Shown here: positions 1-64,000 of the stretch, in pieces
Numbering within the stretch: the stretch's first letter is position 1
Layout of the letters: every line of letters begins with the position of its first letter
Assembly: GCF_054482525.1 (NCBI RefSeq)
Contig: NZ_CM137006.1
Reading direction: 5' to 3' (one strand)
DNA length: 64,000 nt
Made by a program: the position numbers and the translations under genes
The notes under the pieces: model-generated
The model's input: the letters and a program-made list of their open reading frames with translations, nothing else
Databases searched by the model: none
Told to the model about the DNA's origin: nothing

Positions 1-294
1 GGCTGGTTGCTGCATGGGCAGGAGTCGATTCTGGTGCCAGATTTCAACACCAAATGTCAGTGCCAGATTTTAGGTGAAGGGATTGGTTTTTTGCCGGATT
101 ACATGGTCCGTGAGGCGATGACGCAATCCCTGCTGGTTACCCGACAAATCCATAATCCGCGCCAGGATTCGCGCATGTTACTGGCGACTCAGCATTCTGC
201 TACGGGTCAGGTGACGCAGTGGATTAAAAAACAATTTGCGCCAAATGGCATATTAACGGGGATCTATCAGGATTTACTGCATCGGGAGAATTAA
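1..294 (+). CDS. yahB: LysR-family transcriptional regulator, C-terminal part (5' end lies outside the window)
   Basis: Open frame runs in from the window edge to a stop at 294; the LysR co-inducer-domain-like C-terminus converges on pdeL as in K-12 synteny. Confidence 0.6.
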   Translation, partial: GWLLHGQESILVPDFNTKCQCQILGEGIGFLPDYMVREAMTQSLLVTRQIHNPRQDSRMLLATQHSATGQVTQWIKKQFAPNGILTGIYQDLLHREN

Positions 295-335
295 TCGCTG
301 CCAACCTCCCGATGCGCTGTGAATAGCGGTTTACA

Positions 336-1424
336 TCAACCACCTGCTTTCATTACCCATTCAGAGATAAATTTATTACCCGGAACTGGCGGGGAGTACA
401 AATAGCCCTGTAAAAAGTGAACGCCTTTGCCGATCATTAAATCCGCCTGCTCCTGGGTTTCTACCCCTTCCGCCACGATACTCAGACCAGGCTTACGCGC
501 CAGTTCGACAATATTGTCCACAATATGACCGGATATTTCGTCCACGCTCGCCATTTGCACAAATGACTTATCGATCTTAATAAAATCGACCGGGAACGCC
601 TGCAAGTAACGATAGGTCGCATAACCCGTACCAAAGTCATCCAGCGCAAAGGTAATGTTGTGCTGATGAAGGCTGTCAAATATCGCTCTGGCTTCTGGCG
701 TTACCGGAATAGGGTTACGTTCCGTTAGCTCGAGAACCAGTTTGATTTTATCGTTACCTAATTTCTTAACCAGGTTCAGACACTCTTTTTCAAATCCCGC
801 AGCCAAAAAACAACCCGCCGAGACGTTGATGCCAATATGGAAATTGTCCGGCAGCAAATGTTTTACCGGCATCAGAATATCCGCAGTCTGTTTCATCAAC
901 TGGCGAGTCATTATGACGATAAGACCAGATGACTCCGCCAGAGGAATAAACTGATCCGGTGGGATAATTCCCGTTTGTGGATGTTCCCAGCGGACAAGCA
1001 CCTCACAGCCCGTCAGTACCCCAGTCTGCGCGCAGAAAACCGGTTGGATCCACGGTTTAAACTCATGGTTTTCCAACGCCAGACTGATGGCTTCAGGCGT
1101 GACGATATGGTGATAGTGATTATCATTAATATATTTGTGACTATTATTACCCGTGGCGGATATGATCTCCGGATTGTACTGAAAGAAAATATCCCGCCAG
1201 AAAGTAATATCACTCTGAATCCCCAGTTTCTCAAAGAGCTGTTTCTTTTGATGTGAAATGGTCTTTGCACTGCGATTTCTGTACTGTGATATTTCTGTTA
1301 CAGACATTCCCTGCATCAGCAGCTTGAGTAGCAGTCGTTCTTTCTCGGATACGCTACCAGGCAATGACAAATGAACCGTTGTACCGAACTCTTGCAGAAA
1401 AACACGAAAATCACATGAATTCAT
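336..1424 (-). CDS. pdeL: c-di-GMP phosphodiesterase PdeL (LuxR-type HTH + EAL domain)
   Basis: 362-aa product starting MNSCDFRVFLQEF, with an EAL-domain body and N-terminal LuxR HTH; the track ORF has 2 extra N-terminal codons. Confidence 0.93.
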   Translation of the reverse strand: MNSCDFRVFLQEFGTTVHLSLPGSVSEKERLLLKLLMQGMSVTEISQYRNRSAKTISHQKKQLFEKLGIQSDITFWRDIFFQYNPEIISATGNNSHKYINDNHYHHIVTPEAISLALENHEFKPWIQPVFCAQTGVLTGCEVLVRWEHPQTGIIPPDQFIPLAESSGLIVIMTRQLMKQTADILMPVKHLLPDNFHIGINVSAGCFLAAGFEKECLNLVKKLGNDKIKLVLELTERNPIPVTPEARAIFDSLHQHNITFALDDFGTGYATYRYLQAFPVDFIKIDKSFVQMASVDEISGHIVDNIVELARKPGLSIVAEGVETQEQADLMIGKGVHFLQGYLYSPPVPGNKFISEWVMKAGG

Positions 1425-2256
1425 GAACACACCTTTTATCTTTTATCGCTGTTCAGTATGAGTGATTACCTGTGGATTCCTGAGCACACATAAGGGGTAA
1501 CCATAAACATCAGCGATGCCATACGCATAACATCCCACATCACTATCAAAAAGATTATCTTTACCTCTGATGCTCGCTCAAAAACAGTTACGCTAAATAC
1601 CTTAAAAAGGTAATCACAAGTCAAACTCAGGAGATAATCACGCAAGAATGCAATATTAAAATTCAGATACTCATTTTTGGTAATAAAGAAGTAGTTGGAC
1701 TATTTCAATATTTATAATTTCCCACTACGTATTGACGCCCATTCATGAGTAAAGGCGCATTATATGAATTTAACAATCCAGATCAACTGAAAATACCTCA
1801 ACCTCATAAACACATAGCGTCAACATTCAATGACATAATGAGTAAAGATGTTGGTTATGCATACACGTCATTACTCTATGCCTATCCCTTAACAACCTGC
1901 TTTTTAAGGCTGAATCCATTCAGCAATAGATGGCCAACATTATAACAATGACAATAAAAACAATATTTAAAACAATCAATAAAATATCAGACACAGACAA
2001 TTAAACCTTAAACAACAAACAGTTACATTGATTTTAGTTGATTTGCGCTACGCGTTTCCCATGAATAAAGCGTCATTTCAAATTAGCACCAATATTTACA
2101 TTAAATAAGACTAAGCTTATTGAACATTCACAACAGTCCAAGCGTAGGTTTTGGGCTTCAATAGTTCTTTTCTTTTTTATTATCTGTTGCCTGGCAATCA
2201 TCAATCGATACTAAGGGCTTAACTGTACACAGATATAACGTATCAAGAGGTAAGAG

Positions 2257-2290
2257 AAACCGCGCCATATGCAGACATGGCGCGGTTTTA
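2257..2290. terminator. Hairpin ACCGCGCCAT / ATGGCGCGGT with flanking A/T runs, immediately downstream of betT
   Basis: Perfect 10-bp inverted repeat seen in sequence, U-rich on both strands. Confidence 0.55.
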
Positions 2291-2301
2291 TGCAATAACA
2301 A

Positions 2302-4335
2302 TCACGCGTCCGGGAACATCACGCTATGGCCCGGCGCTTCACGATGGAGATGGATAAAGTTAAGGTGCCGCTCGTACTGGTCGAGAATATCGGTGATCAC
2401 CTGCTCTTTGCTGTAGTCCATCAGGTCGTTGCCCTGGCTGCCTTCTAACAGGAAGGTTTCCAGCCGGTAGTAGGTCGATTTACCGCTACGTGCGCGGTAG
2501 GTAAAGCCCGGCACCGAATATTGCTGCGGCCAAATCTGATAGACAAAGTTTTGCTCTTCGCCCATATGCACCAACAAATCCAGATGCCCCAACTGTTGCC
2601 CCTCTTCCGGCGGCAGGCTTTTTAGCTCCACGTACGCGCCGCGCAACCGCAGTTCCTGCGCCACTTCTTCCATTGCCGGGTAACAGACCGTCTCCATCAT
2701 CTGTTTAGTGTAACGCGTGCCCGGATAATTCATCAGGCGCGAGAGACGTTTTTTCCAGCTCAGGCGATCCTGAAGCCCCAGCGGTCGCGGCGCGGTATCA
2801 CGGTTGGCACTTTCACGGCGGTAATCTTCTACCTTCAGAGATTTATACAACCCCGCCATCACGAAGAAAATCACAAAGCTGAACGGCAGCCCCATGATTA
2901 CCGTGGTGTTTTGCAGCGCGGATATCCCGTTGGTCATCAGCATGCCAAGCGTCAGCAGACCAATCGCCACCGACCAGAAGACGCGCAGCCAGCCGGGGGC
3001 GTCGCTGTTGATATCTTTAAGCTGCGAGGTGAAATTCCCCAGCACCAGCGCACCGGAGTCCGCCGAGGTCACATAAAACAGCAGGCCAGTAATGGTGGCG
3101 ACGGAGGCGCTAAAGGTAAACGCCGGATACTGCGCCAGCAGGCTGTAGAAGCCGCGCTCCGGATGGACCATCGCTTCCTCAGCAAATGCCGCGCCGCCGT
3201 GGATGATTTCATACAGCGCGCTATTGCCGAATACCGAGAGCCATAACAGCGTGAAGGTAAACGGAATAATCAACGTGCCCAGCACGAACTGGCGAATGGT
3301 ACGCCCACGCGAGATACGCGCCAGGAACAGGCCGACAAACGGCGACCATGCCACCCACCATGCCCAGAAGAAGAGCGTCCAGTTATTCATCCACTCAACC
3401 GGACGGTCGAAGGCAAAACTGTTGAGCGTCATTCCCATAAAGCGATTCACATAGTCGCCAACGTTCAGCACCAGCGCATTAAGCAGGAACGAGGTGTCGC
3501 CCATAAACAGCACGAACAGGATCAACCCCAGCGCCAGCGCAACGTTGAGTTCCGATAACACGCGAATGCCCTTATCGACACCGGAGGTGACAGAGATCGT
3601 TGCGATGATCACCGACAAGGCGATCAGTGCTGCTTTCGCCGCCATCGAATCGGGAATATCAAACAGTACGCTCAAGCCATAGTTAAGCTGCACCACACCG
3701 ATACCGAGCGTAGTGGCAATACCGAAGATGGTGCCGATTACCGCTGCAATATCCACTGAATGACCAATCGGCCCGTTAATCCGTTTACCGAAGATCGGGT
3801 ACAGCGCCGAGCGGATGGTGAGCGGCAAATTATAACGATAGCTAAAGTATCCGAGCGCCATGCCCATCAGCGCATACATCGACCAGCCGGTTAAGCCGTA
3901 GTGAAACAGCGTCCAGACCATCGCCTGACGCGCGGCCTCAATCGTCTGACCCGCGCCTTCCGGCGGCTGCATATACTGCGTTACCGGTTCGGCTACGGAG
4001 AAGAACATCAGGTCGATACCGATCCCGGCAGCAAACAGCATCGCCGCCCAACTCAGCAGACTGAACTCCGGTTTGGATTGTTCTGGCCCGAGCTTCACCG
4101 AACCAAAACGCGAACAAGCGATGCAGACCACAAAGACAATATAGAGCGTTGCCGCCAGCAGATAGTACCAACCGAAGGTTTTAGAGACCCAGTCCAGCGT
4201 GCGGCCAATCCACAGGGCCGAGAAGTCGCGAAACAGGATCGTTGTCAGGGAAAACAACAAAATCAGTCCGGCGGAGGTGTAAAACACCACCGGATTGATT
4301 TTGTCCTTTTCCCTGCTGTGTGAAAGGTCTGTCAT
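2302..4335 (-). CDS. betT: Choline transporter BetT (BCCT family)
   Basis: 677-aa polytopic membrane protein, divergent from betIBA. Confidence 0.95.
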   Translation of the reverse strand: MTDLSHSREKDKINPVVFYTSAGLILLFSLTTILFRDFSALWIGRTLDWVSKTFGWYYLLAATLYIVFVVCIACSRFGSVKLGPEQSKPEFSLLSWAAMLFAAGIGIDLMFFSVAEPVTQYMQPPEGAGQTIEAARQAMVWTLFHYGLTGWSMYALMGMALGYFSYRYNLPLTIRSALYPIFGKRINGPIGHSVDIAAVIGTIFGIATTLGIGVVQLNYGLSVLFDIPDSMAAKAALIALSVIIATISVTSGVDKGIRVLSELNVALALGLILFVLFMGDTSFLLNALVLNVGDYVNRFMGMTLNSFAFDRPVEWMNNWTLFFWAWWVAWSPFVGLFLARISRGRTIRQFVLGTLIIPFTFTLLWLSVFGNSALYEIIHGGAAFAEEAMVHPERGFYSLLAQYPAFTFSASVATITGLLFYVTSADSGALVLGNFTSQLKDINSDAPGWLRVFWSVAIGLLTLGMLMTNGISALQNTTVIMGLPFSFVIFFVMAGLYKSLKVEDYRRESANRDTAPRPLGLQDRLSWKKRLSRLMNYPGTRYTKQMMETVCYPAMEEVAQELRLRGAYVELKSLPPEEGQQLGHLDLLVHMGEEQNFVYQIWPQQYSVPGFTYRARSGKSTYYRLETFLLEGSQGNDLMDYSKEQVITDILDQYERHLNFIHLHREAPGHSVMFPDA

Positions 4336-4400
4336 CCAGTATCCCCACTGTTATTGTTACCATTTAAAATCAAATTCGTAACAATTAAGACACATTTTAT

Positions 4401-4414
4401 ATTGAACGTCCAAT
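4401..4414. promoter_or_regulatory. Candidate BetI (TetR-type) operator in the betT-betI divergent promoter region
   Basis: Near-palindrome ATTGAACGTCCAAT centred in the 128-bp intergenic region between the divergent betT and betI starts. Confidence 0.5.
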
Positions 4415-4463
4415 CAATAACCGCTTTAATAGATAAACAACGCTGATGAATGGAGTGGCGAAA

Positions 4464-5051
4464 ATGCCCAAATTGGGGATGCAGTCGATCCGGCGCAGAC
4501 AACTGATCGACGCCACGCTGGAAGCAATAAATGAAGTGGGCATGCACGATGCAACGATCGCGCAGATCGCCCGCCGTGCAGGCGTTTCTACGGGGATCAT
4601 CAGCCACTATTTCAGGGACAAAAATGGCCTGCTGGAAGCAACCATGCGCGATATCACCAGTCAGCTGCGTGACGCGGTTTTGAATCGATTACATGCACTT
4701 CCGCAGGGCAGTGCAGAGCAGCGATTACAGGCGATTGTTGACGGGAATTTCGATGAATCGCAGGTCAGTAATGCTGCGATGAAAGCCTGGTTGGCGTTTT
4801 GGGCCAGCAGTATGCATCAGCCGATGCTTTACCGTTTGCAGCAGGTGAGCAGCCGCCGCTTGTTGTCGAATCTGGTGAGCGAATTTCACCGCGAGTTACC
4901 GCGCCAACAGGCACAGGAAGCGGGCTACGGCCTTGCCGCGCTGATTGACGGATTATGGCTGCGCGCGGCACTGAGCGGCAAACCGCTGGATAAACCTCTC
5001 GCACACTCGCTGACCCGTCACTTTATTACTCAGCATTTACCCACCGATTAA
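4464..5051 (+). CDS. betI: TetR-family repressor BetI
   Basis: 195-aa product starting [24 protein letters not shown] with a TetR HTH; internal start chosen over the track ORF start. Confidence 0.93.
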
Positions 5052-5064
5052 CCGAGGAAACGTG

Positions 5065-6537
5065 ATGTCCCGAATGGCAGAACAGCAGCTTTATATACAT
5101 GGTGGTTATACCTCCGCCACCAGCGGTCGCACCTTCGAGACCATTAACCCGGCCAACGGTAACGTGCTGGCGACCGTGCAGGCCGCCGGGCGTGAGGATG
5201 TCGATCGCGCCGTGAAGAGTGCCCAACAAGGGCAAAAAATCTGGGCGGCGATGACCGCTATGGAGCGCTCGCGTATTCTGCGTCGGGCCGTTGATATTCT
5301 GCGTGAACGCAATGACGAACTCGCAAAACTGGAAACCCTCGACACCGGAAAAGCGTATTCGGAAACCTCAACCGTCGATATCGTTACCGGCGCGGACGTG
5401 CTCGAGTACTACGCCGGGCTGATCCCGTCGCTGGAAGGCAGCCAGATCCCATTGCGTGAGACGTCATTTGTTTATACCCGCCGCGAACCGCTGGGCGTAG
5501 TGGCAGGGATTGGCGCATGGAACTACCCGATCCAGATTGCCTTGTGGAAATCCGCACCGGCGCTGGCGGCAGGCAACGCGATGATTTTCAAACCGAGCGA
5601 AGTCACCCCGCTTACCGCGTTAAAGCTGGCTGAAATTTACAGCGAAGCGGGCCTGCCGGACGGTGTATTTAACGTGCTGCCGGGCGTAGGTGCGGAAACC
5701 GGGCAGTATCTGACCGAGCATCCGGGCATTGCCAAAGTGTCATTTACCGGCGGTGTCGCCAGCGGCAAAAAAGTGATGGCTAACTCGGCGGCTTCCTCCC
5801 TGAAAGAAGTGACCATGGAGCTGGGCGGTAAATCACCGCTGATCGTTTTCGACGATGCAGATCTCGATCTCGCCGCTGATATCGCCATGATGGCGAACTT
5901 CTTCAGCTCCGGTCAGGTGTGTACCAACGGCACCCGCGTCTTCGTTCCGGCGAAATGCAAAGCCGCATTTGAACAAAAGATTCTGGCGCGCGTTGAGCGC
6001 ATTCGCGCGGGCGACGTTTTCGATCCGCAAACTAACTTCGGCCCGCTGGTCAGCTTCCCGCATCGCGATAACGTGCTGCGTTACATCGCCAAAGGCAAAG
6101 AGGAAGGCGCGCGCGTACTGTGCGGCGGCGATGTATTGAAAGGCGATGACTTCGATAACGGCGCATGGGTTGCACCGACCGTGTTCACCGATTGCCGCGA
6201 CGAAATGACCATCGTGCGCGAAGAGATCTTCGGTCCGGTGATGTCGCTTCTCACTTATGAATCTGAGGACGAAGTGATTCGCCGCGCCAATGATACCGAC
6301 TACGGCCTGGCGGCGGGCATCGTGACGGCGGACCTGAACCGCGCGCATCGCGTCATTCATCAGCTGGAAGCGGGTATTTGCTGGATCAACACCTGGGGCG
6401 AATCCCCGGCAGAGATGCCCGTTGGCGGCTACAAACACTCCGGCATTGGTCGCGAGAACGGCGTGATGACGCTCCAGAGTTACACCCAAGTGAAGTCCAT
6501 CCAGGTTGAGATGGCTAAATTCCAGTCCATATTCTAA
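5065..6537 (+). CDS. betB: Betaine aldehyde dehydrogenase BetB
   Basis: 490-aa aldehyde dehydrogenase family protein; 13-bp gap after betI. Confidence 0.95.
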
Positions 6538-6550
6538 CCAGGAGGTTTAT

Positions 6551-8221
6551 TTGCAATTTGACTACATCATTATTGGTGCCGGCTCAGCCGGCAACGTTCT
6601 CGCTACCCGTCTGACTGAAGATCCGAACACAACCGTGCTGCTGCTTGAAGCAGGCGGCCCGGACTATCGCTTTGACTTCCGCACCCAGATGCCCGCCGCG
6701 CTGGCGTTCCCGTTACAGGGTAAACGCTATAACTGGGCCTATGAGACGGAACCGGAACCGTTTATGAACAACCGTCGCATGGAGTGCGGACGCGGTAAGG
6801 GGCTTGGCGGGTCATCACTGATCAACGGCATGTGTTACATCCGTGGTAACGCGCTGGATCTCGATAACTGGGCGCAAGAACCCGGTCTGGAGAACTGGAG
6901 CTACCTCGACTGTCTGCCCTACTATCGCAAGGCCGAGACTCGCGATGTGGGCGAGAACGACTACCACGGTGGCGATGGCCCGGTGAGCGTCACTACCTCC
7001 AAACCCGGCGTCAATCCGCTGTTTGAAGCGATGATTGAAGCGGGCGTGCAGGCGGGCTACCCGCGCACGGACGATCTCAACGGCTATCAGCAGGAAGGTT
7101 TTGGCCCGATGGATCGCACCGTCACGCCGCATGGCCGTCGCGCCAGCACCGCGCGTGGCTATCTCGATCAGGCCAAATCGCGCCCTAACCTGACCATTCG
7201 TACTCACGCCATGACCGATCACATCATTTTTGACGGCAAACGCGCGGTGGGCGTCGAGTGGCTGGAAGGCGACAGCACTATTCCGACCCGCGCGGCGGCG
7301 AATAAAGAAGTGCTGTTATGTGCAGGCGCGATTGCTTCACCGCAGATCCTGCAACGCTCCGGCGTCGGCAACGCTGAACTGCTGGCGGAATTTGATATTC
7401 CGCTGGTGCATGAATTACCTGGCGTCGGCGAAAATCTTCAGGATCACCTGGAGATGTACCTGCAATATGAGTGCAAAGAACCGGTTTCCCTCTACCCTGC
7501 CCTGCAGTGGTGGAATCAGCCGAAAATCGGTGCGGAGTGGCTGTTTGGCGGCACCGGCGTTGGTGCCAGCAACCACTTTGAAGCAGGCGGATTTATTCGC
7601 AGCCGTGAGGAATTTGCGTGGCCGAATATTCAGTACCACTTCCTGCCAGTGGCGATTAACTATAACGGCTCGAACGCAGTGAAAGAGCACGGCTTCCAGT
7701 GCCACGTCGGATCGATGCGCTCGCCAAGCCGTGGGCATGTGCGGATTAAATCCCGCGACCCGCACCAGCATCCGGCAATTCTGTTTAACTACATGTCGCA
7801 CGAGCAGGACTGGCAGGAGTTCCGCGACGCAATTCGCATCACCCGGGAGATCATGCATCAACCGGCGCTGGATCAGTATCGTGGCCGCGAAATCAGCCCC
7901 GGTGTCGAATGCCAGACGGATGAGCAGCTCAATGAGTTCGTGCGTAACCACGCCGAAACCGCCTTCCACCCGTGCGGTACCTGCAAAATGGGTTATGACG
8001 AGATGGCAGTGGTTGACGCCGAAGGCCGCGTACACGGGCTGGAAGGCCTGCGCGTGGTGGATGCGTCAATTATGCCGCAGATTATCACCGGCAATTTGAA
8101 CGCCACGACTATTATGATTGGCGAGAAAATGGCGGATATGATTCGCGGGAAGGATGCGTTGCCGAGGAGCACGGCGGGATATTATGTGGCAAATGGGATG
8201 CCGGTGAGAGCGAAAAAATGA
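6551..8221 (+). CDS. betA: Choline dehydrogenase BetA (GMC oxidoreductase)
   Basis: TTG start preceded by the GGAGG RBS; FAD-binding motif [11 protein letters not shown]; 556 aa. Confidence 0.92.
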
Positions 8222-8431
8222 GTCGTGATGTGAACTGACTCAGGAACCTATCAGATTGAGAGTTACCGTTCTACTATGAGGACCGAATCCTTATATAAAA
8301 CACTGAGGTAACTCTCATGCTTCATATCCAGTATTCATGATGCTGGCTTTTTGCTGATATTTAACCCGAACATTCCTGATACAGACTATTAATTCATTTA
8401 TCTGCGGCAGATTTTATTTTCTGGATATATT

Positions 8432-9100
8432 ATGAGTGAACAAATCAAACAGGATATCGATCTGATTGAGATTTTATTTTATCTGAAGAAAAAGATTCGT
8501 GTTATTCTGTTTATTATGGCTACCTGTATGACAATGGTGCTGTTGTTTCTGTACATCAATAAAGATAATATAAAAGTGAGTTACAGCCTAAAAATAAACC
8601 AGACAACACCAGGCATACTTGTTAGCTGTGATAGCAATAATAATTTTGCCTGTCAGACCACAATGACTGAAGATGTTATTCAGCGAATTACTACATTTTT
8701 TCAGACCAGACCAGATGTCAAGAACAGAGAAATAAAGCTGGAATGGTCAGGAGATAAGAGAGATTTGCCAACTGCTGAAGCGGAAATATCTCGCGTGCAG
8801 GCGTCTATTATCAAATGGTATGCGTCAGAATACCATAATGGCAGGCAAGTTCTCGATGAGATACAAACACCTTCAGCAATTAACAGTGAGCTTTATACAA
8901 AAATGATATACCTGACCAGGAACTGGTCATTGTATCCGAACGGTGATGGCTGTGTAACTATAAGCTCACCAGAAATAAAAAGTAAATATCCTGCTGCCAT
9001 TTGCCTGATTCTGGGATTTTTTCTAAGCATTGTGATTTCTGTAATGTTTTGCCTTGTCAAAAAAATGGTAGATGAATACCAACAAAACTCTGGGCAGTAA
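8432..9100 (+). CDS. ykgH: Inner-membrane protein YkgH
   Basis: 222-aa ORF with N- and C-terminal hydrophobic segments; synteny. Confidence 0.8.
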   Translation: MSEQIKQDIDLIEILFYLKKKIRVILFIMATCMTMVLLFLYINKDNIKVSYSLKINQTTPGILVSCDSNNNFACQTTMTEDVIQRITTFFQTRPDVKNREIKLEWSGDKRDLPTAEAEISRVQASIIKWYASEYHNGRQVLDEIQTPSAINSELYTKMIYLTRNWSLYPNGDGCVTISSPEIKSKYPAAICLILGFFLSIVISVMFCLVKKMVDEYQQNSGQ

Positions 9101-9198
9101 TAAACAGCATTCTGATAGAGAGTGCCTGTATAAAACTGAAGTGACAATGACCGGGAAGGGAACCCGTTTTCAGGAATGGATGCCTGTCTTTTTCACTG

Positions 9199-9234
9199 TA
9201 AATATCCTGGCATTACTAATGCCAGGATATTTAA
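9199..9234. terminator. Bidirectional hairpin terminator between convergent ykgH and ykgG
   Basis: Perfect 15-bp inverted repeat AAATATCCTGGCATT / AATGCCAGGATATTT with a 3-nt loop. Confidence 0.6.
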
Positions 9235-9340
9235 AGAAGAGGAGCATAACCATGACAGAACGGGGTTAAGTCAGGTTGTCCTTAGCGCTATTCGCAACCT
9301 CGTGCCGCCTTCAGGTTTATGTCCAGACTTCATATCTCTC

Positions 9341-10036
9341 TCAGCAATCCTCAATAATCAGATACACCGCTTTCACCGGACCATGAACCCCGACGACTTT
9401 GATAAGCTCAATGTCCGCCGTTGAACTGGGACCACTGATGATGTTAATACATGACGGCATTCGTTCACCGGCCTGCGCTTTCTGATGCAATTTTTCTGCG
9501 AGTTGCGCTACACGCGGCAGGATTGTGCTTTTACGCAGGATAAAAAGAGAAGATTCCGGGAGCAGGCTCAATGAACGCCCGCGCTCGGCGGCGGAAAAAA
9601 GAACCACGCCTCCCGATTCGGTTAAACCATATTCAGCATACACGACACCCACTTTAGCCTGCTCTGCCTGTGAGATATTCTCGGCACCTTTCGCCGGATC
9701 CCAAACAACGACATTGCATTCCTGCTGCAAACGTTCGCTAATCCCCAATTCCTCCAGCCTCGTGTCACCGCTAATCACGACCGACTGATCTCCCAGCTCT
9801 TTACACAGACGTATTGCAGCTTCTGCCGCCTTCGCCTCGCTGGTCAGTTCACAGCGCGTCAACATAACATCGCTGGCAAACTGAATAAACGCGTCACAAC
9901 GCTGCTGTTGGGTAAGTTGGGTAAGCCGCTCGTTAGCATAGTTGTTAAGCGGCGCATCTTCTGCTTGCGGTTCAAGTCGCAGCGGGCGACCCAGTGCCTG
10001 AGCAACGTTATTCAAAAATTCGCTCCGATTATCCAT
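9341..10036 (-). CDS. ykgG: LutC-like lactate-utilisation protein YkgG
   Basis: 231-aa product from internal start MDNRSEF; 8-nt overlap with the ykgF stop. Confidence 0.88.
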   Translation of the reverse strand: MDNRSEFLNNVAQALGRPLRLEPQAEDAPLNNYANERLTQLTQQQRCDAFIQFASDVMLTRCELTSEAKAAEAAIRLCKELGDQSVVISGDTRLEELGISERLQQECNVVVWDPAKGAENISQAEQAKVGVVYAEYGLTESGGVVLFSAAERGRSLSLLPESSLFILRKSTILPRVAQLAEKLHQKAQAGERMPSCINIISGPSSTADIELIKVVGVHGPVKAVYLIIEDC

Positions 10037-11456
10037 TCTTTTTCTCCTGCGCCTGATGTTTCTTAAACCAACTACGGAAACTCTCTCCGTCAGCTTCAGG
10101 AAGATCGCGTGCTTCCATCCAGTCGCTAATCGCGCCAAATTTGAGTGGTGTTTTGCCGCCATTGATAAACCAGCTTGCCGCATGAGCACCAGCCATCATC
10201 CCGACTTTCCACAATCCTGGATGACTATTGGCATAAGCGAACATTTTTATCGCCCGTTGCTCTGCTTTTGCGGTGATCCCTTTTTCAGCCATCACCCGAC
10301 GATGACGCAAAATCAGTTTTGACAGCGGAATACGCACCGGACACACGCTGTCACAAGCTGTGCATAAAGAGCAGGCGTAGGGTAAATCTTTAAAATCTTT
10401 ATAGCCGCCAAGTAACGGGGAAATCACCGCACCAATTGGCCCTGGATAAATAGAGCCATATCCATGACCGCCAATATGGCGATATGCCGGACAAGTATTC
10501 ATACAAGCCCCGCAGCGAATACAGCGCAGCACATCCCGAAATTCAGAGGCCAGCACCTCAGAACGCCCGTTATCGACAATAACCAGATGAAACTCTTCAG
10601 GACCATCAACGTGCCCCGCTTCGCGCGGTCCTGTCAGCCAGGTGTTGTATCCCGTCAAACGTGCACCAACGGCACTGCGCGCCAGCATGGTGATCAATAC
10701 ATCTACCTCGGCAAACGTGGGGGCAATACGCTCCATTCCCATCACTGCAATATGCGTTTTAGGCAGCGTGGTACACATTCGCGCATTACCTTCATTGGTC
10801 ACCAGGCATACCGAACCGGTCTCTGCCACCGCGAAATTACAGCCGGTAATACCTATTTCAGCACTGAGGAAATCTTCGCGGATTTTTTGCCGGATGAATA
10901 AGGTCATTGCTTCAGGCGTTTCCGACCCCTCATAGCCCAGACGTTCGTGTAGCACCCGACGGATCTGATGGCGATCTTTATGAATTGCCGGGACCACAAC
11001 ATGAGAGGGCGGATCTTGATCCAGCTGGAGAATGTATTCACCCAGATCGGTTTCAATCACCTGAATGCCAGCATCCTGCAACACATGATTGACACCAATC
11101 TCTTCGGTCACCATCGATTTAGATTTCACCACCTTCCGGGCATTTTTGCGTTGGGCAACCTGTAAAATGTAGCGGGTAGCGTCTTCTTTGGTTTTTGCAA
11201 AATAGACGTGACCGCCGTTTTGCGTCACTTTTTCTGAGAGCTGGTACAGATAAGCGTCGAGATTACTCAGAACATGATCACGTATCTGGGCGGCCCGATC
11301 GCGCCACTCCTCCCAGTGCCCCAATTCATCGACCATTTTTTGCCGATTTGCCCCGATACGCTGCTGCGCGTTTGCCACCGCTTTGCGCATGATAGGATCT
11401 TCAATTTGCTGACGGATGCGTGTCTTAAAATCTGTATTACTGGTTTTGATCGACAT
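10029..11456 (-). CDS. ykgF: LutB-like iron-sulfur oxidoreductase YkgF (4Fe-4S ferredoxin motifs)
   Basis: 475 aa with CxxCxxCxxxCP motifs (CIRCGACMNTCP, CSLCTACDSVCP). Confidence 0.92.
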   Translation of the reverse strand: MSIKTSNTDFKTRIRQQIEDPIMRKAVANAQQRIGANRQKMVDELGHWEEWRDRAAQIRDHVLSNLDAYLYQLSEKVTQNGGHVYFAKTKEDATRYILQVAQRKNARKVVKSKSMVTEEIGVNHVLQDAGIQVIETDLGEYILQLDQDPPSHVVVPAIHKDRHQIRRVLHERLGYEGSETPEAMTLFIRQKIREDFLSAEIGITGCNFAVAETGSVCLVTNEGNARMCTTLPKTHIAVMGMERIAPTFAEVDVLITMLARSAVGARLTGYNTWLTGPREAGHVDGPEEFHLVIVDNGRSEVLASEFRDVLRCIRCGACMNTCPAYRHIGGHGYGSIYPGPIGAVISPLLGGYKDFKDLPYACSLCTACDSVCPVRIPLSKLILRHRRVMAEKGITAKAEQRAIKMFAYANSHPGLWKVGMMAGAHAASWFINGGKTPLKFGAISDWMEARDLPEADGESFRSWFKKHQAQEKKNG

Positions 11457-11466
11457 CTTTATATCC

Positions 11467-12186
11467 TCAGCGGCTCATCAGCACTTCAGCAATATGCATT
11501 ACTTTGACTTTCTGCCCTTCCCGTTGTAATCGCCCACTGATGTTCAGCAGGCAACTCACGTCAGCACCAATTAAATACTCAGGGCGGACTTCCATCAGGT
11601 GCGCAACCTTTTCTTTCACCATCTCGCCGGATATTTCGGCCATTTTGACCGAGAACGTGCCGCCAAATCCGCAGCAGGTATCCTGTTCAGCAAAGGTCAA
11701 CAGCTCCAGTCCACGCACATTTTTCAGCAGCATAAGTGGCTCGTCCTTCACCCCCAGCTTACGGGCCAGGCTACAAGATGGGTGATACACCGCTCTCCCT
11801 TGCAAACTGGCACCTACATCGACTACCCCTAATTTATTAACAATAAAAGAGGTGAGATCCTGCATACGCGCGGCTACCTTTTCGGCACGTGATGCCCATT
11901 CAGGTTCATCCGCCAGATACGTCGGGTAACTTTTTACGGCATAGGTGCAAGAGCCAGCCGGTGAAATAATGGGATCGTCGTTATCCTCCAGTGCGGCGAT
12001 CAGATTTTTCATCCCTGGAATCGCTTCTTTGATATAACCACTATTGATCGCAGGCTGACCGCAGCATCCCTGTTTCTCCGGGAAATTTACGCGACAGCCG
12101 AGTTTTTCCAGTAGCAGCACGGAGTCTCGTGCCATTCTTGATTTCAGGGCGTCACCAATACAGGTGACAAAGAAATTGACATTCAC
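11467..12186 (-). CDS. ykgE: LutA-like Cys-rich (CCG domain) oxidoreductase YkgE
   Basis: 239 aa with CCG motifs; first gene of the ykgEFG operon. Confidence 0.9.
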   Translation of the reverse strand: MNVNFFVTCIGDALKSRMARDSVLLLEKLGCRVNFPEKQGCCGQPAINSGYIKEAIPGMKNLIAALEDNDDPIISPAGSCTYAVKSYPTYLADEPEWASRAEKVAARMQDLTSFIVNKLGVVDVGASLQGRAVYHPSCSLARKLGVKDEPLMLLKNVRGLELLTFAEQDTCCGFGGTFSVKMAEISGEMVKEKVAHLMEVRPEYLIGADVSCLLNISGRLQREGQKVKVMHIAEVLMSR

Positions 12187-12712
12187 AACTAATACTCCAT
12201 TACTTCATGCCCATTTATGCCCGATGGTTCCCCCCACCGGGGGATCAATCATCAATAAATATGGCGTTCTTTTTTAATTGGCTAGCAACATACCACCCCT
12301 CATTTGTATGACAAATGATAATCTTTCATCCAAACTTCAAATGCAATAACTAATTTTATTTCTTTCGGCATCGCTCACATTTTATGGGGAAATCGACGAT
12401 CATTTTTGGCATAAGAAATCCATTTAAAAATGGCTACATCTCTTATACCTATTCAGAGCTACTTATTCAGGGGTTATTGAGATATACACTGATGGTGTAC
12501 AAAAAAATCACCGACAATAATCACGTATCAAGTAATAGTCGGCATTTTATTTAATTGAAGCAATTTAGTTTGCATTTTTATTTAAAAACTGAGCTAGAGT
12601 CCATCAGAAAAAAACATATAAATCCCAAACCACCGTTGGAAATAGAAATAGTTGAAAGGCTCACAACTCCCGGAATGCGGATTATCTTTGCCCTGATTTC
12701 TGGCGGTTTTAT

Positions 12713-13567
12713 TCAGGGTGCAAGCTGTCTGACCCTTTCCCGATATTCTCCCGGGGTACAACCAAACTCGCGAACAAACGCCTTGTGAAAAGATGATTCA
12801 CTGGCATAGCCTACTGACTCAGCGATCACCACAACAGGGAGCGTTTCCCGGGAAAACATCTGGGCCGCTATTTGTAGACGCAACTTTGTTAATACAGACA
12901 GCGGCGTGGTTCCGGAAACATCACGGAAAAGCTGGGCAAAACTTGCCCGGGACATGTGGGCGATGCTGGCCAGCGATTCGACGGTCCAGGCGTGTCCTGG
13001 CATTTCCATCATTTGCTGTATTACCGCACCAAGACGTGGATGCAGAAGCAAACTGAGAATGTTTTTCTCTGTATTAACCTGTGCAATCCATTCACGCACC
13101 GCGAGGGTAAAGAATGTAGCGCAGATCTGGCTACACAGAGCATCCACTCCCGGCATTGCCGATCTGGATTCCTGTTGTAAAAACGGGATCGCCTCCCTCA
13201 GCCAGTTATATTCCACGCTGTGGTTAACCGGTGCTACAAACAGCGTTTCCGGCAAAGACGTTAAAAAATAACGCGCCGAATGTTGCAGCCGAAGAGTGCC
13301 ACAGACAATACAGGTCGATTCATTATCGACATGACTCAGGCGATGAGCTGAATTTTGTGGTAGCAGGACCACATTTCCCGGGCGTAATGTAAAAATCTCT
13401 CCCGTCGGCATTTCCAGCTTCGCCGCTCCTTGCGTTAACGCATGCCAACGAATAACCGACAATTCCCCGGCACCATGTGGAAGTTGCCAGTCACTTCCTA
13501 ACACGCAATTCTTATCGATCGTTCCTTGTGGAGCGTTAAGCATCAACAAACGGCTAAGAGCATCCAT
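12713..13567 (-). CDS. rclR: AraC-family reactive-chlorine-responsive activator RclR
   Basis: 284-aa product from MDALSRLLML; C-terminal AraC HTH; divergent from rclA. Confidence 0.9.
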   Translation of the reverse strand: MDALSRLLMLNAPQGTIDKNCVLGSDWQLPHGAGELSVIRWHALTQGAAKLEMPTGEIFTLRPGNVVLLPQNSAHRLSHVDNESTCIVCGTLRLQHSARYFLTSLPETLFVAPVNHSVEYNWLREAIPFLQQESRSAMPGVDALCSQICATFFTLAVREWIAQVNTEKNILSLLLHPRLGAVIQQMMEMPGHAWTVESLASIAHMSRASFAQLFRDVSGTTPLSVLTKLRLQIAAQMFSRETLPVVVIAESVGYASESSFHKAFVREFGCTPGEYRERVRQLAP

Positions 13568-13793
13568 ATCAGACTCCTGAGTAGTTTTTTGATTACAAAC
13601 ACCAACAATCTTAGTCAATAATTAATCTAATACCATCAAATAGTTAATCATGATTTTTGTTTTGTGATTCTGATTAAGAAAAAGAAAATACCAGACGATA
13701 AGACAAAATATCAAGCGTTGTGAAGAAATGTTATTTGCTCTTTTGCGTCTATAGTCATGATGTCAAATGAACGCGTTTCGACAGGAAATCATC

Positions 13794-15119
13794 ATGAATA
13801 AATATCAGGCAGTTATTATTGGTTTTGGCAAGGCTGGAAAAACATTAGCCGTCACGCTGGCAAAAGCAGGTTGGCGTGTGGCTCTCATCGAACAATCAAA
13901 TGCAATGTATGGCGGGACCTGTATTAATATCGGCTGTATCCCAACCAAAACATTGGTTCATGACGCACAGCAGCACACAGATTTTGTCCGTGCCATACAG
14001 CGTAAAAATGAAGTGGTTAATTTTTTACGTAATAAGAATTTTCATAATCTTGCGGATATGCCCAATATCGACGTGATCGACGGCCAGGCGGAGTTTATCA
14101 ATAATCATAGCCTGCGTGTTCATCGGCCTGAGGGAAATCTGGAAATTCATGGCGAGAAAATTTTTATTAATACCGGTGCACAAACCGTGGTTCCGCCAAT
14201 TCCTGGAATTACCACCACGCCAGGAGTATATGACAGCACCGGATTACTTAATCTAAAAGAATTGCCTGGGCATTTAGGTATTTTGGGCGGCGGATATATT
14301 GGCGTTGAGTTCGCCTCTATGTTCGCTAATTTTGGCAGCAAGGTAACCATTTTAGAAGCAGCTTCGCTGTTTTTGCCTCGGGAAGATCGGGATATTGCTG
14401 ATAATATCGCGACGATTTTACGCGATCAGGGCGTCGATATAATCCTCAATGCCCATGTGGAGCGAATCAGTCACCATGAAAATCAAGTGCAAGTGCATAG
14501 CGAGCACGCCCAACTGGCGGTGGATGCACTGTTAATAGCTTCCGGTCGTCAACCGGCTACCGCTTCGTTACATCCAGAAAATGCAGGTATCGCAGTAAAC
14601 GAGCGCGGGGCAATTGTCGTTGACAAGCAATTACATACCACCGCAGACAATATTTGGGCGATGGGAGATGTTACCGGCGGGCTGCAATTTACTTATATTT
14701 CACTGGATGATTACCGCATTGTGCGTGATGAGTTGCTGGGAGAAGGCAGACGTAGTACTGATGATCGGAAAAATGTGCCTTATTCCGTATTCATGACACC
14801 GCCACTGTCCCGGGTTGGTATGACAGAAGAACAGGCCAGAGAGAGTGGTGCTGATATTCAGGTGGTGACATTGCCTGTAGCTGCAATTCCGCGCGCCAGA
14901 GTGATGAACGATACCCGTGGGGTATTAAAAGCGATTGTTGATAATAAAACCCAACGTATATTAGGGGCATCACTGCTGTGTGTTGACTCCCACGAGATGA
15001 TTAATATAGTGAAAATGGTGATGGATGCCGGGCTGCCTTATAGCATATTACGCGATCAGATATTTACTCATCCGTCGATGAGCGAATCACTCAATGATCT
15101 ATTTTCATTACTCAAATAA
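13794..15119 (+). CDS. rclA: Flavoprotein disulfide reductase RclA
   Basis: 441 aa starting MNKYQAVIIGFGKAGK; FAD/NAD Rossmann motifs and CINIGC redox-active site. Confidence 0.93.
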   Translation: MNKYQAVIIGFGKAGKTLAVTLAKAGWRVALIEQSNAMYGGTCINIGCIPTKTLVHDAQQHTDFVRAIQRKNEVVNFLRNKNFHNLADMPNIDVIDGQAEFINNHSLRVHRPEGNLEIHGEKIFINTGAQTVVPPIPGITTTPGVYDSTGLLNLKELPGHLGILGGGYIGVEFASMFANFGSKVTILEAASLFLPREDRDIADNIATILRDQGVDIILNAHVERISHHENQVQVHSEHAQLAVDALLIASGRQPATASLHPENAGIAVNERGAIVVDKQLHTTADNIWAMGDVTGGLQFTYISLDDYRIVRDELLGEGRRSTDDRKNVPYSVFMTPPLSRVGMTEEQARESGADIQVVTLPVAAIPRARVMNDTRGVLKAIVDNKTQRILGASLLCVDSHEMINIVKMVMDAGLPYSILRDQIFTHPSMSESLNDLFSLLK

Positions 15120-15227
15120 ACTCAAAATCAGACGCCAGGACAAATATTCTGGCGTCTCAGAGAAAAGAATCTTATTAATTCCCTGTTATTATATAACTTC
15201 TTAATCACTTCATTGATGGTATTTTAT

Positions 15228-15464
15228 ATGTTTAAAAAATCTGTTTTATTTGCAACACTATTATCTGGCGTTATGGCATTTTCCACCAATGCAGATGATA
15301 AAATAATTCTGAAACATATCAGCGTCTCGTCAGTATCAGCATCACCGACAGTTCTTGAGGATGCCATTGCTGATATAGCCAGAAAATATAATGCTTCATC
15401 CTGGAAAGTCACATCGATGCGAATTGATAATAATTCAACCGCAACAGCAGTATTGTATAAATAA
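15228..15464 (+). CDS. rclB: Small periplasmic protein RclB (DUF1471-like)
   Basis: 78 aa with a signal peptide, MFKKSVLFATLLSGVMAFSTNA. Confidence 0.85.
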   Translation: MFKKSVLFATLLSGVMAFSTNADDKIILKHISVSSVSASPTVLEDAIADIARKYNASSWKVTSMRIDNNSTATAVLYK

Positions 15465-15475
15465 GGATGTTCACA

Positions 15476-16069
15476 ATGGAAAAATACCTGCACCTGTTAA
15501 GTCGGGGAGATAAAATTGGCCTGACATTGATTCGTCTGAGTATTGCGATTGTTTTTATGTGGATTGGGTTATTAAAGTTTGTCCCTTACGAGGCAGACAG
15601 CATTACACCATTCGTCGCAAACAGTCCACTAATGTCGTTCTTTTATGAACACCCGGAAGACTATAAACAGTATCTGACTCACGAAGGCGAATACAAACCA
15701 GAAGCAAGGGCATGGCAAACGGCCAATAATACCTATGGTTTTTCCAACGGTCTTGGCGTCGTGGAGGTGATTATTGCTCTGCTGGTTTTGGCTAATCCTG
15801 TCAATCGCTGGTTAGGTTTATTGGGAGGGCTGATGGCATTTACCACACCGTTGGTAACACTCTCATTTTTAATCACCACCCCGGAGGCATGGGTACCCGC
15901 ATTGGGTGACGCTCATCATGGTTTCCCTTATTTATCCGGTGCTGGTCGCCTGGTATTGAAAGATACTCTGATGCTGGCAGGTGCTGTCATGATAATGGCA
16001 GATTCGGCGCGGGACATTCTTAAACAACGCAGTAATGAATCCAGTTCAACGTTAAAAACTGAATATTGA
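15476..16069 (+). CDS. rclC: Inner-membrane protein RclC
   Basis: 197-aa hydrophobic protein starting MEKYLHLLSRGDKIGL. Confidence 0.88.
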   Translation: MEKYLHLLSRGDKIGLTLIRLSIAIVFMWIGLLKFVPYEADSITPFVANSPLMSFFYEHPEDYKQYLTHEGEYKPEARAWQTANNTYGFSNGLGVVEVIIALLVLANPVNRWLGLLGGLMAFTTPLVTLSFLITTPEAWVPALGDAHHGFPYLSGAGRLVLKDTLMLAGAVMIMADSARDILKQRSNESSSTLKTEY

Positions 16070-16228
16070 TAATCCGAACACTGTCTGTTGTTCACTTTTT
16101 CAGGCGTCAGGCCCCCTTTCTGATAATGAAGCCTGACGCCATATTACCGGAGATATGACAGAGTGAAGATCAATATCACTCCCCTGTTAAAAGATTCTTG
16201 TCGTCTCAGGTAAAATACATGATTAATA

Positions 16229-17113
16229 TCAATCATGTATTTTTACAGCAAGACAACCACGAACAAACTCAGGATTAAAATGTTTTACCGATTCCCCAAC
16301 ATAACCCAAATCAAGCGAACTAATTTGCGCTATTTCTTTCTCTGTCAGTGAGAAATCCCAAATAGCAAAATTTTCTTCGATACGCTGTTGATGTGTCGAT
16401 TTCGGAATAACGACCACTCCCCGTTGAATATTCCAACGCAGAATGACCTGAGAAATCGATTTTTGATGGGCATCTGCAATACTCTGAAGCAGATTATTTT
16501 CAAAGGGTTTATGTCGTCCACCACCTAACGGAGCCCATGCTTCAGGCTGCACGTTATAATACTTCATGGTTGCCAGCGCCTCTGGTTGGGCAAAATAGGG
16601 ATGCAACTCGACCTGGTTGACCATCGGTTTAACTCTTACCGTTTCACAAAAGTTCGCCAGAACATGAGGGTAGAAATTGGAAACCCCAATCGCTTTTAAT
16701 TTGCCCTCTTCATAGGCATCTTCGAGTGCACGCCACGCACTGAAATAATCGCGCATGGCCTGGTGCAATAAATAGAGGTCGAAGTATTCTAGTCCCGATT
16801 TTTTTAATGACGCTTCAATACCTGCTTTTGCCGTATCCTGATTCAACATATCCTGCACCCACAATTTAGACGTTATAAATAACTCTTCTCGGGTACATAA
16901 ACCTTCAGATATGGCTTCACGAACGGCTTCACCGACGGCATCTTCATTACCGTATACCGCTGCAGTGTCGATGAGTCGATAACCCGTGCGGATAGCATTC
17001 AACACTGACTGTTTGCACACGTTTTTATCGGTAACCTGAAAAACACCAAATCCCATCATCGGCATTTTCAGATTGTTACTTAATACGGAAAATTCCACTG
17101 TCAGTCCCTCCAT
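16229..17113 (-). CDS. Aldo-keto reductase (DkgA/DkgB-like), intact
   Basis: AKR motifs ([20 protein letters not shown]); divergent from the Rob-like regulator; a K-12 pseudogene (name not recalled with certainty) appears to be the remnant. Confidence 0.8.
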   Translation of the reverse strand: MEGLTVEFSVLSNNLKMPMMGFGVFQVTDKNVCKQSVLNAIRTGYRLIDTAAVYGNEDAVGEAVREAISEGLCTREELFITSKLWVQDMLNQDTAKAGIEASLKKSGLEYFDLYLLHQAMRDYFSAWRALEDAYEEGKLKAIGVSNFYPHVLANFCETVRVKPMVNQVELHPYFAQPEALATMKYYNVQPEAWAPLGGGRHKPFENNLLQSIADAHQKSISQVILRWNIQRGVVVIPKSTHQQRIEENFAIWDFSLTEKEIAQISSLDLGYVGESVKHFNPEFVRGCLAVKIHD

Positions 17114-17313
17114 TAGGCATGAACAATGAGTCTACGTTAAAACATAACCTCAAATTAGTATGTGGATTTTGATATCACTTATGCAAAAAATTCATTAATA
17201 ATGTAGGGCTGAAACCTCTCTATTTTCGGGGACAACGAAGCAGACGCTACCAGTGCTTTTGCCTTGGGCCTTGCTGTTTTTGATACACTTAGGGCCCAGG
17301 GCATAACGAAAAT

Positions 17314-18204
17314 GTGCGATATGACAAAGAATTAATGGAGAATGTGATGATCAGGCAGAAGATTCTACAGCAGCTCCTGGAGTGGATTGAGTGCAATCTT
17401 GAGCACCCTATTTCAATCGAAGATATCGCACAGAAATCTGGCTACAGCAGACGCAACATCCAGCTTCTGTTCCGAAATTTCATGCATGTGCCTTTGGGAG
17501 AATACATTCGCAAACGAAGGCTTTGTCGTGCCGCCATTCTTGTCCGGCTCACCGCGAAATCTATGCTTGATATTGCACTCTCTTTGCATTTTGATTCACA
17601 GCAGTCATTCAGCCGCGAATTTAAAAAGTTATTCGGCTGCTCTCCCCGTGAATACCGCCACCGTGATTATTGGGATCTCGCAAATATCTTCCCTTCTTTT
17701 TTAATACGTCAACAGCAAAAGACGGAGTGTAAATTAGTCAACTTTCCTGAGACACCTATTTTTGGCGATTCATTTAAATATGACATTGAAGTGTCGAATA
17801 AATCACCGGATGAAGAAGTCAAACTGCGACGTCATCATTTAGCCAGATGTATGAAGAGTTTTAAGACGGATATCTATTTCGTCTCCACATTCGAACCGTC
17901 AACAAAATCGGTCGATTTGCTCACAGTTGAAACTTTTTCCGGTACGGTATGCAAACAAACCGATTCAGAGATGTCGAAAGAGTGGACAATTAACCGAGGA
18001 CTGTATGCCTCTTTCCGCTATGAAGGTGAGTGGGAGCACTACCCTGAATGGGCGCGAAACCTCTATCTGATGGAATTACCTGCCAGGGGGTTAGCCAGAG
18101 TGAACGGCAGTGATATTGAGCGATTTTATTACAATGAAAACTTCGTCGAAATTGATAGCAATAACATTGTTTGCGAAATTTTTATCCCCGTTCGCCCGGT
18201 TTAG
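17314..18204 (+). CDS. ykgA: Rob-like AraC/XylS regulator (MarA-type dual HTH + GyrI-like effector domain), intact
   Basis: N-terminus aligns to the Rob/MarA HTH region (DIALSLHFDSQQSFSREFKKLFGCSPREYR); C-terminus DIERFYYNE...IPVRPV is Rob-like; the true start may be an internal Met. Confidence 0.75.
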   Translation: MRYDKELMENVMIRQKILQQLLEWIECNLEHPISIEDIAQKSGYSRRNIQLLFRNFMHVPLGEYIRKRRLCRAAILVRLTAKSMLDIALSLHFDSQQSFSREFKKLFGCSPREYRHRDYWDLANIFPSFLIRQQQKTECKLVNFPETPIFGDSFKYDIEVSNKSPDEEVKLRRHHLARCMKSFKTDIYFVSTFEPSTKSVDLLTVETFSGTVCKQTDSEMSKEWTINRGLYASFRYEGEWEHYPEWARNLYLMELPARGLARVNGSDIERFYYNENFVEIDSNNIVCEIFIPVRPV

Positions 18205-18258
18205 CTGTAGCGATGTTTACATGAATTTATAACGAGACTACTGTCAGGCAATTCAATA

Positions 18259-18295
18259 AATAATGGCGTTGAAGATGTCAACGCCATTATTGTTT
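18259..18295. terminator. Bidirectional hairpin terminator between ykgA and eaeH
   Basis: 13-bp inverted repeat ATAATGGCGTTGA / TCAACGCCATTAT flanked by A- and T-runs. Confidence 0.6.
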
Positions 18296-18324
18296 ATTAG
18301 AATGTTACTTTCATATTCTTAATA

Positions 18325-21300
18325 TTACTTCATCGCCTCCTCGCCCTTTGCCGTATCGGCATCCACCGCGGTTATGGTCACCGTCACTGGCTTCATTTCG
18401 TACCCGCCATAGGTCAGGGCGTTAAATGTGAACGTATAGACACCAGGCTTGCTGGTACTAAATGTACGCGTGATTTTTCCGCTCACGAAATGGTCATTTT
18501 TCGACGGCAGGAATTGATAATCCTTCTCCGTCACTCCTTCCGGAGCCTCAATGTCGACCCACACATTCCCCCCAACAGGGTTATTTGCCGAGAACAGGGT
18601 AACCTCCAGCTTCGCAGTCGATTTCCCATCCGCCACCAGCGATTGCACATCAGATGATGCGGTGAGCTCCGCGTTTTTATCATCCGCGACGAATTTAGAT
18701 TCGGCAGTTTTCGTTGATACCTGACCGTTGGTCTGACTCACTTGCGCCTTGAGTGTGTATGTCGCCGCAACAGTAGTGGTAGCGGTGAAAATAGCCTGCC
18801 CTTGCTCATTCGTTGTCGCAGTGCCATTCGGTTCCAGGTTTAACGAAGCCGGGCTGGCAGTCAGCGTCACGTCGCTATCTTTCAACAGGTTGTTATTGGC
18901 ATCAGTCACCGTAACTTTATACGTCTGTTTGGCTTTGCCGTCCGCCAGTGCATAGTTGCCAATCATCTCAATACTGGAAACGGTTGCGGTAGCCTTATCG
19001 GCTACAAACGTTATAGTCTGCGCATCTGAAGGCTGGTCATTTCCTGCCGACGCCGTGATCTCATAGGTTCCGGCAGTCACGGAAACCACCTGCAACTCTG
19101 CTTTCCCCTCATCGTTGGCTTTCACCCAGACATTATCGCCAGTAAGCGGCTTGACACCCCGGGGCAGATTAAAGGTCACCAGTGTGCCTGGAACAGGGTT
19201 ACCGTTTTTATCCTCAACGGTCACCGTCAGCGTAAAGGCATCTTTGCCGTTTGCCACTTTTTGAACGGCGGTGTCTACCTGCAGGTTTGCCTGACCGGTG
19301 CTGGCATCCGCGTTGAATTTCACCGTGACCGTCTTCTGAGAGTTTTTCACCGCGGCCGCGATTTCAAGTTCCCCTGCAACGGTTGATATCAATTCAATAT
19401 CCGCTTTACCTGCCGCATTGGTTGTTACTGTATTCCCCGTCTTGCTAGTCACACCCTGCGGTAAAGTCAGCGTAACTTCTTGCCCCTGCAACGGGTTACC
19501 ATAGCTGTCCACGACGGTCAGGGTTACCTGGTTAGCAGACTGTCCATTTGCCAGTTGGTTATTCACCTTCACCGCCATATCACTGATCACTGCCCGGGAA
19601 GCGTCGCCTGCAACATTCAGCACCAGTGGCTGAGCAACGGCATTTTGGCCGTTCACTCGCGGCATCACAGACAACTGACCCGCGGCAGATCCCAGCGTTA
19701 AGGTCGCCACGTAGACCCCATTACCTTTCTCTGTCCAGTTTCCTGCTGAAGGACGCTCACTCCCCGTGCTGGCGGCACCGCTAAACACTGGTGCATCTGG
19801 CTTCAGCCCGGTGACCGAGTTCCCATACGCATCCTTCACGGTGAAGGTGAGTTCCGTCGTCGTTTTGACGGTCGGAGCCTTATTGTCCGCAACAAGCGTA
19901 GAGTTCGCTGATGACATCTCTCCGGCGATGACCGTCAACTGTGCGGCTTCGGTGGCTGCTGGCTGGCCGTTGAAGAGCGGCATGACGCGAAGCTCGCCCG
20001 TCTTTCCGCCTGTAGTCAACGTAGCAACATAGGAACCGTCACCTTTTTCGGTCCAACTGGAAACGGTCGCCCCTTCAGAGGCGGTCCCCGTCAAACTTGC
20101 CGACAACGAAAGACCACTGATAGCGTTGCCATGTGCATCTTTTGCAATAAGCGTCACGGTTGTGCTTTCGCCGGCTTTTACGTGATCTTCTGCGACAGAG
20201 ACTTTCGACTGGTTTGAAGATAACGCATCAGCCACCACGGTTACTTTTGCCGCATTTGCTGCCGCATCCTGTCCATTTAGCTTCGGCATAACTTCTAATT
20301 CACCCGCCGTAGAGCCGAGAGTAATCTGCGCAGTCCACGTCCCATCACCATTATTTGTCCAGCCCGATGCCGTAGAACCTACAGCAGCGGCACCCGCTAA
20401 TGACGGCGCTTCCGGCGTGAGGCTGGTCACAGGGTTGTCATAGGCATCTTTTACCGTCCAGATTGCCGTAACTGTACCCCCAACCACCGGTTTATCAGGA
20501 TTCAGGGTGATGGACGAATGTGCTGCATCAAGCGGCCCGGCAACAAACTTCAGCGTTTGTTGTAATGTGCCCAGTTGATACTGCTCGCTGAAGGCACGTA
20601 CAACAACGTTTCCGGCACGGGTCGAAGAAACCGTGGCGCTGTAAACCCCTGGTTTTATTTCCGAAATGGCACCAACGGTAACACCATTAGTGTCTTGCGG
20701 AACAAGTCGCAGGCGGATGGCTTCTCCCGTCACCGGATTACCCTCGGAGTCCACCGCAGTCAGCGTCAGCGTGTAGGCTTGCTGACCATCAGCAACCACG
20801 TCACCTGACGGCTCGTTAGCGCTCAGGGTGGAGTTTGCCACATCCATCATCGTGGCCCGCAGTTCTGCAGTGACGGTTTTGCTCATGCCATCAACGCTAA
20901 CAGTAATCGTTGCCTCACCTGACTGCGTTCCGGTAGTAAAGACAGACTGATACACCCCTGCTTCAGTTTCGGTGAACTCACCCAGTGTTGGCTTTGCCTG
21001 TGATTTAGTGGCCTTCAGGGTACGAGTCACAATATTTCCAGCCGGTTTGAAGGTTAGTTCAGTCTTGATCTGATCTTTCATGCCCGTGACTGGCTGGCCC
21101 TCGGCGTCGCGCAGAGACAGCACCAGCGGCTTTTGCTCATTACCGTTAGCAAGCATTTGAATACGGCTCTGACCGTCAAGCGTTAACGCCGTACGATCGG
21201 CGCTCATACCAGCTCCGCTAATAACCACTTCTGTCTGCACACGTTTCGAGGCATTGCCTTTGTTATCGTAGGCAATCGCTGAAATCGCATAATAATTGTC

Positions 21301-22578
21301 TTTGCCTGGACGATAAGCCGGGAGCGTTACTTGCCACTGACTACCCTGACCGGTAATTTTGCCACCTTCAGCCAGTAATGACGGCGCTTCCCACTGCACA
21401 TTTTTCAGTCCGTGAGTTGCTTTGCTGACCACAAGCCCCAGGGAAACCGTCTGACCGCCCTTACCTTCAATCCGCTCAGGCAGAGCAATACGGATCACTT
21501 CAGATTTGCGGTACTCAAGAACGATGTTGTTATTACGCTCAACCAGGTCATAGCGGCTGCCTGCCAGCATTCGACGCTCGCGAATGCTGTCTGTATCGAG
21601 TTGTTTTTGCAGAGGTTCGCCAATCCGATAATTAACTTCCAGGCCAAAGCGAGTGTCATTCTCACCACTCTTGCCCTGCTTATGCCCGGCACTCAGGGTC
21701 AGAAGAGGCACTGGCGTGTAATTCACTTCAGCGGTAATCGCATGTGGATCTTTCTGGCGTTTATCTTTGCCAAACAGCCCGACTTCATCGCCATAATACT
21801 GCTCATACATCAGGCTTGCGCCAAGCTGCGGCCAGGCGGGTAAATAGCCCTCAGCACGAATATCCCAGCCATTCGCCGGGCGTTCCTGATAATCCTCAAC
21901 ATCCGGCGATTTTTTCCAGCCAGAAGCCCGGATATAACCATTGGCGCTCAATTTCAAATAATCACGCCAGTATTCCGCACCAACACCAATGCGGGTATGA
22001 CTACGGGATAAATCATGGTCGATAAAGGTGTTCACCCCCGCCATCCAGTCATTTCCTGAAAAATGACGCCAGCCAAAACCAATATTTGACTGAGTACGAT
22101 CGTCGGTACGATGTATTGCTCCCTGAGTGAACAACATATTTGTCGGCGTATCATAAATAGGATAAAGCATTTCCAGCGAAGAATCCTTCAGCGAGAATTC
22201 TTTATCGACATTCAGTTTGACGCGCGCAGTACCATATTTCCCGAGCCACTCCTGTATTTCCTGGTTAGCTTTAGCTGTGGCCATTCCGGTAATAAAGTTA
22301 CGTGTCGCATCGCTATCTGGCTGACTGCTTAAAAATGTCCCGGCATTTGCGGCAAACGACGCGACATTTTTCTCCACATTATTATCAGCAGCTACCGTGG
22401 TATTTTCCATGCTCAACCGTGGCTGAACCGCATGCTGCGCGCGTGCCGCCATTACTGGGGTAAAGGTGACAGCGAGTGGAAAAAGAACCTGAACAGAGAT
22501 ATTTGCCCACGCCACGCAGCGGGCCAGAACTGAATAACGAAATCGTGGTTGTTTATGACCTGTTTTATAACGTGACAT
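18325..22578 (-). CDS. eaeH: Intimin/invasin-like inverse autotransporter adhesin EaeH (FdeC), full length
   Basis: 1417-aa ORF with N-terminal signal and beta-barrel region followed by many Big-like repeats; uninterrupted, unlike the IS3-disrupted K-12 allele. Confidence 0.9.
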   Translation of the reverse strand: MSRYKTGHKQPRFRYSVLARCVAWANISVQVLFPLAVTFTPVMAARAQHAVQPRLSMENTTVAADNNVEKNVASFAANAGTFLSSQPDSDATRNFITGMATAKANQEIQEWLGKYGTARVKLNVDKEFSLKDSSLEMLYPIYDTPTNMLFTQGAIHRTDDRTQSNIGFGWRHFSGNDWMAGVNTFIDHDLSRSHTRIGVGAEYWRDYLKLSANGYIRASGWKKSPDVEDYQERPANGWDIRAEGYLPAWPQLGASLMYEQYYGDEVGLFGKDKRQKDPHAITAEVNYTPVPLLTLSAGHKQGKSGENDTRFGLEVNYRIGEPLQKQLDTDSIRERRMLAGSRYDLVERNNNIVLEYRKSEVIRIALPERIEGKGGQTVSLGLVVSKATHGLKNVQWEAPSLLAEGGKITGQGSQWQVTLPAYRPGKDNYYAISAIAYDNKGNASKRVQTEVVISGAGMSADRTALTLDGQSRIQMLANGNEQKPLVLSLRDAEGQPVTGMKDQIKTELTFKPAGNIVTRTLKATKSQAKPTLGEFTETEAGVYQSVFTTGTQSGEATITVSVDGMSKTVTAELRATMMDVANSTLSANEPSGDVVADGQQAYTLTLTAVDSEGNPVTGEAIRLRLVPQDTNGVTVGAISEIKPGVYSATVSSTRAGNVVVRAFSEQYQLGTLQQTLKFVAGPLDAAHSSITLNPDKPVVGGTVTAIWTVKDAYDNPVTSLTPEAPSLAGAAAVGSTASGWTNNGDGTWTAQITLGSTAGELEVMPKLNGQDAAANAAKVTVVADALSSNQSKVSVAEDHVKAGESTTVTLIAKDAHGNAISGLSLSASLTGTASEGATVSSWTEKGDGSYVATLTTGGKTGELRVMPLFNGQPAATEAAQLTVIAGEMSSANSTLVADNKAPTVKTTTELTFTVKDAYGNSVTGLKPDAPVFSGAASTGSERPSAGNWTEKGNGVYVATLTLGSAAGQLSVMPRVNGQNAVAQPLVLNVAGDASRAVISDMAVKVNNQLANGQSANQVTLTVVDSYGNPLQGQEVTLTLPQGVTSKTGNTVTTNAAGKADIELISTVAGELEIAAAVKNSQKTVTVKFNADASTGQANLQVDTAVQKVANGKDAFTLTVTVEDKNGNPVPGTLVTFNLPRGVKPLTGDNVWVKANDEGKAELQVVSVTAGTYEITASAGNDQPSDAQTITFVADKATATVSSIEMIGNYALADGKAKQTYKVTVTDANNNLLKDSDVTLTASPASLNLEPNGTATTNEQGQAIFTATTTVAATYTLKAQVSQTNGQVSTKTAESKFVADDKNAELTASSDVQSLVADGKSTAKLEVTLFSANNPVGGNVWVDIEAPEGVTEKDYQFLPSKNDHFVSGKITRTFSTSKPGVYTFTFNALTYGGYEMKPVTVTITAVDADTAKGEEAMK

Positions 22579-23128
22579 TGAGATAATTTCCTGATGAACG
22601 AATTAACGAACATAGGCAGACACAAATAGTGGCGTCTGCTTGTCAGAAAAACCGGGAAATCCCCGATTTCCTTTTCCGCAGAAAAGGAAATACCTTTATG
22701 TAAGAAAGTACACCGCCACCTAATATATCCAGTGTCTGTAGCCACTCATCAGGTGGTTGGGCGCGGGATTATATTTTTATTTATGGGTAAAAATTTAGCT
22801 TTTTGTGCAAGTCATTAAATAGATACTTAAGTTATATTTCTTACTCTGCGGGCAGTGAATAATTCATTATTCAGAGTGAATAATAATGACCCGTCTTTAA
22901 TTAATCGCTATTGGGAATACGTCGAAGTAGGTATATACACCAGGATAAACCAATATATTTTTTATGGATATTCATTTTCCTTCATCAGACTGTGAATTGC
23001 AGGGATATCGAACTTGCACGACTCATCGCAACACTCAAGCAGATTTATGAATTTCGTTCATAACCCCTGACAAATCCTGCCGTCTAATCGAGCTCTTCTC
23101 TTTACGTTATGCTTCTCATGAACGATAA

Positions 23129-25995
<2,867 letters not shown>

Positions 25996-26135
25996 CTATT
26001 ATTTTAGCCACATTATTAGTAACAATGATAATCTGGCTGTATCGAAAATAATTCTAAACTTTCAGGAGATTTATTATGAATAAACGTATCCTCACGATTG
26101 CGCCATTCTTCTTACCGATATTCTGACACATATCA

Positions 26136-27062
26136 TCAATTTTCGAGTTTTACTCTTTTCTCCACCATAAAATCAATAAAAGCACGAACTTTAGAGGGCA
26201 TTCTCACCCGTGATGAAACATATATATAAAATCCAGGAAATGAAACGGCCCAATCCTCAAGAATCGGCTGTAACTTGCCCGCATTAATATGTTCAGCGAT
26301 TGCAAAATCCAGATGTTGAATGATACCCGTTCCATTCAGCGCCATTCGTATCATGCTTTCGTCATCATTAGAAATATACTTACCTGACACCTCTATTTCG
26401 AACTCTTCATTACCCCCCACAACATTCGAAAACTCCCATGCAGAGAGTGCACCGCTACTTTTATGCCGCAACCGAAGACAATTATGGTTACTCAATTCCT
26501 GAGGCGTTTCAGGAATACCGTGTTCTTTTAAATAATCTGGCGATGCCACAGTAACCAGTTTAATAAGCGGAGAAACAGGAACGGCAGTCATATGCTCATC
26601 CAGTCCTTGCTCAAGACGTATGCCCACATCACAGCCGTCCGCAATAATGTTAGATAAACCGTCATCCATAATGAGTTCTATCTTTGTTTTGGGGTAACGA
26701 GTAAGAAACTCGCCAATATGAGGCTCAACAAGCATCCGTGCTGCAACACGGGAGGAATTTATTCTCAACAGGCCTGTAGGTTCAAGTTGGGTATCACCAA
26801 CATCTTTCAAAGCATCATCAATTTGTCCCAAAGCCGACACCAGCACTTCATACAGACGCTGTCCTTCCTCAGTAAGCGACATATTGCGGGTCGTACGGTA
26901 TATCAGCTTGGTGTTAAGACGTTCCTCAAGAGATTTTAAATTCTGGGACAATGCGGCCCGCGTAATACCCATTTCAGAAGCGGCTCTGGAAAAACTGCCG
27001 GCACGAACAATAAGCGCAAACCAGGCAAGAGAAGGCAAAATTGAAGGCTCTATTTTCATCAT
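26136..27062 (-). CDS. LysR-family transcriptional regulator
   Basis: HTH FALIVRAGSFSRAASEMGITRAALSQNLKSLEE; divergent from the hydrolase gene; start uncertain (Met32/33 of the track ORF). Confidence 0.8.
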   Translation of the reverse strand: MMKIEPSILPSLAWFALIVRAGSFSRAASEMGITRAALSQNLKSLEERLNTKLIYRTTRNMSLTEEGQRLYEVLVSALGQIDDALKDVGDTQLEPTGLLRINSSRVAARMLVEPHIGEFLTRYPKTKIELIMDDGLSNIIADGCDVGIRLEQGLDEHMTAVPVSPLIKLVTVASPDYLKEHGIPETPQELSNHNCLRLRHKSSGALSAWEFSNVVGGNEEFEIEVSGKYISNDDESMIRMALNGTGIIQHLDFAIAEHINAGKLQPILEDWAVSFPGFYIYVSSRVRMPSKVRAFIDFMVEKRVKLEN

Positions 27063-27218
27063 TGTAAACCTTAACTTAACACTGTGATAGATATTAGACC
27101 ATTGATGATAACCAATACAAGTCATACTATTACGCCGTTCTCGATATGAACACAAATGCCAGTTGCGGATAATAGAAATGATATTTAAATCTGTTTAGGC
27201 AAATCCCCGGAGCTTGAA

Positions 27219-28139
27219 ATGAAAACTGTTTCGATAAAACACACTTACTGGGATATAGCTGCTGATATCTATTTCCCTGACGATTTTAATAGTAAAAAAA
27301 AGTATCCTGCCATTATCAGCGCCCATCCAATTGGAAGCTGCAAAGAACAGACATCGGGTAGTGTGTATGGTGCCGCCCTGGCAAAAGCTGGCTTTATCGT
27401 CATTGCTTTTGATGCCAGTTTTCAGGGAAGCAGCGGTGGGGAACCGCGTTATCTGGAAGATCCAACAATGCGAGTAAAAGACTTCAGCATTGTCGTTGAT
27501 TACCTTACCAGCTTACCTTACGTTGATGCCTGGCGTATTGGTGTACTGGGTATTTGTGGTGGAGGTGGATATGCCATTAATGCCGCAATGACAGAACGTC
27601 GAATTAAAGCTATTGGTACTGTCACGGGTGCAAACTACGGGCGTCTTATGCGTGAGGGATTTACAGCGTTTAATCCTATCGGAGCACTCGAAGCAATGGC
27701 GCAACAAAGAACAGACGAAGCTAACGGCGCAAAACTTCGCGTAGATGATTTACTCCCCTCTTCTCCAGATGCAGCTCTTGAAGCGGGATTAACAGAAATA
27801 GACCTTTTTGAAGCCACAGAATATTATCGTTCGCCACGAGGCTGTGCACCTAATGGGGTAAATCGTTCGCTATTCTCACATCAGACTGTTGCCGTGGGTT
27901 GGGATGCATTTCATCTTGCAGAAGTGCTGTTAACTCAACCAATAATGGTTGTGGTGGGCGATAGAGTGGGCGCATTTGGTGCCTACCGTGACGGCTGCGA
28001 AATTATTGGCCGCGCTGCCTCAAAACATAAAGAGCTGGTCGTGGTTGAAGGTTATTCACATTACGACCTGTATGATAAGCCAGAACCGGTGAAACAGGCA
28101 CTCGATAAATTAATTCCTTTTTATAAAACACATTTGTAA
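27219..28139 (+). CDS. Alpha/beta-fold hydrolase, dienelactone-hydrolase-like (GxCxG nucleophile)
   Basis: 306 aa with a GICGGGGYA elbow; no signal peptide. Confidence 0.75.
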   Translation: MKTVSIKHTYWDIAADIYFPDDFNSKKKYPAIISAHPIGSCKEQTSGSVYGAALAKAGFIVIAFDASFQGSSGGEPRYLEDPTMRVKDFSIVVDYLTSLPYVDAWRIGVLGICGGGGYAINAAMTERRIKAIGTVTGANYGRLMREGFTAFNPIGALEAMAQQRTDEANGAKLRVDDLLPSSPDAALEAGLTEIDLFEATEYYRSPRGCAPNGVNRSLFSHQTVAVGWDAFHLAEVLLTQPIMVVVGDRVGAFGAYRDGCEIIGRAASKHKELVVVEGYSHYDLYDKPEPVKQALDKLIPFYKTHL

Positions 28140-28383
28140 TAATTTTACAGGGAGATTCCTTATCTCCCTGACATTTATCCTTTATTGACTACACAACAAT
28201 AATAAAATTACTCAAAAAGAAATTTCATTAAAGAAACAAAAAAGCAGCAACTCAATTATTAAGATTATTAGAACCCCTTTGAAGGGATTATAAATAAAGC
28301 CAGAAATCTTGGTTCCAAAGCTGGCAACAACTAACCAGTTAAAACATACGCATCAAAATCAGATAAACATTTGAGGTATTGTT

Positions 28384-29526
28384 ATGACAAATAAACACCC
28401 ATCATTGTTTTCTCCTTTTATGCTGACAGAAAAAATAAAGCTACGTAATCGTATCGTTATGGCTCCTATGACGACCTGGTCAGCGAATCCTGATGGAACC
28501 ATCTCTGAGCAAGAACTCGAATTTTATAAACGCCGCTCACAAAATGTTGGTTTAGTAATAACAGGATGTACCTATGTCACGCCAAGCGGCATTGGGTTTA
28601 CTCATGAATTTGCCGCATATGACGACCGTTTCATTAACAGCCTTGAAAAGTTAGCAGCGGCAGCCCAAAGTGGGGGTGCTCCGGCTATTTTGCAGATTTT
28701 CCACGCCGGTAATAAAGCCATCCCGGAGCTTGTACCAAATAACGATGTTATTAGTGCCAGCGCATCAAGCGTAAAATCTGGTGACTTTGTGAAGAGAGTG
28801 GTACAAAGCAGGGAAATGACTGAAAACGAAATTCAGGAAACCATTAGAGCATTCGGAGATGTCACAAAAAGGGCGATTAAAGCAGGTTTTGATGGCATTG
28901 AACTTCATGGTGCGCACGGATTCCTTCTACAGAATTTCTTCTCCCCTCTATTTAACCAGCGTAATGACCGATGGGGAGGAGATCTCGAAGGACGTATGCG
29001 CTTCCCGCTGGCCGTATTACAGGAAGTAAAAAATGTAGTCTATGAATATGCGACAAAGCCCTTTGCCATCGGTTACAGAATATCTCCTGAAGAATCTGCA
29101 ACAGGGGGGCTGCGGATAGAGGATACTTATAAACTCCTTGATCGGCTCATTTCATCCGGTATTTCGTATATACATACCTCGCTGGTCAGTATTAACGATA
29201 GCTACCCTGTTGAGTCGCCAAATGGCCCCCGAACTATTGAATTGATTTTAAATCATATTGCAGGCAGAGTGCCGGTAATCGCCGCAGGTAAAATACGCAC
29301 ACCGTCTCAGGCTCAAGAAGCAATTTCCGCTGGCCTGCCACTTGTTGCGATCGGTAAAGGGCTGGTGATAAATCCAGAATGGGTGACTTTAGCTGAATCA
29401 GGTAGAAGCCATGAAATTCAAACAACCCTTAATCCACAACTTGTTCCTGAATTAACCATTCCGGATAAACTATGGGATCAAATTCAGGCATCTAGAGGAA
29501 CTGGCTGGTTTCCGTTAATGGATTAA
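28384..29526 (+). CDS. NADH:flavin oxidoreductase (Old Yellow Enzyme family)
   Basis: 380 aa TIM-barrel flavoenzyme with the HGAHGFLLQNFFSP motif. Confidence 0.85.
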   Translation: MTNKHPSLFSPFMLTEKIKLRNRIVMAPMTTWSANPDGTISEQELEFYKRRSQNVGLVITGCTYVTPSGIGFTHEFAAYDDRFINSLEKLAAAAQSGGAPAILQIFHAGNKAIPELVPNNDVISASASSVKSGDFVKRVVQSREMTENEIQETIRAFGDVTKRAIKAGFDGIELHGAHGFLLQNFFSPLFNQRNDRWGGDLEGRMRFPLAVLQEVKNVVYEYATKPFAIGYRISPEESATGGLRIEDTYKLLDRLISSGISYIHTSLVSINDSYPVESPNGPRTIELILNHIAGRVPVIAAGKIRTPSQAQEAISAGLPLVAIGKGLVINPEWVTLAESGRSHEIQTTLNPQLVPELTIPDKLWDQIQASRGTGWFPLMD

Positions 29527-29998
29527 ATATCTATTACTCTCCCGAGAGTAAAACTATCAAATCAATGAGTAACCGATACAGCCTCGCAAATTCTTTCAGA
29601 TAATTAACCCGTCACTGCGGCACGTTCTCTCATAAGGCGTGCCTGCAGTGTAATCAAGTATGTATCCGGCATAGTTGACGGTTTAATAGAACTCAATTCC
29701 TCTCCCAGGTCACCAACAACGATATCTTGTATAACACCCCAGGAGATACGACATTATGATGAGATGAGGTATGCTCCTCAGCGCCAATCAACGCCAGGGC
29801 TGGGCCAGTTTTGAGATCAGACTCATTCCCGGACTGACTTCAGGCGACATATATCAATGACGTTGGGGCAATAAAAGATAGCCGATGTAATACATCTATT
29901 CAAATTTGTGATACATGTCAAAAAATTGGTTGACCAAACTCGTTATTTATATAAGGGCACTTACGAAGTGCACTCTTTTTTAAAGCGAGGAAGTACCA

Positions 29999-30100
29999 AT
30001 GAAAGAGAATAAAGTACAGCAAATCAGTCATAAACTGATTAATATCGTTGTTTTTATCGCAATTGTAGAATACGCCTATTTATTTCTCCATTTCTATTAA
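29999..30100 (+). CDS. ykgR: Small membrane protein YkgR (33 aa)
   Basis: ATG AAA GAG AAT... encodes MKENKVQQISHKLINIVVFIAIVEYAYLFLHFY; too short for the ORF track. Confidence 0.75.
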   Translation: MKENKVQQISHKLINIVVFIAIVEYAYLFLHFY

Positions 30101-30420
30101 TAACGGCAGTAAACTGTTCACTTCAGTGATATTTAAAATATGCATCCTCTCCCTTTTTGTAAGTAATTATTATATCCGTGGGAGAGGAATACACGCTGTC
30201 AGGTAATCAATCATACTGCGATAAATCATCGGCCAGTAAAGTGGAGATAACCTCCATTCTCGAAAAAGCGAAACTATCATCAATCACTCATCCAGGCGTT
30301 TATGGGAGCGTCGCCAACGGCTGCTAACAATGCCAGACTTCCCCGTTGGGGAAATTCCACATACCACAAATAGTCACAGGGATTGGGTGTTGAAATGATC
30401 CGGATGAGCATGTATCTTTA

Positions 30421-30443
30421 TGGTTATGTTATAACATAACAGG
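30421..30443. promoter_or_regulatory. Zur box upstream of ykgM-ykgO
   Basis: TGGTTATGTTATAACATAACAGG contains the palindrome ATGTTATAACAT, abutting the ykgM RBS. Confidence 0.65.
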
Positions 30444-30451
30444 TAAAAATG

Positions 30452-30715
30452 ATGAAACCCAATATCCATCCTGAGTATCGTACTGTGGTGTTCCATGACA
30501 CCAGTGTTGATGAGTACTTTAAAATCGGCTCGACTATCAAAACAGACCGTGAGATTGAGCTGGATGGCGTAACGTATCCGTACGTGACAATTGATGTCTC
30601 TTCGAAATCGCACCCGTTCTATACAGGGAAGCTGAGAACAGTAGCATCAGAAGGAAATGTTGCACGGTTCACCCAACGTTTTGGTCGTTTTGTTAGCACG
30701 AAAAAGGGGGCGTGA
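30452..30715 (+). CDS. ykgM: Ribosomal protein L31 type B (zinc-independent paralog)
   Basis: 87 aa starting [18 protein letters not shown]; lacks the CxxC zinc ribbon. Confidence 0.92.
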
Positions 30716-30855
30716 TGAAAGTCCTTAACTCTCTGCGTACCGCAAAAGAACGCCATCCAGACTGTCAGATTGTGAAGCGAAAAGGACGGCTATATGTGAT
30801 TTGTAAATCTAATCCACGTTTTAAGGCCGTTCAGGGTCGTAAGAAAAAACGTTGA
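30715..30855 (+). CDS. ykgO: Ribosomal protein L36 paralog (zinc-independent)
   Basis: 46-aa [49 protein letters not shown]; ATGA overlap with the ykgM stop. Confidence 0.88.
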
Positions 30856-30905
30856 TTCAAAATTCGACGGATTAATGATATTTGTCTGATTAATAATCAG
30901 ACCTG

Positions 30906-30946
30906 ATTAATGTTGGTGTATTTATTACACCAGCATTAATTTTCTT
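30906..30946 (+). terminator. Rho-independent terminator of ykgM-ykgO
   Basis: 15-bp stem ATTAATGTTGGTGTA / TACACCAGCATTAAT followed by TTTCTT. Confidence 0.65.
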
Positions 30947-31869
30947 GGGGATGTATCTTCCTGTTCATTTAAGGTCAACTGCCTGACGTTTCTCTCCGAA
31001 TATTCCATTATATTAATGTTGACTTGTTAACCAGGTGCGCCCTGTATGCTGGCATCAACTCTCTTTTAGACTGAACACGCCACTCAGTTTCCTCCCTTTG
31101 CGACGCAGCCTGCATTTACACTCAAACGGTTAAGATGATAAATGTGGTAAATCTGTTGGTACTGACATAAAAACGTTTACGTCACAGGAACGGCCTGATC
31201 CACCGGTAACCCCATCGCCGACGTTCGAGTGCCAGTTAGAGTAACGCGCACAGATGACTGAATGCAGTGCCCTGGCAAAGAGGCCATCGTTCCTGTGACA
31301 ACTGGCAGTCTTCGTTTAACTTCACTTAATTTGGCTCTTAGGGGGCTTACCGGACAGATGACGTACTTACACCTGTTTAATTTTTCATCACTTATTGGGA
31401 TGAACACCCATAACCATTTTGTGCGGCATGTTAATCCATTAAAACACCTTACTGATTGGCAAATCATCTTTAATTATGACTCATGATAGTTTTATATTCT
31501 ATTTCTTATCATTTAAACTTGTTTTTTTACTAGTCCATCACACAACACATTAAGACTATTCCTAACACCTCAGGGCAAAGTTCCTGGCTAATATAAAATG
31601 CAAGTAAGAATTGAACGTTATATTGCCAATAACCTTATGAAACTGAATGTCTTTTTCTTCTTATCAAAAAAGCAATATTTTCATTTTTTGTAAATATTGA
31701 CTTAACCATGGAATTCCTTTTCTGTTCACATATTGACACTCATCAGGAAAAAAACATAAATTTAAACCTAATCGAAATAATTAAAACTTAATCTCGTTTA
31801 ACCTATATTGATATGTGCTACGTATCTTATTTACTTCCGATTTACTAAAGAAACTGAATGTACCTGTAA

Positions 31870-32481
<612 letters not shown>

Positions 32482-32555
32482 ACTCCAGGCAAGTTAGTTT
32501 TAAAAAATGACTCACAGGGACATCACGTCCTCAATTCAACTCGGGAAGAAATGCA

Positions 32556-33143
32556 ATGAAAAAAAAGGTTCTGGCAATAGCTCTGGTAACGGTGTTTACC
32601 GGCATGGGTGTGGCGCAGGCTGCTGACGTAACAGCTCAGGCTGTAGCGACCTGGTCGGCAACAGCCAAAAAAGACACCACCAGTAAACTGGTTGTGACGC
32701 CACTCGGTAGCCTGGCGTTCCAGTATGCCGAAGGCATTAAAGGTTTTAACTCACAGAAAGGTCTATTTGACGTAGCTATCGAGGGTGACTCAACGGCTAC
32801 CGCCTTTAAACTGACCTCACGTCTTATAACCAACACCTTAACCCAGTTGGATACCTCAGGTTCCACACTGAATGTGGGCGTGGATTATAACGGCGCGGCA
32901 GTCGAAAAAACTGGCGATACCGTGATGATCGATACCGCCAACGGCGTACTGGGCGGCAACCTTAGCCCACTGGCTAACGGTTACAATGCCAGCAATCGTA
33001 CCACCGCACAGGATGGTTTCACTTTCTCCATCATCAGCGGCACCACCAATGGTACCACCGCAGTAACCGATTACAGCACTCTACCGGAAGGCATCTGGAG
33101 CGGCGACGTTAGCGTACAGTTCGACGCTACCTGGACCAGTTAA
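32556..33143 (+). CDS. ecpA: E. coli common pilus major subunit EcpA (MatB)
   Basis: 195 aa with a signal peptide [22 protein letters not shown]. Confidence 0.93.
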
Positions 33144-33199
33144 TTTCTCTGATGTACCAGCAGGGGTACCCCCCTGCTTTATTCCTGGACGGAATTGTT

Positions 33200-33868
33200 A
33201 TGAAAAAGCACCTTCTGCCTCTCACTCTGCTGTTTTCCGGAATATCTCCGGCCCAGGCGCTGGATGTCGGCGATATATCATCGTTTATGAACAGTGACAG
33301 CAGCACGCTGAGCAAAACGATCCAAAACAGTACCGACAGTGGCCGCCTCATCAATATCCGTCTCGAACGGCTCTCTTCACCGCTTGACGACGGGCAGGTT
33401 ATCGCAATGGACAAGCCGGATGAGTTGCTACTCACTCCCGCCAGCTTGCTGCTACCCGCCCAAGCCAGCGAAGTGATCCGCTTCTTCTATAAGGGACCAG
33501 CAGATGAAAAAGAGCGCTACTACCGCATTGTCTGGTTTGATCAGGCCCTCAGTGATGCGCAGCGCGATAATGCCAACCGTAGCGCTGTGGCCACTGCTTC
33601 CGCCCGCATCGGCACCATTCTGGTCGTCGCACCCCGCCAGGCGAACTACCACTTTCAGTACGCCAACGGCTCCCTGACAAATACAGGAAATGCGACGCTG
33701 CGGATCCTCGCCTACGGCCCCTGCCTGAAAGCCGCCAATGGTAAGGAGTGTAAAGAGAATTACTACCTGATGCCGGGCAAGTCGCGTCGTTTTACCCGCG
33801 TGGACACGGCGGATAACAAAGGACGGGTTGCACTTTGGCAGGGTGATAAGTTCATTCCCGTGAAATAG
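33200..33868 (+). CDS. ecpB: ECP chaperone EcpB
   Basis: 222 aa from [12 protein letters not shown]; signal peptide. Confidence 0.9.
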
Positions 33869-33893
33869 ATAGCTGTGCAGATGGATAACGACA

Positions 33894-36419
33894 ATGCCTT
33901 TACGACGGTTCTCCCCAGGACTGAAAGCCCAGTTTGCCTTCGGCATGGTCTTTTTGTTCGTTCAGCCCGATGCCAGCGCTGCTGACATAAGTGCGCAGCA
34001 AATAGGTGGGGTGATTATTCCGCAGGCCTTCAGTCAGGCGCTTCAGGACGGCATGAGCGTCCCGCTCTATATTCATCTTGCCGGTAGCCAGGGTCGCCAG
34101 GACGATCAGCGAATCGGCAGCGCTTTTATCTGGCTGGATGATGGACAGCTACGCATCCGGAAAATACAGCTTGAAGAGAGTGAAGATAACGCCAGTGTCA
34201 GCGAACAAACTCGACAACAGCTGATGGCTCTGGCGAACGCCCCGTTCAATGAGGCCCTTACCATCCCCCTGACTGACAACGCGCAGCTGGATCTCAGCTT
34301 GCGCCAACTGCTGCTGCAGCTGGTGGTCAAGCGCGAAGCGCTGGGCACTGTACTACGCTCACGTAGCGAAGACATCGGGCAGTCCAGTGTTAACGCCCTC
34401 AGCAGTAATCTGAGCTATAACTTCGGCATCTATAACAACCAGTTGCGTAACGGCGGGAGCAACACATCCAGCTATCTGTCGCTGAATAACGTTACAGCAC
34501 TGCGCGAACATCATGTGGTGCTCGACGGCTCGCTGTATGGGATCGGTAGCGGTCAACAGGACAGTGAATTATATAAAGCGATGTATGAACGCGATTTTGC
34601 TGGTCACCGATTTGCCGGTGGAATGCTCGACACCTGGAACTTGCAGTCCTTAGGGCCGATGACCGCCATTTCAGCAGGGAAGATTTACGGCCTTTCCTGG
34701 GGAAACCAGGCCAGCTCCACCATCTTCGACAGCAGCCAGTCAGCCACGCCAGTGATCGCCTTTTTACCGGCGGCGGGCGAAGTACATCTCACCCGTGATG
34801 GGCGGCTACTAAGCGTTCAGAACTTCACCATGGGCAATCATGAAGTGGATACCCGGGGTCTACCGTACGGTATTTACGATGTGGAAGTTGAGGTGATCGT
34901 TAACGGTCGCGTGATCAGCAAACGCACTCAACGGGTCAATAAGCTGTTTAGCCGGGGGCGCGGCGTCGGTGCACCACTGGCGTGGCAGATATGGGGTGGT
35001 AGCTTTCATATGGATCGCTGGTCGGAAAACGGGAAAAAGACGCGACCAGCTAAAGAGAGTTGGCTGGCAGGTGCCTCGACCTCCGGCTCACTGAGTACGC
35101 TTAGCTGGGCGGCAACGGGATATGGATACGATAATCAGGCGGTGGGTGAAACCCGTCTGACGCTGCCGCTTGGGGGAGCGATCAACGTTAACCTGCAAAA
35201 TATGCTGGCCAGTGACAGCTCATGGAGCAACATCGCCAGCATCAGCGCCACTCTACCGGGAGGCTTTAGTTCGCTGTGGGTTAACCAGGAAAAAACCCGC
35301 ATTGGCAATCAATTGCGACGTAGCGATGCCGACAACCGTGCAATCGGCGGCACACTCAACCTGAACTCACTGTGGTCGAAGCTGGGCACATTCAGCATCA
35401 GCTACAATGATGACCGCCGTTACAACAGCCATTATTACACGGCAGATTACTATCAAAATGTCTACAGCGGTCCCTTTGGTTCGCTTGGCCTGCGGGCCGG
35501 TATTCAGCGCTATAACAACGGCGACAGCAGCGCCAATACAGGGAAATATATCGCTCTCGATCTCTCGCTACCACTGGGCAACTGGTTTAGCGCAGGGATG
35601 ACCCATCAAAACGGCTACACCATGGCAAACCTGTCAGCACGCAAACAGTTTGATGAAGGAACCATTCGCACTGTTGGTGCCAATCTGTCACGAGCCATCT
35701 CCGGCGATACCGGTGATGACAAAACCCTCAGCGGTGGGGCGTATGCACAGTTCGACGCTCGTTACGCCAGCGGAACGCTGAACGTCAATAGCGCGGCGGA
35801 CGGCTACATCAATACCAATTTGACCGCCAACGGCAGCGTCGGCTGGCAAGGTAAAAACATCGCTGCCAGCGGGCGGACCGATGGCAATGCTGGGGTGATA
35901 TTCGACACTGGCCTGGAGAACGATGGTCAGATCAGCGCCAAAATCAACGGGCGGATTTTCCCGCTTAACGGCAAGCGTAACTATCTCCCGCTCTCTCCCT
36001 ATGGAAGATATGAGGTGGAGTTACAGAACAGCAAAAACTCACTCGACAGTTACGATATCGTCAGCGGTCGCAAAAGCCATCTGACTCTCTATCCAGGCAA
36101 TGTCGCTGTCATTGAGCCAGAGGTGAAGCAGATGGTTACCGTCTCCGGTCGTATCCGTGCGGAAGACGGCACACTGCTGGCTAACGCACGGATTAACAAC
36201 CATATCGGCCGAACCCGAACCGATGAAAACGGCGAGTTTGTCATGGACGTGGACAAGAAATACCCCACTATCGATTTTCGCTACAGTGGCAATAAAACCT
36301 GCGAAGTGGCACTGGAACTCAACCAGGCGCGCGGTGCCGTCTGGGTCGGTGATGTGGTCTGCAGCGGCCTCTCATCGTGGGCGGCGGTGACGCAGACAGG
36401 AGAAGAGAATGAGAGTTAA
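33894..36419 (+). CDS. ecpC: ECP usher EcpC
   Basis: 841-aa outer-membrane usher-like protein. Confidence 0.93.
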
Positions 36420-38052
36420 CCTACTGATAGCGATGATAATCTTTGCGCTAATCTGGCCTGCAACCGCGCTCAGAGCGGCAGTGAGCAAAACAACCTGGGC
36501 GGATGCTCCGGCACGCGAGTTTGTGTTTGTCGAAAACAACTCAGACGACAACTTTTTCGTCACGCCTGGCGGGGCGCTGGATCCGCGCCTGACCGGTGCC
36601 AACCGCTGGACCGGTTTAAAATACAATGGTTCAGGAACCATCTATCAGCAAAGTCTCGGCTACATTGATAACGGTTACAACACCGGCCTTTATACCAACT
36701 GGAAGTTTGATATGTGGCTGGAAAATTCACCAGTTTCATCTCCTTTAACTGGCTTGCGCTGCATCAACTGGTACGCAGGGTGTAATATGACCACCAGTCT
36801 TATCCTGCCGCAAACCACCGACGCCAGTGGATTTTATGGCGCGACGGTGACCAGCGGCGGCGCGAAGTGGATGCACGGCATGTTGTCAGACGCGTTTTAC
36901 CAGTATCTGCAACAAATGCCCGTCGGCAGCAGCTTTACAATGACCATCAATGCCTGCCAGACCTCTGTGAACTATGACGCCAGCAGCGGCGCACGCTGTA
37001 AGGATCAGGCCTCCGGCAACTGGTATGTTCGCAACGTCACCCATACGAAAGCAGCAAATCTGCGGTTGATAAATACCCACTCGCTGGCGGAAGTATTTAT
37101 CAACAGCGACGGAGTACCGACTCTGGGCGAAGGGAACGCCGACTGCCGGACGCAAACCATCGGCAGCCGTTCAGGATTAAGTTGTAAGATGGTTAACTAT
37201 ACCCTGCAAACAAACGGACTCAGCAACACCTCAATCCATATATTCCCGGCGATCGCCAACTCGTCGTTAGCCTCGGCCGTCGGGGCGTACGATATGCAGT
37301 TCAGTCTGAATGGCAGTTCATGGAAACCGGTGAGCAATACCGCCTATTACTACACCTTCAACGAGATGAAGAGCGCAGACTCGATCTATGTTTTCTTCTC
37401 GAGCAACTTCTTTAAGCAGATGGTGAACCTCGGGATCAGCGATATCAACACCAAAGATCTATTCAACTTTCGCTTTCAGAACACCACATCACCGGAGTCT
37501 GGCTGGTATGAATTTTCTACCTCCAACACGCTGATTATCAAACCCCGTGATTTCAGCATCAGTATTATCTCCGATGAATATACTCAGACACCGTCGCGGG
37601 AGGGATATGTCGGCAGCGGCGAGTCGGCACTCGATTTCGGCTATATCGTAACCACCAGCGGTAAAACAGCTGCCGACGAAGTGCTGATCAAGGTGACCGG
37701 ACCCGCGCAGGTGATTGGCGGACGCTCCTATTGTGTCTTCAGCTCCGATGACGGTAAGGCGAAAGTACCGTTCCCGGCGACGCTTTCCTTTATTACCCGC
37801 AACGGAGCTACAAAAACCTACGATGCCGGGTGCGATGATAGCTGGCGGGATATGACCGATGCGCTGTGGCTGACTACACCGTGGACTGATATCTCTGGCG
37901 AAGTGGGGCAGATGGATAAGACCACTGTCAAATTTTCGATTCCAATGGATAACGCCATTTCGCTGCGTACGGTAGATGATAACGGCTGGTTTGGCGAAGT
38001 CAGCGCTTCAGGAGAGATTCATGTTCAGGCGACGTGGCGTAACATTAACTAA
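36409..38052 (+). CDS. ecpD: ECP tip adhesin EcpD
   Basis: 547 aa; overlaps the ecpC stop. Confidence 0.92.
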
Positions 38053-38731
38053 GGCCCTGCTGACAGCGGTCTGTATGCTGGCGGCACCTTTGACACAGGC
38101 GATTTCGGTCGGCAATCTGACATTTTCGCTGCCGTCCGAGACTGACTTTGTCAGCAAACGTGTAGTGAATAACAACAAAAGCGCACGGATATACCGTATT
38201 GCCATCAGTGCTATTGATAGCCCGGGCAGCAGTGAATTGCGCACCCGACCGGTGGATGGTGAACTACTTTTCGCCCCCCGCCAGCTGGCGTTGCAGGCTG
38301 GTGAGAGCGAGTATTTTAAATTTTACTATCATGGTCCACAGGATAACCGCGAGCGCTACTACCGGGTCTCATTTCGCGAGGTCCCCACTCGCAACCAGAC
38401 AAGACGCAGCCCAACCGGCGGCGAGGTCAGCACGGAGCCGGTGGTGGTGATGGATACCATTCTGGTAGTACGACCACGTCAGGTTCAGTTTAAATGGTCC
38501 TTCGACCAGGTGACAGGAACGGTAAGTAACACCGGCAACACGTGGTTTAAGCTACTGATTAAACCAGGATGTGATTCGACCGAAGAGGAAGGCGACGCCT
38601 GGTATCTACGTCCGGGAGACGTTGTTCATCAGCCTGAGTTACGTCAGCCGGGGAATCATTATCTGGTCTATAACGACAAATTCATTAAGATTAGCGATTC
38701 CTGTCCGGCTAAGCCCCCTTCGGCGGACTAA
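38021..38731 (+). CDS. ecpE: ECP chaperone EcpE
   Basis: 236 aa from [14 protein letters not shown]; paralog of EcpB. Confidence 0.9.
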
Positions 38732-39043
38732 GACTTATCCATCGGTCGAGGGAAGAACTCCACCTCAGAGACTCAAAAATCGTTTAAATAATGTGGAAGC
38801 GATCGTCAATGTCACCTGTAACGATGGGCTTTCTCATATGTACACCATAGTGTTCAGGAGACACGGAAAGGTACCAGGCAGCCTGCTAACGAGTGGTTTA
38901 TTCACGAATTAGTACGTAAAATCGGTAACGGCTGGAAATCATTCAATACTCACACTATCGAAAGTTCCCCAGCCAACCGCGGTACGTTCTTACATACGAT
39001 GTACCGCTGTTCTCTTTACGATTTAAAGCTGTACTGGTGAATT

Positions 39044-39373
39044 ATGAGCAATCTGAATCCATGCATGACGTGTGGTGCCTGTTGTGCATTTTTCCGCGTC
39101 TCTTTTTACTGGGCCGAAGCCGACGATGCTGGCGGTACCATTCCCGCCAGGCTCACGGAACAAATATCCCCTTTTCACCGATGCATGAGCGGTACCAATC
39201 AGAAAAACCCCCGATGTATTGCCCTTGCAGGAACACCGGGCAAAAATGCCTGCTGCACGATATATAAAAATCGATCGTCCACGTGCAGAGAATTCGCCAT
39301 GTCTGGTGAGAACGGAGTCGTCAATGAGGCTTGCAATCGTGCAAGAGCTAAATACGGGCTGACACCGTTATAA
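39044..39373 (+). CDS. ykgJ: YkgJ, Cys-rich putative zinc/iron-chelating protein (UPF0153)
   Basis: 109 aa, [17 protein letters not shown]... Confidence 0.85.
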
Positions 39374-39395
39374 ATATGCAATAATTAATTGCACT

Positions 39396-39429
39396 GCCCC
39401 GCCAGCTATAATCGCGGGGCTTCGTTTTT
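39396..39429 (+). terminator. Rho-independent terminator after ykgJ
   Basis: GCCCCGC / GCGGGGC stem followed by TTCGTTTTT. Confidence 0.65.
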
Positions 39430-39575
39430 CAGGGATAACAAAACCCGAAACTTCTTCCATCTGCCAGCAACAATGCCTCTTCCTCTATAGTGTTCTCCGG
39501 ATCTACAGCATCCTGAAGTAGCGCGATGTACTCACTAGCTATCTGTTTCAGAAAGTAAAAAGCAATGTTTTTAAC

Positions 39576-39612
39576 CTATAAAAATGGCGCTGTATTTGCG
39601 CCATTTTTATTA
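39576..39612. terminator. Bidirectional terminator between ykgJ and yagU
   Basis: AAAAATGGCGC-TGTATTT-GCGCCATTTTT perfect palindrome with A/T runs. Confidence 0.65.
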
Positions 39613-39621
39613 TTCAATGCA

Positions 39622-40236
39622 TTATCTGTTTGAGCCTAAAGGGATCTCAGGGTCTGGCTCATGAGTAATTCTGTTTCGTAAATCTCTGCGAATAATTTCA
39701 ATGGACCAGAACCAGACTAAATGTCCAAAAATTTCAGAAACATTCTCATACCACGGGAGATCAAACAGAGGTGGCGTCAGTCCCATGAGAGGGAATGAAA
39801 TCATATGAACAAAAAGTTGGGCTAAAGCACCTGCCAGTAAGCCCTGCCAGAGTTTAATTTTTGGAAATACTTCAGCGACCACACAATAACCGACAGCAAA
39901 CACTATCGAAAAGATAATGTGCGTAACACCAACCCAGTTAAAGACATGCCCGGCAAAGGTATAAACAGCCGCATTGGGATCTGTCAGTCCCAACCAATCC
40001 CGAAGAAAAATGTACGGAGGATTGAGAAAGTTACGGGAGCAATCAATTTGGCCTGCAGCCCTGATTAATGATTCCGGGCCACACGCTGCATTAAACATAT
40101 CCACCGGGCTACGTGGCGGCAATGGAACTTCAGCCCCCCACTTCACAAATGCGGAAACAACGCCAGCAATCAGCCCAATGAATGCAGCAAGACCATAACG
40201 TCTGCGGTTCGGTGGAGTTTGTTCAAATATATTCAT
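39622..40236 (-). CDS. yagU: Inner-membrane protein YagU (DUF1440)
   Basis: 204-aa hydrophobic protein. Confidence 0.88.
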
Positions 40237-40642
40237 ATCTACCCTGCTTGTACCATTATGTTATACACCTCTTCAGGAGTATTCATAAAACAAGACAAAT
40301 GTAAAGAACTGTATTGTTTTGTATAACAAAATAGTTTCCTAATCGCCAATGAATATAAGCACCATCATTTCTCCCTATTTTTATGTTAGAAGTGACAAAG
40401 ATTTGTAGGGTGATGCAGAGCTGACAATCACAGGTTTCCTTATCGGTTTTTGCATCGCACAACTAAAGCAATAAACGAGCTCCCGTCATCGGCGAATATG
40501 AATTAATTAGCCGGGCTCATAGCTGCATTCGCGTTTTAAGAATAATCCTCCTGCTCTCACCGACTATGCTTAACATTTAAAAAAGCATCAGCACTCTCGC
40601 AACGCTCTCTTATTTTCCCCTTTAGAATACCGGAGGCCTGGT

Positions 40643-41332
40643 ATGAGCAACCAAGGCGAATACCCCGAAGATAATCGGGTTGGGAAGCACGAGCCGCACG
40701 ATTTTAGTTTGACCCGTCGCGATCTGATTAAAGTCAGCGCCGCAACGGCGGCGACCGCCGTGGTTTATCCTCATTCTACGCTTGCAGCAAGCGTTCCGGC
40801 AGCTACACCCGCGCCCGAGATAATGCCCCTGACACTTAAGGTGAACGGCAAAACCGAGCAGTTGGACGTTGATACCCGAACCACGCTACTGGACGCTTTG
40901 CGTGAAAATCTGCATCTGATCGGTACCAAGAAAGGTTGCGATCACGGGCAGTGCGGAGCCTGTACCGTGCTGGTCAATGGTCGCAGGCTTAATGCCTGCC
41001 TGACGCTTGCAGTCATGCATCAGGGGGCAGAGATCACCACCATTGAAGGCCTGGGTTCACCAGAGAATCTTCACCCCATGCAGGCGGCCTTTATCAAGCA
41101 TGATGGCTTCCAGTGCGGCTACTGCACCTCCGGGCAAATTTGCTCATCAGTTGCGGTGCTAAAAGAGATTCAGGACGGCATTCCCAGTCACGTCACGGTC
41201 GATTTGGTTTCCCCTCCAGAAAGAACGGCCGATGAGATCCGTGAACGTATGAGCGGCAACATCTGTCGCTGTGGTGCATACGCTAACATCCTTGCCGCCA
41301 TTGAAGATGCTGCGGGGGAGATAAAATCATGA
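40643..41332 (+). CDS. paoA: Periplasmic aldehyde oxidoreductase 2Fe-2S subunit PaoA (Tat signal)
   Basis: 229 aa; twin-arginine motif TRRDLIK; two [2Fe-2S] Cys clusters. Confidence 0.93.
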
Positions 41333-42285
41333 AGGCGTTTACCTATGAACGAGTGAACACCCCGGCCGAGGCGGCACTTAGCGCTCAGCGCGTACCCGGC
41401 GCAAAATTTATCGCTGGCGGGACCAATCTGCTGGACCTGATGAAGCTGGAAATTGAAACGCCAACCCACCTTATCGATGTGAACGGGCTCGGGCTCGATA
41501 AGATTGAAGTGATCGACGCGGGTGGGCTGCGCATCGGCGCACTGGTACGGAACACCGACCTGGCAGCTCACGAGCGCGTGCGTCGTGATTACGCGGTACT
41601 CTCCCGCGCCCTGCTCGCTGGCGCGTCTGGTCAGTTACGCAATCAGGCAACCACCGCAGGTAATCTGCTCCAGCGCACGCGCTGCCCCTATTTTTACGAC
41701 ACCAATCAGCCCTGCAATAAGCGCCTGCCCGGGAGCGGCTGCGCGGCACTTGAAGGCTTTAGCCGTCAGCACGCGGTGGTAGGCGTAAGCGAAGCCTGCA
41801 TTGCCACCCATCCGAGCGATATGGCGGTCGCAATGCGGTTGCTGGATGCGGTGGTGGAAACCATCACGCCGGAGGGAAAGACTCGCAGTATCACACTGGC
41901 TGATTTTTATCACCCTCCGGGAAAAACGCCGCACATTGAAACCGACCTGCTTCCCGGTGAGCTTATCGTTGCGGTGACGTTACCTCCGCCGCTCGGCGGA
42001 AAACATATTTACCGTAAGGTGCGCGATCGCGCCTCCTACGCCTTTGCCCTGGTATCGGTCGCAGCGATTATTCAGCCTGACGGCAGCGGGCGCGTCGCGC
42101 TGGGCGGAGTAGCACATAAGCCCTGGCGCATTGAGGCTGCGGATGCTCAGCTATCCCAGGGGGCGCAGGCCGTATATGACGCGCTGTTCGCCAGCGCCCA
42201 TCCCACCGCTGAAAACACCTTTAAACTCCTGTTGGCGAAGCGAACGCTTGCCTCCGTACTGGCTGAAGCGAGGGCACAGGCATGA
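41329..42285 (+). CDS. paoB: Aldehyde oxidoreductase FAD-binding subunit PaoB
   Basis: 318 aa; ATGA overlap with paoA. Confidence 0.93.
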
Positions 42286-44480
42286 AATTTGATAAACCCG
42301 CAGGGGAAAACCCGATCGATCAGCTGAAGGTTGTCGGTCGTCCCCATGACCGCATCGACGGACCGCTGAAAACTACCGGCACGGCACGCTACGCCTACGA
42401 ATGGTATGAAGAAGCTCCCAACGCCGCCTATGGCTATATCGTCGGTTCCGCCATTGCCAAAGGACGCCTCACCGCCCTCGATACGGACGCCGCGCAAAAA
42501 GCGCCGGGCGTACTGGCTGTCATTACCGCCAGTAACGCCGGGGCACTCGGCAAAGGCGACAAAAACACCGCCAGCCTGTTAGGCGGCCCCACTATTGAGC
42601 ACTATCATCAGGCCATTGCGCTGGTAGTGGCTGAGACCTTCGAACAGGCGCGAGCGGCGGCCTCGCTGGTGCAGGCGCACTATCGCCGTAATAAAGGAGC
42701 TTACTCCCTGGCGGACGAAAAACAGGCCGTCAGTCAGCCGCCGGAAGACACGCCCGATAAAAACGTTGGTGACTTTGACGGGGCTTTCACCTCCGCTGCG
42801 GTGAAGATTGATGCTACCTACACGACCCCGGACCAGAGCCATATGGCGATGGAGCCGCATGCCTCGATGGCCGTCTGGGATGGAAATAAGCTTACCCTCT
42901 GGACCTCAAATCAGATGATTGACTGGTGCCGCACCGATCTGGCAAAAACGCTGAAAGTGCCCGTGGAGAATGTGCGTATTATCTCCCCGTATATCGGTGG
43001 AGGGTTTGGCAGCAAGCTGTTCCTGAGAAGCGATGCGCTGCTGGCGGCCCTCGCCGCCCGTGCGGTGAAACGTCCGGTTAAAGTGATGCTCCCCCGCCCC
43101 ACTATTCCCAATAACACCACGCACCGCCCCGCCACCCTTCAGCACTTGCGTATCGGTGCCGACCAGAGCGGGAAAATCACTGCTATCTCACATGAAAGCT
43201 GGTCCGGAAACCTGCCCGGCGGCACGCCGGAAACGGCGGTACAGCAAAGCGAATTTCTTTACGCAGGGGCGAATCGTCATATCGGCCTGCGGCTCGCCAC
43301 GCTTGATTTGCCGGAAGGGAACGCCATGCGTGCGCCCGGCGAAGCCCCCGGTCTGATGGCGCTCGAAATCGCGATCGATGAACTGGCGGAAAAAGCGGGC
43401 ATCGATCCCGTCGAGTTTCGCATCCTGAATGACACTCAGGTTGACCCCGCCGACCCGACGCGCCGCTTCTCTCGCCGTCAGCTTATCGAGTGCTTGCGCA
43501 CCGGAGCGGATAAATTTGGCTGGAAGCAGCGCAACGCCACACCCGGACAGGTACGCGACGGAGAGTGGCTAGTCGGCCACGGCGTCGCGGCGGGCTTTCG
43601 CAATAATCTGCTGGAAAAATCGGGGGCTCGGGTTCACCTCGAACCAAACGGCACCGTTACCGTGGAAACGGACATGACCGACATTGGCACCGGCAGCTAC
43701 ACCATTCTGGCCCAGACGGCAGCGGAAATGCTTGGCGTACCGCTGGAGCAGGTTGCGGTTCACCTCGGCGATTCCAGTTTCCCGGTTTCTGCGGGGTCTG
43801 GTGGACAATGGGGCGCAAATACCTCCACCTCCGGCATTTACGCCGCCTGTGTGAAGCTTCGCGAAATGATTGCCTCGGCAGTCGGGTTTGATCCTGAGCA
43901 GTCGCAGTTTGCCGACGGCAAGATTACCAACGGTACCCGAAGCGCCATGCTACATGAGGCCACCGCAGGCGGCAGACTGACAGCGGAAGAGAGCATTGAA
44001 TTCGGAACACTGAGCAAGGAGTACCAGCAGTCGACCTTTGCCGGGCATTTTGTGGAGGTCGGCGTGCATAGCGCGACGGGAGAAGTTCGGGTCCGGCGTA
44101 TGCTCGCTGTGTGTGCTGCAGGACGCATCCTGAATCCGAAAACTGCACGCAGCCAGGTCATTGGCGCAATGACTATGGGCATGGGTGCGGCACTGATGGA
44201 GGAGCTGGCGGTGGATAACCGTTTGGGCTACTTCGTTAATCACGATATGGCGGGGTATGAGGTGCCGGTCCATGCGGATATCCCAAAACAGGAGGTGATT
44301 TTCCTGGATGATACCGACCCCATCTCCTCCCCGATGAAGGCCAAAGGTGTCGGTGAGCTGGGCCTGTGCGGCGTGAGCGCGGCTATCGCCAACGCGGTGT
44401 ATAACGCCACCGGTATTCGGGTACGGGATTATCCCATCACTCTGGATAAGCTGCTCCATAAACTGCCGGATGTGGTTTAA
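42282..44480 (+). CDS. paoC: Aldehyde oxidoreductase molybdopterin-binding subunit PaoC
   Basis: 732 aa xanthine-dehydrogenase-family Mo subunit; ATGA overlap with paoB. Confidence 0.93.
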
Positions 44481-44489
44481 GGAGGAACA

Positions 44490-45446
44490 ATGTCATACTC
44501 GCTTTTTGACAAAGACGAGCACTGGCATAAGCCAGAGCAGGCGTTTCTCACCGATGACCACCGGACCATTCTGCGCTTCGCCGTAGAGGCGCTAATGTCC
44601 GGTAAAGGAGCGGTGCTGGTGACGCTGGTGGAGATACGCGGCGGCGCGGCGCGCCCGCTCGGGGCTCAGATGGTGGTGCGCGAAGATGGTCGTTACTGCG
44701 GTTTTGTCTCTGGCGGCTGCGTGGAGGCCGCTGCCGCTTTTGAAGCGCTGGAGATGATGGGCTCAGGCCGCGATCGCGAAATTCGCTATGGCGAAGGTTC
44801 GCCGTGGTTTGACATCGTTCTGCCCTGCGGCGGTGGGATCACGCTGACGCTCCATAAACTACGCTCGGCACAGCCTCTGCTCGCCGTGCTGAACCGCCTG
44901 GAACAGAGAAAACCGGCGGGTCTGCGCTACGATCCGCAAGCACAATCGTTGGTGTGCCTGCCCACGCAAACCCGGACGGGCTGGAATCTCAATGGCTTTG
45001 AGGTGGGGTTCAGGCCATGCGTCAGGCTGATGATTTACGGACGTTCTCTTGAGGCGCAGGCAACCGCGAGTCTTGCAGCAGCCACAGGCTATGACAGCCA
45101 TATCTTCGATCTTTTTCCGGCCTCAGCCAGCGCTCAGATCGATACCGATACGGCGGTCATTTTGCTGTGCCATGATCTCAACCGGGAGCTGCCAGTGTTG
45201 CAGGCCGCGCGAGAAGCAAAACCCTTTTATCTCGGCGCATTGGGCAGCTATCGAACCCACACTTTACGTCTGCAAAAGCTCCACGAGCTGGGATGGTCCA
45301 GGGAGGAGACAGCGCAAATCCGGGCACCCGTCGGGATATTCCCCAAAGCCCGGGATGCGCATACTCTGGCACTCTCCGTGCTGGCAGAAGTCGCCTCTGT
45401 ACGTCTCCATCAGGAGGAGGATTCATGCCTGCCCCCGTCGTCCTGA
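44490..45446 (+). CDS. paoD: XdhC-like Moco insertion chaperone PaoD
   Basis: 318 aa. Confidence 0.9.
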   Translation: MSYSLFDKDEHWHKPEQAFLTDDHRTILRFAVEALMSGKGAVLVTLVEIRGGAARPLGAQMVVREDGRYCGFVSGGCVEAAAAFEALEMMGSGRDREIRYGEGSPWFDIVLPCGGGITLTLHKLRSAQPLLAVLNRLEQRKPAGLRYDPQAQSLVCLPTQTRTGWNLNGFEVGFRPCVRLMIYGRSLEAQATASLAAATGYDSHIFDLFPASASAQIDTDTAVILLCHDLNRELPVLQAAREAKPFYLGALGSYRTHTLRLQKLHELGWSREETAQIRAPVGIFPKARDAHTLALSVLAEVASVRLHQEEDSCLPPSS

Positions 45447-45500
45447 TCCTTGCGGCCGGGCGTGGAGAGCGCTTTCTCGCCTCCGGGGGAAATACCCATA
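45425..45500 (+). pseudogene. N-terminal stub of a MobA/MocA-like molybdenum-cofactor nucleotidyltransferase gene
   Basis: ATG overlapping the paoD end encodes MPAPVVLILAAGRGERFLASGG (nucleotidyltransferase P-loop-like), then similarity is lost in an AT-rich junction. Confidence 0.5.
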
Positions 45501-45625
45501 AATTAAGAGAAAAATCTGCAGTAGCCGTTTTAGAAAATCACCTAAATCGTTTAAAAGAGCACCCAACCCATAGTGGGCGCTCATCGCCTTGTGTAACTTA
45601 TTCAGCAACGCGCGCCCTCGCCGGA

Positions 45626-46819
45626 CTAAAGCGCACCGGCCTTCTGGCGTGCGGTAACAAAGGTCAGTACGCCAGCGCAAAGGAGCAGCACGCTACTCAT
45701 AGCAAACGTGCTCTGCCAGCCAAGGCGGTCAAATACGATGCCTCCTGCTGTTGATCCAAGGGCGATGGAGAGCTGAATCACCGCGACCATGAGCCCGCCT
45801 CCGGCTTCGGCGTTGTCAGGCAACGTACGCGCAATCCATGTCCACCATCCGGTTGGCGCGGCGGTGGCCAGCATGCCCCAGAGTCCTAACAGCAGCGAGA
45901 CCGTCCAGACGTGATGCCCGGTCAGCATCAGACCGATAGCAATGACGGCCATCAGTCCGGGTATGGCCATCAGCGTGGGGTAGAATTTTCTGTTGAGAAA
46001 TGCCGAAACAACCAGCGTGCCAATAAAACCGGCCACGCCGATAATCAGCAAAATCAACGACAAGCCTAAGGAATTAACCCGTGTCACCGACTCCAGAAAC
46101 GGGCGCACATAGGTGAATAGTGCAAACTGCCCCATGAAAAACAGGCAGCAGGCTATCATGCCGACCACAACCATGCGGCGGCTAAATAAGCGGAATACCG
46201 CGCCACATGAAGTGTGGCTTTTATTCGCATCCATGCTTGGCAGGCTGATGCACTGCCAGATAAAGGCGACAACCGCGATGGGCACCAGGCACAAGAAAGC
46301 GCCTCGCCATCCGACCGTAGCCCCCAGATAGCTTCCCAGCGGTGCGGCCACGACCGTCGCCAGCGCATTACCGGCGTTGAAAATTGCCAGCGCACGCGTG
46401 ACCTGATGCTGCGGCACCAGACGAATCGCCGTTGCCGCTGACATCGACCAGAATCCGCCAATAGCCACACCAATCATCGCACGACCGACCATATACATCA
46501 GATAACTGGAAGCCAGCGCAATAATAAGCCCCGATACGGCCATCAGAACCGTCATCCCCAGCAGCAGGAACTTACGATTCATCTTTCCAGCTAGCGTTGA
46601 AAGCGTCAGGCTGGTCAGAACCGCCAGCGCGCCGGAGATAGCAATCCCCTGCCCTGCCAGCCCCTCCGTCACGCCTAAATCGCGGGTAATCGGCGTGAGC
46701 AGGCTGACGGGCATAAATTCAGAAGCAATCAGCACAAACACGCACAGGGTCATGGCAAAAATACCGCCCCAGTATGCGCGCTGATGATGAGGTGATAGTG
46801 TTTGGCTTAGTGTCGACAT
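45626..46819 (-). CDS. MFS transporter (12-TM, efflux-type)
   Basis: 397-aa hydrophobic protein with MFS-like repeats. Confidence 0.85.
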   Translation of the reverse strand: MSTLSQTLSPHHQRAYWGGIFAMTLCVFVLIASEFMPVSLLTPITRDLGVTEGLAGQGIAISGALAVLTSLTLSTLAGKMNRKFLLLGMTVLMAVSGLIIALASSYLMYMVGRAMIGVAIGGFWSMSAATAIRLVPQHQVTRALAIFNAGNALATVVAAPLGSYLGATVGWRGAFLCLVPIAVVAFIWQCISLPSMDANKSHTSCGAVFRLFSRRMVVVGMIACCLFFMGQFALFTYVRPFLESVTRVNSLGLSLILLIIGVAGFIGTLVVSAFLNRKFYPTLMAIPGLMAVIAIGLMLTGHHVWTVSLLLGLWGMLATAAPTGWWTWIARTLPDNAEAGGGLMVAVIQLSIALGSTAGGIVFDRLGWQSTFAMSSVLLLCAGVLTFVTARQKAGAL

Positions 46820-46894
46820 AGTGAAATTTCACAAAGATCAGGATAAAAGCCACCAGCCTATGGCCGGTGGCTTTGCATCAATTCAGGAGAGGTT

Positions 46895-48031
46895 TTATTT
46901 CAGTTTGGTCTGGAAAAATTGTTCGAACTTCGCGAAAGGTATTTTTCCGGCCACGTTATCGTACAGGTCCACGTGATTTGCCCCTGGTACCACCACCAGC
47001 TCTTTGTCGTTACTGCCAACCACCTTGTAAGCATCTTCAGCAAAATAGCGTGAATGCGCTTTCTCACCGGTCACAATCAGCGTCGGGATGGTGATTTCAC
47101 TGGCGTAGCTCAACAGCGGCATATTCATAAATGACAGCGGCATCGTTGCCGTCCACGCCCCGGTAGAGTTAACGGAACGTTCGTGGAAGCCGCGCGGCAT
47201 GCGATAGTAGTCAAAGAACTCTTTCAGTACCGGATGAGGATTTGCCGGCAGCGTTTCTGGCAGAATGCGCTCGCCCGCACTGACCTTGCCGTTGCTGTCG
47301 ACATTAATATCATGACCACCGTGAGCGAACGTTCCGCTCTGCGCATCCTTCCAGCGCTGTTCATTCAGATATTGCAGAACGGCACGACGGTCGGCGGTAG
47401 AATAACGGTCTTTGCCATCCCCCACACCATGACCCATCGCCCGGCTCATGTCATACATCACGCTGGTAGCTACCGCTTTAACGCGGGTATCCATCGCCAC
47501 GTCGTTCAGCGCCATGCCGCCCCAGCCACAAATACCGAGCAGCCCGATACGGTTGCGATCTACCTCTTTTTGCAGCCCTAAGAAATCCACCGCCGCGCTG
47601 AAATCTTCAGTGTTGATATCCGGTGAGGCGACGTTTCGCGGATAGCCGCCGCTTTCCCCGGTGTAAGAAGGATCGAACGCCAGGGTAACAAACCCTCGTT
47701 CCGCCAGCGTCTGCGCATACAAGCCGCTGGATTGCTCTTTCACCGCGCCAAATGGCCCACTGACCGCAATCGCCGCCAGCTTGCGATCGCCACGGTCTTT
47801 AGGCAGGTAAAGATCGCCCACTAAGGTGATGCCATATCGGTTCGGGAACGAGACTTTACGGTGATCGACTTTCTGGCTCTCGGCGAACGTTTTATCCCAT
47901 TTATCTGCCATGGACACAGGGGCATTAGGATTGGTTGAATCAGCATAACTCATTGTCGTGACTCCACTTAATGATGCGAAAAGCAGCATGGTCGGCATCG
48001 CGGTTTTTAGCGTGCGGGTGAAGGCTTTCAT
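46895..48031 (-). CDS. Secreted alpha/beta-fold hydrolase (GxCxG), paralog of the 27219-28139 gene
   Basis: GICGWGGMALN elbow; N-terminal signal peptide ...LLFASLSGVTTMSYA; start may be 48052. Confidence 0.75.
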   Translation of the reverse strand: MKAFTRTLKTAMPTMLLFASLSGVTTMSYADSTNPNAPVSMADKWDKTFAESQKVDHRKVSFPNRYGITLVGDLYLPKDRGDRKLAAIAVSGPFGAVKEQSSGLYAQTLAERGFVTLAFDPSYTGESGGYPRNVASPDINTEDFSAAVDFLGLQKEVDRNRIGLLGICGWGGMALNDVAMDTRVKAVATSVMYDMSRAMGHGVGDGKDRYSTADRRAVLQYLNEQRWKDAQSGTFAHGGHDINVDSNGKVSAGERILPETLPANPHPVLKEFFDYYRMPRGFHERSVNSTGAWTATMPLSFMNMPLLSYASEITIPTLIVTGEKAHSRYFAEDAYKVVGSNDKELVVVPGANHVDLYDNVAGKIPFAKFEQFFQTKLK

Positions 48032-48218
48032 AAAAATCCCCATAAAAAACAACAGAGAGATACAGGTTTCCGACGGACAACGCTGCGGTGCTTTACTTTG
48101 ATGGGGTCATTATAGTGAGCAGAATTAGTGCTGATTAGGGGGCGATTAATGCTAAGATTAATACCATATTGTTATAAATTAATGCGGAGATTGCCGGCAT
48201 GAAGGGGGGGATGTTTCA

Positions 48219-49103
48219 ATGGCGAAAAGGGAGAACTACAACGAGCTGTACCTGTTTATGCAGGTGGTGCGGGAAGGCAGCTTTACCGCAGCGGCTCAGC
48301 GGCTGGGTCTTGCTCAGTCAGGAGTCAGCCGTTCTGTTCGCGAGCTTGAAGAAAGGCTGGGCGTCCAGCTGCTAGTGCGCACCACGCGTAAACTGTCGCT
48401 GACACAAGCAGGCGAGCAGCTCTACCAGAAGACGGCATCTGGATTTGAAATGTTAGATCTTGGGCTTGCCACGCTGGCGCACTATCGAGAGACGCCCTCC
48501 GGCACGGTGCGTATCAATGCCAGCCAGCACGCGATTGATAAATGCCTGCTGCCAAAGCTGGCGGTATTTAAACAGAGATATCCTGATATCCGGCTTGAAC
48601 TGATAAATGAGAGCCGGTTCGTCGATATCATCGAGGAAAGATTCGATGCAGGTGTCCGCCTGGGGCCTGAAGTCGGCCAGGGTATGGTCGCGGTACGCAT
48701 CACGCCCGATATGGAGATGGCAATTGTGGGGACTCCGGAACATTTTCGTCGTTATGGTTTTCCGCAAACCCCGGCGGATTTAAAGGCGCATCCCTGTATC
48801 GCCTATCAGTTTGCCGACGGCAGCGTATACCAGTGGGAACTCAATCAGGATGATAAAAAAATCACTCATCGCCCTGAAGGGCAATGGGCCCTATCCGACA
48901 GCTATATGGAAGCAGAAGCCGCCCGGCTGGGCCTCGGATTGGCCTATGTTCCTGTTGAACTGGTCGCGGATGATTTAGAACACGGTAACCTTATCAGGGT
49001 GTTGCAGCGTTACAGCCTGCGAATGGAGGGATTGTTTCTCTATTACCCTCATCGCAACGTCTCCCCCGCTCTGCGGATGGTCATTGATACATTGAAAATC
49101 TGA
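48219..49103 (+). CDS. LysR-family transcriptional regulator
   Basis: 294 aa; HTH VVREGSFTAAAQRLGLAQSGVSRSVRELEE; divergent from the hydrolase gene. Confidence 0.85.
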   Translation: MAKRENYNELYLFMQVVREGSFTAAAQRLGLAQSGVSRSVRELEERLGVQLLVRTTRKLSLTQAGEQLYQKTASGFEMLDLGLATLAHYRETPSGTVRINASQHAIDKCLLPKLAVFKQRYPDIRLELINESRFVDIIEERFDAGVRLGPEVGQGMVAVRITPDMEMAIVGTPEHFRRYGFPQTPADLKAHPCIAYQFADGSVYQWELNQDDKKITHRPEGQWALSDSYMEAEAARLGLGLAYVPVELVADDLEHGNLIRVLQRYSLRMEGLFLYYPHRNVSPALRMVIDTLKI

Positions 49104-49316
49104 ACGTTAACAACGACCGACTCTTTACTGTGCAAAATTGTGTCAGGTAGTCCCTCTGCGTTCAATTCCAGGGTCTGTACACCCTGCTTTGAGCGAGAAA
49201 GAGGGGACTATCCAGCAATGGAGATCACCCAAAAGAAAAAACCACCTGGCTCCCTCGACAACCTTCATCCAGGCATTTAGCCTCAATCAACATTTTTATA
49301 TCTGTCAGGTTACTTC

Positions 49317-49590
49317 ATGATGAAAACTGATCATTATCGTTGTTTTTGTTGCAATAGTAGAATACGCGTATTTATTCCTCCATCTCTATTAATAACGGCA
49401 ATAAACTGTTCACTTCACTGATATTTAAAATATGTATCCTTTTCAAGCTGTTCAGCGGCGTAAGAAAAAGCATTAATTATGAATTCGACGATTTAACCAT
49501 TTCAGTCTGATTGGTAATCATCTGTGATTAATGCTGGTCTATTGATTACGCCAGCATTAACCGCTTAGGGATGTATTCTTCCTGTTCATA
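49317..49590 (+). repeat. Degenerate second copy of the ykgR-(ykgM-ykgO) locus: frameshifted ykgR paralog fused to the 3' end of an rpmJ2-like gene plus its terminator
   Basis: 49327-49441 matches 30040-30150 (ykgR 3' part and downstream) and 49441-49590 matches 30824-30966 (ykgO 3' end and terminator), about 85-90 percent identity by eye, same orientation. Confidence 0.7.
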
Positions 49591-49793
49591 TAGCCCTCGA
49601 AAAAGAGAGAAAATAAAACTGTGTCCAATATTAATTTACCACTCCAGACCGAAGCATCGGTGGGATTAGCAGGACGACTGGTACAGAAGGATGGTATAGC
49701 GTCATTTGTCGGGCATTCCATTGCCATAATAATGACAATTTTGAATCAATAGACATGCTTCTTGATCATGTCTTAAAAATTAGACCATGAGCC

Positions 49794-50024
49794 TTACGAA
49801 GCATCATTTTTACTGACTGGTATTAACTTTGCTATCATATAAACTCTATTCTTAAAAAACGCGCCCAGAATTTTATATGATTTTCCTTGTTTTGCTGCCT
49901 GTAAAGAAATTTCTTTTTCAGTGCTGTCGATGGTTGAACCGACGGCAGTAATCGTTTTGGCGACGCTACTGAAGGATATTAAAGACAGTGTAACCACAAC
50001 AATTAAAGAATAGATAATATTCAT
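49794..50024 (-). CDS. Small periplasmic DUF1471 (YhcN/BhsA-family) protein
   Basis: Signal peptide MNIIYSLIVVVTLSLISFSSVA and C-terminal ...GKSYKILGAFFKNRVYMIAKLI pattern. Confidence 0.5.
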   Translation of the reverse strand: MNIIYSLIVVVTLSLISFSSVAKTITAVGSTIDSTEKEISLQAAKQGKSYKILGAFFKNRVYMIAKLIPVSKNDAS

Positions 50025-50239
50025 GCTAATTCTCCTGACAATTGAGAGGATGAGTTTTATATACAAAGGCATTAAATATGAGTCATGTTTACTCCCTGTG
50101 AAAATAATCTTACTGTAATTAAACCTTCATCTCCTTCGGAGTGAGCAATGCATAATATAATGCATCTTGCTATTCAAAACAGTGGATATAAATTTTCCTT
50201 CCGACCTATTTAATAAAACGTGAATATAAAAGTTATTCT

Positions 50240-50791
50240 TCAGTTTGCAGATGCAGTAGGTCTGATGGTAATTTCGGTTGTATCAACGCTTTCGGGAGAT
50301 TCAATAATATGCCTTACAGCACGGGCAATATCCGCGGGTTGAAGTGCAACAGAACGGTAGGCGTCTATTGACTTCATGGTTTCCACATGGGTAATGGTTG
50401 AAGCCAGTTCACTTTCTACAACCCCAGGATTTACGCAGGTCACACGGATTTTCGAGCTTTCCTGCCGTAAGCCATCCGAAATAGCCCGTACTGCAAATTT
50501 TGACGCGCAATAGACTGCGCCTGTGGGCACAACAGAAAGGGCACCAATAGAACCAAGATTGATTATCTGACCGGAACCCTGTGCTTCCATCACCGGAAGT
50601 ACAGCGCCAATTCCCCAAAGTACACCTTTGATATTCACGTCAATAGTGAGTTCCCATTCATCTTGTTTTCCTGCTGCAAGCGGTGAAAGCGGCATAACGC
50701 CCGCATTATTGATAAGAACATCAACTCGCCCCCAGCTATCCAGCGCTGCTTGCACGAAATCTGCCATGGACTGTCGGTCTGTGACATCCAA
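50240..50791 (-). pseudogene. 5'-truncated short-chain dehydrogenase/reductase gene
   Basis: Contains NNAG, the catalytic Ser and YxxxK but lacks the N-terminal TGxxxGxG Rossmann segment (about 60 aa missing); frame abuts the integrase fragment. Confidence 0.6.
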
Positions 50792-50794
50792 CTT

Positions 50795-50962
50795 GCATTT
50801 TCAGAAATGGGAGGCTGGGAGTCTATCGAAATGGTTCGTCGATATGCTCACCTCGCGCCTAATCACCTTACCGAACACGCACGGCAAATAGACTCAGTCC
50901 TGAACCCATCGGTCCCAAATTTGTCCCAGTCAAAAAAAAAGGAAGGTACTAATTATGTGTAA
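50795..50962 (+). pseudogene. 3' fragment of a tyrosine recombinase (phage/P4-type integrase) gene
   Basis: Encodes ...[24 protein letters not shown], the integrase C-terminal motif carrying the catalytic Tyr; no upstream integrase body. Confidence 0.6.
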
Positions 50963-51174
50963 CTTATTGATTTAAATGGTGCGATAATAGGAATATAACA
51001 CACCACATATATTCTTTGATAAATATGACTATTTTCTTGTTTCATCTTTATAAATGCCCCCTTTTGTGCCCCCACCTTGTTTTTCATGCGACTCGATGAG
51101 ACTTTCATCGAGTCGTTAATCTCATCAAATTCTTCACGTATCGTGGAAACCTTCGCAGATCTCCATCCCCTCAC
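50953..51174 (-). CDS. Hypothetical small protein coupled to the toxin gene
   Basis: 73-aa ORF whose ATG overlaps the toxin stop (ATGA). Confidence 0.3.
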
Positions 51175-51539
51175 AGCCGTGATCGGCTAAGAACAATATT
51201 ACTTACCTCCCTGTAAGAACACCGGCTCATCAGCCCGCACGCTTTCCTGGCTTGAAGAATGTCTGTCGCAGTCAAATATGGTGCTTGTACCTGAGAGGTA
51301 AATCCATTGCGATCAATACGAACTAACTCATATTTCTCTACCAGAAAGTTAACGGCATTAGCCAGAGTGATACCGGCATCGATATGCTCCTTTATAACGG
51401 TTTCATCGCTAAAAGGTGTGTCGCTTAGCATTAGGCCATAGTGCTGCTCAAGCAGACGAGTAAGTAACATTTGCCAGATTGCAACGGGCGACAGACAGGG
51501 CTTCGCCGCCCGCGAAATTGTAGCAGGTAGATTTTTCAT
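51171..51539 (-). CDS. CbtA/YeeV/YkfI-family toxin (cytoskeleton-targeting type IV TA toxin)
   Basis: [36 protein letters not shown]... is collinear with CbtA; ATGA overlap with the antitoxin stop. Confidence 0.85.
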
Positions 51540-51877
51540 GTTTGCTCTCGTGAAATTTGTTTGCGCTGAGGGGGATAAATGGCGATGTATACGTAGCCGC
51601 AACTACCAAGGGTATCGGCTTCGCAGGTGAAACCGTTGTGGTACAGGGTGACACAGTGGGCATGGCGGGGATTCATTTCACCAGTGGTCAGCATCGATTC
51701 CATCTGACTGATAAAATGTGGAAATACGACATCCAACTTCAGGCTTTCGGCATCACTAAACTTACCGGTGATACTTGCCCGGTCAGCCAGATAGTGCAGC
51801 CGGTTGCCCTCCTGCACCAGACGTGCTCCCAGGCACGGCGTGATATCCCGCTGCAGGCCCCATGTGGGGTTGCTCAT
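51536..51877 (-). CDS. CbeA/YeeU/YfjZ-family antitoxin
   Basis: ...[20 protein letters not shown]...[10 protein letters not shown] matches the YeeU family. Confidence 0.85.
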
Positions 51878-51894
51878 TTATAACCTCTTTATTG

Positions 51895-52116
51895 TCAGTT
51901 CAGGGTAATACTCACCAGACAGGTATAAGGTCCGTTGCGATCCTGGCGGCGTTCGACGTATACCGCCAGCACACTGGAAATGTCAGGAACCACCTTAACG
52001 GTGTATTGACAGACACTGCCATGCCACTGGTATCTGCCAGTGCAGAATCGAACAATGCGGGAGGCCGGATGCTGACGGTAAATCGTCATCGCCAGGCGTT
52101 TACTGATAATTTTCAT
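51895..52116 (-). CDS. DUF987 protein (YeeT/YkfH family)
   Basis: MKIISKRLAMTIYRQHPASRIVRFCTGRYQWHGSVC... Confidence 0.75.
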   Translation of the reverse strand: MKIISKRLAMTIYRQHPASRIVRFCTGRYQWHGSVCQYTVKVVPDISSVLAVYVERRQDRNGPYTCLVSITLN

Positions 52117-52124
52117 GTAATACC

Positions 52125-52604
52125 TCAAAGCAGACCATGTTCAGCGAACGACAATATCTGCGTACCACCGACGATAAGGTGGTCGAGCACCCGGATCTCC
52201 ACCAGCATCAGTGCATGTAACAGTCGTTGAGTGATAGCCTTGTCGGCCTGGCTTGGAGTCACTTCTCCGGACGGGTGGTTATGGGCAAATATCACCGCCG
52301 CCGCATTAAAGTACAGCGCGCGTTTCACCACCTCGCGAGGATGAACCTCAGTGTGACTGATGGTGCCGGTAAAGAGCGTTTCGTGGGCAAGCAGCTGGTT
52401 CTGGTTATTGAGGTACAACACGACAAACACTTCGCGCTCAAGGGGGCCCATTTTCAGCCTGAGCCAGTCGCGGGCAGCCTGAGTCGAGGTGAATGCCACA
52501 CCCGGTTCTAGCAAGTGCTGGTCAAGCAGAACCAAGGCTCGCTTAATGGTACGCAGTGCTGGTAACGGCAGTTCAGGTGTAAACATAGTCAGTTGTTTCG
52601 CCAT
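52125..52604 (-). CDS. RadC-like JAB-domain protein (YeeS/YkfG/YfjY family)
   Basis: HNHPSGEVTPSQAD JAMM-like motif. Confidence 0.85.
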   Translation of the reverse strand: MAKQLTMFTPELPLPALRTIKRALVLLDQHLLEPGVAFTSTQAARDWLRLKMGPLEREVFVVLYLNNQNQLLAHETLFTGTISHTEVHPREVVKRALYFNAAAVIFAHNHPSGEVTPSQADKAITQRLLHALMLVEIRVLDHLIVGGTQILSFAEHGLL

Positions 52605-52978
52605 AGCAAATATCCTTAATTAAAGGTGGTGAGAATGACACTGGATTCGGCACGACAGGCGTGATGGTCGTATTCGAGTAGGAAGATGGTAATATGATTG
52701 CGGAATGCATGAGGAAACGAAGCCAGCAATGACCCAGTGACTCACACCCAATCACAGTGTTAAAAATAAAAAAATCCCGCAATCCAGCGAGGATTGCATT
52801 GGGATAATATCTATCTGTAATTATTTAGAAAAAATGTTTTTTTTCTGAGGTCTATTATAAATTTTTTTCGTTCAGAAACTTCTCGGATATGATCATCTGC
52901 TGAGTACCAAGAACGGACATTGTACCCAATAGTGAGTTAATCATTGGAACGTTGATCACCCCAATTGAAAATTTTCAC

Positions 52979-53006
52979 AATATCCAATATCCAATATCCA
53001 ATATAT
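52979..53006. repeat. Tandem 7-bp repeat CAATATC x about 4
   Basis: CACAATATCCAATATCCAATATCCAATATATC, about 27 bp left of the IS end. Confidence 0.7.
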
Positions 53007-53032
53007 CGGTGTAGAGGGCTTCTCTCTTAAAC

Positions 53033-54230
53033 TGATCCTACCCGCGTAATGTGGACACGCTCCTAAGCGAGATTCTGGTTTTCAAACTGTTTCGGGCTGA
53101 GGCCGCCATAATCGCTGTGACGCCGCCAGCGATTGTAATCGCACTTAATCCGCCGTCCGCATGATTTCCCGGCTGATAAAGCGTTCTCCGTGGATACACT
53201 CGACTTTTAACGAGTGTAAGAAGCTTTCCGCACAGGCATTATCATAACAGCAACCTTTTGCGCTCATGCTGCCATGCAGATTATGTCGTTTCAGCAGAGC
53301 CTGATAATCCGCTGAGCAGTACTGCCCGCCACGGTCGGTGTGAATTCGCCGCCACAGCGCCATCTGCAGTGCATCACAGGCAAGTTCTGCCGTTATTTGC
53401 GAGGACACCAACTAGCCAATAATAGCACGCGACCACCAGTCTATAACCACGGCAAAGTATAACAAGCTTTCATCGATGCGAAGGTACGTGATGTCACCAG
53501 CCCACTTCTGGTCCGAGCCACTAGATCTGAAGTCCTGCTTCAGCAGATTCTCCGGCACTGGCTGGTCGTGAGCACAGTAGATTAACGGGCTGAACAGACG
53601 TGAGGTTTTTGCCCGCAGGCCCTGACGACGCGAACTGTTGCTATCGTTTTGATGTTGTATTCCGGCGGCTCGTCTGCAAGACGAGCCGCACCATAACGCT
53701 GTTTTGCCTCAACGAATACCTTACAGACAGCTTCATTGAAGACGCACCGGAACTGTTGCCGATGGCTCAGTTGGGGACGACGCAGACACCAGGTATACCA
53801 GCAGCTGTGCGCCACGCACAGCACCCGACACATAGCTTTGATACTGAACTCAACCTGATATTTTTCGATAAAGATATACTTCATTTCAGGCGCTACGCGA
53901 AGTATGTCGCGCCCTTTTGGAGAATAGCCAACTCATTATCCCGCTCAGCCAGTTGACGTTTGAGGCAGGCAATCTCCGCTGCTTGTGCGCTCTCTCTCAG
54001 AGGATATTGTCTGGTGCAGTTGTTTGTAGAGCTGGGAATCGTAAAGGCTGAGTTCACGGGCGGTAGTGGCCACACCGAGACGTTCGGCCAACTTAAGGGC
54101 TTCTTCACGAAATTCAGGCGTGTGTTGTTTGCGTGACTTTTGTTGATTGATGCTGATTTTGTCATGTGAGCTACCTCTGATTGAGAGTTTACTCGCTTAG
54201 TCCCGTGTCCACTATTGGTGGGTAGGATCA
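53033..54230 (-). mobile_element. Degraded IS3-family insertion sequence (IS3-like) with frameshifted orfA/orfB
   Basis: Terminal inverted repeats TGATCCTACCCGCGTAATGTGGAC (left) and TGATCCTACCCACCAATAGTGGAC (right, reverse complement); minus-strand ORF fragments match IS3 InsE (…[23 protein letters not shown]) and InsF (MKYIFIEK..., ...[14 protein letters not shown]...CCYDNA...), split by frameshifts; no target-site duplication. Confidence 0.8.
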
Positions 54231-54579
54231 TTATTGATCAAAGATCAAGATGTGCAAAAATTCCCAAGTAAAGCCTTATCTGAACCTTCCGTTTTGTTAG
54301 CACATCTGACATTATTATTCAGTCAAATCCCTTCAGTTGATTGAGTTCAAAGGCGGTAGCTATGCTGATTTGCATTACTGTAAAACTTTTAAAGCAGAGG
54401 TTTATATAGAATTGCTCTGTTGAATAAATTAGTAGGTTCACATGGATTTTGAGTTCACCAAGCATGACAACTTGCGTTCTTCAAGCGATCCTGAGAAGCC
54501 TATTATATTAGTGTACAAGATGCCTCACGTGGCACCACTGAATTTTACATTAGACTCTATCCATTAAAACGATAAAATT

Positions 54580-56313
54580 ATGTACATAGCAAAAATTAAA
54601 TTTACAAATTTCAAATCATTCAAAGAGATGTCTTTTGAGTGCAATGATAAATTCAACATAATTGTTGGTGAAAATAATATTGGTAAAAGCACATTATTTG
54701 AGGGGGTAAGTTTATGGAAATATGCTTATGACAACCTTATTCAAGAAAAAAACAAAAACAAATTCTACAAAGCTTCAACTAACTACTACATTACCTATTC
54801 TACACTCGATCAAATAAGACTTGTTGACGATATTGATATTTTTAACGACCCAAAGAATAGCTCCGCATCAATATGCATTACAATTAAAGATGAACAAAAT
54901 GAATTTGATTTAGAGATTAGATTTGAAAAGCCAGGGATTAAAAATTCATACTTACGGATATTTAATAGCAATGGTTCTGATAATGACACACAGTTTTCAA
55001 ACTTTGAACGATTCTCAAACTATATAAAAGAAAAGGATTGCACTCTAAAAGATGCCATTTACATTTACCAAACAAGACCAATATCAACTATTTTTAGAGA
55101 TGAGCCATTTTACAATAATGCGCAGATAGAGAAAAAAATAAATATTGGAAAGTCACATGATGTCTTAAGGAATAAAATATTAAAAACCGAAAATACTCAA
55201 GCCACAAGGGTTGCACAAAAATTTGAAAATCTTGAGATTCGCCTACAAAAAGTCCTTGGTGAAAACTATATCTTAAAATTTAAGAATAGAAATCGAATCG
55301 ATGATGAGTATGTTAAAATAACTGCAACAAAGGAAAACGGGAAAGAATTGGAAATATCACTTATGGGTAGTGGTTTTTTGCAAGTCTTAGAGATATTTTC
55401 AACAATTGAGTATATGGAAAAGAATTCAACCGGTATTAACCTCATTCTTATCGATGAGCCTGATTCACATATCCACTCAAATTTACAAGCAAATTTAATT
55501 GACGAACTAAAGCAACAAACAGCATGTCAAATTTTTGTCATAACACATAATGACAGACTAACATCAAAAGCTAATGAAGGTGAGCTTTTTTATCTAAATC
55601 AGATAGTTAAGGATCTTGGTTTATTGTCTCACCTTGAAATATCTGATTATTCAAAAGTTAAAGATGGTCTAGCTAATGTACTAACAGCTATAAATGATGG
55701 AGATGAAACACCCATTGTTATAACTGAAGGAAAAACGGACCAGAAAATTTTAACAACTGCTTGGGAAAAGCTAAACCCAGGAACTCCTATGCCTTTTAAA
55801 ATAATTTCATCCGGCATTCAAATTGAAGAGGAAAAAAGAACTGGGTGCGCAGAGGCAGTTAGAAGATCTTTAGAATACATTTCAACATTAACTGATAGAA
55901 CAATTATCGGTTTATTTGATAATGATCGGGAGGGAAATGAGCAGTTCAAAGGATTAAATCGTTCTATTTTTGAACCTCATGACCTGCAAAATAACTCCCG
56001 AAAACATCAGATAAAAAATATCTATGGGCTTATTCTTCCCGTTCCTGTGCATAGAGAACGTTTTGTACAAAACAATTCTTTAACGCAGCGTTACTTCGTA
56101 ATTGAACAATATTTCCAAGATGAAATATTACTACAGCATAACATGAAAGGTGAGTCAATATTAGGTACTGAGGTATTTTTTGTTAATGACTCAAGAAAGA
56201 ATGAGTTTTCAGAGTCAACCAATGACCTTCCGGTAGAATGCTTTGGGGATTTTAGTATTTTATTCGATAAAATTTCCGATTTATTGGCTAACAATAGACC
56301 AGAAAACACTTGA
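54580..56313 (+). CDS. OLD-family protein: N-terminal ABC-type ATPase fused to a C-terminal TOPRIM nuclease-like domain (P2 Old / Gabija GajA / PARIS-like); candidate anti-phage defense protein
   Basis: 577 aa; Walker A GENNIGKST (aa 30-38), Walker B LILIDEPD (aa 288-295), H-loop ITHND; TOPRIM-like ITEGKTD (E383) and FDNDREG (D447, D449); strongly AT-rich codon usage. Confidence 0.7.
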   Translation: MYIAKIKFTNFKSFKEMSFECNDKFNIIVGENNIGKSTLFEGVSLWKYAYDNLIQEKNKNKFYKASTNYYITYSTLDQIRLVDDIDIFNDPKNSSASICITIKDEQNEFDLEIRFEKPGIKNSYLRIFNSNGSDNDTQFSNFERFSNYIKEKDCTLKDAIYIYQTRPISTIFRDEPFYNNAQIEKKINIGKSHDVLRNKILKTENTQATRVAQKFENLEIRLQKVLGENYILKFKNRNRIDDEYVKITATKENGKELEISLMGSGFLQVLEIFSTIEYMEKNSTGINLILIDEPDSHIHSNLQANLIDELKQQTACQIFVITHNDRLTSKANEGELFYLNQIVKDLGLLSHLEISDYSKVKDGLANVLTAINDGDETPIVITEGKTDQKILTTAWEKLNPGTPMPFKIISSGIQIEEEKRTGCAEAVRRSLEYISTLTDRTIIGLFDNDREGNEQFKGLNRSIFEPHDLQNNSRKHQIKNIYGLILPVPVHRERFVQNNSLTQRYFVIEQYFQDEILLQHNMKGESILGTEVFFVNDSRKNEFSESTNDLPVECFGDFSILFDKISDLLANNRPENT

Positions 56314-57088
56314 TACTGTACTGCATTTTCCATATCGAGCTAAAACGGACCATTCGCTTTTAAAGTGATTACGGCATACGGGACAGATTTTCCTTAAAGC
56401 AAACGTCTCCTTCACGCCCTGAGACATTCGACATTAAGTAAGAACGGGGGTGCGCCTCGAGTGCCAGCAAATATTTTGCTTCGTCGTAGCGGGTTCTGGT
56501 CATCCAGCAGCTGTAAATGATCCTTATCCATTTATACGCCAGAGCCCAAATGGCTGATTGATGCGATTTTCCTTTTCTTCGCAGCTCTTACTAATAAAGT
56601 CTGGCCCAGAATGATGAGTTAATCGTCTTTGCAGCCCATTCCACGAATGTCTGTCGGACGAGCTCCGCACATTGCCAACATCAGTGTACCCAAGATTTCT
56701 GGCCGCTTTGTTCTGTCACCGGAAAAATACCTGCGTAGTTTTGAATTTCTTCAGCGCAGTTTAACTGGTCACGGTTACTTGAAGAAAGAAACTGACCACT
56801 GCGCTCGTCGTTCGGAAGTGCCAGGGCTATCGGTGGATATTAAGGGAAACCTGACAGCCGGAGGTAATCAGGGTTATTAATGCCGTCAGTGTGGGCCCCG
56901 CTACCAGTGAAACACTAATGTATTGATTAAGTTTCATATTCTTCCTTAATGAAAATAAGCATGTTTTCTTTTGCTAAATCAGTCGTCGTTGGCGATGAAA
57001 CCGGCTCACACATCACGCGATTGTTAAATGAAAAAGCCCCTATTGCGTGAGCAACAGGGGCTATATTTATTTTGTGTCTATAGAGGCA

Positions 57089-57499
57089 TCAGTAACCAGT
57101 TTTAACCTTGTACATCAATAGTGTTTTACTGCCCCGGACAATTTTCACATACAGGGCATTATCTTTCGTGCCTCGCACAAAACCGGCCTGCACATCGCCC
57201 TTACAGTCACCACCGTCGTAAGGAATATTGACACCTGTCTGACGCACCAGATCAATAACCCCGAAGCTTAAGTCCTCACAGGCCGGGCCCGGCAGGTCCT
57301 GAATCAGGGCAAATTTATGGTCGTCGCTGACACCGGTCAGTGAGCACATGGAGGTATTGATGTCGTTTCCCTGGCACCAGTACTCCTGACCGGGATTATC
57401 TTTATCCATCAGACTTGCCGGAAGCTGAGCGGCACCGGCACTGAAGGCGGCAAGTGACAGAATGAGGGCGGGTACAGCAGAGGTCATTATTTTCAGCAT
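57089..57499 (-). CDS. Secreted 4-Cys protein of unknown function (island-associated)
   Basis: Signal peptide MLKIMTSAVPALILSLAAFSAGAA; motif W-C-x9-C...C...C. Confidence 0.6.
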   Translation of the reverse strand: MLKIMTSAVPALILSLAAFSAGAAQLPASLMDKDNPGQEYWCQGNDINTSMCSLTGVSDDHKFALIQDLPGPACEDLSFGVIDLVRQTGVNIPYDGGDCKGDVQAGFVRGTKDNALYVKIVRGSKTLLMYKVKTGY

Positions 57500-57565
57500 G
57501 GTTTTCTTCCTGAATTAATCCAGCCCGCTGTCGGGCAAAATGAGGGAGGTTGGTATCGGGTATTA

Positions 57566-58003
57566 TCAGAAGCGCCGGTAGCGAAACAGCTCTTTGCCCT
57601 GGTAAAGTGCCACCAGGTCGTCATATTCCGGCTTCTTCTGGTTGGGCTTAAAGGTCACTACCGTGCCCGGACGGCACAGATCTTTTACGGTGAGACCGAA
57701 TTTCCTATCCGGAGTAATGGTGAATCCCTTCGACACATCGTTGTGCATGATAGTTATCCAGCCCCACAGGCCGCCTTCGCAGTCCTTAAAGGGTGCTGAA
57801 CGAACTGTTACCATCCCACCCAGGCGGTCAACAGACATGGCTTCACATTTTCCGGTAACCTGTCGATGCGCATCACACCAGAAAATATTCCCGTTGTTGT
57901 CATTGACGACTGCAGGTAGCGTTCGGTTATAAGGCTGAGCCTGAGCGCCCACACAGAGCAGAAGGCTGCCGGTAATACCCAGTACTTTAATCAGTGTTTT
58001 CAT
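57566..58003 (-). CDS. Secreted 4-Cys protein, paralog of the 57089-57499 gene
   Basis: Start at MKTLIKVLGITGSLLLCVGAQA; same W-C-x9-C...C...C spacing. Confidence 0.55.
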   Translation of the reverse strand: MKTLIKVLGITGSLLLCVGAQAQPYNRTLPAVVNDNNGNIFWCDAHRQVTGKCEAMSVDRLGGMVTVRSAPFKDCEGGLWGWITIMHNDVSKGFTITPDRKFGLTVKDLCRPGTVVTFKPNQKKPEYDDLVALYQGKELFRYRRF

Positions 58004-58044
58004 TACGTTGGTCCTTAACAGAGAAAGAATCAGGTAGCAGTCAT

Positions 58045-58581
58045 TCAGGCCCAGACGGTCAGGCCCAGCATCAAAAGCCATACCCAGAAGTAAGCCGGTT
58101 TCTGACCGAGAGTTTTCGCCCGCCGCCACAAATAGAACGGCACCAGCCAGGCCAGTTTGCCGAACGTGGTAGTGTCCACTCCGGCCTTACGAAGGCGTCG
58201 TTCATCGAGATACCCCAGAGCGATATTGAGCAGCAGCGTGATAAACCAGTACTGCCCACCCGAGACGGCATCATATGCCTCGTCAAATGACATCCCGCTC
58301 AATCCTGCAGTCCACAACTCCAGCGCGTAGCCAATGAAGGGAGCAAATGCAAGCGTCCACACAACGCCACCCGGAATGCGGTTCCCCGTCAGCGCTGGCG
58401 GTGTGGTGCTGTGGAGCAGCGCCGAAGCCAGCGGGGTGGCGGAGACCGGTTGCCAGTCCGGCATGCCCTGTCGCCACACCAGCGTGGCAGCGGTGAGTTC
58501 ACCGCGCTTAATCAGGTTAGTGATGTCGTCTTCGGTCACATTGTCGTGACGTATGCCATTTTTCTCGTAATGCCAGGTCAT
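58045..58581 (-). CDS. Membrane protein with N-terminal GYF-like (DUF4339-like) domain
   Basis: WHYEKNG...ATLVWRQGMPDWQPV then 3-4 hydrophobic helices. Confidence 0.5.
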   Translation of the reverse strand: MTWHYEKNGIRHDNVTEDDITNLIKRGELTAATLVWRQGMPDWQPVSATPLASALLHSTTPPALTGNRIPGGVVWTLAFAPFIGYALELWTAGLSGMSFDEAYDAVSGGQYWFITLLLNIALGYLDERRLRKAGVDTTTFGKLAWLVPFYLWRRAKTLGQKPAYFWVWLLMLGLTVWA

Positions 58582-58606
58582 TGTTTTTCCTTCTTAACAG
58601 AGGTAA

Positions 58607-59317
58607 TTAAATCAGTGTATTGCCATGCTCCTCCTCAGAGGGCCCATGAGACAGGACTTCGCGAATACAGCTGAAGTGCGGAAGAGCCCGAATAAAGCCC
58701 GCCTGTGTGGTTAACTGGCTGAGACGTTTTCGCGGGGTAAAAGTGGTGTTCAGGACTGTCACCGCATGGATGGTCGCCAGAGGGTGCACAGTGATATGCC
58801 CGTTAAGTTCACCGGTGAGGTACCAGCAGCCGTCGAGTGATATCAGGCGGTACGGAGCCAGCCCGTCACAGCGCTCTCCCTCGGCCAGCAGCAGTACCCG
58901 CTGGCAGGCGGTAATGGCACTGACGAGACGGTAGAACACCAGTGAGATGGTCGGTGACACAGACTGTGGCGGCTGCCATACCAGACACGGCATCCCTCCC
59001 GCAGTGAGCAACATGCCCGCCAGACGCCGGTCCAGCCCCGGAAAAATATCGGCCAGTCCGGCCCGGTGTGCGAAGGTCAGCGCATCAAGCTCCCCCTGTA
59101 CGCCCCCACCGGTGCTGCGCAGGCGGCATTGCCCCCGTCGATACTCAAGGTCGAGGTACATCAGCCGTTCGCGAAAATCCCGTCGCAGGGTACGGACTGA
59201 CACACCAAACTCTGCAGCCAGCCGCGCCATGTTCAGCGTTTCACCGGCAACCAGGCGGCTGATTATCAGTGACAGCCTGACAGCCAGCCGGTCATGACGG
59301 CGATCTGCCTGTGTCAT
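58607..59317 (-). CDS. YfjR-like HTH transcriptional regulator (DeoR-like)
   Basis: N-terminal HTH LNMARLAAEFGVSVRTLRRDF; position relative to the yfjP/yfjQ-like genes. Confidence 0.6.
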   Translation of the reverse strand: MTQADRRHDRLAVRLSLIISRLVAGETLNMARLAAEFGVSVRTLRRDFRERLMYLDLEYRRGQCRLRSTGGGVQGELDALTFAHRAGLADIFPGLDRRLAGMLLTAGGMPCLVWQPPQSVSPTISLVFYRLVSAITACQRVLLLAEGERCDGLAPYRLISLDGCWYLTGELNGHITVHPLATIHAVTVLNTTFTPRKRLSQLTTQAGFIRALPHFSCIREVLSHGPSEEEHGNTLI

Positions 59318-59525
59318 CTTAAATCTCCGTAATAATTAACTGACTGAATATGAAATGATTCTAAAGAGGGGGGCGGACAGGGTATGGACACGGAATGAAC
59401 TATTTTTTATCTGCCACCGGAAGCAGGTCTGACGCGGTGCTCCGTGAAATACGATGAAAAAACACCCAATCAAATGGAGGTAAAACGGACAGGGAGTGTC
59501 CTTTCCCAACATACTGATAACAAGC

Positions 59526-60365
59526 TCAGGACTGAAATCCACTCAACATCGCTTCTGCCATCACCCAGAGAGCCCGGTTGAGCTTCACATCTCCGTCGAT
59601 ACCACGCACGGCGCGGGTATGCGTTCGCCCGCCTTTCGCACTCCGACCACTGAGCCCGCCCTTAATCAGGTTCTCCTGAATACGCTGATATGTGGTCCAC
59701 AGATCATTGCTCTCATCCTGCCAGCGGCGTGGGGAGAGTATCTGAGGTGCTGTCACTGGCTGGTGGTCCTCACCGAAACGGTACGTCAGTGCAGCCTGTG
59801 CCAGAGCCTGTTGTGCAGGTGGCGGCAGCATCAGCGACTGCATGGCATCCCGCTTCTCTTCCACACGGTCAAAAATACCCAGTACTTCATACGCCCCCTC
59901 AATCACCTGACTCACAACATCTCCTTTGTGCGGCACACGCACCTCGCCAAACGACTCACCGCAGACAAGCCCGTTCTGGCATACCGCGCGGAATAATCCC
60001 GGCAGCATCTGATACGAGCTGGTGCCGTCATGAGAGTTGAGCAGAATGATTTCCGGGACTTGCTTGCCGGTAATTTGCCCCTCCCGACGCAGGCGCAGCA
60101 TGTGCTTTGTGTGGTCGCGGCGACCTGGGTCACGCACTCTGGTCTGACAGGCAAAGAAGGGCTGAAAGCCTTCGCGCTGCAGACTGTCGAGGAGAGAAAT
60201 CGTGGGTATATATGTGTACCGTTCACTGCGAGATTCGTGTTTGTCCTCGCTGAAAACACTGGGCACTACACGAAATAGCTCTTCGCGGGTTAACGGACGG
60301 TCACGACGGATAAGATTTGATGCGCCAAAGCGCGAAGCCAGACGGGTCATAAGCAGACTCCTCAT
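59526..60365 (-). CDS. YfjQ/YafZ-like protein (DUF932/UPF0380-like)
   Basis: 279 aa; island synteny yfjP-yfjQ-yfjR; family assignment from memory. Confidence 0.5.
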   Translation of the reverse strand: MRSLLMTRLASRFGASNLIRRDRPLTREELFRVVPSVFSEDKHESRSERYTYIPTISLLDSLQREGFQPFFACQTRVRDPGRRDHTKHMLRLRREGQITGKQVPEIILLNSHDGTSSYQMLPGLFRAVCQNGLVCGESFGEVRVPHKGDVVSQVIEGAYEVLGIFDRVEEKRDAMQSLMLPPPAQQALAQAALTYRFGEDHQPVTAPQILSPRRWQDESNDLWTTYQRIQENLIKGGLSGRSAKGGRTHTRAVRGIDGDVKLNRALWVMAEAMLSGFQS

Positions 60366-60445
60366 GATGGGAAAATAAAGACAGAAAAGCCCTACCGCTC
60401 AATCGCGGCAGGGCTCAGGAAACTACGGGTTAGAAGGGTTAATGT

Positions 60446-61309
60446 TCAGAAGAAGAAGTTCCAGACTGCACGAGCGACCGATACCACGATGTCGCGTACA
60501 GACTGGATGACAGTCCGAACCGGGGACGGTATCAGGGGCATGGAACTTACTGTATCCAGTACCGAGCCGACCGTTTCACCAAAATCGTCGCGGGCTTTTT
60601 TATTAATGGCATCGGTACGAAGTGGATCACTAAGCTGTACCGCCACCGGACTACTGGCCTCCCGCGGCAGGCAATGAATCATCCGTTCAGCCATTACCCG
60701 CAGCCCCCATTGCAAACGTACCGACACCGCACAGACAGGGTTAACAGGTTGGAACAACTCATGCAGTAGACAGATTTTGCGGCTGATATTTTGTTTCTGC
60801 TCTGTAGACAGCTTTTCACCACCGCTGGTGGGTTCAACCTTGTCGGACTGACTGATAACAAACAACACCTTATGCCGGTATGCTTCACCAATCACCTGCA
60901 GGTAAAAATGTTCATCCACCGCTAGTGCTCGATCATCGGCCTTAATCAGCCACAGTACCAGATCGAGTTGCGTCAGTTGCTGGCGATACATCGCAGCATA
61001 TTCCGCATCACGACTTTTGCTTTCACCGACACCGGGCAGATCTACTATGGTCATAAAGCGTTCGCCAACTTGCAGGCGAAAGCGCAAAGGTTCGCGTGTG
61101 CAGGCGCTCACATCGCTGACCGGAGAGATTTTTCCGGCAAACAGCGCATTACAGAGTGATGATTTACCCGACCCGGTTTTCCCCATAATGCCGATCACCG
61201 GCTCATAGTGAGTAAGCTGGTTTACCTGTTGCAGAATACGCTCTGATGCCCACTGCGGCAGGCCAGAAAGCGATTGCTGCAGCGACTGCAAACCTTCAGA
61301 TTTTTTCAT
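60446..61309 (-). CDS. YfjP/YkfA-family GTPase
   Basis: G1 motif GKTGSGKSS, G3 DLPG, SQSDK; start at MKKSEG preceded by GAGGA. Confidence 0.8.
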   Translation of the reverse strand: MKKSEGLQSLQQSLSGLPQWASERILQQVNQLTHYEPVIGIMGKTGSGKSSLCNALFAGKISPVSDVSACTREPLRFRLQVGERFMTIVDLPGVGESKSRDAEYAAMYRQQLTQLDLVLWLIKADDRALAVDEHFYLQVIGEAYRHKVLFVISQSDKVEPTSGGEKLSTEQKQNISRKICLLHELFQPVNPVCAVSVRLQWGLRVMAERMIHCLPREASSPVAVQLSDPLRTDAINKKARDDFGETVGSVLDTVSSMPLIPSPVRTVIQSVRDIVVSVARAVWNFFF

Positions 61310-61431
61310 CACGGTTCCTCTGAAATAAAAAAAACGGCAGAACAATGGAGTTCAGCCGTTAATGAGGTATGTTCAGGGTAATGATATATATCTGTTTCTT
61401 TTTCAGATAAACCCGCGCAATCGATTAGAGA

Positions 61432-62490
61432 TCAGGAATGCGCCCTGACTTTTTCTGTTTTTACCATTAATCCGGCATACTCACGTTCAATAAGTGAGGA
61501 CATTAAATCTGACTCAGACTCACCATATATTTCTGACAGTCTGGCGAGTTTCTTTTTAGTTCTGGCTGAAATTTTTATTGTCATATCGTTCTCTTTAGAC
61601 TGTCTGCGAAACAGTTTCTGATCCCAGGCTTTTTGCAGTTCACCCATCAGGACTGCTTTATGTCGCAGGGGAGAGCGCGGAAGCGTCAGTAAATCAGCGA
61701 AGTTCTGACTCATTTTTTTTCGATTTCCCTTTAAATAACTCAGTTGCTCATGAGTCCAGCCCTCCCACTGATCAAAAGTAGCACAAATAAAAAGCCAGCG
61801 TTGATAGTTATTCAGCGGATTTATCGGAGGGCAAACCGCCTTCTTTTTCATCAGGTTCCATACCCACAAGCACTGTTTTTCATCATTGATATCCAGCCAT
61901 GAAAAAGCTTCAGGAAAGTCACCACAGGCCTGTCCCCATGCAGTATTTATTGCTTTTATTAGCTTGCGCCGGGTTTCAGTTTCTGCATCACAGAGTTCTC
62001 TTAATACACACTCAAAAACATCATCAACTCCAGTTGCCATTTCCCTCATGAATGGTGAGTAAATCCCATTGGCGTAATAAAAATCTGGCGGCATCATCTT
62101 TTTTGGAGTGGACATTTTACCCAGGGTTGATTTTTCAGAAGCTGATTCAAGGTTTGTGTTTAATATGTTTTCTAACAGCTCATCACCTTCATAACCCTTA
62201 CCTTCATTTGTTTGATTAAAATTAAATTCTGGCATCATTCCTGGAAGTGTTGCTGCTTTATTTTTTTCAATACTTAGCTCAATTGACTCCGTCCCCAGAG
62301 CCCTAGCAGATATCTGACTGGGTTCGTCTATATGATCCTGGCGAACAACTGCTGACCTCCACTCACTCAGAAAACGAGCAATATAGAAAAAATAGAAACA
62401 TGCGGCACGGGGATTTTTATCAAGCCACCTCAGCTTCTTTTTTAATAACTTGTATTTTTCTTGAGCGCCCAGCGCCTTCTCTTTGCTCAT
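61432..62490 (-). CDS. Hypothetical protein (352 aa), no recognisable motifs
   Basis: Long ORF with a Lys-rich N-terminus, upstream of the GTPase on the same strand. Confidence 0.5.
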   Translation of the reverse strand: MSKEKALGAQEKYKLLKKKLRWLDKNPRAACFYFFYIARFLSEWRSAVVRQDHIDEPSQISARALGTESIELSIEKNKAATLPGMMPEFNFNQTNEGKGYEGDELLENILNTNLESASEKSTLGKMSTPKKMMPPDFYYANGIYSPFMREMATGVDDVFECVLRELCDAETETRRKLIKAINTAWGQACGDFPEAFSWLDINDEKQCLWVWNLMKKKAVCPPINPLNNYQRWLFICATFDQWEGWTHEQLSYLKGNRKKMSQNFADLLTLPRSPLRHKAVLMGELQKAWDQKLFRRQSKENDMTIKISARTKKKLARLSEIYGESESDLMSSLIEREYAGLMVKTEKVRAHS

Positions 62491-63466
62491 TATTCACCCA
62501 GATTCAGTTTCCATTAATGATGTCATTATGATGTAAAACCATAGGCAATCAACAGGAAAAAATGTAATTTCAAGAGTGAGTAATGATGAATCAATGTATT
62601 TTTTTCGTAGTAGATTCGTAGTAAGATATCGCGTGGCAAAACACTAATTATCAACAGGTTGTAAGTGCTCCCTTCCTCAGACTACCATTACCAATATGGG
62701 ACTGCAGTATGAAGACCCTGGCATGTGAAGTTAAACAACAACGACATGACATTCGTGATGTTGCCATGCGTTGGGGAGTGCAAATCAAACGACCTGCGTC
62801 ATTCCTTCATCAGGATTTCTGCTACCCTGATAGGGTCAGCACCTCCGCACACTTCGTGACAATCGCAACATCAGATGACACCCGATGCGATTGCTGATAT
62901 CGCATTCGTGTTGTTTTCGATAATTAAGGTTAATTAATAATATAGTGCATAGTGCCTGCCCTTTCTCATCCATGCCCCATTTTACCCTTGGACCGTGTTT
63001 CAACATATTTACATTCAGTACCTGTTTCTCCACGCGCTATCTTCCCTGCAAAAAAAAACAGTACCAGGCAATCCTTTGAGCAAAAACCAAAGGATTACTG
63101 AAATACAAAAACACTACCCATCTTTCCAGAATATTATCCCTGATGATTGCCTTCTCAACATGATTAATCACCACCTTAATCAGATGCTGGAACGTTACTC
63201 AAAGATTCTGGCTTTTCGCATGGACTTCAGTTACCGGAAAGGAATCAATAGGTATATCCGTAATTCCGCCCTTGAAATATAGGATGTTCTTCGCGAGTTA
63301 ATGCCATCCATTTTAACCAAAGATGCGTCTGTGGCTGTTTTTGGGCGTTAGAATGGACAAGAGAAGGTGCAGTGCACTCACATGCCATTTTTTATATCAA
63401 TGGACAAAATCATAAGAAATCATTCCCTTTTGTACTGGAGGCAAAAAGCATGTGGTTAAAAATCTC

Positions 63467-63490
63467 GAAGGAAGAAGGAAGAAGGAAGAA
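63467..63490. repeat. Tandem 7-bp purine repeat GAAGGAA x about 3.4
   Basis: GAAGGAAGAAGGAAGAAGGAAGAA in the non-coding stretch upstream of alpA. Confidence 0.7.
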
Positions 63491-63783
63491 TAAAATGGTG
63501 TCCGGCGGATAGTTATCACAGGGATACTATAAACAGAATAGTGGAATAAAAAAATGAGGTTGATGTGCAGAGTTTGAGACGGATAGCCAGCTATCAGACA
63601 AAAGAAGACCAGAAATATGGATTACCAATATGGGGATACAACGAAATTAATTTGCCCGCCAGACAGGGCAGACCGAGGAAGTTTAGTTAGTTTTTTACAG
63701 CAGCACCGGTTGCTATGCCGGAGTGGGTAGTAGTAATTCATCACTGGACTCCGGTACTTATTTAGCTACCGGAGAATCAAATC

Positions 63784-63996
63784 ATGACCAGTAAACCTTC
63801 CTTGTCCGAAGACCAGTTCGTTGATATGGCTTTTATCACCCGCCTGCTGGGGGTCAGCGATAAATGGATTTACCGACTCATTAAGGATGGCATATTTCCA
63901 AAACCCATCAAACTGGGACGAAGCTCCCGCTGGTTACAAAGCGAAGTCGAAGCCTGGCTGCAGGCCCGTATTGATGCATCCCGCCCTCAACACTAA
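63784..63996 (+). CDS. alpA: AlpA-family phage regulatory protein / excisionase-like (MerR-type HTH)
   Basis: 70 aa; MTSKPSLSEDQFVDMAFITRLLGVSDKWIYRLIKDGIFPKP... is typical AlpA. Confidence 0.8.
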   Translation: MTSKPSLSEDQFVDMAFITRLLGVSDKWIYRLIKDGIFPKPIKLGRSSRWLQSEVEAWLQARIDASRPQH

Positions 63997-64000
63997 ACCC

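Follow-up and report, generated by a model that had tools for sequence, protein, structure and literature searches.

Related type IV loci and the gene content of the block

The founding type IV toxin-antitoxin pair is CbtA/CbeA (YeeV/YeeU) of the E. coli K-12 element CP4-44, which is accompanied by YeeS, YeeT and YeeW. CbeA is known to neutralise its toxin without binding it, by acting via FtsZ and MreB (PMC5371832). In K-12, CP4-57 carries the homologues YpjF/YfjZ with LfgB (YfjY), YpjJ and LfgA (YfjX), and CP4-6 carries YkfI/YafW with YkfG, YkfH and YafX. The residue F65 is needed for the FtsZ interaction in CbtA, YpjF and YkfI (PMC5624674). The CP4-57 homologues yfjXY-ypjJ-yfjZF were reported as a single operon, and such toxin-antitoxin pairs are located near prophage attachment sites (PMC10846083, PMC5371832). 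A 20-nt spacer between the antitoxin and toxin genes is the norm (PMC5371832). The three elements differ in their details: CP4-57 is inserted at ssrA, its intact lfgA and lfgB are 8 nt apart, its antitoxin has 105 aa and the spacer before the toxin is 20 nt; in CP4-44 the spacer is 88 nt long and CbeA is extended at its N-terminus; and CP4-6 is attached at thrW and keeps both the antirestriction gene yafX and ykfF (DUF905).

The locus described here consists of four intact, close-packed genes on the minus strand of the analysed 64,000-nt stretch of DNA (the window), at positions 51171-52604. They encode a RadC-like JAB protein, a DUF987 protein, a CbeA/YeeU-family antitoxin and a CbtA-family toxin (Table 1), with Pfam E-values from 7e-33 to 2e-57. 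The window was 99.985% identical to the chromosome of E. coli SCU-102 (NZ_CP051753.1), with 3 mismatches and one 1-nt deletion across 27.3 kb, and the PGAP names in SCU-102 gave the same four identities. The genes read from the sequence alone were confirmed at their stated coordinates, all on the minus strand. In the comparison with CP4-44 and CP4-57 that had been proposed in the sequence-only reading, the families are the same, and the order is identical to that of CP4-57, the block of which is likewise att-distal in a tRNA-type island. CP4-6 shares the family, the gene order and the attachment tRNA.

The block is an ordinary, known CbtA/CbeA toxin-antitoxin block, the names of which are already correct in RefSeq, and its assignment to the CbtA/CbeA-family type IV systems with RadC-like and DUF987 companions is supported by homology. 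The best explanation of the whole region, to which we assign a probability of about 0.85, is that it represents the att-distal end of a thrW island with a type IV module and two lineage-specific changes. The family is well studied in E. coli, the module is of little import in itself, and the value of the present check is mainly corrective.

Table 1. Positions of the block, its neighbours and the recombination-site features in the window.
Feature	Position	Strand	Evidence
Integrase 3' fragment of a second element, convergent with the toxin, deletion-fused to a truncated short-chain dehydrogenase (SDR) gene	50804..50962	+	PGAP pseudogene
73-codon ORF, judged spurious, from GTG at 51174 to 50953	50953..51174	-	overlaps toxin stop as GTGA
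attR core: pseudo-thrW 3' end and native thrW flank (ptwF equivalent of K-12)	50961..50992	-	K-12 comparison
Tandem GGGGGCA-N5-GGGGGCA in attR arm, probable integrase arm-type binding site	51055..51073	-	repeat comparison
Perfect 10-bp inverted repeat with 5-nt loop, just 3' of toxin	51090..51114	-	read directly
CbtA-family toxin, 122 aa	51171..51539	-	PF06755, E 2e-57
ATGA overlap, toxin start with new antitoxin stop	51536..51539	-	read directly
CbeA/YeeU-family antitoxin, 113 aa, with 8-residue C-terminal extension KQISREQT	51536..51877	-	PF06154, E 2e-53
Stop-loss codon AAA (Lys106) in place of relatives' TAA stop	51560..51562	-	DNA alignment; also read directly
DUF987 protein, 73 aa, YeeT/YkfH/YpjJ family	51895..52116	-	PF06174, E 6.9e-33
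RadC-like JAB/MPN protein, 159 aa	52125..52604	-	PF04002, E 6.9e-45
Conserved non-coding leader of radC, ~325 nt, with terminator-like hairpin (52798..52778) and T-run	52605..52925	-	alignment
Probable 3'-end relic of an antirestriction gene (ArdB/KlcA type), ~20 codons deleted	52619..52693	-	tblastn and translation
IS3-family transposase pseudogene, terminal inverted repeat at ~53036	53036..54165	-	PGAP: frameshifted, internal stop; ORF fragments
577-aa ABC-type ATPase, divergent from radC	54580..56313	+	AAA_21, AAA_15

The RadC-like protein scored 152.3 bits with PF04002 (cut-off 22.1) and 152.6 bits with TIGR00608 (cut-off 133.85), and was 77% and 73% identical to its CP4-57 and CP4-6 counterparts, respectively. 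The residues E86, H108, H110, S112 and D121 are invariant among this protein, YeeS, LfgB and YkfG; we take them to be the JAB/MPN+ metal-binding motif. PGAP places the radC start later, at 52586, giving a protein of 153 aa. The start at 52604 is preceded by a conserved AAGGA at a distance of 8 nt, and in the relatives the gene starts at the aligned position. The DUF987 protein scored 112.9 bits with PF06174 (cut-off 25) and was 82%, 68% and 58% identical to YkfH, the CP4-57 protein and YeeT, respectively. This gene is facultative: strain 10R has only a pseudogene of it, and the blocks of E. coli NCTC9064, Yersinia, Serratia grimesii and Buttiauxella lack it.

The dN/dS values of all four genes, determined against distant relatives, were between 0.06 and 0.35, as expected under purifying selection, with 0.06-0.11 for radC, 0.10-0.21 for the toxin and 0.15-0.35 for the antitoxin. 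The searches with PADLOC gave no match to any of the four proteins, and the PHROGs search added nothing useful on the module. No known RNA was found by Rfam in or beside the module, either in the whole window at the gathering threshold or in 50700-53100 at E<=1.

The toxin gene and the stop loss of the antitoxin gene

The toxin scored 192.4 bits with PF06755 (cut-off 25), its residues 1-111 covering the profile positions 1-111 of 112. It was 97% identical to the orthologue in the ET490 island (NZ_CP100947.1), 76% to YpjF, 72% to YkfI and only 56% to CbtA. The end-to-end alignment with CbtA, YpjF and YkfI contained 57 invariant columns, F65 among them, and neither a frameshift nor a premature stop. 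The C-terminal tail is similar in length to that of CbtA. C15 is the same as in YpjF and YkfI, whereas CbtA has R15 at this position. The dN/dS of 1.3 with the closest relative, ET490, was calculated from 5 differences, which are too few changes to be informative. Inactivating mutations of the toxin had been named beforehand as the observation that would speak against the sequence-only reading; as the toxin is full length, carries no lesion and has kept F65, that reading is not refuted by this check.

If the pair works like its homologues YpjF/YfjZ, YkfI/YafW and CbtA/CbeA, the toxin would bind FtsZ and MreB and stop both division and elongation, and the antitoxin would counter it in the type IV manner, through the same cytoskeletal targets and without binding the toxin. 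The most likely role of such a module would be island stabilisation, possibly with a contribution to the stress response. The four genes may be transcribed as an operon.

The antitoxin gene is located directly upstream of the toxin gene on the same strand and overlaps its start. The protein scored 179.6 bits with PF06154 (cut-off 27), matched the solved YfjZ and YeeU structures 2ea9, 2jn7, 2h28 and 2inw, and was 96% identical to the ET490 antitoxin, 90% to YfjZ, 85% to YafW and 64% to CbeA. The usual gene end of the YfjZ/YafW subgroup, YPTQR followed by the stop and a 20-nt spacer, which is a typical and not a defining feature, is absent here. The other members of the antitoxin cluster whose sequences were read end in YPTQR or YPTHR. 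At the stop region ET490, K-12 yafW and K-12 yfjZ read CAGCG(C/T)TAAC, whereas the window reads CAGCGCAAAC. Due to this substitution of TAA by AAA, the antitoxin runs 8 codons further across the usual 20-nt spacer, which creates the ATGA overlap with the toxin.

The overlap that had been noticed from the sequence alone is real, at 51539..51536, but it is not the usual arrangement, as the relatives have the 20-nt spacer. It is a one-base accident of the lineage and not a trait of the family. Among 5426 complete E. coli genomes, SCU-102 alone matched the 111-nt stop-loss junction at >=99% identity. The NMR structure 2jn7 of YfjZ was determined with a 113-residue construct containing 8 extra C-terminal residues, therefore, the 8-residue tail of the antitoxin is plausibly tolerated. 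The toxin's own ribosome-binding sequence, GAGAG, is still present upstream, and the overlap would probably add termination-reinitiation coupling to it.

The island end at thrW and the region upstream of radC

At thrW of E. coli lies a ~23.6-kb island of the CP4-6/CP4-57 type, and the region makes up its att-distal end. The island occupies the same chromosomal interval as CP4-6, between thrW and the pao/yagP side, and differs from it in cargo. The four-gene block ends ~100 nt before attR, where the toxin end adjoins a pseudo-thrW repeat at 50961-50992, whereas in K-12 CP4-6 it adjoins the intact thrW. On the minus strand the attR core of the window reads TCCTATTATCG-CACCATTTAAATCAATAAGTTAC, compared with TCCTATTATCGGCACCATTAAAATCAAATTGTTAC for K-12 thrW and its flank. 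One base of this core, at 50983, is missing from the window relative to the RefSeq record. The 20-nt direct repeat at attR matches attL in SCU-102, where the intact thrW, a tyrosine integrase and cargo are located at the attL end, outside the window. This integrase would have inserted the island at thrW. The homology with SMS-3-5 and 10R stops at the attR core, and no tRNA gene was detected in the window by ARAGORN; the att repeat is a 3' fragment only.

The tandem GGGGGCA pair, repeats of the arm type, is present at both ends of the island: the window has one copy of it, where shuffled sequences gave an expectation of 0, and SCU-102 has it again at attL, between thrW and the island integrase. 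It was found also downstream of the toxin in the contigs L002, L007, L008 and L012-L014. The ~68-nt block around it differs by one substitution across four islands whose identity elsewhere is only 84-92%. ET490 and SMS-3-5 keep the 10-bp inverted repeat between this pair and the toxin; the 10R copy has a loop shortened by 1 nt and, in one arm, a change compatible with G-U pairing. The repeat is followed by no T-run. Beyond attR, the ET490 island has the same toxin-attR-integrase junction with a full-length yfd-type prophage integrase, to the 3' end of which the integrase fragment of the window is 92% identical.

The canonical synteny, including the antirestriction gene, was found in ET490, SMS-3-5, 10R and K-12, and the antirestriction gene is intact in these and in Buttiauxella. 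ET490 keeps DUF905 and the normal antitoxin stop as well. In the window, tblastn detected no intact antirestriction gene upstream of radC; only residues 108-123 of the 152-aa ET490 protein matched, at 52646-52693, with an E-value of 0.02 when the whole window was searched and of 1e-4 when the leader alone was. The translation reads ITIFLLEYDHHACRAE, where the proteins of ET490, K-12 and Buttiauxella have IAVCLIEYSHHACRTE. The match is located directly 5' of the radC ribosome-binding site, in the same place as the intact gene of the relatives, and probably represents a short surviving relic of the antirestriction 3' end. CP4-57 has intact lfgA in this place.

The leader of radC was 80-88% identical to those of E. 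coli NCTC9064, Yersinia and Serratia grimesii, compared with 66-71% at the third codon positions of radC. Its higher conservation than that of synonymous sites suggests that it still serves in regulation. A small RNA or attenuator, built from a TATAAT box at 52859..52854 and the terminator-like hairpin, was considered and set aside, the -35 being poor and the -10 degenerate in relatives. When five leaders were folded with RNAalifold, covariation did not support any further structure (covariation term +2.92), and the z-score of the single-sequence fold was only -1.69. A scan of genome contigs with a 27-nt leader pattern found two species only, Serratia grimesii and Buttiauxella agrestis, which are too few for a covariance model. 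The sole Rfam matches in the window were osmY, at chance level, and an unrelated IS009 RNA at 39416-39616.

The sequence-only reading had the position of the antirestriction gene taken by the IS3 remnant and the ATPase gene. Both elements do lie on that side and the intact gene is lacking, but a local displacement did not hold. The deletion of the gene by an IS3 insertion in this strain was rejected, as the relic, the leader and, in L010-L014, the spacing are common to islands in other taxa. In L010-L014, the contigs whose radC cluster carries names from Serratia, Klebsiella and Raoultella, the spacing between radC and the ATPase gene is ~1975 bp, as in the window, and the leader is 98-99% identical to that of the window. 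L010-L013 share its backbone of GTPase, DUF932, an unnamed 236-aa gene, GYF_2/DUF4339 and two unnamed genes, followed by the gene for the 577-aa ATPase, which is on the opposite strand, then the ~1975 bp and radC with the toxin-antitoxin pair. In L014 the part from the ATPase gene to the pair alone is in common, with other genes upstream. Among L010-L013, DUF987 was called in L010, L011 and L013 only. The antitoxin gene of L010-L014 was called at 105-106 aa, and these antitoxins therefore lack the 8-residue extension. On these comparisons, the layout that lacks the antirestriction gene was inherited as a variant of the island, occurs across genera and is not a local IS3 accident. The antirestriction gene has probably shrunk to a relic, and radC now stands behind the ~325-nt leader bordering a variable slot, here with the IS-flanked ATPase gene.

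Alternative readings and the cargo slot

The region contains several signs of decay, namely the IS3 pseudogene, a transposase fragment, the truncated integrase and the truncated SDR gene. The block could accordingly be regarded as a decaying, non-functional remnant, silenced or inactivated by the stop loss together with the lost promoter and antirestriction gene, and hitch-hiking in a cryptic island. The sigma-70 consensus scan of 50900-53100 found no minus-strand promoter, a terminator-like hairpin lies upstream, DUF987 is missing or a pseudogene in relatives, and the stop-loss junction is confined to one complete E. coli genome. However, none of the four ORFs is disrupted or shortened, their dN/dS values in the comparison with distant relatives are low, the toxin, antitoxin, DUF987 and RadC proteins are each found with the exact sequence on ~300 contigs, and the leader is conserved beyond synonymous sites. 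A functional toxin beside a dead antitoxin would moreover be counter-selected, and we consider decay of the block unlikely. Another possibility is that the block is chiefly a single functional unit in the service of the mobile element or of host stress physiology and not a plain addiction pair; the RadC-like protease might, for example, cleave a regulator or the antitoxin and the toxin-antitoxin pair would serve as output or back-up for defence cargo. In the lineages and genera compared, RadC is always linked to the pair, also after loss of the antirestriction gene and DUF987, its JAB catalytic residues are intact, and the block adjoins a slot with defence systems in relatives. LfgB (YfjY), 77% identical to the RadC-like protein, was reported to be a protease degrading MqsA, encoded in a stress-induced operon (PMC10846083). 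Against this, K-12 YkfI/YafW and YpjF/YfjZ were each shown to be toxin-antitoxin pairs by themselves (PMC5371832), the synteny may simply reflect joint inheritance in the backbone, and nothing in the analysis ties the RadC activity to the pair. We consider a single functional unit rather unlikely.

The 73-codon ORF downstream of the toxin had been taken for a translationally coupled gene. The open frame exists: its GTG overlaps the toxin stop, the 4-nt overlap of yeeW with cbtA in K-12 is of the same kind, ET490 and SMS-3-5 keep the first ~60 codons, and a few draft assemblies annotate a hypothetical protein here. A genuine third gene is nevertheless highly improbable. The product had no family match in Pfam, NCBIfam, PHROGs or PADLOC and no similarity to YeeW, which has no counterpart in the window; it is not annotated by PGAP, and no Shine-Dalgarno sequence precedes the GTG. 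The frame runs across the integrase-type arm repeats and the pseudo-thrW att core, is frameshifted in 10R, and differs from SMS-3-5 in 7 positions, 6.5 of which are non-synonymous. Members of its cluster have the first ~60 residues in common and then unrelated tails that follow whatever DNA flanks attR, with total lengths of 45-135 aa. The exact 73-aa sequence was found on one contig only, and its length depends on the 1-nt deletion that is not in the RefSeq record. The function as a recombination site explains the DNA conservation better: the ORF is attR read as protein, not a gene, and is not to be carried forward.

The preferred reading, a type IV module at the att-distal end of the thrW island, leaves the neighbouring slot to be considered. 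In relatives the slot next to radC holds Pycsar, PD-T7-5 or Gabija, therefore, the 577-aa ATPase gene of the window is a reasonable candidate for phage defence. The slot may be bounded by the backbone on one side, and on the other by the ~325-nt selectively conserved leader and the invariant RadC-CbeA-CbtA block. A broader proposal can be put forward only tentatively: this would be a defence-cargo slot in tRNA-integrating islands shared across genera, with the ATPase as a single-gene anti-phage system, the toxin-antitoxin block as addiction module or back-up, and the stop loss retuning the toxin-to-antitoxin ratio. The RadC-TA block could be used as a landmark for finding defence cargo.

The ATPase gene had been described as OLD-like from the sequence alone. 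The ATPase half was verified, residues 1-340 matching AAA_21 (E 6.4e-17) and AAA_15 (E 1.6e-15), but the C-terminal 237 aa (residues 341-577) had no match among the Pfam, NCBIfam or PHROG profiles. A Toprim nuclease domain in this half would be supported only by two motifs seen by eye, ITEGKTD and FDNDREG, and by the PGAP name 'ATP-dependent nuclease'. PADLOC gave only weak matches to NsnB, GajA and AriAB, and in BLASTP with a genuine GajA only the ATPase motifs aligned. The classification as OLD, GajA or AriAB failed beyond the ATPase half.

The four-gene module and its K-12 relatives

The four genes at 51171-52604 were co-directional in the ORF listing and in a direct reading of 50400-53400, and their products matched Pfam families with E-values between 6.9e-33 and 2e-57, each clearing the gathering score by a wide margin. 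The CbtA-like toxin, CbeA-like antitoxin, DUF987 protein and RadC-like JAB protein placed here by the sequence-only reading were thereby borne out. The window is nearly identical to the E. coli SCU-102 chromosome (NZ_CP051753.1), with 3 mismatches and a single 1-nt deletion over 27.3 kb; there, PGAP names them RadC family protein, DUF987 family protein, YeeU-family antitoxin and CbtA-family toxin. The exact proteins were each found again on about 300 contigs, and dN/dS values of all four genes against more distant relatives were 0.06-0.35 (Nei-Gojobori). The module is an ordinary, previously annotated member of a well-studied family, and the main interpretation of the earlier reading is supported.

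Coordinates of the module genes and neighbouring features
Feature	Coordinates	Strand	Basis or remark
RadC-like JAB protein	52604..52125	minus	ORF listing, direct reading, Pfam
DUF987	52116..51895	minus	ORF listing, direct reading, Pfam
CbeA/YeeU antitoxin	51877..51536	minus	ORF listing, direct reading, Pfam
CbtA toxin	51539..51171	minus	ORF listing, direct reading, Pfam
73-codon ORF	51174..50953	minus	GTG start overlapping toxin stop
GGGGGCA-N5-GGGGGCA pair	51055-51073		inside ~68-nt block
Leader, non-coding	52605-52925	minus	~325 nt, upstream of radC; includes relic and hairpin
Terminator-like hairpin	52798..52778	minus	T-run follows; within leader
577-aa ATPase gene	54580-56313	plus	clear ABC-type ATPase N-terminal half (Pfam)

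The three K-12 loci (CP4-44, CP4-57 and CP4-6) were fetched for protein alignments of all four products. The toxin was 76%, 72% and 56% identical to YpjF, YkfI and CbtA, and the antitoxin 90%, 85% and 64% identical to YfjZ, YafW and CbeA, respectively. The identities of RadC to YeeS, LfgB and YkfG were 72-77%, and those of DUF987 to its K-12 homologues 58-82%. Residues E86, H108, H110, S112 and D121 of RadC, which we take to be the JAB motif, were invariant. A search for mutations inactivating the toxin relative to functional CbtA revealed none: in the alignment with CbtA, YpjF and YkfI it is full length and retains F65, and it carries C15 as in YpjF and YkfI. In these three toxins, FtsZ binding is lost on F65S substitution (PMC5624674). 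By homology, the toxin would bind FtsZ at its H6/H7 loop and MreB at its flat face, blocking division and elongation (PMC5624674), and the antitoxin would counteract the toxin with no direct binding between the two (PMC5371832). In CP4-57, the homologues yfjXY-ypjJ-yfjZF have been reported to form one operon, and LfgB (YfjY) to be a protease that acts on MqsA (PMC10846083). Since the module lies ~100 nt from attR, the toxin-side end of the thrW-inserted island, island stabilisation is its most economical role.

The antitoxin-toxin junction

The ATGA overlap described previously is present at 51539..51536, shared between the stop codon of the antitoxin and the start codon of the toxin, but its origin required correction, as it is the product of a stop loss. 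In the DNA alignment, E. coli ET490 (NZ_CP100947.1), K-12 yafW-ykfI and K-12 yfjZ-ypjF have ...CAGCG(C/T)TAAC..., then a 20-nt spacer with GAGAG, then the toxin ATG; 20 nt is the published norm for this spacer (PMC5371832). At the antitoxin stop position the window has ...CAGCGCAAAC..., where a single T-to-A change converts the stop to Lys106 (51562..51560) and extends the frame by 8 codons (KQISREQT) up to a TGA overlapping the toxin ATG. The antitoxin sequences read from other members of the cluster end in YPTQR or YPTHR, and a 111-nt junction query matched SCU-102 only, at an identity of at least 99%, among 5426 complete E. coli genomes. The overlap is thus derived in the window lineage. 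Because the exact 113-aa antitoxin is found on 305 contigs, the extended form is a genuine allele of the lineage rather than an error. The short tail is probably harmless, as the solved YfjZ construct (2jn7) had 113 residues, 8 of them extra at the C terminus.

The attR end of the island

The minus strand at 50961-50992 reads TCCTATTATCG-CACCATTTAAATCAATAAGTTAC, and the 3' end of K-12 thrW with its native flank is TCCTATTATCGGCACCATTAAAATCAAATTGTTAC. SCU-102 has an intact thrW, with a tyrosine integrase after it, ~23.6 kb from the window's repeat, and the two sites have a 20-nt direct repeat in common. Homology of the SMS-3-5 and 10R islands with the window ends just past this thrW-derived repeat. 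The block of ~68 nt between toxin and repeat contains one substitution among four islands that are elsewhere 84-92% identical. Its GGGGGCA pair, with 1 occurrence in the window and 0 expected, was also detected at attL, in the interval that separates thrW from the integrase, and downstream of the toxin in six other loci; this distribution is what integrase arm-type sites would show, which the paired repeats probably are.

The 73-aa ORF, proposed earlier as a gene translationally coupled to the toxin, exists and overlaps the toxin stop, but it covers attR. It was concluded to be attR read through and not a gene, because it spans the paired repeats, the ~68-nt block and the thrW-derived repeat, is frameshifted in 10R, and its homologues (45-135 aa in total) share ~60 residues followed by unrelated tails; profile searches gave no family match, and no Shine-Dalgarno sequence precedes it. 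The ORF is not annotated by PGAP, its exact product is recorded on only one contig, a 146-kb draft, and it reaches 73 aa only through a 1-nt deletion within the att core, absent from the RefSeq record. The missing base is 50983 (C, plus strand), right inside the pseudo-thrW att core; the three other single-base differences from RefSeq SCU-102 are at 39537, 53808 and 56011. The window thus probably derives from another isolate or another assembly of this lineage.

A perfect inverted repeat (51090-51114, minus strand, GACTCGATGA-AAGTC-TCATCGAGTC), with 10-bp arms and a loop of 5 nt, separates the toxin stop from the att-arm repeats. Relatives conserve it, 10R with a G-U-compatible change, and it is not a canonical terminator since no T-run follows. 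At 50240-50962, a short-chain dehydrogenase gene without its N-terminus (50791..50240, minus) adjoins the final 159 nt of an integrase gene (50804-50962, plus). ET490 has this integrase in full, as part of a yfd-type (CPS-53/KpLE1-like) prophage that occupies the island attR. This deletion junction and the ET490 prophage suggest an earlier tandem insertion at the repeat derived from thrW.

Upstream of radC and the cargo slot

In ET490, SMS-3-5, 10R, K-12 and Buttiauxella, an antirestriction gene stops a few bases 5' of radC. Its absence as an intact copy, noted in the sequence-only reading, was confirmed, while its history was revised. A short in-frame relic alone is left at ~52619-52693 (ITIFLLEYDHHACRAE vs IAVCLIEYSHHACRTE; ~20 codons missing); the match is weak by itself (E 0.02 window-wide, 1e-4 locally), and the assignment is supported by its location immediately 5' of the conserved ribosome-binding site of radC. 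The leader was 80-88% identical to those of E. coli NCTC9064, Yersinia and Serratia grimesii, and hence more conserved than the third codon positions of radC, only 66-71% identical in the same comparison. Neither a promoter consensus nor covariation support was found in it. In Buttiauxella, the hairpin is the sole leader element, ~400 nt upstream of the intact antirestriction gene. A short (TCCAATA)x3-like tandem repeat (tccaatatccaatatccaatat) occupies 52930-53035, between the leader and the IS3-family terminal inverted repeat.

Contigs L010-L014, with a radC protein cluster that takes its name from Serratia, Klebsiella and Raoultella, carry this 577-aa ATPase gene on the opposite strand, at the same ~1975 bp from radC. 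The IS3 remnant of this strain was rejected as the cause of the antirestriction loss, as the leader and this spacing are found elsewhere. Given their recurrence in islands of other taxa, the loss is an inherited trait of a horizontally spreading island variant.

The same slot holds Pycsar in Yersinia (PycC E 1e-109, PycTM E 7e-32), PD-T7-5 (E 5e-135) with a YiiX-like hydrolase in NCTC9064, and Gabija in 10R (GajA E 0, GajB E 7e-267), where the antirestriction gene is kept. In E. coli, defence systems have previously been described on integrase-bearing islands at tRNA hotspots (PMC10121019). For the gene earlier called OLD-like, the ABC-type ATPase half was confirmed; beyond it, the label is based on the PGAP name and Toprim-like motifs seen by eye. 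The C-terminal 237 aa had no profile match in the searches made, BLASTP against genuine GajA aligned the ATPase motifs only, and PADLOC matches were weak (best NsnB 1.8e-22, GajA 2.6e-20). The exact protein or a close variant (at least 90% identity) is present on about 270 contigs. Given the occupants of the slot in related islands, the gene is a candidate single-gene defence system, and this unclassified ATPase, in a place elsewhere taken by proven defence systems, is the sole lead worth passing on.

The thrW-proximal end of the same island lies past the window's right end (SCU-102 record 869675-877538). There the integrase is followed by a SLATT-domain protein, a nucleoid-associated protein and a GTP pyrophosphokinase-like protein, then DprA and a RecQ-family helicase, which may form a second defence-type cargo cluster. 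Unrelated to the module, an Rfam IS009 RNA (RF02111) was detected at 39416-39616 (minus strand) with 186 bits, over its gathering score.

Follow-up and report, generated by a model that had tools for sequence, protein, structure and literature searches.

Repeat-driven change in the length of a promoter spacer is an established switching mechanism in bacteria, as exemplified by the TA repeats that lie between the -35 and -10 elements of hifA/hifB in Haemophilus influenzae, and by the homopolymer tracts in the phase-variable promoters of porA and opc in Neisseria. The promoters recognised by sigma-70 carry near-consensus -35 and -10 hexamers situated 16-18 bp apart, upstream of a gene. Insertion sequences of the IS3 family generate duplications of 3-4 bp immediately at their ends, and CRISPR arrays consist of repeats of approximately 23-55 bp with unique spacers of similar length between them. 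The feature described here, a tandemly repeated heptamer (CAATATC) in a 64-kb window (the whole stretch of DNA that was analysed), is of a kind that is already known. It is likely to represent a slipped-strand expansion in the dead promoter remnant of a lost mobile-element gene, as opposed to a switch, an IS footprint or a control element of the neighbouring radC gene.

Tandem Repeats Finder (TRF) reported the CAATATC tract with a period of 7, 3.9 copies and 100% matches (Table 1), and its score of 54 was the highest of any tandem repeat in the window. The tract reads CAATATC CAATATC CAATATC CAATATa, with the fourth unit (CAATATa) ending at 53005. Its perfect period-7 stretch measured 27 bp, whilst the longest obtained in 300 mononucleotide shuffles was no more than 19 bp; the 14-mer composed of two CAATATC units, expected 0.01 times by chance, was found three times, on every occasion at this tract. 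The repeat is real and non-random. The first-pass annotation had described four head-to-tail copies of a 7-bp unit in non-coding DNA between radC and an IS3-family element, all of which was borne out, save that its coordinates (52979-53006) were off by 1-2 bp. The heptamers do not abut the IS end, as had also been claimed, given that the terminal repeat begins at 53033 and 28 bp of non-IS sequence (53005-53032) lie between. A CRISPR array, rightly dismissed at that stage, is ruled out by the repeat anatomy, since the 7-bp units run head to tail with no spacers. Short tandem repeats are prone to miscounting, yet the likelihood of an assembly or sequencing artefact is practically nil, as the identical four units were present in the independent complete genome of Escherichia coli SCU-102 and in two independent metagenome assemblies. 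The window contains one other perfect repeat of a heptamer that was noticed, GAAGGAA x 3.4 (63467-63490; TRF score 48); this repeat is intergenic, lies upstream of a gene encoding a helix-turn-helix regulator, and is part of the same island as the CAATATC tract.

Table 1. Features in and around the heptamer tract, with positions given in window coordinates
Feature	Position	Strand	Basis or remark
radC-family gene	52125..52604	-	Pfam RadC (E 7e-45); NCBIfam; SCU-102 annotation
Rho-independent terminator-like hairpin and T-run	52778..52798	-	8-pair stem, tail GGATTTTTTT
Truncated 5′ (promoter/leader) region of small-ORF module, ORF missing	52896..53032	+	Homology, alignment
-35-like hexamer TTGAAA	52965..52970	+	Invariant in most lineages, TTGATA in one; putative promoter element
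Heptamer tandem repeat	52978..53004	+	TRF; sequence; 14-bp insertion relative to 10 homologs
-10-like hexamer TATATC	53002..53007	+	31 bp from the -35-like hexamer in the window
Conserved leader stem-loop GAGGG-CTT-C(T/C)CTC	53014..53026	+	Just before the IS junction
Degenerate IS3-family element	53033..54230	-	Terminal repeats; SCU-102 RefSeq annotation

The window was 99.99% identical to E. coli SCU-102 across 23.4 kb, and the exact 436-bp intergenic stretch that contains the tract was found in one of 5,426 complete E. coli genomes. To the left of the tract, on the minus strand, lies the radC-DUF987-yeeU-cbtA block of the island, with radC as its first gene. E. coli NCTC9064 contains a related island that has the backbone in common up to approximately 52923 and carries different cargo beyond that point; the tract thus borders on a region of variable cargo. 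The terminator-like hairpin that sits between the tract and radC is kept in NCTC9064, and transcription from the repeat region toward radC would be expected to stop there. It had been suggested that the tract might contain promoter elements for the radC operon; this was rejected because of the intervening hairpin and because a consensus promoter scan of both strands of 52500-53200 found none, and the promoter-like elements that are present (see below) face the opposite way. An AT-rich segment of approximately 125 bp (52800-52925), together with the terminator that follows it, was shared with NCTC9064 only, at approximately 80% identity. The minus strand of this segment reads toward the terminator (52798-52778), and a consensus promoter was not found in it; the segment could represent a small transcript, or else the terminal 3′ part of a gene since lost.

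The tract itself belongs to a conserved module (window-lineage sequence: GTTGATCACCCCAATTGAAAATTTTCACAATATCC) that is represented in the window by its truncated 5′ region; this region was 73-81% identical to sequence in approximately 850 E. coli genomes and in approximately 500-510 enterobacterial plasmids, mostly IncF plasmids of Klebsiella. These homologs run on, 42-43 nt further, into a Shine-Dalgarno sequence and start codon (AAGGA-N8-ATG) and a 42-aa ORF, MGLKPGPKPIAKSTGKPDQRRRDNKDTPGNTPGLKPSKSTGK, with a hairpin after the ORF. Searches with the ORF returned 339 protein clusters at E<=0.001, and the differences between lineages were almost all synonymous, indicating that it is a real gene. 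A family search for the 42-aa protein in Pfam, NCBIfam, PADLOC, PHROGs and PDB sequences gave nothing significant. The plasmid homologs of the module were located in leading regions, after ssb-parB-psiB-psiA and oriented like ssb, psiB and psiA. The putative promoter and the gene for the 42-aa basic protein form a conserved unit that is carried by many mobile elements, and in plasmid leading regions this gene comes last.

Several further observations were made on the small ORF and its surroundings. The ORF, very basic and 42-47 aa in length (MGLKPGPKPIAKSTGKPDQRRRDNK..), was 83-100% identical across contigs of Enterobacterales, Vibrio, Acidovorax-like organisms and Chlorobium, and homologs of window 52896-53032 were sited at 5143-5271 in L005 and L006, 4001-4129 in L072-L075, 4001-4144 in L076-L078 and 3501-3632 in L086-L091. 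All of its contexts were mobile: on IncF plasmids as well as on chromosomes it was convergent with a Shango defence operon (SngB/SngC according to PADLOC), in other cases it closed an array of small genes and was convergent with umuDC, and it also formed an integron cassette with attC-like sites on both sides. A hairpin motif, GTCYGCT-N10-AGCGGACA (core GTGCCAGRAGCGGACA), marks the module's left edge; it lies at 52893-52921 in the window and recurs in L005 (2834-2863 and 4995-5024), L003 (5275-5304) and L080 (3684-3713), with homology between differing contexts stopping just past it. On the Klebsiella plasmid L005 each of the two copies ends a repeated element of approximately 130 bp with three hairpins, and one copy is positioned approximately 940 bp downstream of repA; in L080 the hairpin is downstream of the small ORF. 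This hairpin may be a recombination or priming signal. It gave no match in Rfam, and its interpretation as a degenerate integron attC was dropped, as R''/R' core pairing was not evident.

Around the tract, a promoter-like core of the form TTGA(A/T)A-17 bp-TATA(T/C)(C/A) was conserved in five lineages (18-19 bp in one of them), including that of L080, whose spacer is unrelated in sequence. The distance from TTGAAA to TATA(T/C)C was 17 bp in the Enterobacterales lineages, the distant metagenome lineage had a spacing of 18-19 bp with TATA(T/C)A as the second hexamer, and the window had 31 bp, with only TATCCA at 17 bp from TTGAAA. In the homologs the core was 42-43 nt upstream of the ATG of the small ORF. 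Both hexamers and their spacing are retained despite the unrelated L080 spacer, as would be expected for a sigma-70 promoter, and TTGAAA-N17-TATAYC is probably the sigma-70 promoter of the small ORF. A strict consensus scan, which required T at position 6 of the -10 hexamer, found no sigma-70 site in either the homologs or the window, as the last base of the -10-like hexamer is C and not the conserved T. If the core is indeed a promoter, the lengthening of its spacing from 17 to 31 bp would disable it. In the distant lineage, the A-run directly after the TTG of the -35 element differed by 1 nt between L086 (TTGAAAAAAA) and L088/L090 (TTGAAAAAAAA; approximately 3420-3460), resulting in spacings of 18 and 19 bp; this is natural variation in spacer length that occurs via a homopolymer and not via the heptamer.

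Comparison of copy number across related genomes, as proposed in the first-pass annotation, returned four units in sequences of the same allele and two imperfect units in the homologs. An alignment with 10 homologs (from E. coli O26, O104 and STEC, Klebsiella plasmids, Citrobacter and K. grimontii), every one of which has two imperfect heptamers, demonstrated that the window carries exactly 14 bp more, in register. The plasmid type reads CAtTATC CAATATaTC and the O26 type CAgTATC CAATATaCC, with a similar short form in Pectobacterium, in place of the four units of the window. Near-identical copies of the allele were those of the window, SCU-102 and the metagenome contigs L066 and L068, the latter three matching the window at approximately 99.98% identity over 5-23 kb. 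Four units and the same IS junction are common to all four; these sequences are nearly clonal, so that their constant unit number has little power against a modest slippage rate.

Wider surveys were in agreement with the short form being the general one outside this lineage. A scan of metagenomes for at least three units in the conserved context retrieved only L066, L068 and four unrelated AT-rich sequences. Among plasmids, a 116-bp probe with the site at its centre matched 509 of 510 records at an identity of 95% or higher (504 of them at 99% or higher), which excludes a 7-bp indel in the matching records. For E. coli, where probes of 115-116 bp were used, 249 records were at least 95% identical to an O26-type probe and 523 to an O104-type probe, and among the matches listed all 74 full-coverage rows span 115-116 bp; the two probes resolve approximately 772 of approximately 858 records, all but approximately 86. 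No three-unit allele was found in the metagenome scan, in the 509 of 510 plasmid records or in the approximately 772 E. coli records. A gapped pattern search of species-representative genomes gave 56 matches, of which approximately 53 were judged to be due to chance from their taxa and match length, and the three true matches (Citrobacter youngae, Kluyvera ascorbata and Klebsiella grimontii) all had the two-unit form. Within the module lineage to which the window belongs, and which is 73-81% identical to the others, no intact member was found. On the sequences surveyed, the expansion is a private, fixed feature of one lineage. The earlier description of the site as a slipped-strand region is supported where origin is concerned, the clean 14-bp insertion in register pointing to slippage as the mechanism, and fails as regards an ongoing variable locus, since the allele is constant and no three-unit intermediate was seen.

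The location of the tract, exactly in the spacer/-10 region of a conserved promoter-like core, would suit a phase-variation (contingency) switch, in which the number of heptamers would alter the -35/-10 spacing and toggle a downstream gene. The precedents from other bacteria outlined above were counted in favour of such a switch, as was the finding that the same promoter in another lineage varies by 1 nt in the poly-A after the -35 element (L086 versus L088). It is nonetheless very unlikely that the tract operates in this manner: the gene to be controlled is absent from the window, having been removed by the IS at 53033, no indel was seen in more than 1,200 homologous sites with two imperfect units, all four copies of the allele agree in unit number, the scan for at least three units in context gave only the window allele, and four units are short for an efficient slippage tract. 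Neither variation in repeat number, for which a comparison within the lineage has low power, nor an expressible downstream gene was found, both of which would characterise a contingency locus. A related idea, in which the 42-aa protein would be an uncharacterised establishment or anti-defence factor, the promoter-spacer heptamer a mutational off-switch and the window a fixed 'off' allele, is considered distinctly unlikely, and no polymorphism in favour of the switch was seen.

Alternatively, the heptamers might be tandem protein-binding sites, iteron- or operator-like, that were selected in the window lineage for a regulator or nucleoid protein. An imperfect palindrome, CATTGA...TCAATG, flanks the site in the homologs and hints at an operator around the promoter, and the repeat makes three extra copies of TATCCAAT. 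In the window, however, the right arm of this palindrome has been lost and reads TCGGTG, the expansion is confined to a single near-clonal lineage, neither an adjacent regulator nor a downstream gene is present, and no match to a known motif, RNA family or structure was obtained, such that selection for protein binding appears extremely improbable from the sequence. A weak resemblance of TATCCAAT to a DnaA box or an IHF site was dropped after a by-eye check, in which key positions were found to be absent.

The IS3-family element to the right of the tract has a terminal repeat (TGATCCTACCC... / TGATCCTACCCGCGTAATGTGGACAC...) that starts at 53033 and an inverted partner (...GGGTAGGATCA) that ends at 54230, and the RefSeq annotation of SCU-102 lists it as 'IS3 family transposase, frameshifted; internal stop'. 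At high identity it was present in one of 5,426 complete E. coli genomes, and its nearest relatives were plasmid copies that are 75-82% identical. As the transposase reads on the minus strand, the end at 53033 is presumably the transposase-distal one, and its earlier designation as the 'left end' is accurate in window coordinates only. In the window the IS follows ...CTCTTAAAC, at which point the Pectobacterium homolog reads CTCTTAAACCGTTAAAGGATAACTATCATG; by this comparison the insertion point would be approximately 20 bp upstream of the expected start codon, and the ORF is absent. The flanks of the IS, AAC (53030-53032) and TTA (54231-54233), do not constitute a target-site duplication, and the DNA on its right is unrelated to the small-ORF module. 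These mismatched flanks and the unrelated right-hand DNA point to a deletion or rearrangement linked to the IS and not to a simple insertion.

With an IS end only 28 bp away, and with a missing target duplication that hints at IS rearrangement, the possibility was considered that the tract is an IS footprint, either a target-site duplication or an excision scar of the IS3-family element or of an earlier one. The heptamer motif, however, pre-exists at the same position in IS-free homologs, and the conserved module sequence that separates the tract from the IS end (53005-53032, homologous to IS-free loci elsewhere) is unlike the arrangement of 3-4 bp duplications, which are at the ends themselves. 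Two extra units in register also suit slippage better than they do an insertion or excision scar. We regard an IS footprint as scarcely probable, and the corresponding proposal of the first-pass annotation, that the repeat is a remnant of the IS target, was rejected given the IS-free homologs, the distance from the IS end and the unduplicated AAC/TTA flanks. Further to the right of the IS, a gene at 54580-56313 (plus strand) encodes an ATP-dependent nuclease-like protein of 577 aa (AAA_21/AAA_15, OLD-like), whose best PADLOC matches (NsnB, GajA and AriAB) were all far from full-length. This gene, flanked as cargo by the degenerate IS3 element on one side and a further transposase fragment on the other, is probably a defence gene that either stands alone or has been orphaned.

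Since the plasmid homologs of the module sit in leading regions, where they share the orientation of ssb, psiB and psiA, a single-stranded promoter of the Frpo/ssi type was also a plausible reading. Five published Frpo/ssi sequences (PMC11541004, supplementary file 4) were used as queries in blastn with a word size of 7, and gave no match in 52600-53040 of the window or in the module of L005/L006. As a positive control, F ssiD matched L006 at 79-372 (E 7e-22), which is a genuine Frpo upstream of ssb. Single-stranded DNA folds of the two strands had z-scores of -1.55 and -1.46, with no long hairpin that would place the -35 and -10 elements in a duplex. The Frpo/ssi promoter was rejected on the absence of sequence similarity, the control having worked, and of a long promoter-mimicking hairpin; the module is moreover rich in AT, in contrast to the apparently GC-rich Frpo/ssi sequences that have been published (PMC11541004 supplement). 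A structured leader RNA or sRNA was likewise rejected, for want of covariation and of a credible Rfam match. The RNAalifold consensus had an energy of -9.5 kcal/mol with a covariation term of -0.27, and its only conserved helix, the leader stem-loop of Table 1, was without covariation. Rfam gave no match at E<=1 in the broader scans, and at E<=10 four chance-level matches in 52600-53040 that were far below gathering scores.

We favour a slipped-strand expansion in a dead promoter remnant, the course of which may have been as follows. The seed would have been an imperfect two-unit motif, CAaTATC CAATATa, in the spacer/-10 region of the probable small-gene promoter, to which slipped-strand mispairing would have added two heptamers (+14 bp), along an assumed path from two to three to four units. 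The gene would have been lost in the E. coli lineage, before or after the expansion, through insertion of the IS3-family element approximately 20 bp upstream of the expected start codon, with the downstream part of the module gone. The expansion placed the -10-like hexamer 31 bp instead of 17 bp from the -35-like hexamer, which would in any case disable the promoter, leaving the tract as a mutational scar, putatively neutral, in a regulatory remnant that is orphaned and decaying. Without a downstream gene, variation or a link to radC, nothing indicates a present function, and the tract is most likely functionless today. It amounts to a small scar in a radC/cbtA-type genomic island, in cargo DNA that IS activity has reshuffled, and is useful chiefly for marking the lineage of SCU-102-like E. 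coli. The by-products of the analysis, namely the 42-aa gene in its varied mobile contexts and the left-edge hairpin, are more interesting than the repeat, which points to a widespread, unannotated mobile-element gene with a conserved promoter that may deserve a study of its own.

In comparison with switches of the hifA/hifB and porA/opc type, the repeat of the window is similarly placed between -35-like and -10-like hexamers, and the number of units similarly sets their spacing (17 to 31 bp). It differs from them in that the units are heptamers, in only approximately four copies, with no copy-number variation found and with the regulated gene deleted, whilst homologs of the module in which the gene is intact have a stable, imperfect two-unit sequence. 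The adjacent element resembles an IS3-family insertion with loss of adjacent DNA in its terminal repeat (TGATCC...), its two-ORF transposase on the minus strand and the truncation of the neighbouring module, but the repeat is neither a part of the IS nor its target duplication, and the IS is degenerate and without a 3-bp duplication. The closest likeness is to slippage at bacterial microsatellites, from which the tract, fixed in one lineage with no polymorphism observed, departs in nothing notable, and with which it shares perfect head-to-tail units, a whole-unit gain in register from an imperfect two-unit seed, and a location in AT-rich intergenic DNA.

Follow-up and report, generated by a model that had tools for sequence, protein, structure and literature searches.

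Within a 64-kb stretch of DNA (here, the window), an IS3-like element with recognizable ends and a broken transposase lies between radC and a gene for an OLD-like nuclease. This raises the question as to whether the element is able to move, how old it is, and whether it had a part in rearranging the genes around it. An earlier note, made from the sequence alone, described it as an old, immobile copy without a target-site duplication that had possibly mediated a deletion or cargo exchange. The evidence presented here makes it very probable that the element is a non-functional relic of a distinct IS3-group lineage that was dead and fixed at its site before it spread between genera; a rearrangement at one of its ends is the most likely origin of the missing duplication.

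An element with IS3-type ends and unequal flanks

The whole relic spans 53033-54230, with its transposase genes on the minus strand, and measures 1198 bp, that is, 1244 + 2 - 48 relative to ISEc16. Its left inverted repeat (IRL, beginning TGATCCTACCCACCAATAGTGGACAC) occupies 54192-54230 on the minus strand, and its right inverted repeat (IRR, beginning TGATCCTACCCGCGTAATGTGGACAC) occupies 53033-53071 on the plus strand. Among the first 26 bases, IRL differs at one from the IRL of ISEc16, and IRR differs at one from the IRR of ISEc16 and IS3. A repeat search recovered the two arms as a single long inverted pair of 39 nt, imperfect and 79% complementary, and the asymmetry between IRL and IRR is that of IS3 and ISEc16. 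When we searched the window for TGATCCTACCC-N7-GTGGACAC with up to two mismatches, the two ends of the relic were the only matches, against a chance expectation of zero (100 shuffles). The termini read TGATCC...GGATCA, and both these 5'-TG...CA-3' ends and the length of the element are those of the IS3 family. The inverted repeats that had been proposed to bound about 1.2 kb were thus confirmed, with the 24-mers quoted for them lying exactly at the two ends.

The flanks agree with the earlier reading as well. The triplet adjoining IRR is AAC (53030-53032), that adjoining IRL is TTA (54231-54233), and the two do not match; both junctions are the same in a second copy of the relic, on contig L030, described below. 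We found no direct repeat of 3 bp or 4 bp at the flanks, so the target duplication that characterizes the IS3 family is missing here.

Damage to the transposase genes

Members of the IS3 family carry two consecutive, partly overlapping genes, orfA and then orfB in the -1 frame, and an A-rich slippery motif gives rise to the fused OrfAB product. In the relic, an orfA remnant (HTH_Tnp_1-like) extends over 53881-54165 on the minus strand, with its ATG at 54165, and an orfB remnant (rve/DDE transposase) extends over 53063-53884 on the same strand. The overlap of the orfA stop and the orfB start (ATGA) is still recognizable, and both reading frames are interrupted. The frameshift window CCAAAAGG, with its A_AAG slippery motif, is conserved and retained at 53912-53919 (minus strand), with two substitutions just 3' of it. 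The A_AAG frameshift motif of IS3 and a pseudoknot sequence have been described (PMC4066793).

Alignment of the relic with four intact relatives, the comparison by which we scored all lesions, revealed six relic-specific deletions (1, 12, 2, 1, 21, and 11 bp) and no insertions. Four of the deletions shift the frame and two are in-frame. Three fall in orfA (1 bp near 54140, an in-frame 12 bp near 54026, and 2 bp near 53997) and three in orfB (1 bp near 53640, an in-frame 21 bp near 53345, directly ahead of the catalytic HTDRG motif, and 11 bp near 53150). In addition, TAG replaces a conserved Lys codon in the orfA remnant (53895-53893) and a conserved Trp codon in the orfB remnant (53414-53412). 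The catalytic codons are kept in orfB (D at 53495, D at 53336, and E at 53228).

Homology to OrfA and OrfB is spread over all three reading frames, in accordance with the proposal that the two genes are broken into at least three. With its reading frame scattered over all three frames and broken by six deletions and two TAG codons, the relic is unable to produce a transposase; it encodes neither OrfA nor OrfB nor a fused OrfAB. The observations that would have spoken for a working element, an intact frameshifted orfAB and a 3-bp direct repeat, were both absent from the relic.

Relationship to known IS3-group elements

To place the relic, we compared its repaired protein products and its DNA with those of known elements. 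With the NCBIfam model for IS3 transposases (transpos_IS3; cut-off, 160), the repaired OrfB scored 241 bits; it also matched Pfam rve (72 bits), rve_2, and rve_3, so that the DDE domain is recognizable, and the repaired OrfA scored 21 bits against HTH_Tnp_1, slightly below the cut-off of 24. In global alignments, DNA identity was highest with ISEc16 (79.8%) and the Dickeya parazeae Ech586 copy (79.2%), followed by an ENA metagenome copy (77.1%), IS3 (76.2%), and a multi-copy IS from Escherichia sp. MOD1-EC7003 (75.9%). These intact elements share 81-84% with one another, and because the relic reaches only 76-80%, it represents a copy neither of IS3 nor of ISEc16. By the ISfinder convention, copies of the same IS share above ~90% DNA or 95% protein identity, and the relic lies outside this range for both elements. 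Thus, the kinship with IS3 that had been proposed stands at the level of the family, given the profile score and the ends, and falls for the view that this is a decayed copy of IS3 itself.

Searches for a closer relative or an intact parent element were negative. There was no such DNA relative above ~80% identity in 5426 complete E. coli genomes (megablast and blastn) or in 72,556 plasmids, and the repaired OrfB had no intact match above 76% identity among 5.8 billion protein clusters, where the best intact proteins reached 75-76% amino acid identity and ISEc16 OrfB reached 73%. The top protein match (P0001) proved to be an internally duplicated variant of ISEc16, not a relevant relative. IS3-group-related sequence was present in 4851 of the 5426 E. 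coli genomes, and in a sensitive search of these genomes the next-best matches to the relic were ISEc16 copies at ~77% BLAST identity. A 24-mer spanning the 21-bp deletion junction had no match in species-representative genomes, and we found no further IS3-like sequence within the window itself.

ISEc16 (1244 bp; reference copy from E. coli 536) shares the layout of the relic, IRL-orfA-A_AAG-orfB(rve/DDE)-IRR; its terminal 26 bp are near-identical to those of the relic, and it is the best DNA match across the E. coli genomes and plasmids. It differs in being multi-copy and intact, with an annotated programmed frameshift, whereas the relic lacks any intact open reading frame and is shorter by 46 bp. 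IS3 (1258 bp; InsE/InsF; copies IS3A to IS3E in K-12) resembles the relic in family, group, ends, frameshift window, and downstream sequence, but its K-12 copies are intact, and its DNA is more distant. The copies in D. parazeae Ech586, Yersinia aldovae, and the ENA contig encode the proteins closest to the repaired OrfB and have several local motifs in common with the relic; unlike the relic, these copies have an intact orfB, and their DNA is still no more than 77-79% identical. Taken together, these comparisons indicate that the relic belongs to an IS3-group lineage of its own, unnamed and apart from those of IS3 and ISEc16. It is an ordinary, extinct-looking lineage of a well-known kind, and its pseudogene status is already recorded, since RefSeq labels the same stretch an IS3-family pseudogene.

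One further element deserves mention for its ends. In species-representative genomes, a 31-mer from IRL matched nothing but a multi-copy 1258-bp IS of Escherichia sp. MOD1-EC7003 located at contig ends (L023 to L027). The first 58 bp of this IS are 98% identical to the IRL end of the relic, and its interior and overall identity is ~76%, which suggests that end sequences may be shared or exchanged among IS3-group lineages.

Decay of the relic sequence

To examine how the relic has diverged, we counted private substitutions, defined as sites where the intact relatives (four were used) agree and one sequence differs. The relic carries 84 (in ~1190 bp, ~7%) versus 20-42 in each intact relative. 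Within coding sequence, those of the relic are distributed uniformly over the three codon positions (31:23:26; p=0.54), whereas those of the intact relatives, pooled, show a third-position bias (28:24:69; p=2e-7), and the two distributions differ in a contingency test (p=0.003). The non-coding ends (~100 bp) contain 4 private substitutions, not significantly fewer than expected from the interior; the two rates are similar, and the ends thus bear no mark of selection. The substitutions of the relic show a pattern consistent with neutral decay. At the usual enterobacterial rates, ~7% neutral divergence would correspond, as an order of magnitude only, to between one million and ten million years.

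The earlier description of an old, immobile copy therefore holds, on grounds other than those first given for it. The age of the relic follows from its eight coding lesions, from the even spread of its substitutions over codon positions, and from lesions shared with an orthologous copy in another genus; the original argument, from the absent duplication, is weak, as the controls below illustrate.

The island and its variable slot

In E. coli SCU-102, with which the window is collinear apart from a few differences, the island that carries the relic starts at a tRNA-Thr gene downstream of proA, with a tyrosine recombinase, and ends after the cbtA toxin gene. This tRNA-Thr site is presumably the place where CP4-6 is inserted in K-12. 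Related islands share a backbone in the order DeoR, DUF4339, two hypothetical genes, and then radC, DUF987, yeeU, and cbtA. What varies among them is the slot between the second hypothetical gene (57089-57499, 136 aa) and radC, which contains a DUF905 gene and an antirestriction gene in NN5 and a hypothetical gene and a YiiX-like hydrolase in NCTC9064. In the window, the slot holds an IS110-family relic, the OLD-like gene, a spacer of 349 bp, the IS3-family relic, and a 109-bp piece of a recurrent island motif. Relative to NCTC9064, backbone homology ends at 52923 and resumes at 56775; relative to NN5, it resumes at 57088. The island arms are mosaic: over 52124-57499, NN5 is 91.5% identical in one arm and 77% in the radC arm, and NCTC9064 is 74% and 83% identical, respectively.

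The OLD-like gene (54580-56313, plus strand) encodes a 577-aa ABC-ATPase/nuclease annotated as 'ATP-dependent nuclease' and has a GC content of ~30%. In PADLOC, the protein comes closest to NsnB, GajA, and AriAB, the fused protein of PARIS, in each case well under the family level, and no Pfam model matched its C-terminal 200 aa. Outside its own E. coli cluster, which consists of identical or near-identical copies, its closest homologs are a metagenome protein at 86% identity and then proteins of Aeromonas and marine bacteria at ~65%. The nearest DNA homolog (L021, 82% nucleotide identity) shares 54550-56283 only and has no adjoining IS sequence. We consider the gene a candidate single-gene phage-defense cargo.

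The OLD-like gene is bracketed by the two IS relics. The IS110-family relic (56402-56777, minus strand) is an internal fragment of a transposase gene, 79% identical to ISEsa2 and interrupted by frameshifts and stops, and it terminates exactly where the NCTC9064 backbone homology resumes. A similar arrangement, with an IS110 fragment beside an IS3-like element, occurs on contig L013; we set this candidate aside, as its IS110 part shows no homology to that of the window.

On the other side, the 109 bp between the radC-side backbone and the IS3-family relic (52924-53032) are part of a motif that recurs in many islands and plasmids of E. coli. They contain a 7-bp tandem repeat (CAATATC x3.5) at 52978-53004; the L030 copy of this repeat has two units fewer. 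The ~100-bp motif beside the relic (52896-53032) has homologs of 75-85% identity in ~690 E. coli genomes and some plasmids, where it is usually unannotated. On plasmid CP099148.1, it lies upstream of a 42-aa open reading frame, 164 bp from a genuine IS3 and in the same orientation. We took this proximity to be coincidence or a shared island motif, because the IS3 concerned is a different element.

We found no Rfam families in 52000-57500, and a scan for promoters and terminators gave counts at the chance level, with a single convincing site, a minus-strand terminator at 52798-52770 in the backbone. This intrinsic-terminator-like hairpin, GCAATCC...GGATTGC with a T run after it, is located in conserved sequence between the slot and radC; it argues against read-through from the relic into radC and would insulate radC-yeeU-cbtA from cargo transcription.

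Other parts of the island are also of note. At its far end, a C-terminal integrase fragment (50750-50962, plus strand) meets an SDR oxidoreductase gene that has lost its N-terminal part (50240-50791, minus strand), and the SCU-102 annotation places a partial second ykgR copy near 50240-50962. Metagenome contig L029 has 6.2 kb in place of the 1.2 kb of the window at 49555-50791, so this junction is polymorphic. Toward the integrase, the part of the island past position 64000 of the window (SCU-102 869914-880500) encodes a SLATT-domain protein, a nucleoid-associated protein, a GTP pyrophosphokinase, and a pair of DprA and RecQ-family helicase proteins, and it resembles defense cargo.

Copies in E. 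coli and in a Klebsiella-like host

In a megablast search, the full relic was present in only one of 5426 complete E. coli genomes, that of SCU-102, where it is 99.9% identical, occupies the same place, and is annotated in RefSeq as 'IS3 family transposase; frameshifted; internal stop'. All 24 of the contigs read that encode an identical OLD-like protein show the same neighborhood. A metagenome scan with the 25-mer adjoining IRR returned three contigs, each with the relic, and two of these are essentially identical to the window. The independent assemblies of SCU-102, L005, L006, and L028 contain the same lesions at 99.9% identity or more, and most of these lesions are also found in L030.

The L030 copy (OKVQ01000002.1, 1-9358), from a 450-kb contig, matches window positions 51290-57061. 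Its block of radC, relic, OLD-like gene, and IS110 relic is ~1% diverged from that of the window, and its relic, at 1215 bp, has junctions identical to those of the window copy. The two relics have in common five of the six deletions and the Trp-to-TAG change; the 11-bp deletion and the Lys-to-TAG change occur only in the window, and a 6-bp insertion occurs only in L030. The host of L030 is not E. coli. Its flanking dnaG-rpoD-mug-tRNA-Ile sequence is only ~84% identical to that of E. coli, its Mug protein shares 94-95% identity with the Mug proteins of Klebsiella huaxiensis and K. michiganensis, and we take the host to be Klebsiella-like (Klebsiella oxytoca-complex-like) on this sequence evidence. 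There the block adjoins tRNA-Ile and mug, whereas the E. coli island sits at tRNA-Thr. The cbtA/yeeU part is ~10% diverged between L030 and the window, which places a recombination breakpoint near 52125.

The shared lesions and the identical junctions indicate that the relic had died and become fixed in place before the two lineages of the island block separated. Between genera it has traveled only as a passenger of this block, and decay has continued separately in the two lineages. Comparison of the insertion site with other strains, as had been proposed, gave one fixed junction in every copy found.

The missing duplication in intact relatives

As controls for the missing duplication, we examined the flanks of intact relatives. 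Among the K-12 copies, IS3B (ATC/ATC) and IS3E (GTC/GTC) have perfect duplications and IS3C has a partial one (ATC/ACC, 2/3), and each of these three interrupts a single gene, annotated as two fragments. No duplication flanks IS3A, which lies between the truncated genes eaeH and ykgA, or IS3D, which adjoins the ymdE pseudogene. No target repeat was found at ISEc16 in strain 536, the CP099148 IS3, the Dickeya copy, or the ENA copy, all of them intact. A perfect duplication thus occurs in 2/5 K-12 IS3 copies and in 2/9 of all the intact relatives examined, and because it is so often absent (7/9), its absence alone does not date an element. In the K-12 IS3 copies, absence goes together with rearranged surroundings, and adjacent deletion, recombination between IS copies, and degeneration have been given as causes of absent duplications (PMC11708052). 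IS3A and IS3D resemble the relic in being duplication-less IS3-group elements at the edge of a region with truncated or missing neighbors, but they are intact and recent, whereas the relic is long dead and shared between genera. The eaeH gene (fdeC) that IS3A interrupts in K-12 is intact in the window, as the earlier note had observed, with a 1417-aa open reading frame at 18325-22578 on the minus strand.

Alternative explanations and a proposed history

One alternative is a simple insertion with a normal 3-bp duplication that point mutations have since erased. The age of the relic, with its ~7% private substitutions, would suit this reading, and degeneration is among the recognized causes of absence (PMC11708052), but none of the three positions match, for which our own estimate of the chance is ~0.13 cubed, or ~0.002, at ~7% change per site per copy, and the orthologous copies, ~1% apart, have identical flanks; we regard erasure as very improbable. 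Mobilization of a non-autonomous relic in trans, by the transposase of IS3 or ISEc16, seems just as improbable. Each end departs from ISEc16 at a single position in its first 26 bp and potential helpers are widespread in E. coli, yet the relic occupies one junction only, in E. coli and in the Klebsiella-like host alike, and the substitutions at its ends (4 in ~100 bp) are no rarer than those in the interior, the ends being slow-evolving throughout the group. As for an active IS3 whose apparent breaks reflect programmed frameshifting or sequencing errors, the retained A_AAG slippery window is what can be said for it. It is refuted by the four frameshifting and two in-frame deletions and the two TAG codons, which recur in SCU-102, L005, L006, and L028 and for the most part in L030, and we assign it practically no probability.

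The relic and the OLD-like gene might also have arrived together from a foreign donor as one IS-bounded unit resembling a composite transposon. The position of the gene between two IS relics, its low GC content, and its homologs outside E. coli would all suit such an arrival. However, the same IS or compatible ends are not found on both sides of the gene: the relics belong to different families, IS3 (DDE) and IS110 (DEDD), which cannot pair. Moreover, the IS3-family relic has ~51% GC and enterobacterial relatives against ~30% GC for the gene, and the L021 homolog shares the gene segment alone, without an adjoining IS. Joint arrival is therefore unlikely, if less so than the alternatives above.

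Our preferred reading remains that of a relic rearranged at one end and dead before its spread. While active, the element would have transposed by the copy-out/paste-in route of its family, and its target would have been the variable segment next to radC, on its upstream side, in a tRNA-associated island resembling CP4-6. The target duplication was most likely lost afterwards, when one end was rearranged, perhaps by an adjacent deletion or by recombination with another copy, presumably while the element or a partner copy was active. This rearrangement may have been part of a swap in which the segment with DUF905 and antirestriction genes gave way to the low-GC OLD-like nuclease gene. Since then, the element would have moved only passively within the island, decaying to the scar seen today.

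A search of E. coli genomes in near and distant modes for an empty site gave no contiguous match of the joined flanks. No intermediate was found either, whether an island that has the OLD-like gene and lacks the relic or one with an intact copy at the site, and all three metagenome contigs with the left flank carry the relic. With neither an empty site nor an intermediate, we infer the order of events and the causal role of the element. That the relic is set back 110 bp into the variable segment, and does not sit exactly at the radC-side breakpoint, counts against the rearrangement, and the IS110-family relic at the other edge of the slot could equally have been involved. Of the deletion or cargo exchange suggested by the earlier note, exchange in the slot gains support from the contents of NN5 and NCTC9064, and this element as its cause is plausible.

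Implications

The relic matters little in itself, as decayed insertion sequences are common in genomic islands. The K-12 control nevertheless cautions against automated readings of a missing duplication, which is often absent even from intact IS3. The copies in the window and in L030 form an ordered series of lesions and document a dead IS carried between genera while eroding. The IS3 and IS110 relics also mark the edges of a slot in which an antirestriction module appears to have been replaced by a foreign OLD-like nuclease gene. Extending this, we tentatively raise the possibility, which we think less likely than its converse, that the interval from 57089-57499 to radC is a recurrent cargo-exchange slot in which IS activity swapped anti-defense genes (DUF905 and antirestriction) for an OLD/AriAB-like nuclease, and that the block then passed between Escherichia, where it sits at thrW, and a Klebsiella-like host, where it sits at tRNA-Ile. 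If so, the relic would be a datable marker of the exchange.

Follow-up and report, generated by a model that had tools for sequence, protein, structure and literature searches.

Does a lone ATPase-nuclease gene lying amid insertion sequence debris in an E. coli island encode a complete defense system, or the remainder of one? The gene occupies positions 54580..56313 (+ strand) of the 64,000-nt stretch of DNA analyzed here (hereafter, the window), begins with ATG, and encodes a single-chain protein of 577 residues combining an ABC ATPase with a Toprim nuclease domain (WP_000275005.1, annotated as an ATP-dependent nuclease). The initial annotation had left two readings standing, a stand-alone nuclease resembling the class 1 OLD proteins or a Gabija- or PARIS-type component orphaned from its partner. 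Our analysis indicates that the product is probably an OLD-type nuclease acting against phage, self-sufficient in a single chain and belonging by its context to Class 1.

Domains of the 577-residue protein

The gene was computed to have a GC content of 31.5% (GC3, 25.8%); the window has 48.7% and the neighboring genes have 50-55%, which confirms that the gene is far more AT-rich than its flanks. A similar composition, between 25 and 36% GC, was found for the homologous gene in every host measured. Given the base composition of the gene, a stop is expected at approximately 7.7% of codons, and the chance of 577 consecutive open codons is therefore near 1e-20. Approximately 85 invariant columns run over the entire length of the family alignment, and by these sequence measures the ORF is a genuine, intact gene.

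The motifs reported in the initial annotation were all recovered in place using the ORF list and a motif script. The N-terminal ABC ATPase head (residues 1-345; 54580..55614, +) carries a Walker A motif, GENNIGKST (residues 30-38, with K36; 54667-54693), a Walker B motif, LILIDEPD (residues 288-295, with D292/E293; 55441-55464), and an H-loop, ITHND (residues 321-325, with H323; 55540-55554), all on the + strand. Two elements on the same strand could be added to the earlier motif list, a Q-loop at Q182 (NNAQI; 55123-55125) and the ABC signature-like LMGSGFLQ (residues 261-268, with S264/G265; 55360-55383). The ATPase motifs are invariant among 34 homologues in the family alignment. Pfam searches matched this region to AAA_21, AAA_15, and SMC_N, and the predicted structure has an ABC-head fold, with the heads of SMC, Rad50, and RecF as the best structural matches. 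The nearest sequence neighbors with solved structures were the defense ATPases PtuA and Ec83, and in fold and sequence together the affinities are with the defense ATPases PtuA, GajA, Eco8 OLD, and AriA. The motifs and the structure model thus identify the N-terminal domain as an ABC ATPase head of the SMC/Rad50/PtuA kind, with its predicted catalytic set complete.

The C-terminal Toprim nuclease domain (residues ~376-570; 55705..56289, +) contains ITEGKTD (residues 381-387, with E383 and D387; 55720-55740, +) and FDNDREG (residues 446-452, with D447, D449, and E451; 55915-55935, +), which provide the conserved Glu and the acidic DxD cluster seen in the OLD structural type. Two further invariant Toprim residues, E509 in TQRYFVIE (56083-56106, +) and K540 (56197-56199, +), extend the list made earlier. 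The domain is, by its conserved residues and model, an OLD-type Toprim with a complete predicted two-metal site composed of E383, D387, D447, D449, and E509, together with K540. The fusion of an ABC ATPase to a Toprim domain was thus borne out by the motifs, the Pfam matches of the ATPase, and the ABC-head fold. The profile matches suggested earlier were obtained in part, with AAA_15 and AAA_21 detected in the ATPase, but no Pfam model for Toprim, OLD-Toprim, or DUF4435 matched the C-terminus of the query, even at an E value of 10. Only 4 of 23 family members reached the Toprim model PF01751, at an E value near 0.02. When the C-terminus was searched by itself, the only profile match was RT-Toprim_I-C of PADLOC. 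The closest relative of the Toprim domain is that of retron Eco2, and the closest relatives of the ATPase are PtuA, SMC, and Rad50. The same Toprim subtype also occurs fused to other PtuA-like and AriA-like ATPases, and so behaves as a modular defense effector.

Flanks, homologues, and integron cassettes

To the left of the gene lies an IS3-family element (53033..54230, - strand; public record) whose transposase is frameshifted with an internal stop, and which is bounded by 39-nt terminal inverted repeats (53033-53071 and 54192-54230). Between the end of this element and the cassette remnant described below are 319 nt of AT-rich non-coding DNA (54231..54549; 37-40% GC) that occur only in this island lineage. 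The DNA on the right is non-coding or degraded and contains a fragment of an IS110-family transposase, comprising the C-terminal part with stops (56453..56776, - strand). The proposal that the gene is foreign AT-rich DNA within an integrative island, with IS debris on both sides, was accordingly upheld.

No other ORF between 52.6 and 57.1 kb exceeds 118 aa, and those present overlap the IS remnants. Neither the ORF list nor the public annotation places a helicase, a reverse transcriptase, or a free-standing Toprim gene beside the gene, and no HNH (PtuB) gene lies near it. Rfam searches at E <= 0.1 gave no match in 52-58 kb, and a non-coding RNA partner, such as a retron msr/msd or a ToxI-like repeat, was rejected on this result and on finding no meaningful tandem repeat. 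The small ORFs located just upstream in E. coli (41 aa), V. cholerae (43 aa), and Tenacibaculum (53 aa) were likewise rejected as a hidden partner, being unrelated in sequence; that of V. cholerae falls in repeat DNA.

The protein belongs to a family conserved over its full length (555-577 aa, 46-86% identity, with invariant catalytic residues) that is found in Gammaproteobacteria, Cyanobacteria, and Bacteroidota, with hosts including Aeromonas, Vibrio, Acinetobacter, Pseudoalteromonas, Synechococcus, Tenacibaculum, Riemerella, and others. Some members are labeled by public pipelines as an ATP-dependent endonuclease of the OLD family, and no model in Pfam, NCBIfam, or PADLOC names the whole protein as any system, the best NCBIfam scores being far under the cut-offs. 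No published experiments on the family were found under accession WP_000275005.1 or in the main text of the integron-defense preprint. Eleven independent homologous contexts, including those in Aeromonas, Acinetobacter, V. cholerae, Synechococcus, Tenacibaculum, Pseudoalteromonas, a metagenome contig, V. parahaemolyticus, and V. vulnificus, have no neighbor in common, in agreement with the window and public annotation in supporting the earlier statement that the gene has no partner. A tblastn search of 50,697 phage records detected no full-length homologue, and a similar search of plasmids found the gene only on an 856-kb replicon of Pseudoalteromonas. The gene is present in 1 of 5426 complete E. 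coli genomes, and always within the same island.

In three Vibrio species and Pseudoalteromonas, the gene forms a one-gene integron cassette bounded by attC/VCR repeats. The copy in the V. cholerae superintegron, whose integrase adjoins rplT, lies between VCRs at 5836-5961 and 8218-8343 of locus L007, and the further one-gene cassettes are those of V. parahaemolyticus (L022), V. vulnificus (L023), and Pseudoalteromonas (L011). Hairpins resembling attC adjacent to the Synechococcus and metagenome homologues were suggestive though unconvincing, and these loci were left out of the cassette count. The E. coli copy has in common with its nearest non-E. coli homologue a 30-nt leader (54550..54579, +), at the start of which the homology begins with TTAGAC. 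This sequence aligns with TTAGGC, the attC R' core of that homologue, which makes the leader a probable remnant of the 5' boundary of an integron cassette, in degenerate form. At the other end the homology ceases (56284..56313, +), and the E. coli protein has a different tail that is longer by 7 aa (ending in LLANNRPENT), the original stop codon and attC having been lost. A combined pattern and fold search found no attC site in the window, leaving the degenerate TTAGAC alone at the homology boundary.

At the same position in related islands are backbone genes encoding DUF905 and an antirestriction protein (YfjX/YafX type), and these have been replaced in the present island. The earlier placement of the gene in the variable slot of a CP4-57-type island therefore stood with regard to the type of gene content, but not with regard to a dedicated cargo slot. 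The island adjoins pao/ykg, which we take to mark the neighborhood of CP4-6 in K-12 and not that of CP4-57; the type of gene content is the same. In Vibrio and Pseudoalteromonas the family circulates in integron cassettes of a single gene; a cassette-derived copy was probably fixed, with IS remnants on both sides, in a CP4-6/CP4-57-type island, displacing the DUF905 and antirestriction genes, and the gene-bearing island then appears to have spread within E. coli and to a Klebsiella-like genome. This path, which leads from a cassette through an IS-flanked fragment to an island of enterobacteria, is shown in part.

Relation to known systems and competing explanations

Class 1 OLD proteins (P2 Old, Thermus scotoductus OLD, Vc OLD, and YbjD/OldB) resemble the present protein in joining an ABC ATPase to a Toprim domain with the E...DxD residues, and in being stand-alone proteins of 500-600 aa on mobile DNA, with neither helicase nor reverse transcriptase. 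The length cut-off for Class 1 has been placed at approximately 500-600 aa (PMC12392090), and the gene is a single, partnerless one of 577 codons. The match in architecture and length claimed earlier to P2 Old and GajA held in architecture and fold, but not in sequence. Comparison of P2 Old with the family by hhalign gave a probability of 52% and an E value of 1.4e-4, with alignment only from Walker B to the first Toprim motif, and TsOLD gave an E value of 0.15. Membership in the P2 Old family was rejected, since the generic ATPase core alone aligns. P2 Old is phage-borne, whereas the family is absent from the phage collection. Residues K48, K58, D313, and D468/D470 of Vc OLD (HAS2513945.1), compared by residue number only, map poorly onto the family, and the Vibrio clusters that were examined do not include HAS2513945.1. 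IbfA/HEC-04 of the IncI1 plasmid R64 is also a single-gene ABC ATPase with a Toprim domain, yet the hhalign alignment was limited to 88 columns surrounding the ABC signature and Walker B (E 6e-6), no relationship between the Toprim domains was detected, and IbfA is plasmid-borne while the family is almost absent from plasmids; with no full-length homology and nothing significant by BLASTP, this assignment was rejected as well. The protein is Class 1 OLD-like by architecture and context, and only remote sequence kin to P2 Old, TsOLD, and IbfA/HEC-04.

Other systems resemble one part of the protein or the other. The likeness to retron Eco2 (Ec67, type I-C) is confined to the Toprim domain, and whereas Eco2 has a reverse transcriptase domain and msr/msd, the present gene has no reverse transcriptase, msr/msd RNA, or nearby retron, so that assignment to the Class 3 OLD, type I-C retrons was rejected (no reverse transcriptase ORF or domain, and no Rfam match). 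The ATPase resembles PtuA of Septu and of retrons of type I-A (Ec78/Ec83), but PtuA pairs with a separate HNH nuclease, PtuB, in place of a fused Toprim, and Septu (PtuAB) was rejected as no HNH gene is adjacent. PARIS, a Class 4 OLD system of AriA and AriB, likewise couples an ABC sensor to a Toprim effector and includes fused AriAB versions, and the PADLOC AriAB model matches residues 233-453; PARIS was rejected because no match to a DUF4435-type Toprim effector was obtained. PADLOC matches to GajA of Gabija (Class 2 OLD) are limited to the ATPase motifs, and Gabija was rejected as no GajB helicase is found in the window or at any homologous locus.

These comparisons bear on the suggestion that the gene is one component of a two-gene system, GajA without GajB or a PARIS/AbiL-type AriA-AriB with a lost or fused partner, and inactive alone. 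The PADLOC scores invite this reading (GajA, 3e-20; AriAB, 4e-20; and also AriA), and the flanking IS debris could have removed a neighbor. Nonetheless, the generic ABC ATPase part accounts for almost all of the signal in these matches, the C-terminus by itself leads to RT-Toprim_I-C and to neither DUF4435 nor OLD-Toprim of Pfam, and no UvrD-like or DUF4435 gene adjoins the homologues at the eleven loci, four of which are one-gene integron cassettes. The whole 555-577-aa protein, with invariant catalytic residues, is conserved across three phyla. An orphaned component is thus very improbable and largely refuted, whereas the stand-alone branch of the earlier proposal fits the context, the length, and the one-gene cassettes. 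A role apart from phage, in DNA repair or chromosome maintenance or as a selfish or competition nuclease against plasmids and mobile DNA, appears unlikely. It would accord with the structural likeness to SMC, Rad50, and RecF heads and with the Aeromonas, Acinetobacter, and Tenacibaculum copies, which have housekeeping neighbors and do not lie in defense islands; the archaeal OLD-family ATPase Cran1 is reported to act in the cell cycle and not in defense (PMC12796447), and non-defense functions were raised for chromosomal IbfA homologues by the authors of PMC12111858. Set against this are the patchy, strain-specific occurrence of the gene in E. coli, its carriage by integron cassettes and a mobile island, its foreign composition in every host, the absence from the structure model of a coiled-coil arm typical of SMC/Rad50 and the lack of a partner subunit of that type, and the nearest solved-structure sequence relatives being defense ATPases.

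The protein could also be an intact defense nuclease that is a silent passenger in E. coli, unexpressed or unadapted by being promoterless, by H-NS, or by its altered tail; we consider this slightly more doubtful still. A cassette origin would leave the gene with no promoter of its own, and the last 30 nt and the protein tail are unlike those of the nearest homologue. Promoter-like sites near the gene were no more frequent than in shuffled sequence, which makes the promoter search uninformative, no terminator was found, and the Shine-Dalgarno sequence is weak. H-NS typically targets DNA of such low GC content (31%). For these reasons, it is uncertain whether the gene is expressed in E. coli. 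On the other hand, the ORF is intact on hundreds of contigs from E. coli (clusters P0001 and P0295), the copy in the Klebsiella-like genome is intact with 13 of 1734 nt changed compared to 94.8% identity for the surrounding island, and C-terminal tails differ freely among the aligned family members. Vc OLD, moreover, is poorly expressed at its native locus, yet contributes to defense (PMC12392090).

Proposed mechanism and significance

For the self-sufficient nuclease favored here, abortive-infection defense is the likely mode of action, as judged from the analogous P2 Old, PARIS, Gabija, Vc OLD, and retron Eco2. The chains would assemble into an autoinhibited homo-oligomer in which the ATPase serves as sensor and switch, responding either to a phage protein or to DNA whose structure is aberrant or replicating. 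The binding and hydrolysis of ATP would then free the Toprim domain to cleave nucleic acid, and the infected cell would be arrested. There being no msDNA, regulation of the Toprim domain must come from the fused ABC ATPase. Precedents for stand-alone action exist in P2 Old, a tRNase (PMC12445682; bioRxiv 10.64898/2026.07.10.737580), and Vc OLD, a nickase (PMC12392090), and phage interference has been demonstrated for IbfA/HEC-04 (PMC12111858). YbjD is a further ATPase-Toprim precedent in which the Toprim domain is not required for the phenotype (PMC13261556), and a model in which the ATPase senses and the Toprim kills is therefore not universal.

As the putative substrate, RNA or tRNA is by analogy somewhat favored over DNA nicking, since the Toprim domain is nearest to the Eco2 domain, which is an RNase (PMC12405507), and P2 Old and AriB are tRNases; DNA nicking is a credible if lesser prospect. 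More tentatively, the family may be a distinct, unrecognized clade of stand-alone OLD-like proteins, spread mainly by integrons, in which a PtuA/SMC-like sensor gates an Eco2-type Toprim RNase that kills through cleavage of tRNA or other RNA. If so, the ATPase would take the regulatory role of retron msDNA, and the genes would be among the largest defense cassettes of chromosomal integrons, with occasional escape into enterobacterial islands.

This is not a new kind of system, as pipelines already annotate an ATP-dependent (OLD-type) nuclease. Stand-alone Class 1 OLD nucleases are rare, being reported in approximately 0.45% of genomes. To our knowledge, P2 Old, Vc OLD, and YbjD are the only Class 1 OLD proteins tested so far, and these are unlike one another, being a tRNase, a DNA nickase, and a protein with a dispensable Toprim domain. 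The gene described here provides a natural E. coli representative of a divergent, well-conserved clade, whose nuclease domain ties OLD proteins to the retron Eco2 effector and whose ATPase ties them to Septu PtuA. It offers a compact test case for how one ABC sensor may control a Toprim effector with no partner, and it also bears on the question of whether an RNA or a DNA target can be predicted from the subtype of the Toprim domain. The repeated occurrence of the gene as a one-gene cassette supports the idea that chromosomal integrons stock defense genes, and the path from cassette to island would exemplify a route by which such genes reach gut bacteria.

Domain composition of the ATPase-Toprim protein

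The ORF listing of the window contained a single long ORF at 54580-56313 on the plus strand, beginning with ATG and encoding 577 amino acids as initially proposed, and the chance probability of an open frame of 577 codons at the composition of the gene is about 1e-20 by our own arithmetic. Every motif named in the initial annotation was located by script at the residues given there. These were the Walker A motif GENNIGKST (residues 30-38, with K36), the Walker B motif LILIDEPD (residues 288-295), the H-loop ITHND (residues 321-325), and the Toprim motifs ITEGKTD (residues 381-387, with E383) and FDNDREG (residues 446-452, with D447 and D449). The gene had also been described as AT-rich, and the GC check bore this out, with 31.5% GC in the gene (GC3 25.8%) versus 48.7% in the window and 50-55% in the adjacent genes. 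Promoter-like matches near the gene were found at chance level only, and therefore expression of a gene of 31.5% GC in E. coli is putative.

Residues 1-345 matched only ABC-type ATPase families in Pfam, these being AAA_21 (3e-16), AAA_15, and SMC_N, and residues 346-577 gave no match. Of the profiles anticipated earlier, the ATPase families were thus recovered, and the OLD-like Toprim and DUF4435 families were not, as the Pfam scan of 23 individual C-terminal sequences returned no significant match to either or to any other family, with four of the 23 reaching Toprim PF01751 at about 0.02. The NCBIfam matches to MAD3, PtuA, RecF, the Eco8 effector, and Rad50 each fell far under the respective cut-off. 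The PADLOC matches of the whole protein (NsnB, GajA, AriAB, mad3, AriA, and PtuA) stem from the ATPase part. The C-terminal 217 residues alone matched only the RT-Toprim models of type I-C retrons (E 2e-6 to 2e-5), and these matches extended over nearly all of the Toprim part of the models.

Conservation spanned the full length of the protein in an alignment of 34 homologues (A1). Both predicted catalytic centers are intact and invariant, with K36, Q182, S264/G265/Q268, D292/E293, and H323 being unchanged in the ATPase and E383, G384, D387, D447, D449, E509, and K540 in the Toprim domain. When the family sequence profile was compared to PDB chains, the top match was Ec83 PtuA (3e-11), followed by PtuA (3e-10), with AriA at 4e-4 and TsOLD at 0.15. 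P2 Old aligned with the family by hhalign at a probability of 52%, and for IbfA of plasmid R64 the alignment was confined to the region of the ABC signature and Walker B.

The family alignments served as input for AlphaFold models (pLDDT 80 for the full-length protein and 86.6 for the C-terminal domain), and comparison of the models with known structures recovered both the ABC ATPase head and the OLD-type Toprim fold, in keeping with the architecture first suggested. The C-terminal domain scored 12.4 against retron Eco2 (Ec67; 183 residues, 22% identity), 10.1 against the C-terminal region of a Burkholderia Class 2 OLD, 8.8 against GajA, 7.5 against a Thermus Class 1 OLD, and 6.8 against AriB. 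The whole-protein model matched ABC heads, these being the SMC head (17.4), retron Ec83 PtuA (16.7), PtuA (15.5), Rad50 (15.3), GajA (14.7), Eco8 OLD (13.9), TsOLD (12.5), and AriA (11.6). From the profile, alignment, and model results, the protein is therefore a complete predicted ABC ATPase fused to a predicted OLD-type Toprim nuclease.

Genomic contexts and integron cassettes of the family

The family is widespread, with at least 500 matches at E <= 1e-5. Among the matches listed, full-length members were 555-577 amino acids long with 46-86% identity, and they came from Gammaproteobacteria (Aeromonas, Vibrio, Acinetobacter, Pseudoalteromonas, and Halomonadaceae), from Synechococcus and other cyanobacteria, and from Tenacibaculum, Riemerella, and Polaribacter. 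Records of Klebsiella michiganensis (the P0001 cluster) included many shortened versions of 181-368 amino acids; these are artefacts of contig ends or else copies undergoing decay. The gene was AT-rich in every host examined, at 25-36% GC for the copies in the window and in loci L002, L005, L007, L008, L009, L011, and L015, with host flanks of 63.5% GC in Aeromonas and 53% in Synechococcus. This low GC reflects either repeated, recent transfer from AT-rich donors or selection for low GC.

The initial annotation offered, as one reading, a GajA or PARIS component that had lost its partner. We compared eleven contexts, from Aeromonas, Acinetobacter, Tenacibaculum, Synechococcus, a metagenome contig, three Vibrio, Pseudoalteromonas, an E. 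coli island, and a Klebsiella-like island. No common neighbor was found across the eleven, nor any recurring helicase, reverse transcriptase, HNH, or separate Toprim gene. The homologue in Aeromonas hydrophila is flanked by an acetyltransferase gene and thiH, that in Acinetobacter adjoins an FMN reductase gene and ileS, that in Tenacibaculum has a solute symporter gene on one side and thioredoxin genes on the other, and that in Synechococcus is located in an island with a resolvase.

In V. cholerae, the homologue resides in the superintegron, whose integrase adjoins thrS-infC-rpmI-rplT, and is flanked on both sides by a V. cholerae repeat of 126 nt (VCR; 5836-5961 and 8218-8343 of locus L007). 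Sites of attC type that end at 3976 and 5822 of L022 delimit the V. parahaemolyticus homologue, and attC sites at 5891-5978 and about 7700-7765 of L011 delimit that of Pseudoalteromonas. The V. vulnificus homologue (L023) has an attC 3' of the gene and the same cassette leader as that of V. cholerae. The attC or VCR bounds define one-gene cassettes spanning L007 5836-8343, L022 3850-5822, L023 3950-5840, and L011 5891-7765, which at 1.8-2.4 kb are unusually large. Repeated mobilization alone as an integron cassette marks the gene as a self-contained unit; the orphaned-component reading is thereby largely ruled out, and the gene is autonomous. The next cassette in V. vulnificus (L023 5865-7503) encodes a PRTase-CE protein and then a NADAR-domain protein, and looks like another conflict system.

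The island and the probable route into E. coli

The gene was present in one of 5426 complete E. coli genomes by megablast with the 2.5 kb at 54200-56700. Over this interval, the chromosome of E. coli SCU-102 (NZ_CP051753.1) is identical to the window, and its copy is WP_000275005.1, annotated as an ATP-dependent nuclease. All E. coli copies share the same island context. A Klebsiella-like metagenome-assembled genome (L026, 2600-13734) carries the same module, including the gene with its IS scars, at another chromosomal site adjoining rpoD and mug, followed by an McrBC gene. This module is 94.8% identical to that of the E. coli island over 10.1 kb, and the gene copy is 99.25% identical, with 13 of 1734 nt differing (7 synonymous, 6 non-synonymous). 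The gene is distributed in the manner of accessory, mobile DNA.

The position had been taken for a variable cargo slot, but related islands without the gene (E. coli MS 115-1, L017, and NN5, L018) hold backbone genes, DUF905 and an antirestriction gene, at the equivalent of 52600-57090, between a 136-aa hypothetical gene and a RadC/JAB gene. Therefore, the ATPase-Toprim segment replaced backbone genes. The antirestriction gene of MS 115-1 is also interrupted by an IS3, indicating that this point of the backbone attracts IS insertions. In the window, the segment is bracketed by an IS3-family element at 53033-54230, whose transposase is frameshifted and whose terminal inverted repeats are 39 nt long and imperfect (79% complementary), and, at 56453-56776 on the minus strand, by the C-terminal part of an IS110-family transposase interrupted by stops (NCBIfam transpos_IS110, E 4e-11). 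The AT-rich foreign DNA starts one base past the right end of the IS3-family element.

The nearest relative outside E. coli (86% amino acid, 82% nucleotide identity) is homologous to the window only over 54550-56283. The homology opens exactly at TTAGAC, aligned with TTAGGC of the relative, an attC R' core, and ends 30 nt short of the stop codon (56284-56313 unmatched), so that the E. coli protein has a different tail, 7 amino acids longer. The downstream attC is absent from the window copy. From the one boundary and the four cassette contexts, we infer that the E. coli copy is probably a decayed integron cassette.

The far end of this island family, outside the window, carries changing defense-like cargo: a stand-alone TOPRIM-domain protein in MS 115-1 (L017 11497-12207), a phosphorothioate-dependent restriction enzyme and a type I restriction subunit in the NN5 island (L018 190-1062 and 15505 onward), and a RecQ-family helicase in SCU-102 (L001 24555 onward). 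At 49300-50970, next to the gene cluster, the island edge is a patchwork that holds a partial copy of ykgR, of which a full copy lies some 20 kb distant in the record. It also holds, at 49794-50072, an AT-rich hypothetical ORF of 92 amino acids, at 50240-50791, an SDR oxidoreductase gene that is truncated, and, at about 50750-50962, the C-terminal fragment of an integrase.

Predicted activity and relation to known OLD systems

P2 Old is an autoinhibited tetramer whose ABC ATPase senses DNA structures and whose Toprim cleaves the tRNA-Thr anticodon stem (PMC12445682; bioRxiv 10.64898/2026.07.10.737580). In PARIS, the nuclease AriB acts on tRNA-Lys (PMC11464382, PMC12409363), the Toprim domain of Eco2 has RNase activity and is toxic once freed from its regulator (PMC12405507), and DNA is nicked by GajA (PMC8136825) and Vc OLD (PMC12392090). 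By analogy with these relatives, the protein may be an ATP-gated Toprim nuclease that triggers abortive infection. Because Eco2 has the Toprim nearest to that of the family, RNA or tRNA would be the somewhat favored substrate, with DNA nicking a less probable though appreciable alternative. As caveats, the Toprim domain of YbjD is dispensable (PMC13261556), and an archaeal OLD ATPase is reported to have a cell-cycle role (PMC12796447).

In the context-based OLD classification (PMC10568477), the gene has the features of Class 1, being a single gene for an ATPase and Toprim of 500-600 amino acids. It differs from Gabija in having no GajB, from retron OLD and type I-C retrons in lacking RT and ncRNA at its locus, from PARIS in lacking DUF4435, and from Septu in having no PtuB; IbfA/HEC-04 has no full-length homology to the protein. 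The family is distinct at the family level from characterized OLD proteins, the sequence of Vc OLD standing outside this comparison.

The Toprim subtype of this family had 1082 representatives at E <= 1e-3, joined also to other PtuA-like or AriA-like ATPases and other N-terminal domains, or present in short proteins, and these varied fusions have the pattern of a modular effector. The subtype was also seen on N-terminal regions without a PADLOC match in P0123 (608 aa) and P0152 (931 aa), on one similar to the candidate system PDC-S60 in P0189 (958 aa), behind short N-termini in P0128/P0131 (344-381 aa), and in P0201 (995 aa), which may be further uncharacterized effector fusions.

Our literature search found no published description of this ATPase-Toprim family, and members already carry the names 'ATP-dependent nuclease' or 'endonuclease of OLD family' in public pipelines. 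We regard the gene as an uncharacterized member or clade among known OLD-type nucleases and not as categorically new, its interest lying in an Eco2-type Toprim on a PtuA-like ATPase, an integron-cassette lifestyle, and a native E. coli copy at hand for experiments.

Follow-up and report, generated by a model that had tools for sequence, protein, structure and literature searches.

A 775-bp gap downstream of an OLD-like gene in an Escherichia coli genomic island: a probable composite of a spacer, a dead IS110-family fragment and a conserved non-coding backbone tail

Introduction

An OLD-like ATPase gene on the plus strand of an E. coli genomic island is separated from the next gene, which is read from the minus strand (57089-57499), by a gap of 775 bases (56314-57088). 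What does this gap contain, and did the OLD-like gene lose anything there? The DNA in which we addressed this question is a stretch of 64,000 nucleotides from contig NZ_CM137006.1 of RefSeq assembly GCF_054482525.1, and this whole stretch is referred to below as the window. A first-pass annotation, made from the letters alone, had described the gap as a gene-less, degraded stretch that contained short broken ORFs and differed in composition from the OLD-like gene, and had proposed that it could be the remnant of a lost partner gene, or of an original occupant displaced when the OLD-like gene was acquired.

Results

Extent, composition and annotation of the gap

There is no doubt about the descriptive part of this account. 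In the ORF list for both strands, the longest ORF of the gap encodes 83 aa, the 36-codon minus-strand ORF that had been given as an example of a short broken frame is present, and the G+C content is 0.452, vs 0.315 for the OLD-like gene. The absence of long ORFs is the chance expectation for non-coding DNA, and the unusual feature of the gap is its length of 775 bp, for which a composite origin accounts. We found that the window matched the E. coli SCU-102 chromosome with 100% identity, and that the RefSeq annotation of the same gap in that chromosome contains a truncated 'transposase' pseudogene and nothing else, corresponding to window positions 56453-56776 on the minus strand. The main component of the gap was thus already annotated. 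Our analysis indicates, with a probability of roughly 0.88, that the gap is an ordinary composite of a 91-bp spacer, a dead IS110-family fragment and the conserved non-coding tail of an island backbone (Table 1). The description of the gap as degraded therefore applies to about half of it, the transposase remnant at 56405-56777, and fails for 56778-57088, which is conserved non-coding backbone.

Table 1. Features of the gap and the OLD-like gene beside it, in window coordinates
Feature	Position	Strand	Basis
OLD-like ATPase gene, 577 aa	54580-56313	+	ORF; RefSeq WP_000275005 'ATP-dependent nuclease'
Spacer	56314-56404	none	91 bp, found in one lineage only
IS110-family fragment, pseudogene	56405-56777	-	DNA alignments, tblastn, Pfam, RefSeq pseudogene
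Conserved non-coding backbone end of a CP4-57-like island	56778-57088	-	NCTC9064 match, six-island alignment
36-codon ORF, most likely non-coding	56827-56937	-	Substitution pattern, variable lengths in relatives
Decayed second terminator hairpin	56850-56873	-	Island alignments, pair counts, folds
Predicted intrinsic terminator of the 136-aa gene	57035-57062	-	Terminator scan, folding, conservation in six islands

An IS110-family fragment and the spacer before it

Megablast and blastn searches revealed that the fragment shared 79-85% DNA identity over 373 bp with ISEsa2 and with other IS110-family elements, including those of Klebsiella plasmids, and that every one of these alignments ended sharply at 56777. 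The extent of ISEsa2 was set by the 1517 bp that are common to two copies in different contexts (S43 and NCTC9104), and within these 1517 bp the gene for a 412-aa transposase has 243 nt on its 5' side and 35 nt on its 3' side. The fragment represents the last quarter of such an element, namely the right non-coding end and the C-terminal part of the transposase. In addition, the right terminus at window position 56405 (GTC..CTTCACGCCCTGAGACATTCGACA; GTC..CTTCACGCC) is the terminus of two independent ISEsa2 copies. Because the homology begins exactly at this terminus, the insertion junction beside the OLD-like gene is original.

In tblastn comparisons, residues 295-404 of the 412 residues of the ISEsa2 transposase were matched in a single frame with 78% amino acid identity; this frame is interrupted by three stops in 110 codons, and the region of the transposase stop codon has been lost through a 13-nt deletion. 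When the translated fragment was searched against Pfam with the stops masked, a partial Transposase_20 domain was found (PF02371, model positions 27-82 of 87, E = 3.7e-6). The intact ISEsa2 protein possesses both a DEDD_Tnp_IS110 domain (PF01548) at residues 11-165 and Transposase_20 at residues 275-359, and no counterpart of the former, the N-terminal RuvC-like catalytic domain, was present in the window. No intact transposase ORF exists in the fragment, as judged from the stops, the deleted stop-codon region and the RefSeq pseudogene flag. The fragment thus resembles ISEsa2 and related IS110-group elements of Enterobacteriaceae in its DNA and amino acid identity, its right terminus and its Transposase_20 domain, but differs from them in that it retains the last quarter only, without the DEDD domain and without the left end that holds the bridge RNA region. 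It is a relic and not a functional element, being immobile and encoding nothing functional. The proposal that the gap holds a displaced original occupant is answered by the same result, since the remnant is that of an IS110-family transposase and not of a displaced cargo gene.

In elements of the IS110 group, the left end is long and encodes the bridge RNA, and the right end is short (Durrant et al., PMC11208160). ISEsa2 shows this layout, and its long non-coding left end, the bridge RNA site of the group, is absent from the window, where homology stops inside the gene at 56777; therefore, no bridge RNA is expected in the fragment. An orphan bridge RNA within the fragment was considered and rejected on these grounds, given the long left end of ISEsa2, its 35-nt right end and the loss of the former here. 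An Rfam scan of intact ISEsa2 for a bridge RNA family returned chance-level matches only.

The spacer runs from the stop codon of the OLD-like gene to the right end of the IS fragment. It folds no better than shuffled sequences (z = +0.67), and searches found no match to it outside the lineage except for one identity of 17 nt. This exact match (ACCATTCGCTTTTAAAG) lies at 56349-56365 and corresponds to DNA that lies beyond the right end of the NCTC9104 copy of ISEsa2, at a distance of about 40 nt (2501-2517 there). It may reflect a shared target context, and it is absent beside two other ISEsa2 copies.

The island setting and the cargo slot

The OLD-like gene (577 aa, 31.5% G+C) is a cargo gene of the island and occupies a variable slot between two conserved blocks of a CP4-57-like island. 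On one side of the slot are genes for a GTPase, a DUF932 protein, a DeoR/WYL-like regulator, a DUF4339 protein and two small secreted proteins, and on the other side are an IS3 pseudogene and genes for RadC, a DUF987 protein, a YeeU-type antitoxin and a CbtA-type toxin. At the same slot, NCTC9064 carries a YiiX-like hydrolase gene and a hypothetical gene, K-12 carries ars pseudogenes and yfjW, and metagenomic relatives carry genes for DUF6602, DUF5677 and MTES_1575-like proteins. Upstream of the OLD-like gene is the IS3-family transposase pseudogene (53063-54165, minus strand), which is broken by a frameshift and an internal stop. With the IS110 fragment downstream, the OLD-like gene is thus bracketed by IS debris.

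The closest well-known relative of this arrangement is CP4-57 of K-12 (yfjQ-yfjR-ypjK-yfjS-yfjT ... yfjY/radC-ypjJ-yfjZ-ypjF). Both islands share the order of backbone families on the two sides, and both have the same terminator hairpin and following ~60 nt at the boundary between backbone and cargo. However, the window contains an extra terminator and a segment of ~190 nt; where K-12 has ars pseudogenes and yfjW as cargo, it has an OLD-like gene with IS debris on its flanks, and no relationship to yfjS and yfjT was detectable for the two genes before the boundary. These two small genes (136 aa and 145 aa; 57089-58003) occupy the positions that yfjT and yfjS have in K-12 CP4-57. The 136-aa product has a signal-peptide-like N-terminus, shows no similarity to K-12 YfjT and matched no NCBIfam family.

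The backbone tail and its terminators

The part of the gap nearest to the 136-aa gene showed 82-84% identity to the equivalent island position of NCTC9064 and could also be aligned with four further islands from public assemblies, giving an alignment of six islands. In addition, a partial match was found downstream of yfjT in K-12 CP4-57, in 0H26 and in the second island of NCTC9104. Read along the minus strand, the tail consists of a strong terminator directly after the 136-aa gene, a conserved segment of ~190 nt, and a second hairpin with a T-run. The first-pass annotation had named a conserved non-coding region as the counter-case to its own reading, and 56778-57088, in which its quoted ORF lies, proved to be such a region.

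In the terminator scan, the first terminator (57062-57035) consisted of a 12-bp stem followed by UUUUU. Its hairpin folds better than shuffled sequences on both strands (minus, z = -4.8; plus, z = -4.6), a U-rich stretch also follows when it is read on the plus strand, and it is conserved in six islands. It is the predicted terminator of the convergent 136-aa gene and, judging from its sequence, may also stop transcripts of the OLD-like gene.

The second hairpin is intact in eight related islands. When its pairs were counted over nine islands, 91% of the cells held standard pairs, vs 24-52% in slid controls, and two pairs showed compensatory changes. In K-12 CP4-57, 0H26 and the second NCTC9104 island, this hairpin and the ~60 nt after it stand directly downstream of yfjT. 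In the window, two of its pairs are mismatched, its T-run was lost in a deletion of 12-13 nt and its fold does not surpass that of shuffled sequences, which together indicate that the second terminator has decayed here. Between the two predicted terminators, the degree of conservation equals that of the flanking gene, which could mean that the region has a function.

The junction at 56777/56778

Backbone homology starts at 56775-56784, immediately beside the point at which all IS110 alignments end. In five other islands, the conserved sequence runs ~45 nt past the position at which the window switches to IS sequence (…CAGGTAAATGTATCCGCTTCTGGTTATAAAGTCTGC) and then gives way to the cargo of each island, so that the last ~45 nt of the backbone tail are missing in the window. 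Because the IS breaks off within its gene and the backbone ends early at the same position, we consider the junction to be a deletion scar. Something was probably deleted at this point. The 83-aa plus-strand ORF (56629-56880) crosses the junction and is a spurious chimera of IS antisense and backbone sequence; a 77-aa version of it has been predicted by a gene caller on a metagenomic contig (8068-8301 there).

Does the tail encode a small protein or a small RNA?

The 36-codon ORF in the tail could in principle be a real gene of the backbone for a small membrane protein or lipoprotein, as a good Shine-Dalgarno sequence (AAGGAAG) stands 5 nt before its ATG and is conserved in six islands, its product is hydrophobic and signal-peptide-like, and versions of 36 aa occur in two other islands as well. 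The pattern of substitutions among the six islands does not fit this reading: the numbers of variable sites at the three codon positions are 14/9/6, vs a coding pattern of 33/20/71 in the adjacent gene of 132-136 aa, and in the first 30 codons the window and NCTC9064 differ at 13 nucleotides, which produce nine non-synonymous and two synonymous codon changes. Moreover, conservation is no lower in the 87 nt before the ATG, with 22 variable sites, than in the ORF, with 29, and the region of the start codon is missing from K-12-type islands. The frame crosses the second hairpin and the T-run, and because the length of the T-run varies, the product is 36, 57, 65 or 68 aa long in different islands, with unrelated tails. 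A HMMER search of 1.84 billion representative proteins with the 68-aa version returned six matches, five of which are similar short ORFs (36-68 aa), while the sixth is a weak match with 42% identity to a repetitive protein of 172 aa; all four short-ORF matches that were traced to their contigs came from this same island position. No NCBIfam family was found for the product of the 36-codon ORF. A real gene here is thus quite improbable, and the ORF is most likely non-coding.

It is somewhat less improbable, but still unlikely, that the ~190 nt between the terminators (about 56850-57035, minus strand) are an unannotated small RNA of CP4-57-like islands that was disabled in the window by the loss of the U-tract. 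Across six islands that differ in cargo, the segment shows ~85-90% conservation; it ends in a hairpin and a U-run in eight of nine islands, where wobble and compensatory changes keep the hairpin, and for the NCTC9064 version the fold is better than that of shuffled sequences (z = -2.2). However, the copy in the window shows no such signal (z = +0.79); no Rfam family matched, a permissive scan of 54000-59000 included, and no sigma-70-like promoter was found on the minus strand in the window. In K-12-type islands, the 190-nt segment is lacking and the hairpin follows yfjT directly, as would be expected of a plain operon terminator, and tandem terminators after an operon are the simpler reading.

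The OLD-like gene and the question of a lost partner

The OLD-like gene was found in one of 5426 complete E. coli genomes. Pfam recognised an ABC-type ATPase in residues 1-333 of its product and nothing else, and comparison with NCBIfam gave weak ATPase-level matches that fell far short of the curated cut-offs. For the C-terminal ~240 residues (~340-577), searches of Pfam and of PDB sequences returned nothing, a Toprim domain included. Toprim-like acidic motifs (ITEGKTD and FDNDREG) can be read from the sequence, and the source annotation (JGI) of one homologue is a ribonuclease M5-like endonuclease. As Pfam and PDB sequences gave no Toprim, the label 'OLD-like' is founded on the ATPase, the motifs read from the sequence and the source annotations.

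Homologues of 555-577 aa are numerous, and the closest relatives, with 54-86% amino acid identity, come from metagenomes, Aeromonas, Vibrio, Acinetobacter and marine bacteria. We examined the neighbours of these genes. The Aeromonas homologue has an acetyltransferase gene or small ORFs on one side and the thiH operon on the other, the Acinetobacter homologue adjoins an FMN reductase gene and the ileS-lspA region, and the V. cholerae homologue adjoins an integron-type integrase gene downstream of rplT; these homologues, at 54-64% identity, thus lie beside unrelated housekeeping or cassette genes, none of them conserved. The 86%-identical metagenomic homologue is followed by three unrelated ORFs, and tblastx of its flank against the gap gave no match. 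When the flanks of the homologues were compared with this stretch by blastn and tblastx, homology was confined to the gene itself (54550-56289).

Could the gap be the remnant of a lost partner gene, such as a helicase like GajB, as in two-gene systems of the Gabija type? Gabija has its partner gene immediately downstream (PMC10568477), and PADLOC did report weak matches of the OLD-like protein to GajA models, along with matches to the NsnB, AriAB and PtuA models. However, all of these scores were far below the curated cut-offs and the family level, and the best matches covered the ATPase only. The sole protein similarity in the gap is to the IS110 transposase; the homologues stand alone without a conserved neighbour, and the gap holds no trace of the downstream genes of the 86%-identical homologue. 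[quoted passage not shown] We therefore regard a lost partner, which had been the first explanation put forward for this gap, as very improbable: the remnant is that of an IS110 transposase, and the homologues of the OLD-like protein are single genes. A single-gene pattern is the defining feature of Class 1 OLD nucleases (PMC10568477; PMC12392090), whose sizes range from 500 to 600 aa (PMC12392090). The OLD-like gene resembles Class 1 members such as P2 Old and Vc OLD in being a single gene of 577 codons with an N-terminal ABC-type ATPase and homologues that stand alone, but its product differs from them in having no Pfam or PDB sequence match for Toprim.

Discussion

The composition of the gap can be explained by a short series of events. 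First, an IS110-family element related to ISEsa2 would have come to lie 91 bp past the end of the OLD-like gene, oriented so that it read towards that gene. Subsequently, the 5' three quarters of the element, including its left end and the catalytic DEDD domain, would have been removed by a deletion that also took any DNA on the far side of the element and the last 45 nt or so of the backbone. What was left of the element, 373 bp, would then have decayed further, acquiring three stop codons and a 13-nt deletion. The remaining 311 bp are the usual non-coding end of the backbone operon. In this tail, the strong terminator of the convergent 136-aa gene probably also ends transcription of the OLD-like gene, and the second, downstream terminator has lost its U-tract here. 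What the parts are, where they end, that they are truncated and that the small ORF has a non-coding character is shown by the results above. That one deletion made the junction, that the events took place in this order and that the terminators are used in this way is what we infer; the single-deletion history has this status because no pre-deletion allele was found, all three of the contigs checked that encode an identical OLD-like protein having the identical 775 bp.

The conserved tail of ~330 nt, made up of a terminator, the ~190-nt segment with its SD-ATG, a second hairpin with covarying pairs and a conserved end of ~100 nt, always sits exactly where the variable cargo begins, and the copy in the window is damaged. 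It is conceivable, though we think it improbable, that this tail is more than a set of operon terminators, being either a small RNA or a fixed boundary for the exchange of cargo genes, which are often defence-like. On the preferred reading of the gap as an ordinary composite, the practical consequences are simple. Gene callers predict short ORFs in the gap, of 36 aa on the minus strand and of 77-83 aa on the plus strand, and none of these deserves annotation as a gene; the IS110 fragment should be regarded as lacking the parts needed for bridge-RNA-guided recombination. Variable slots of genomic islands commonly contain debris of this kind, and the result in itself matters little.

The diversity of genes found at the slot equivalent to window positions 54200-56777, right after the conserved tail, suggests that it is a hotspot for the exchange of cargo, some of it possibly related to defence. 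The OLD-like gene in this slot shows no sign of a lost partner. With that false lead removed, it can be treated as a single-gene candidate for defence cargo.
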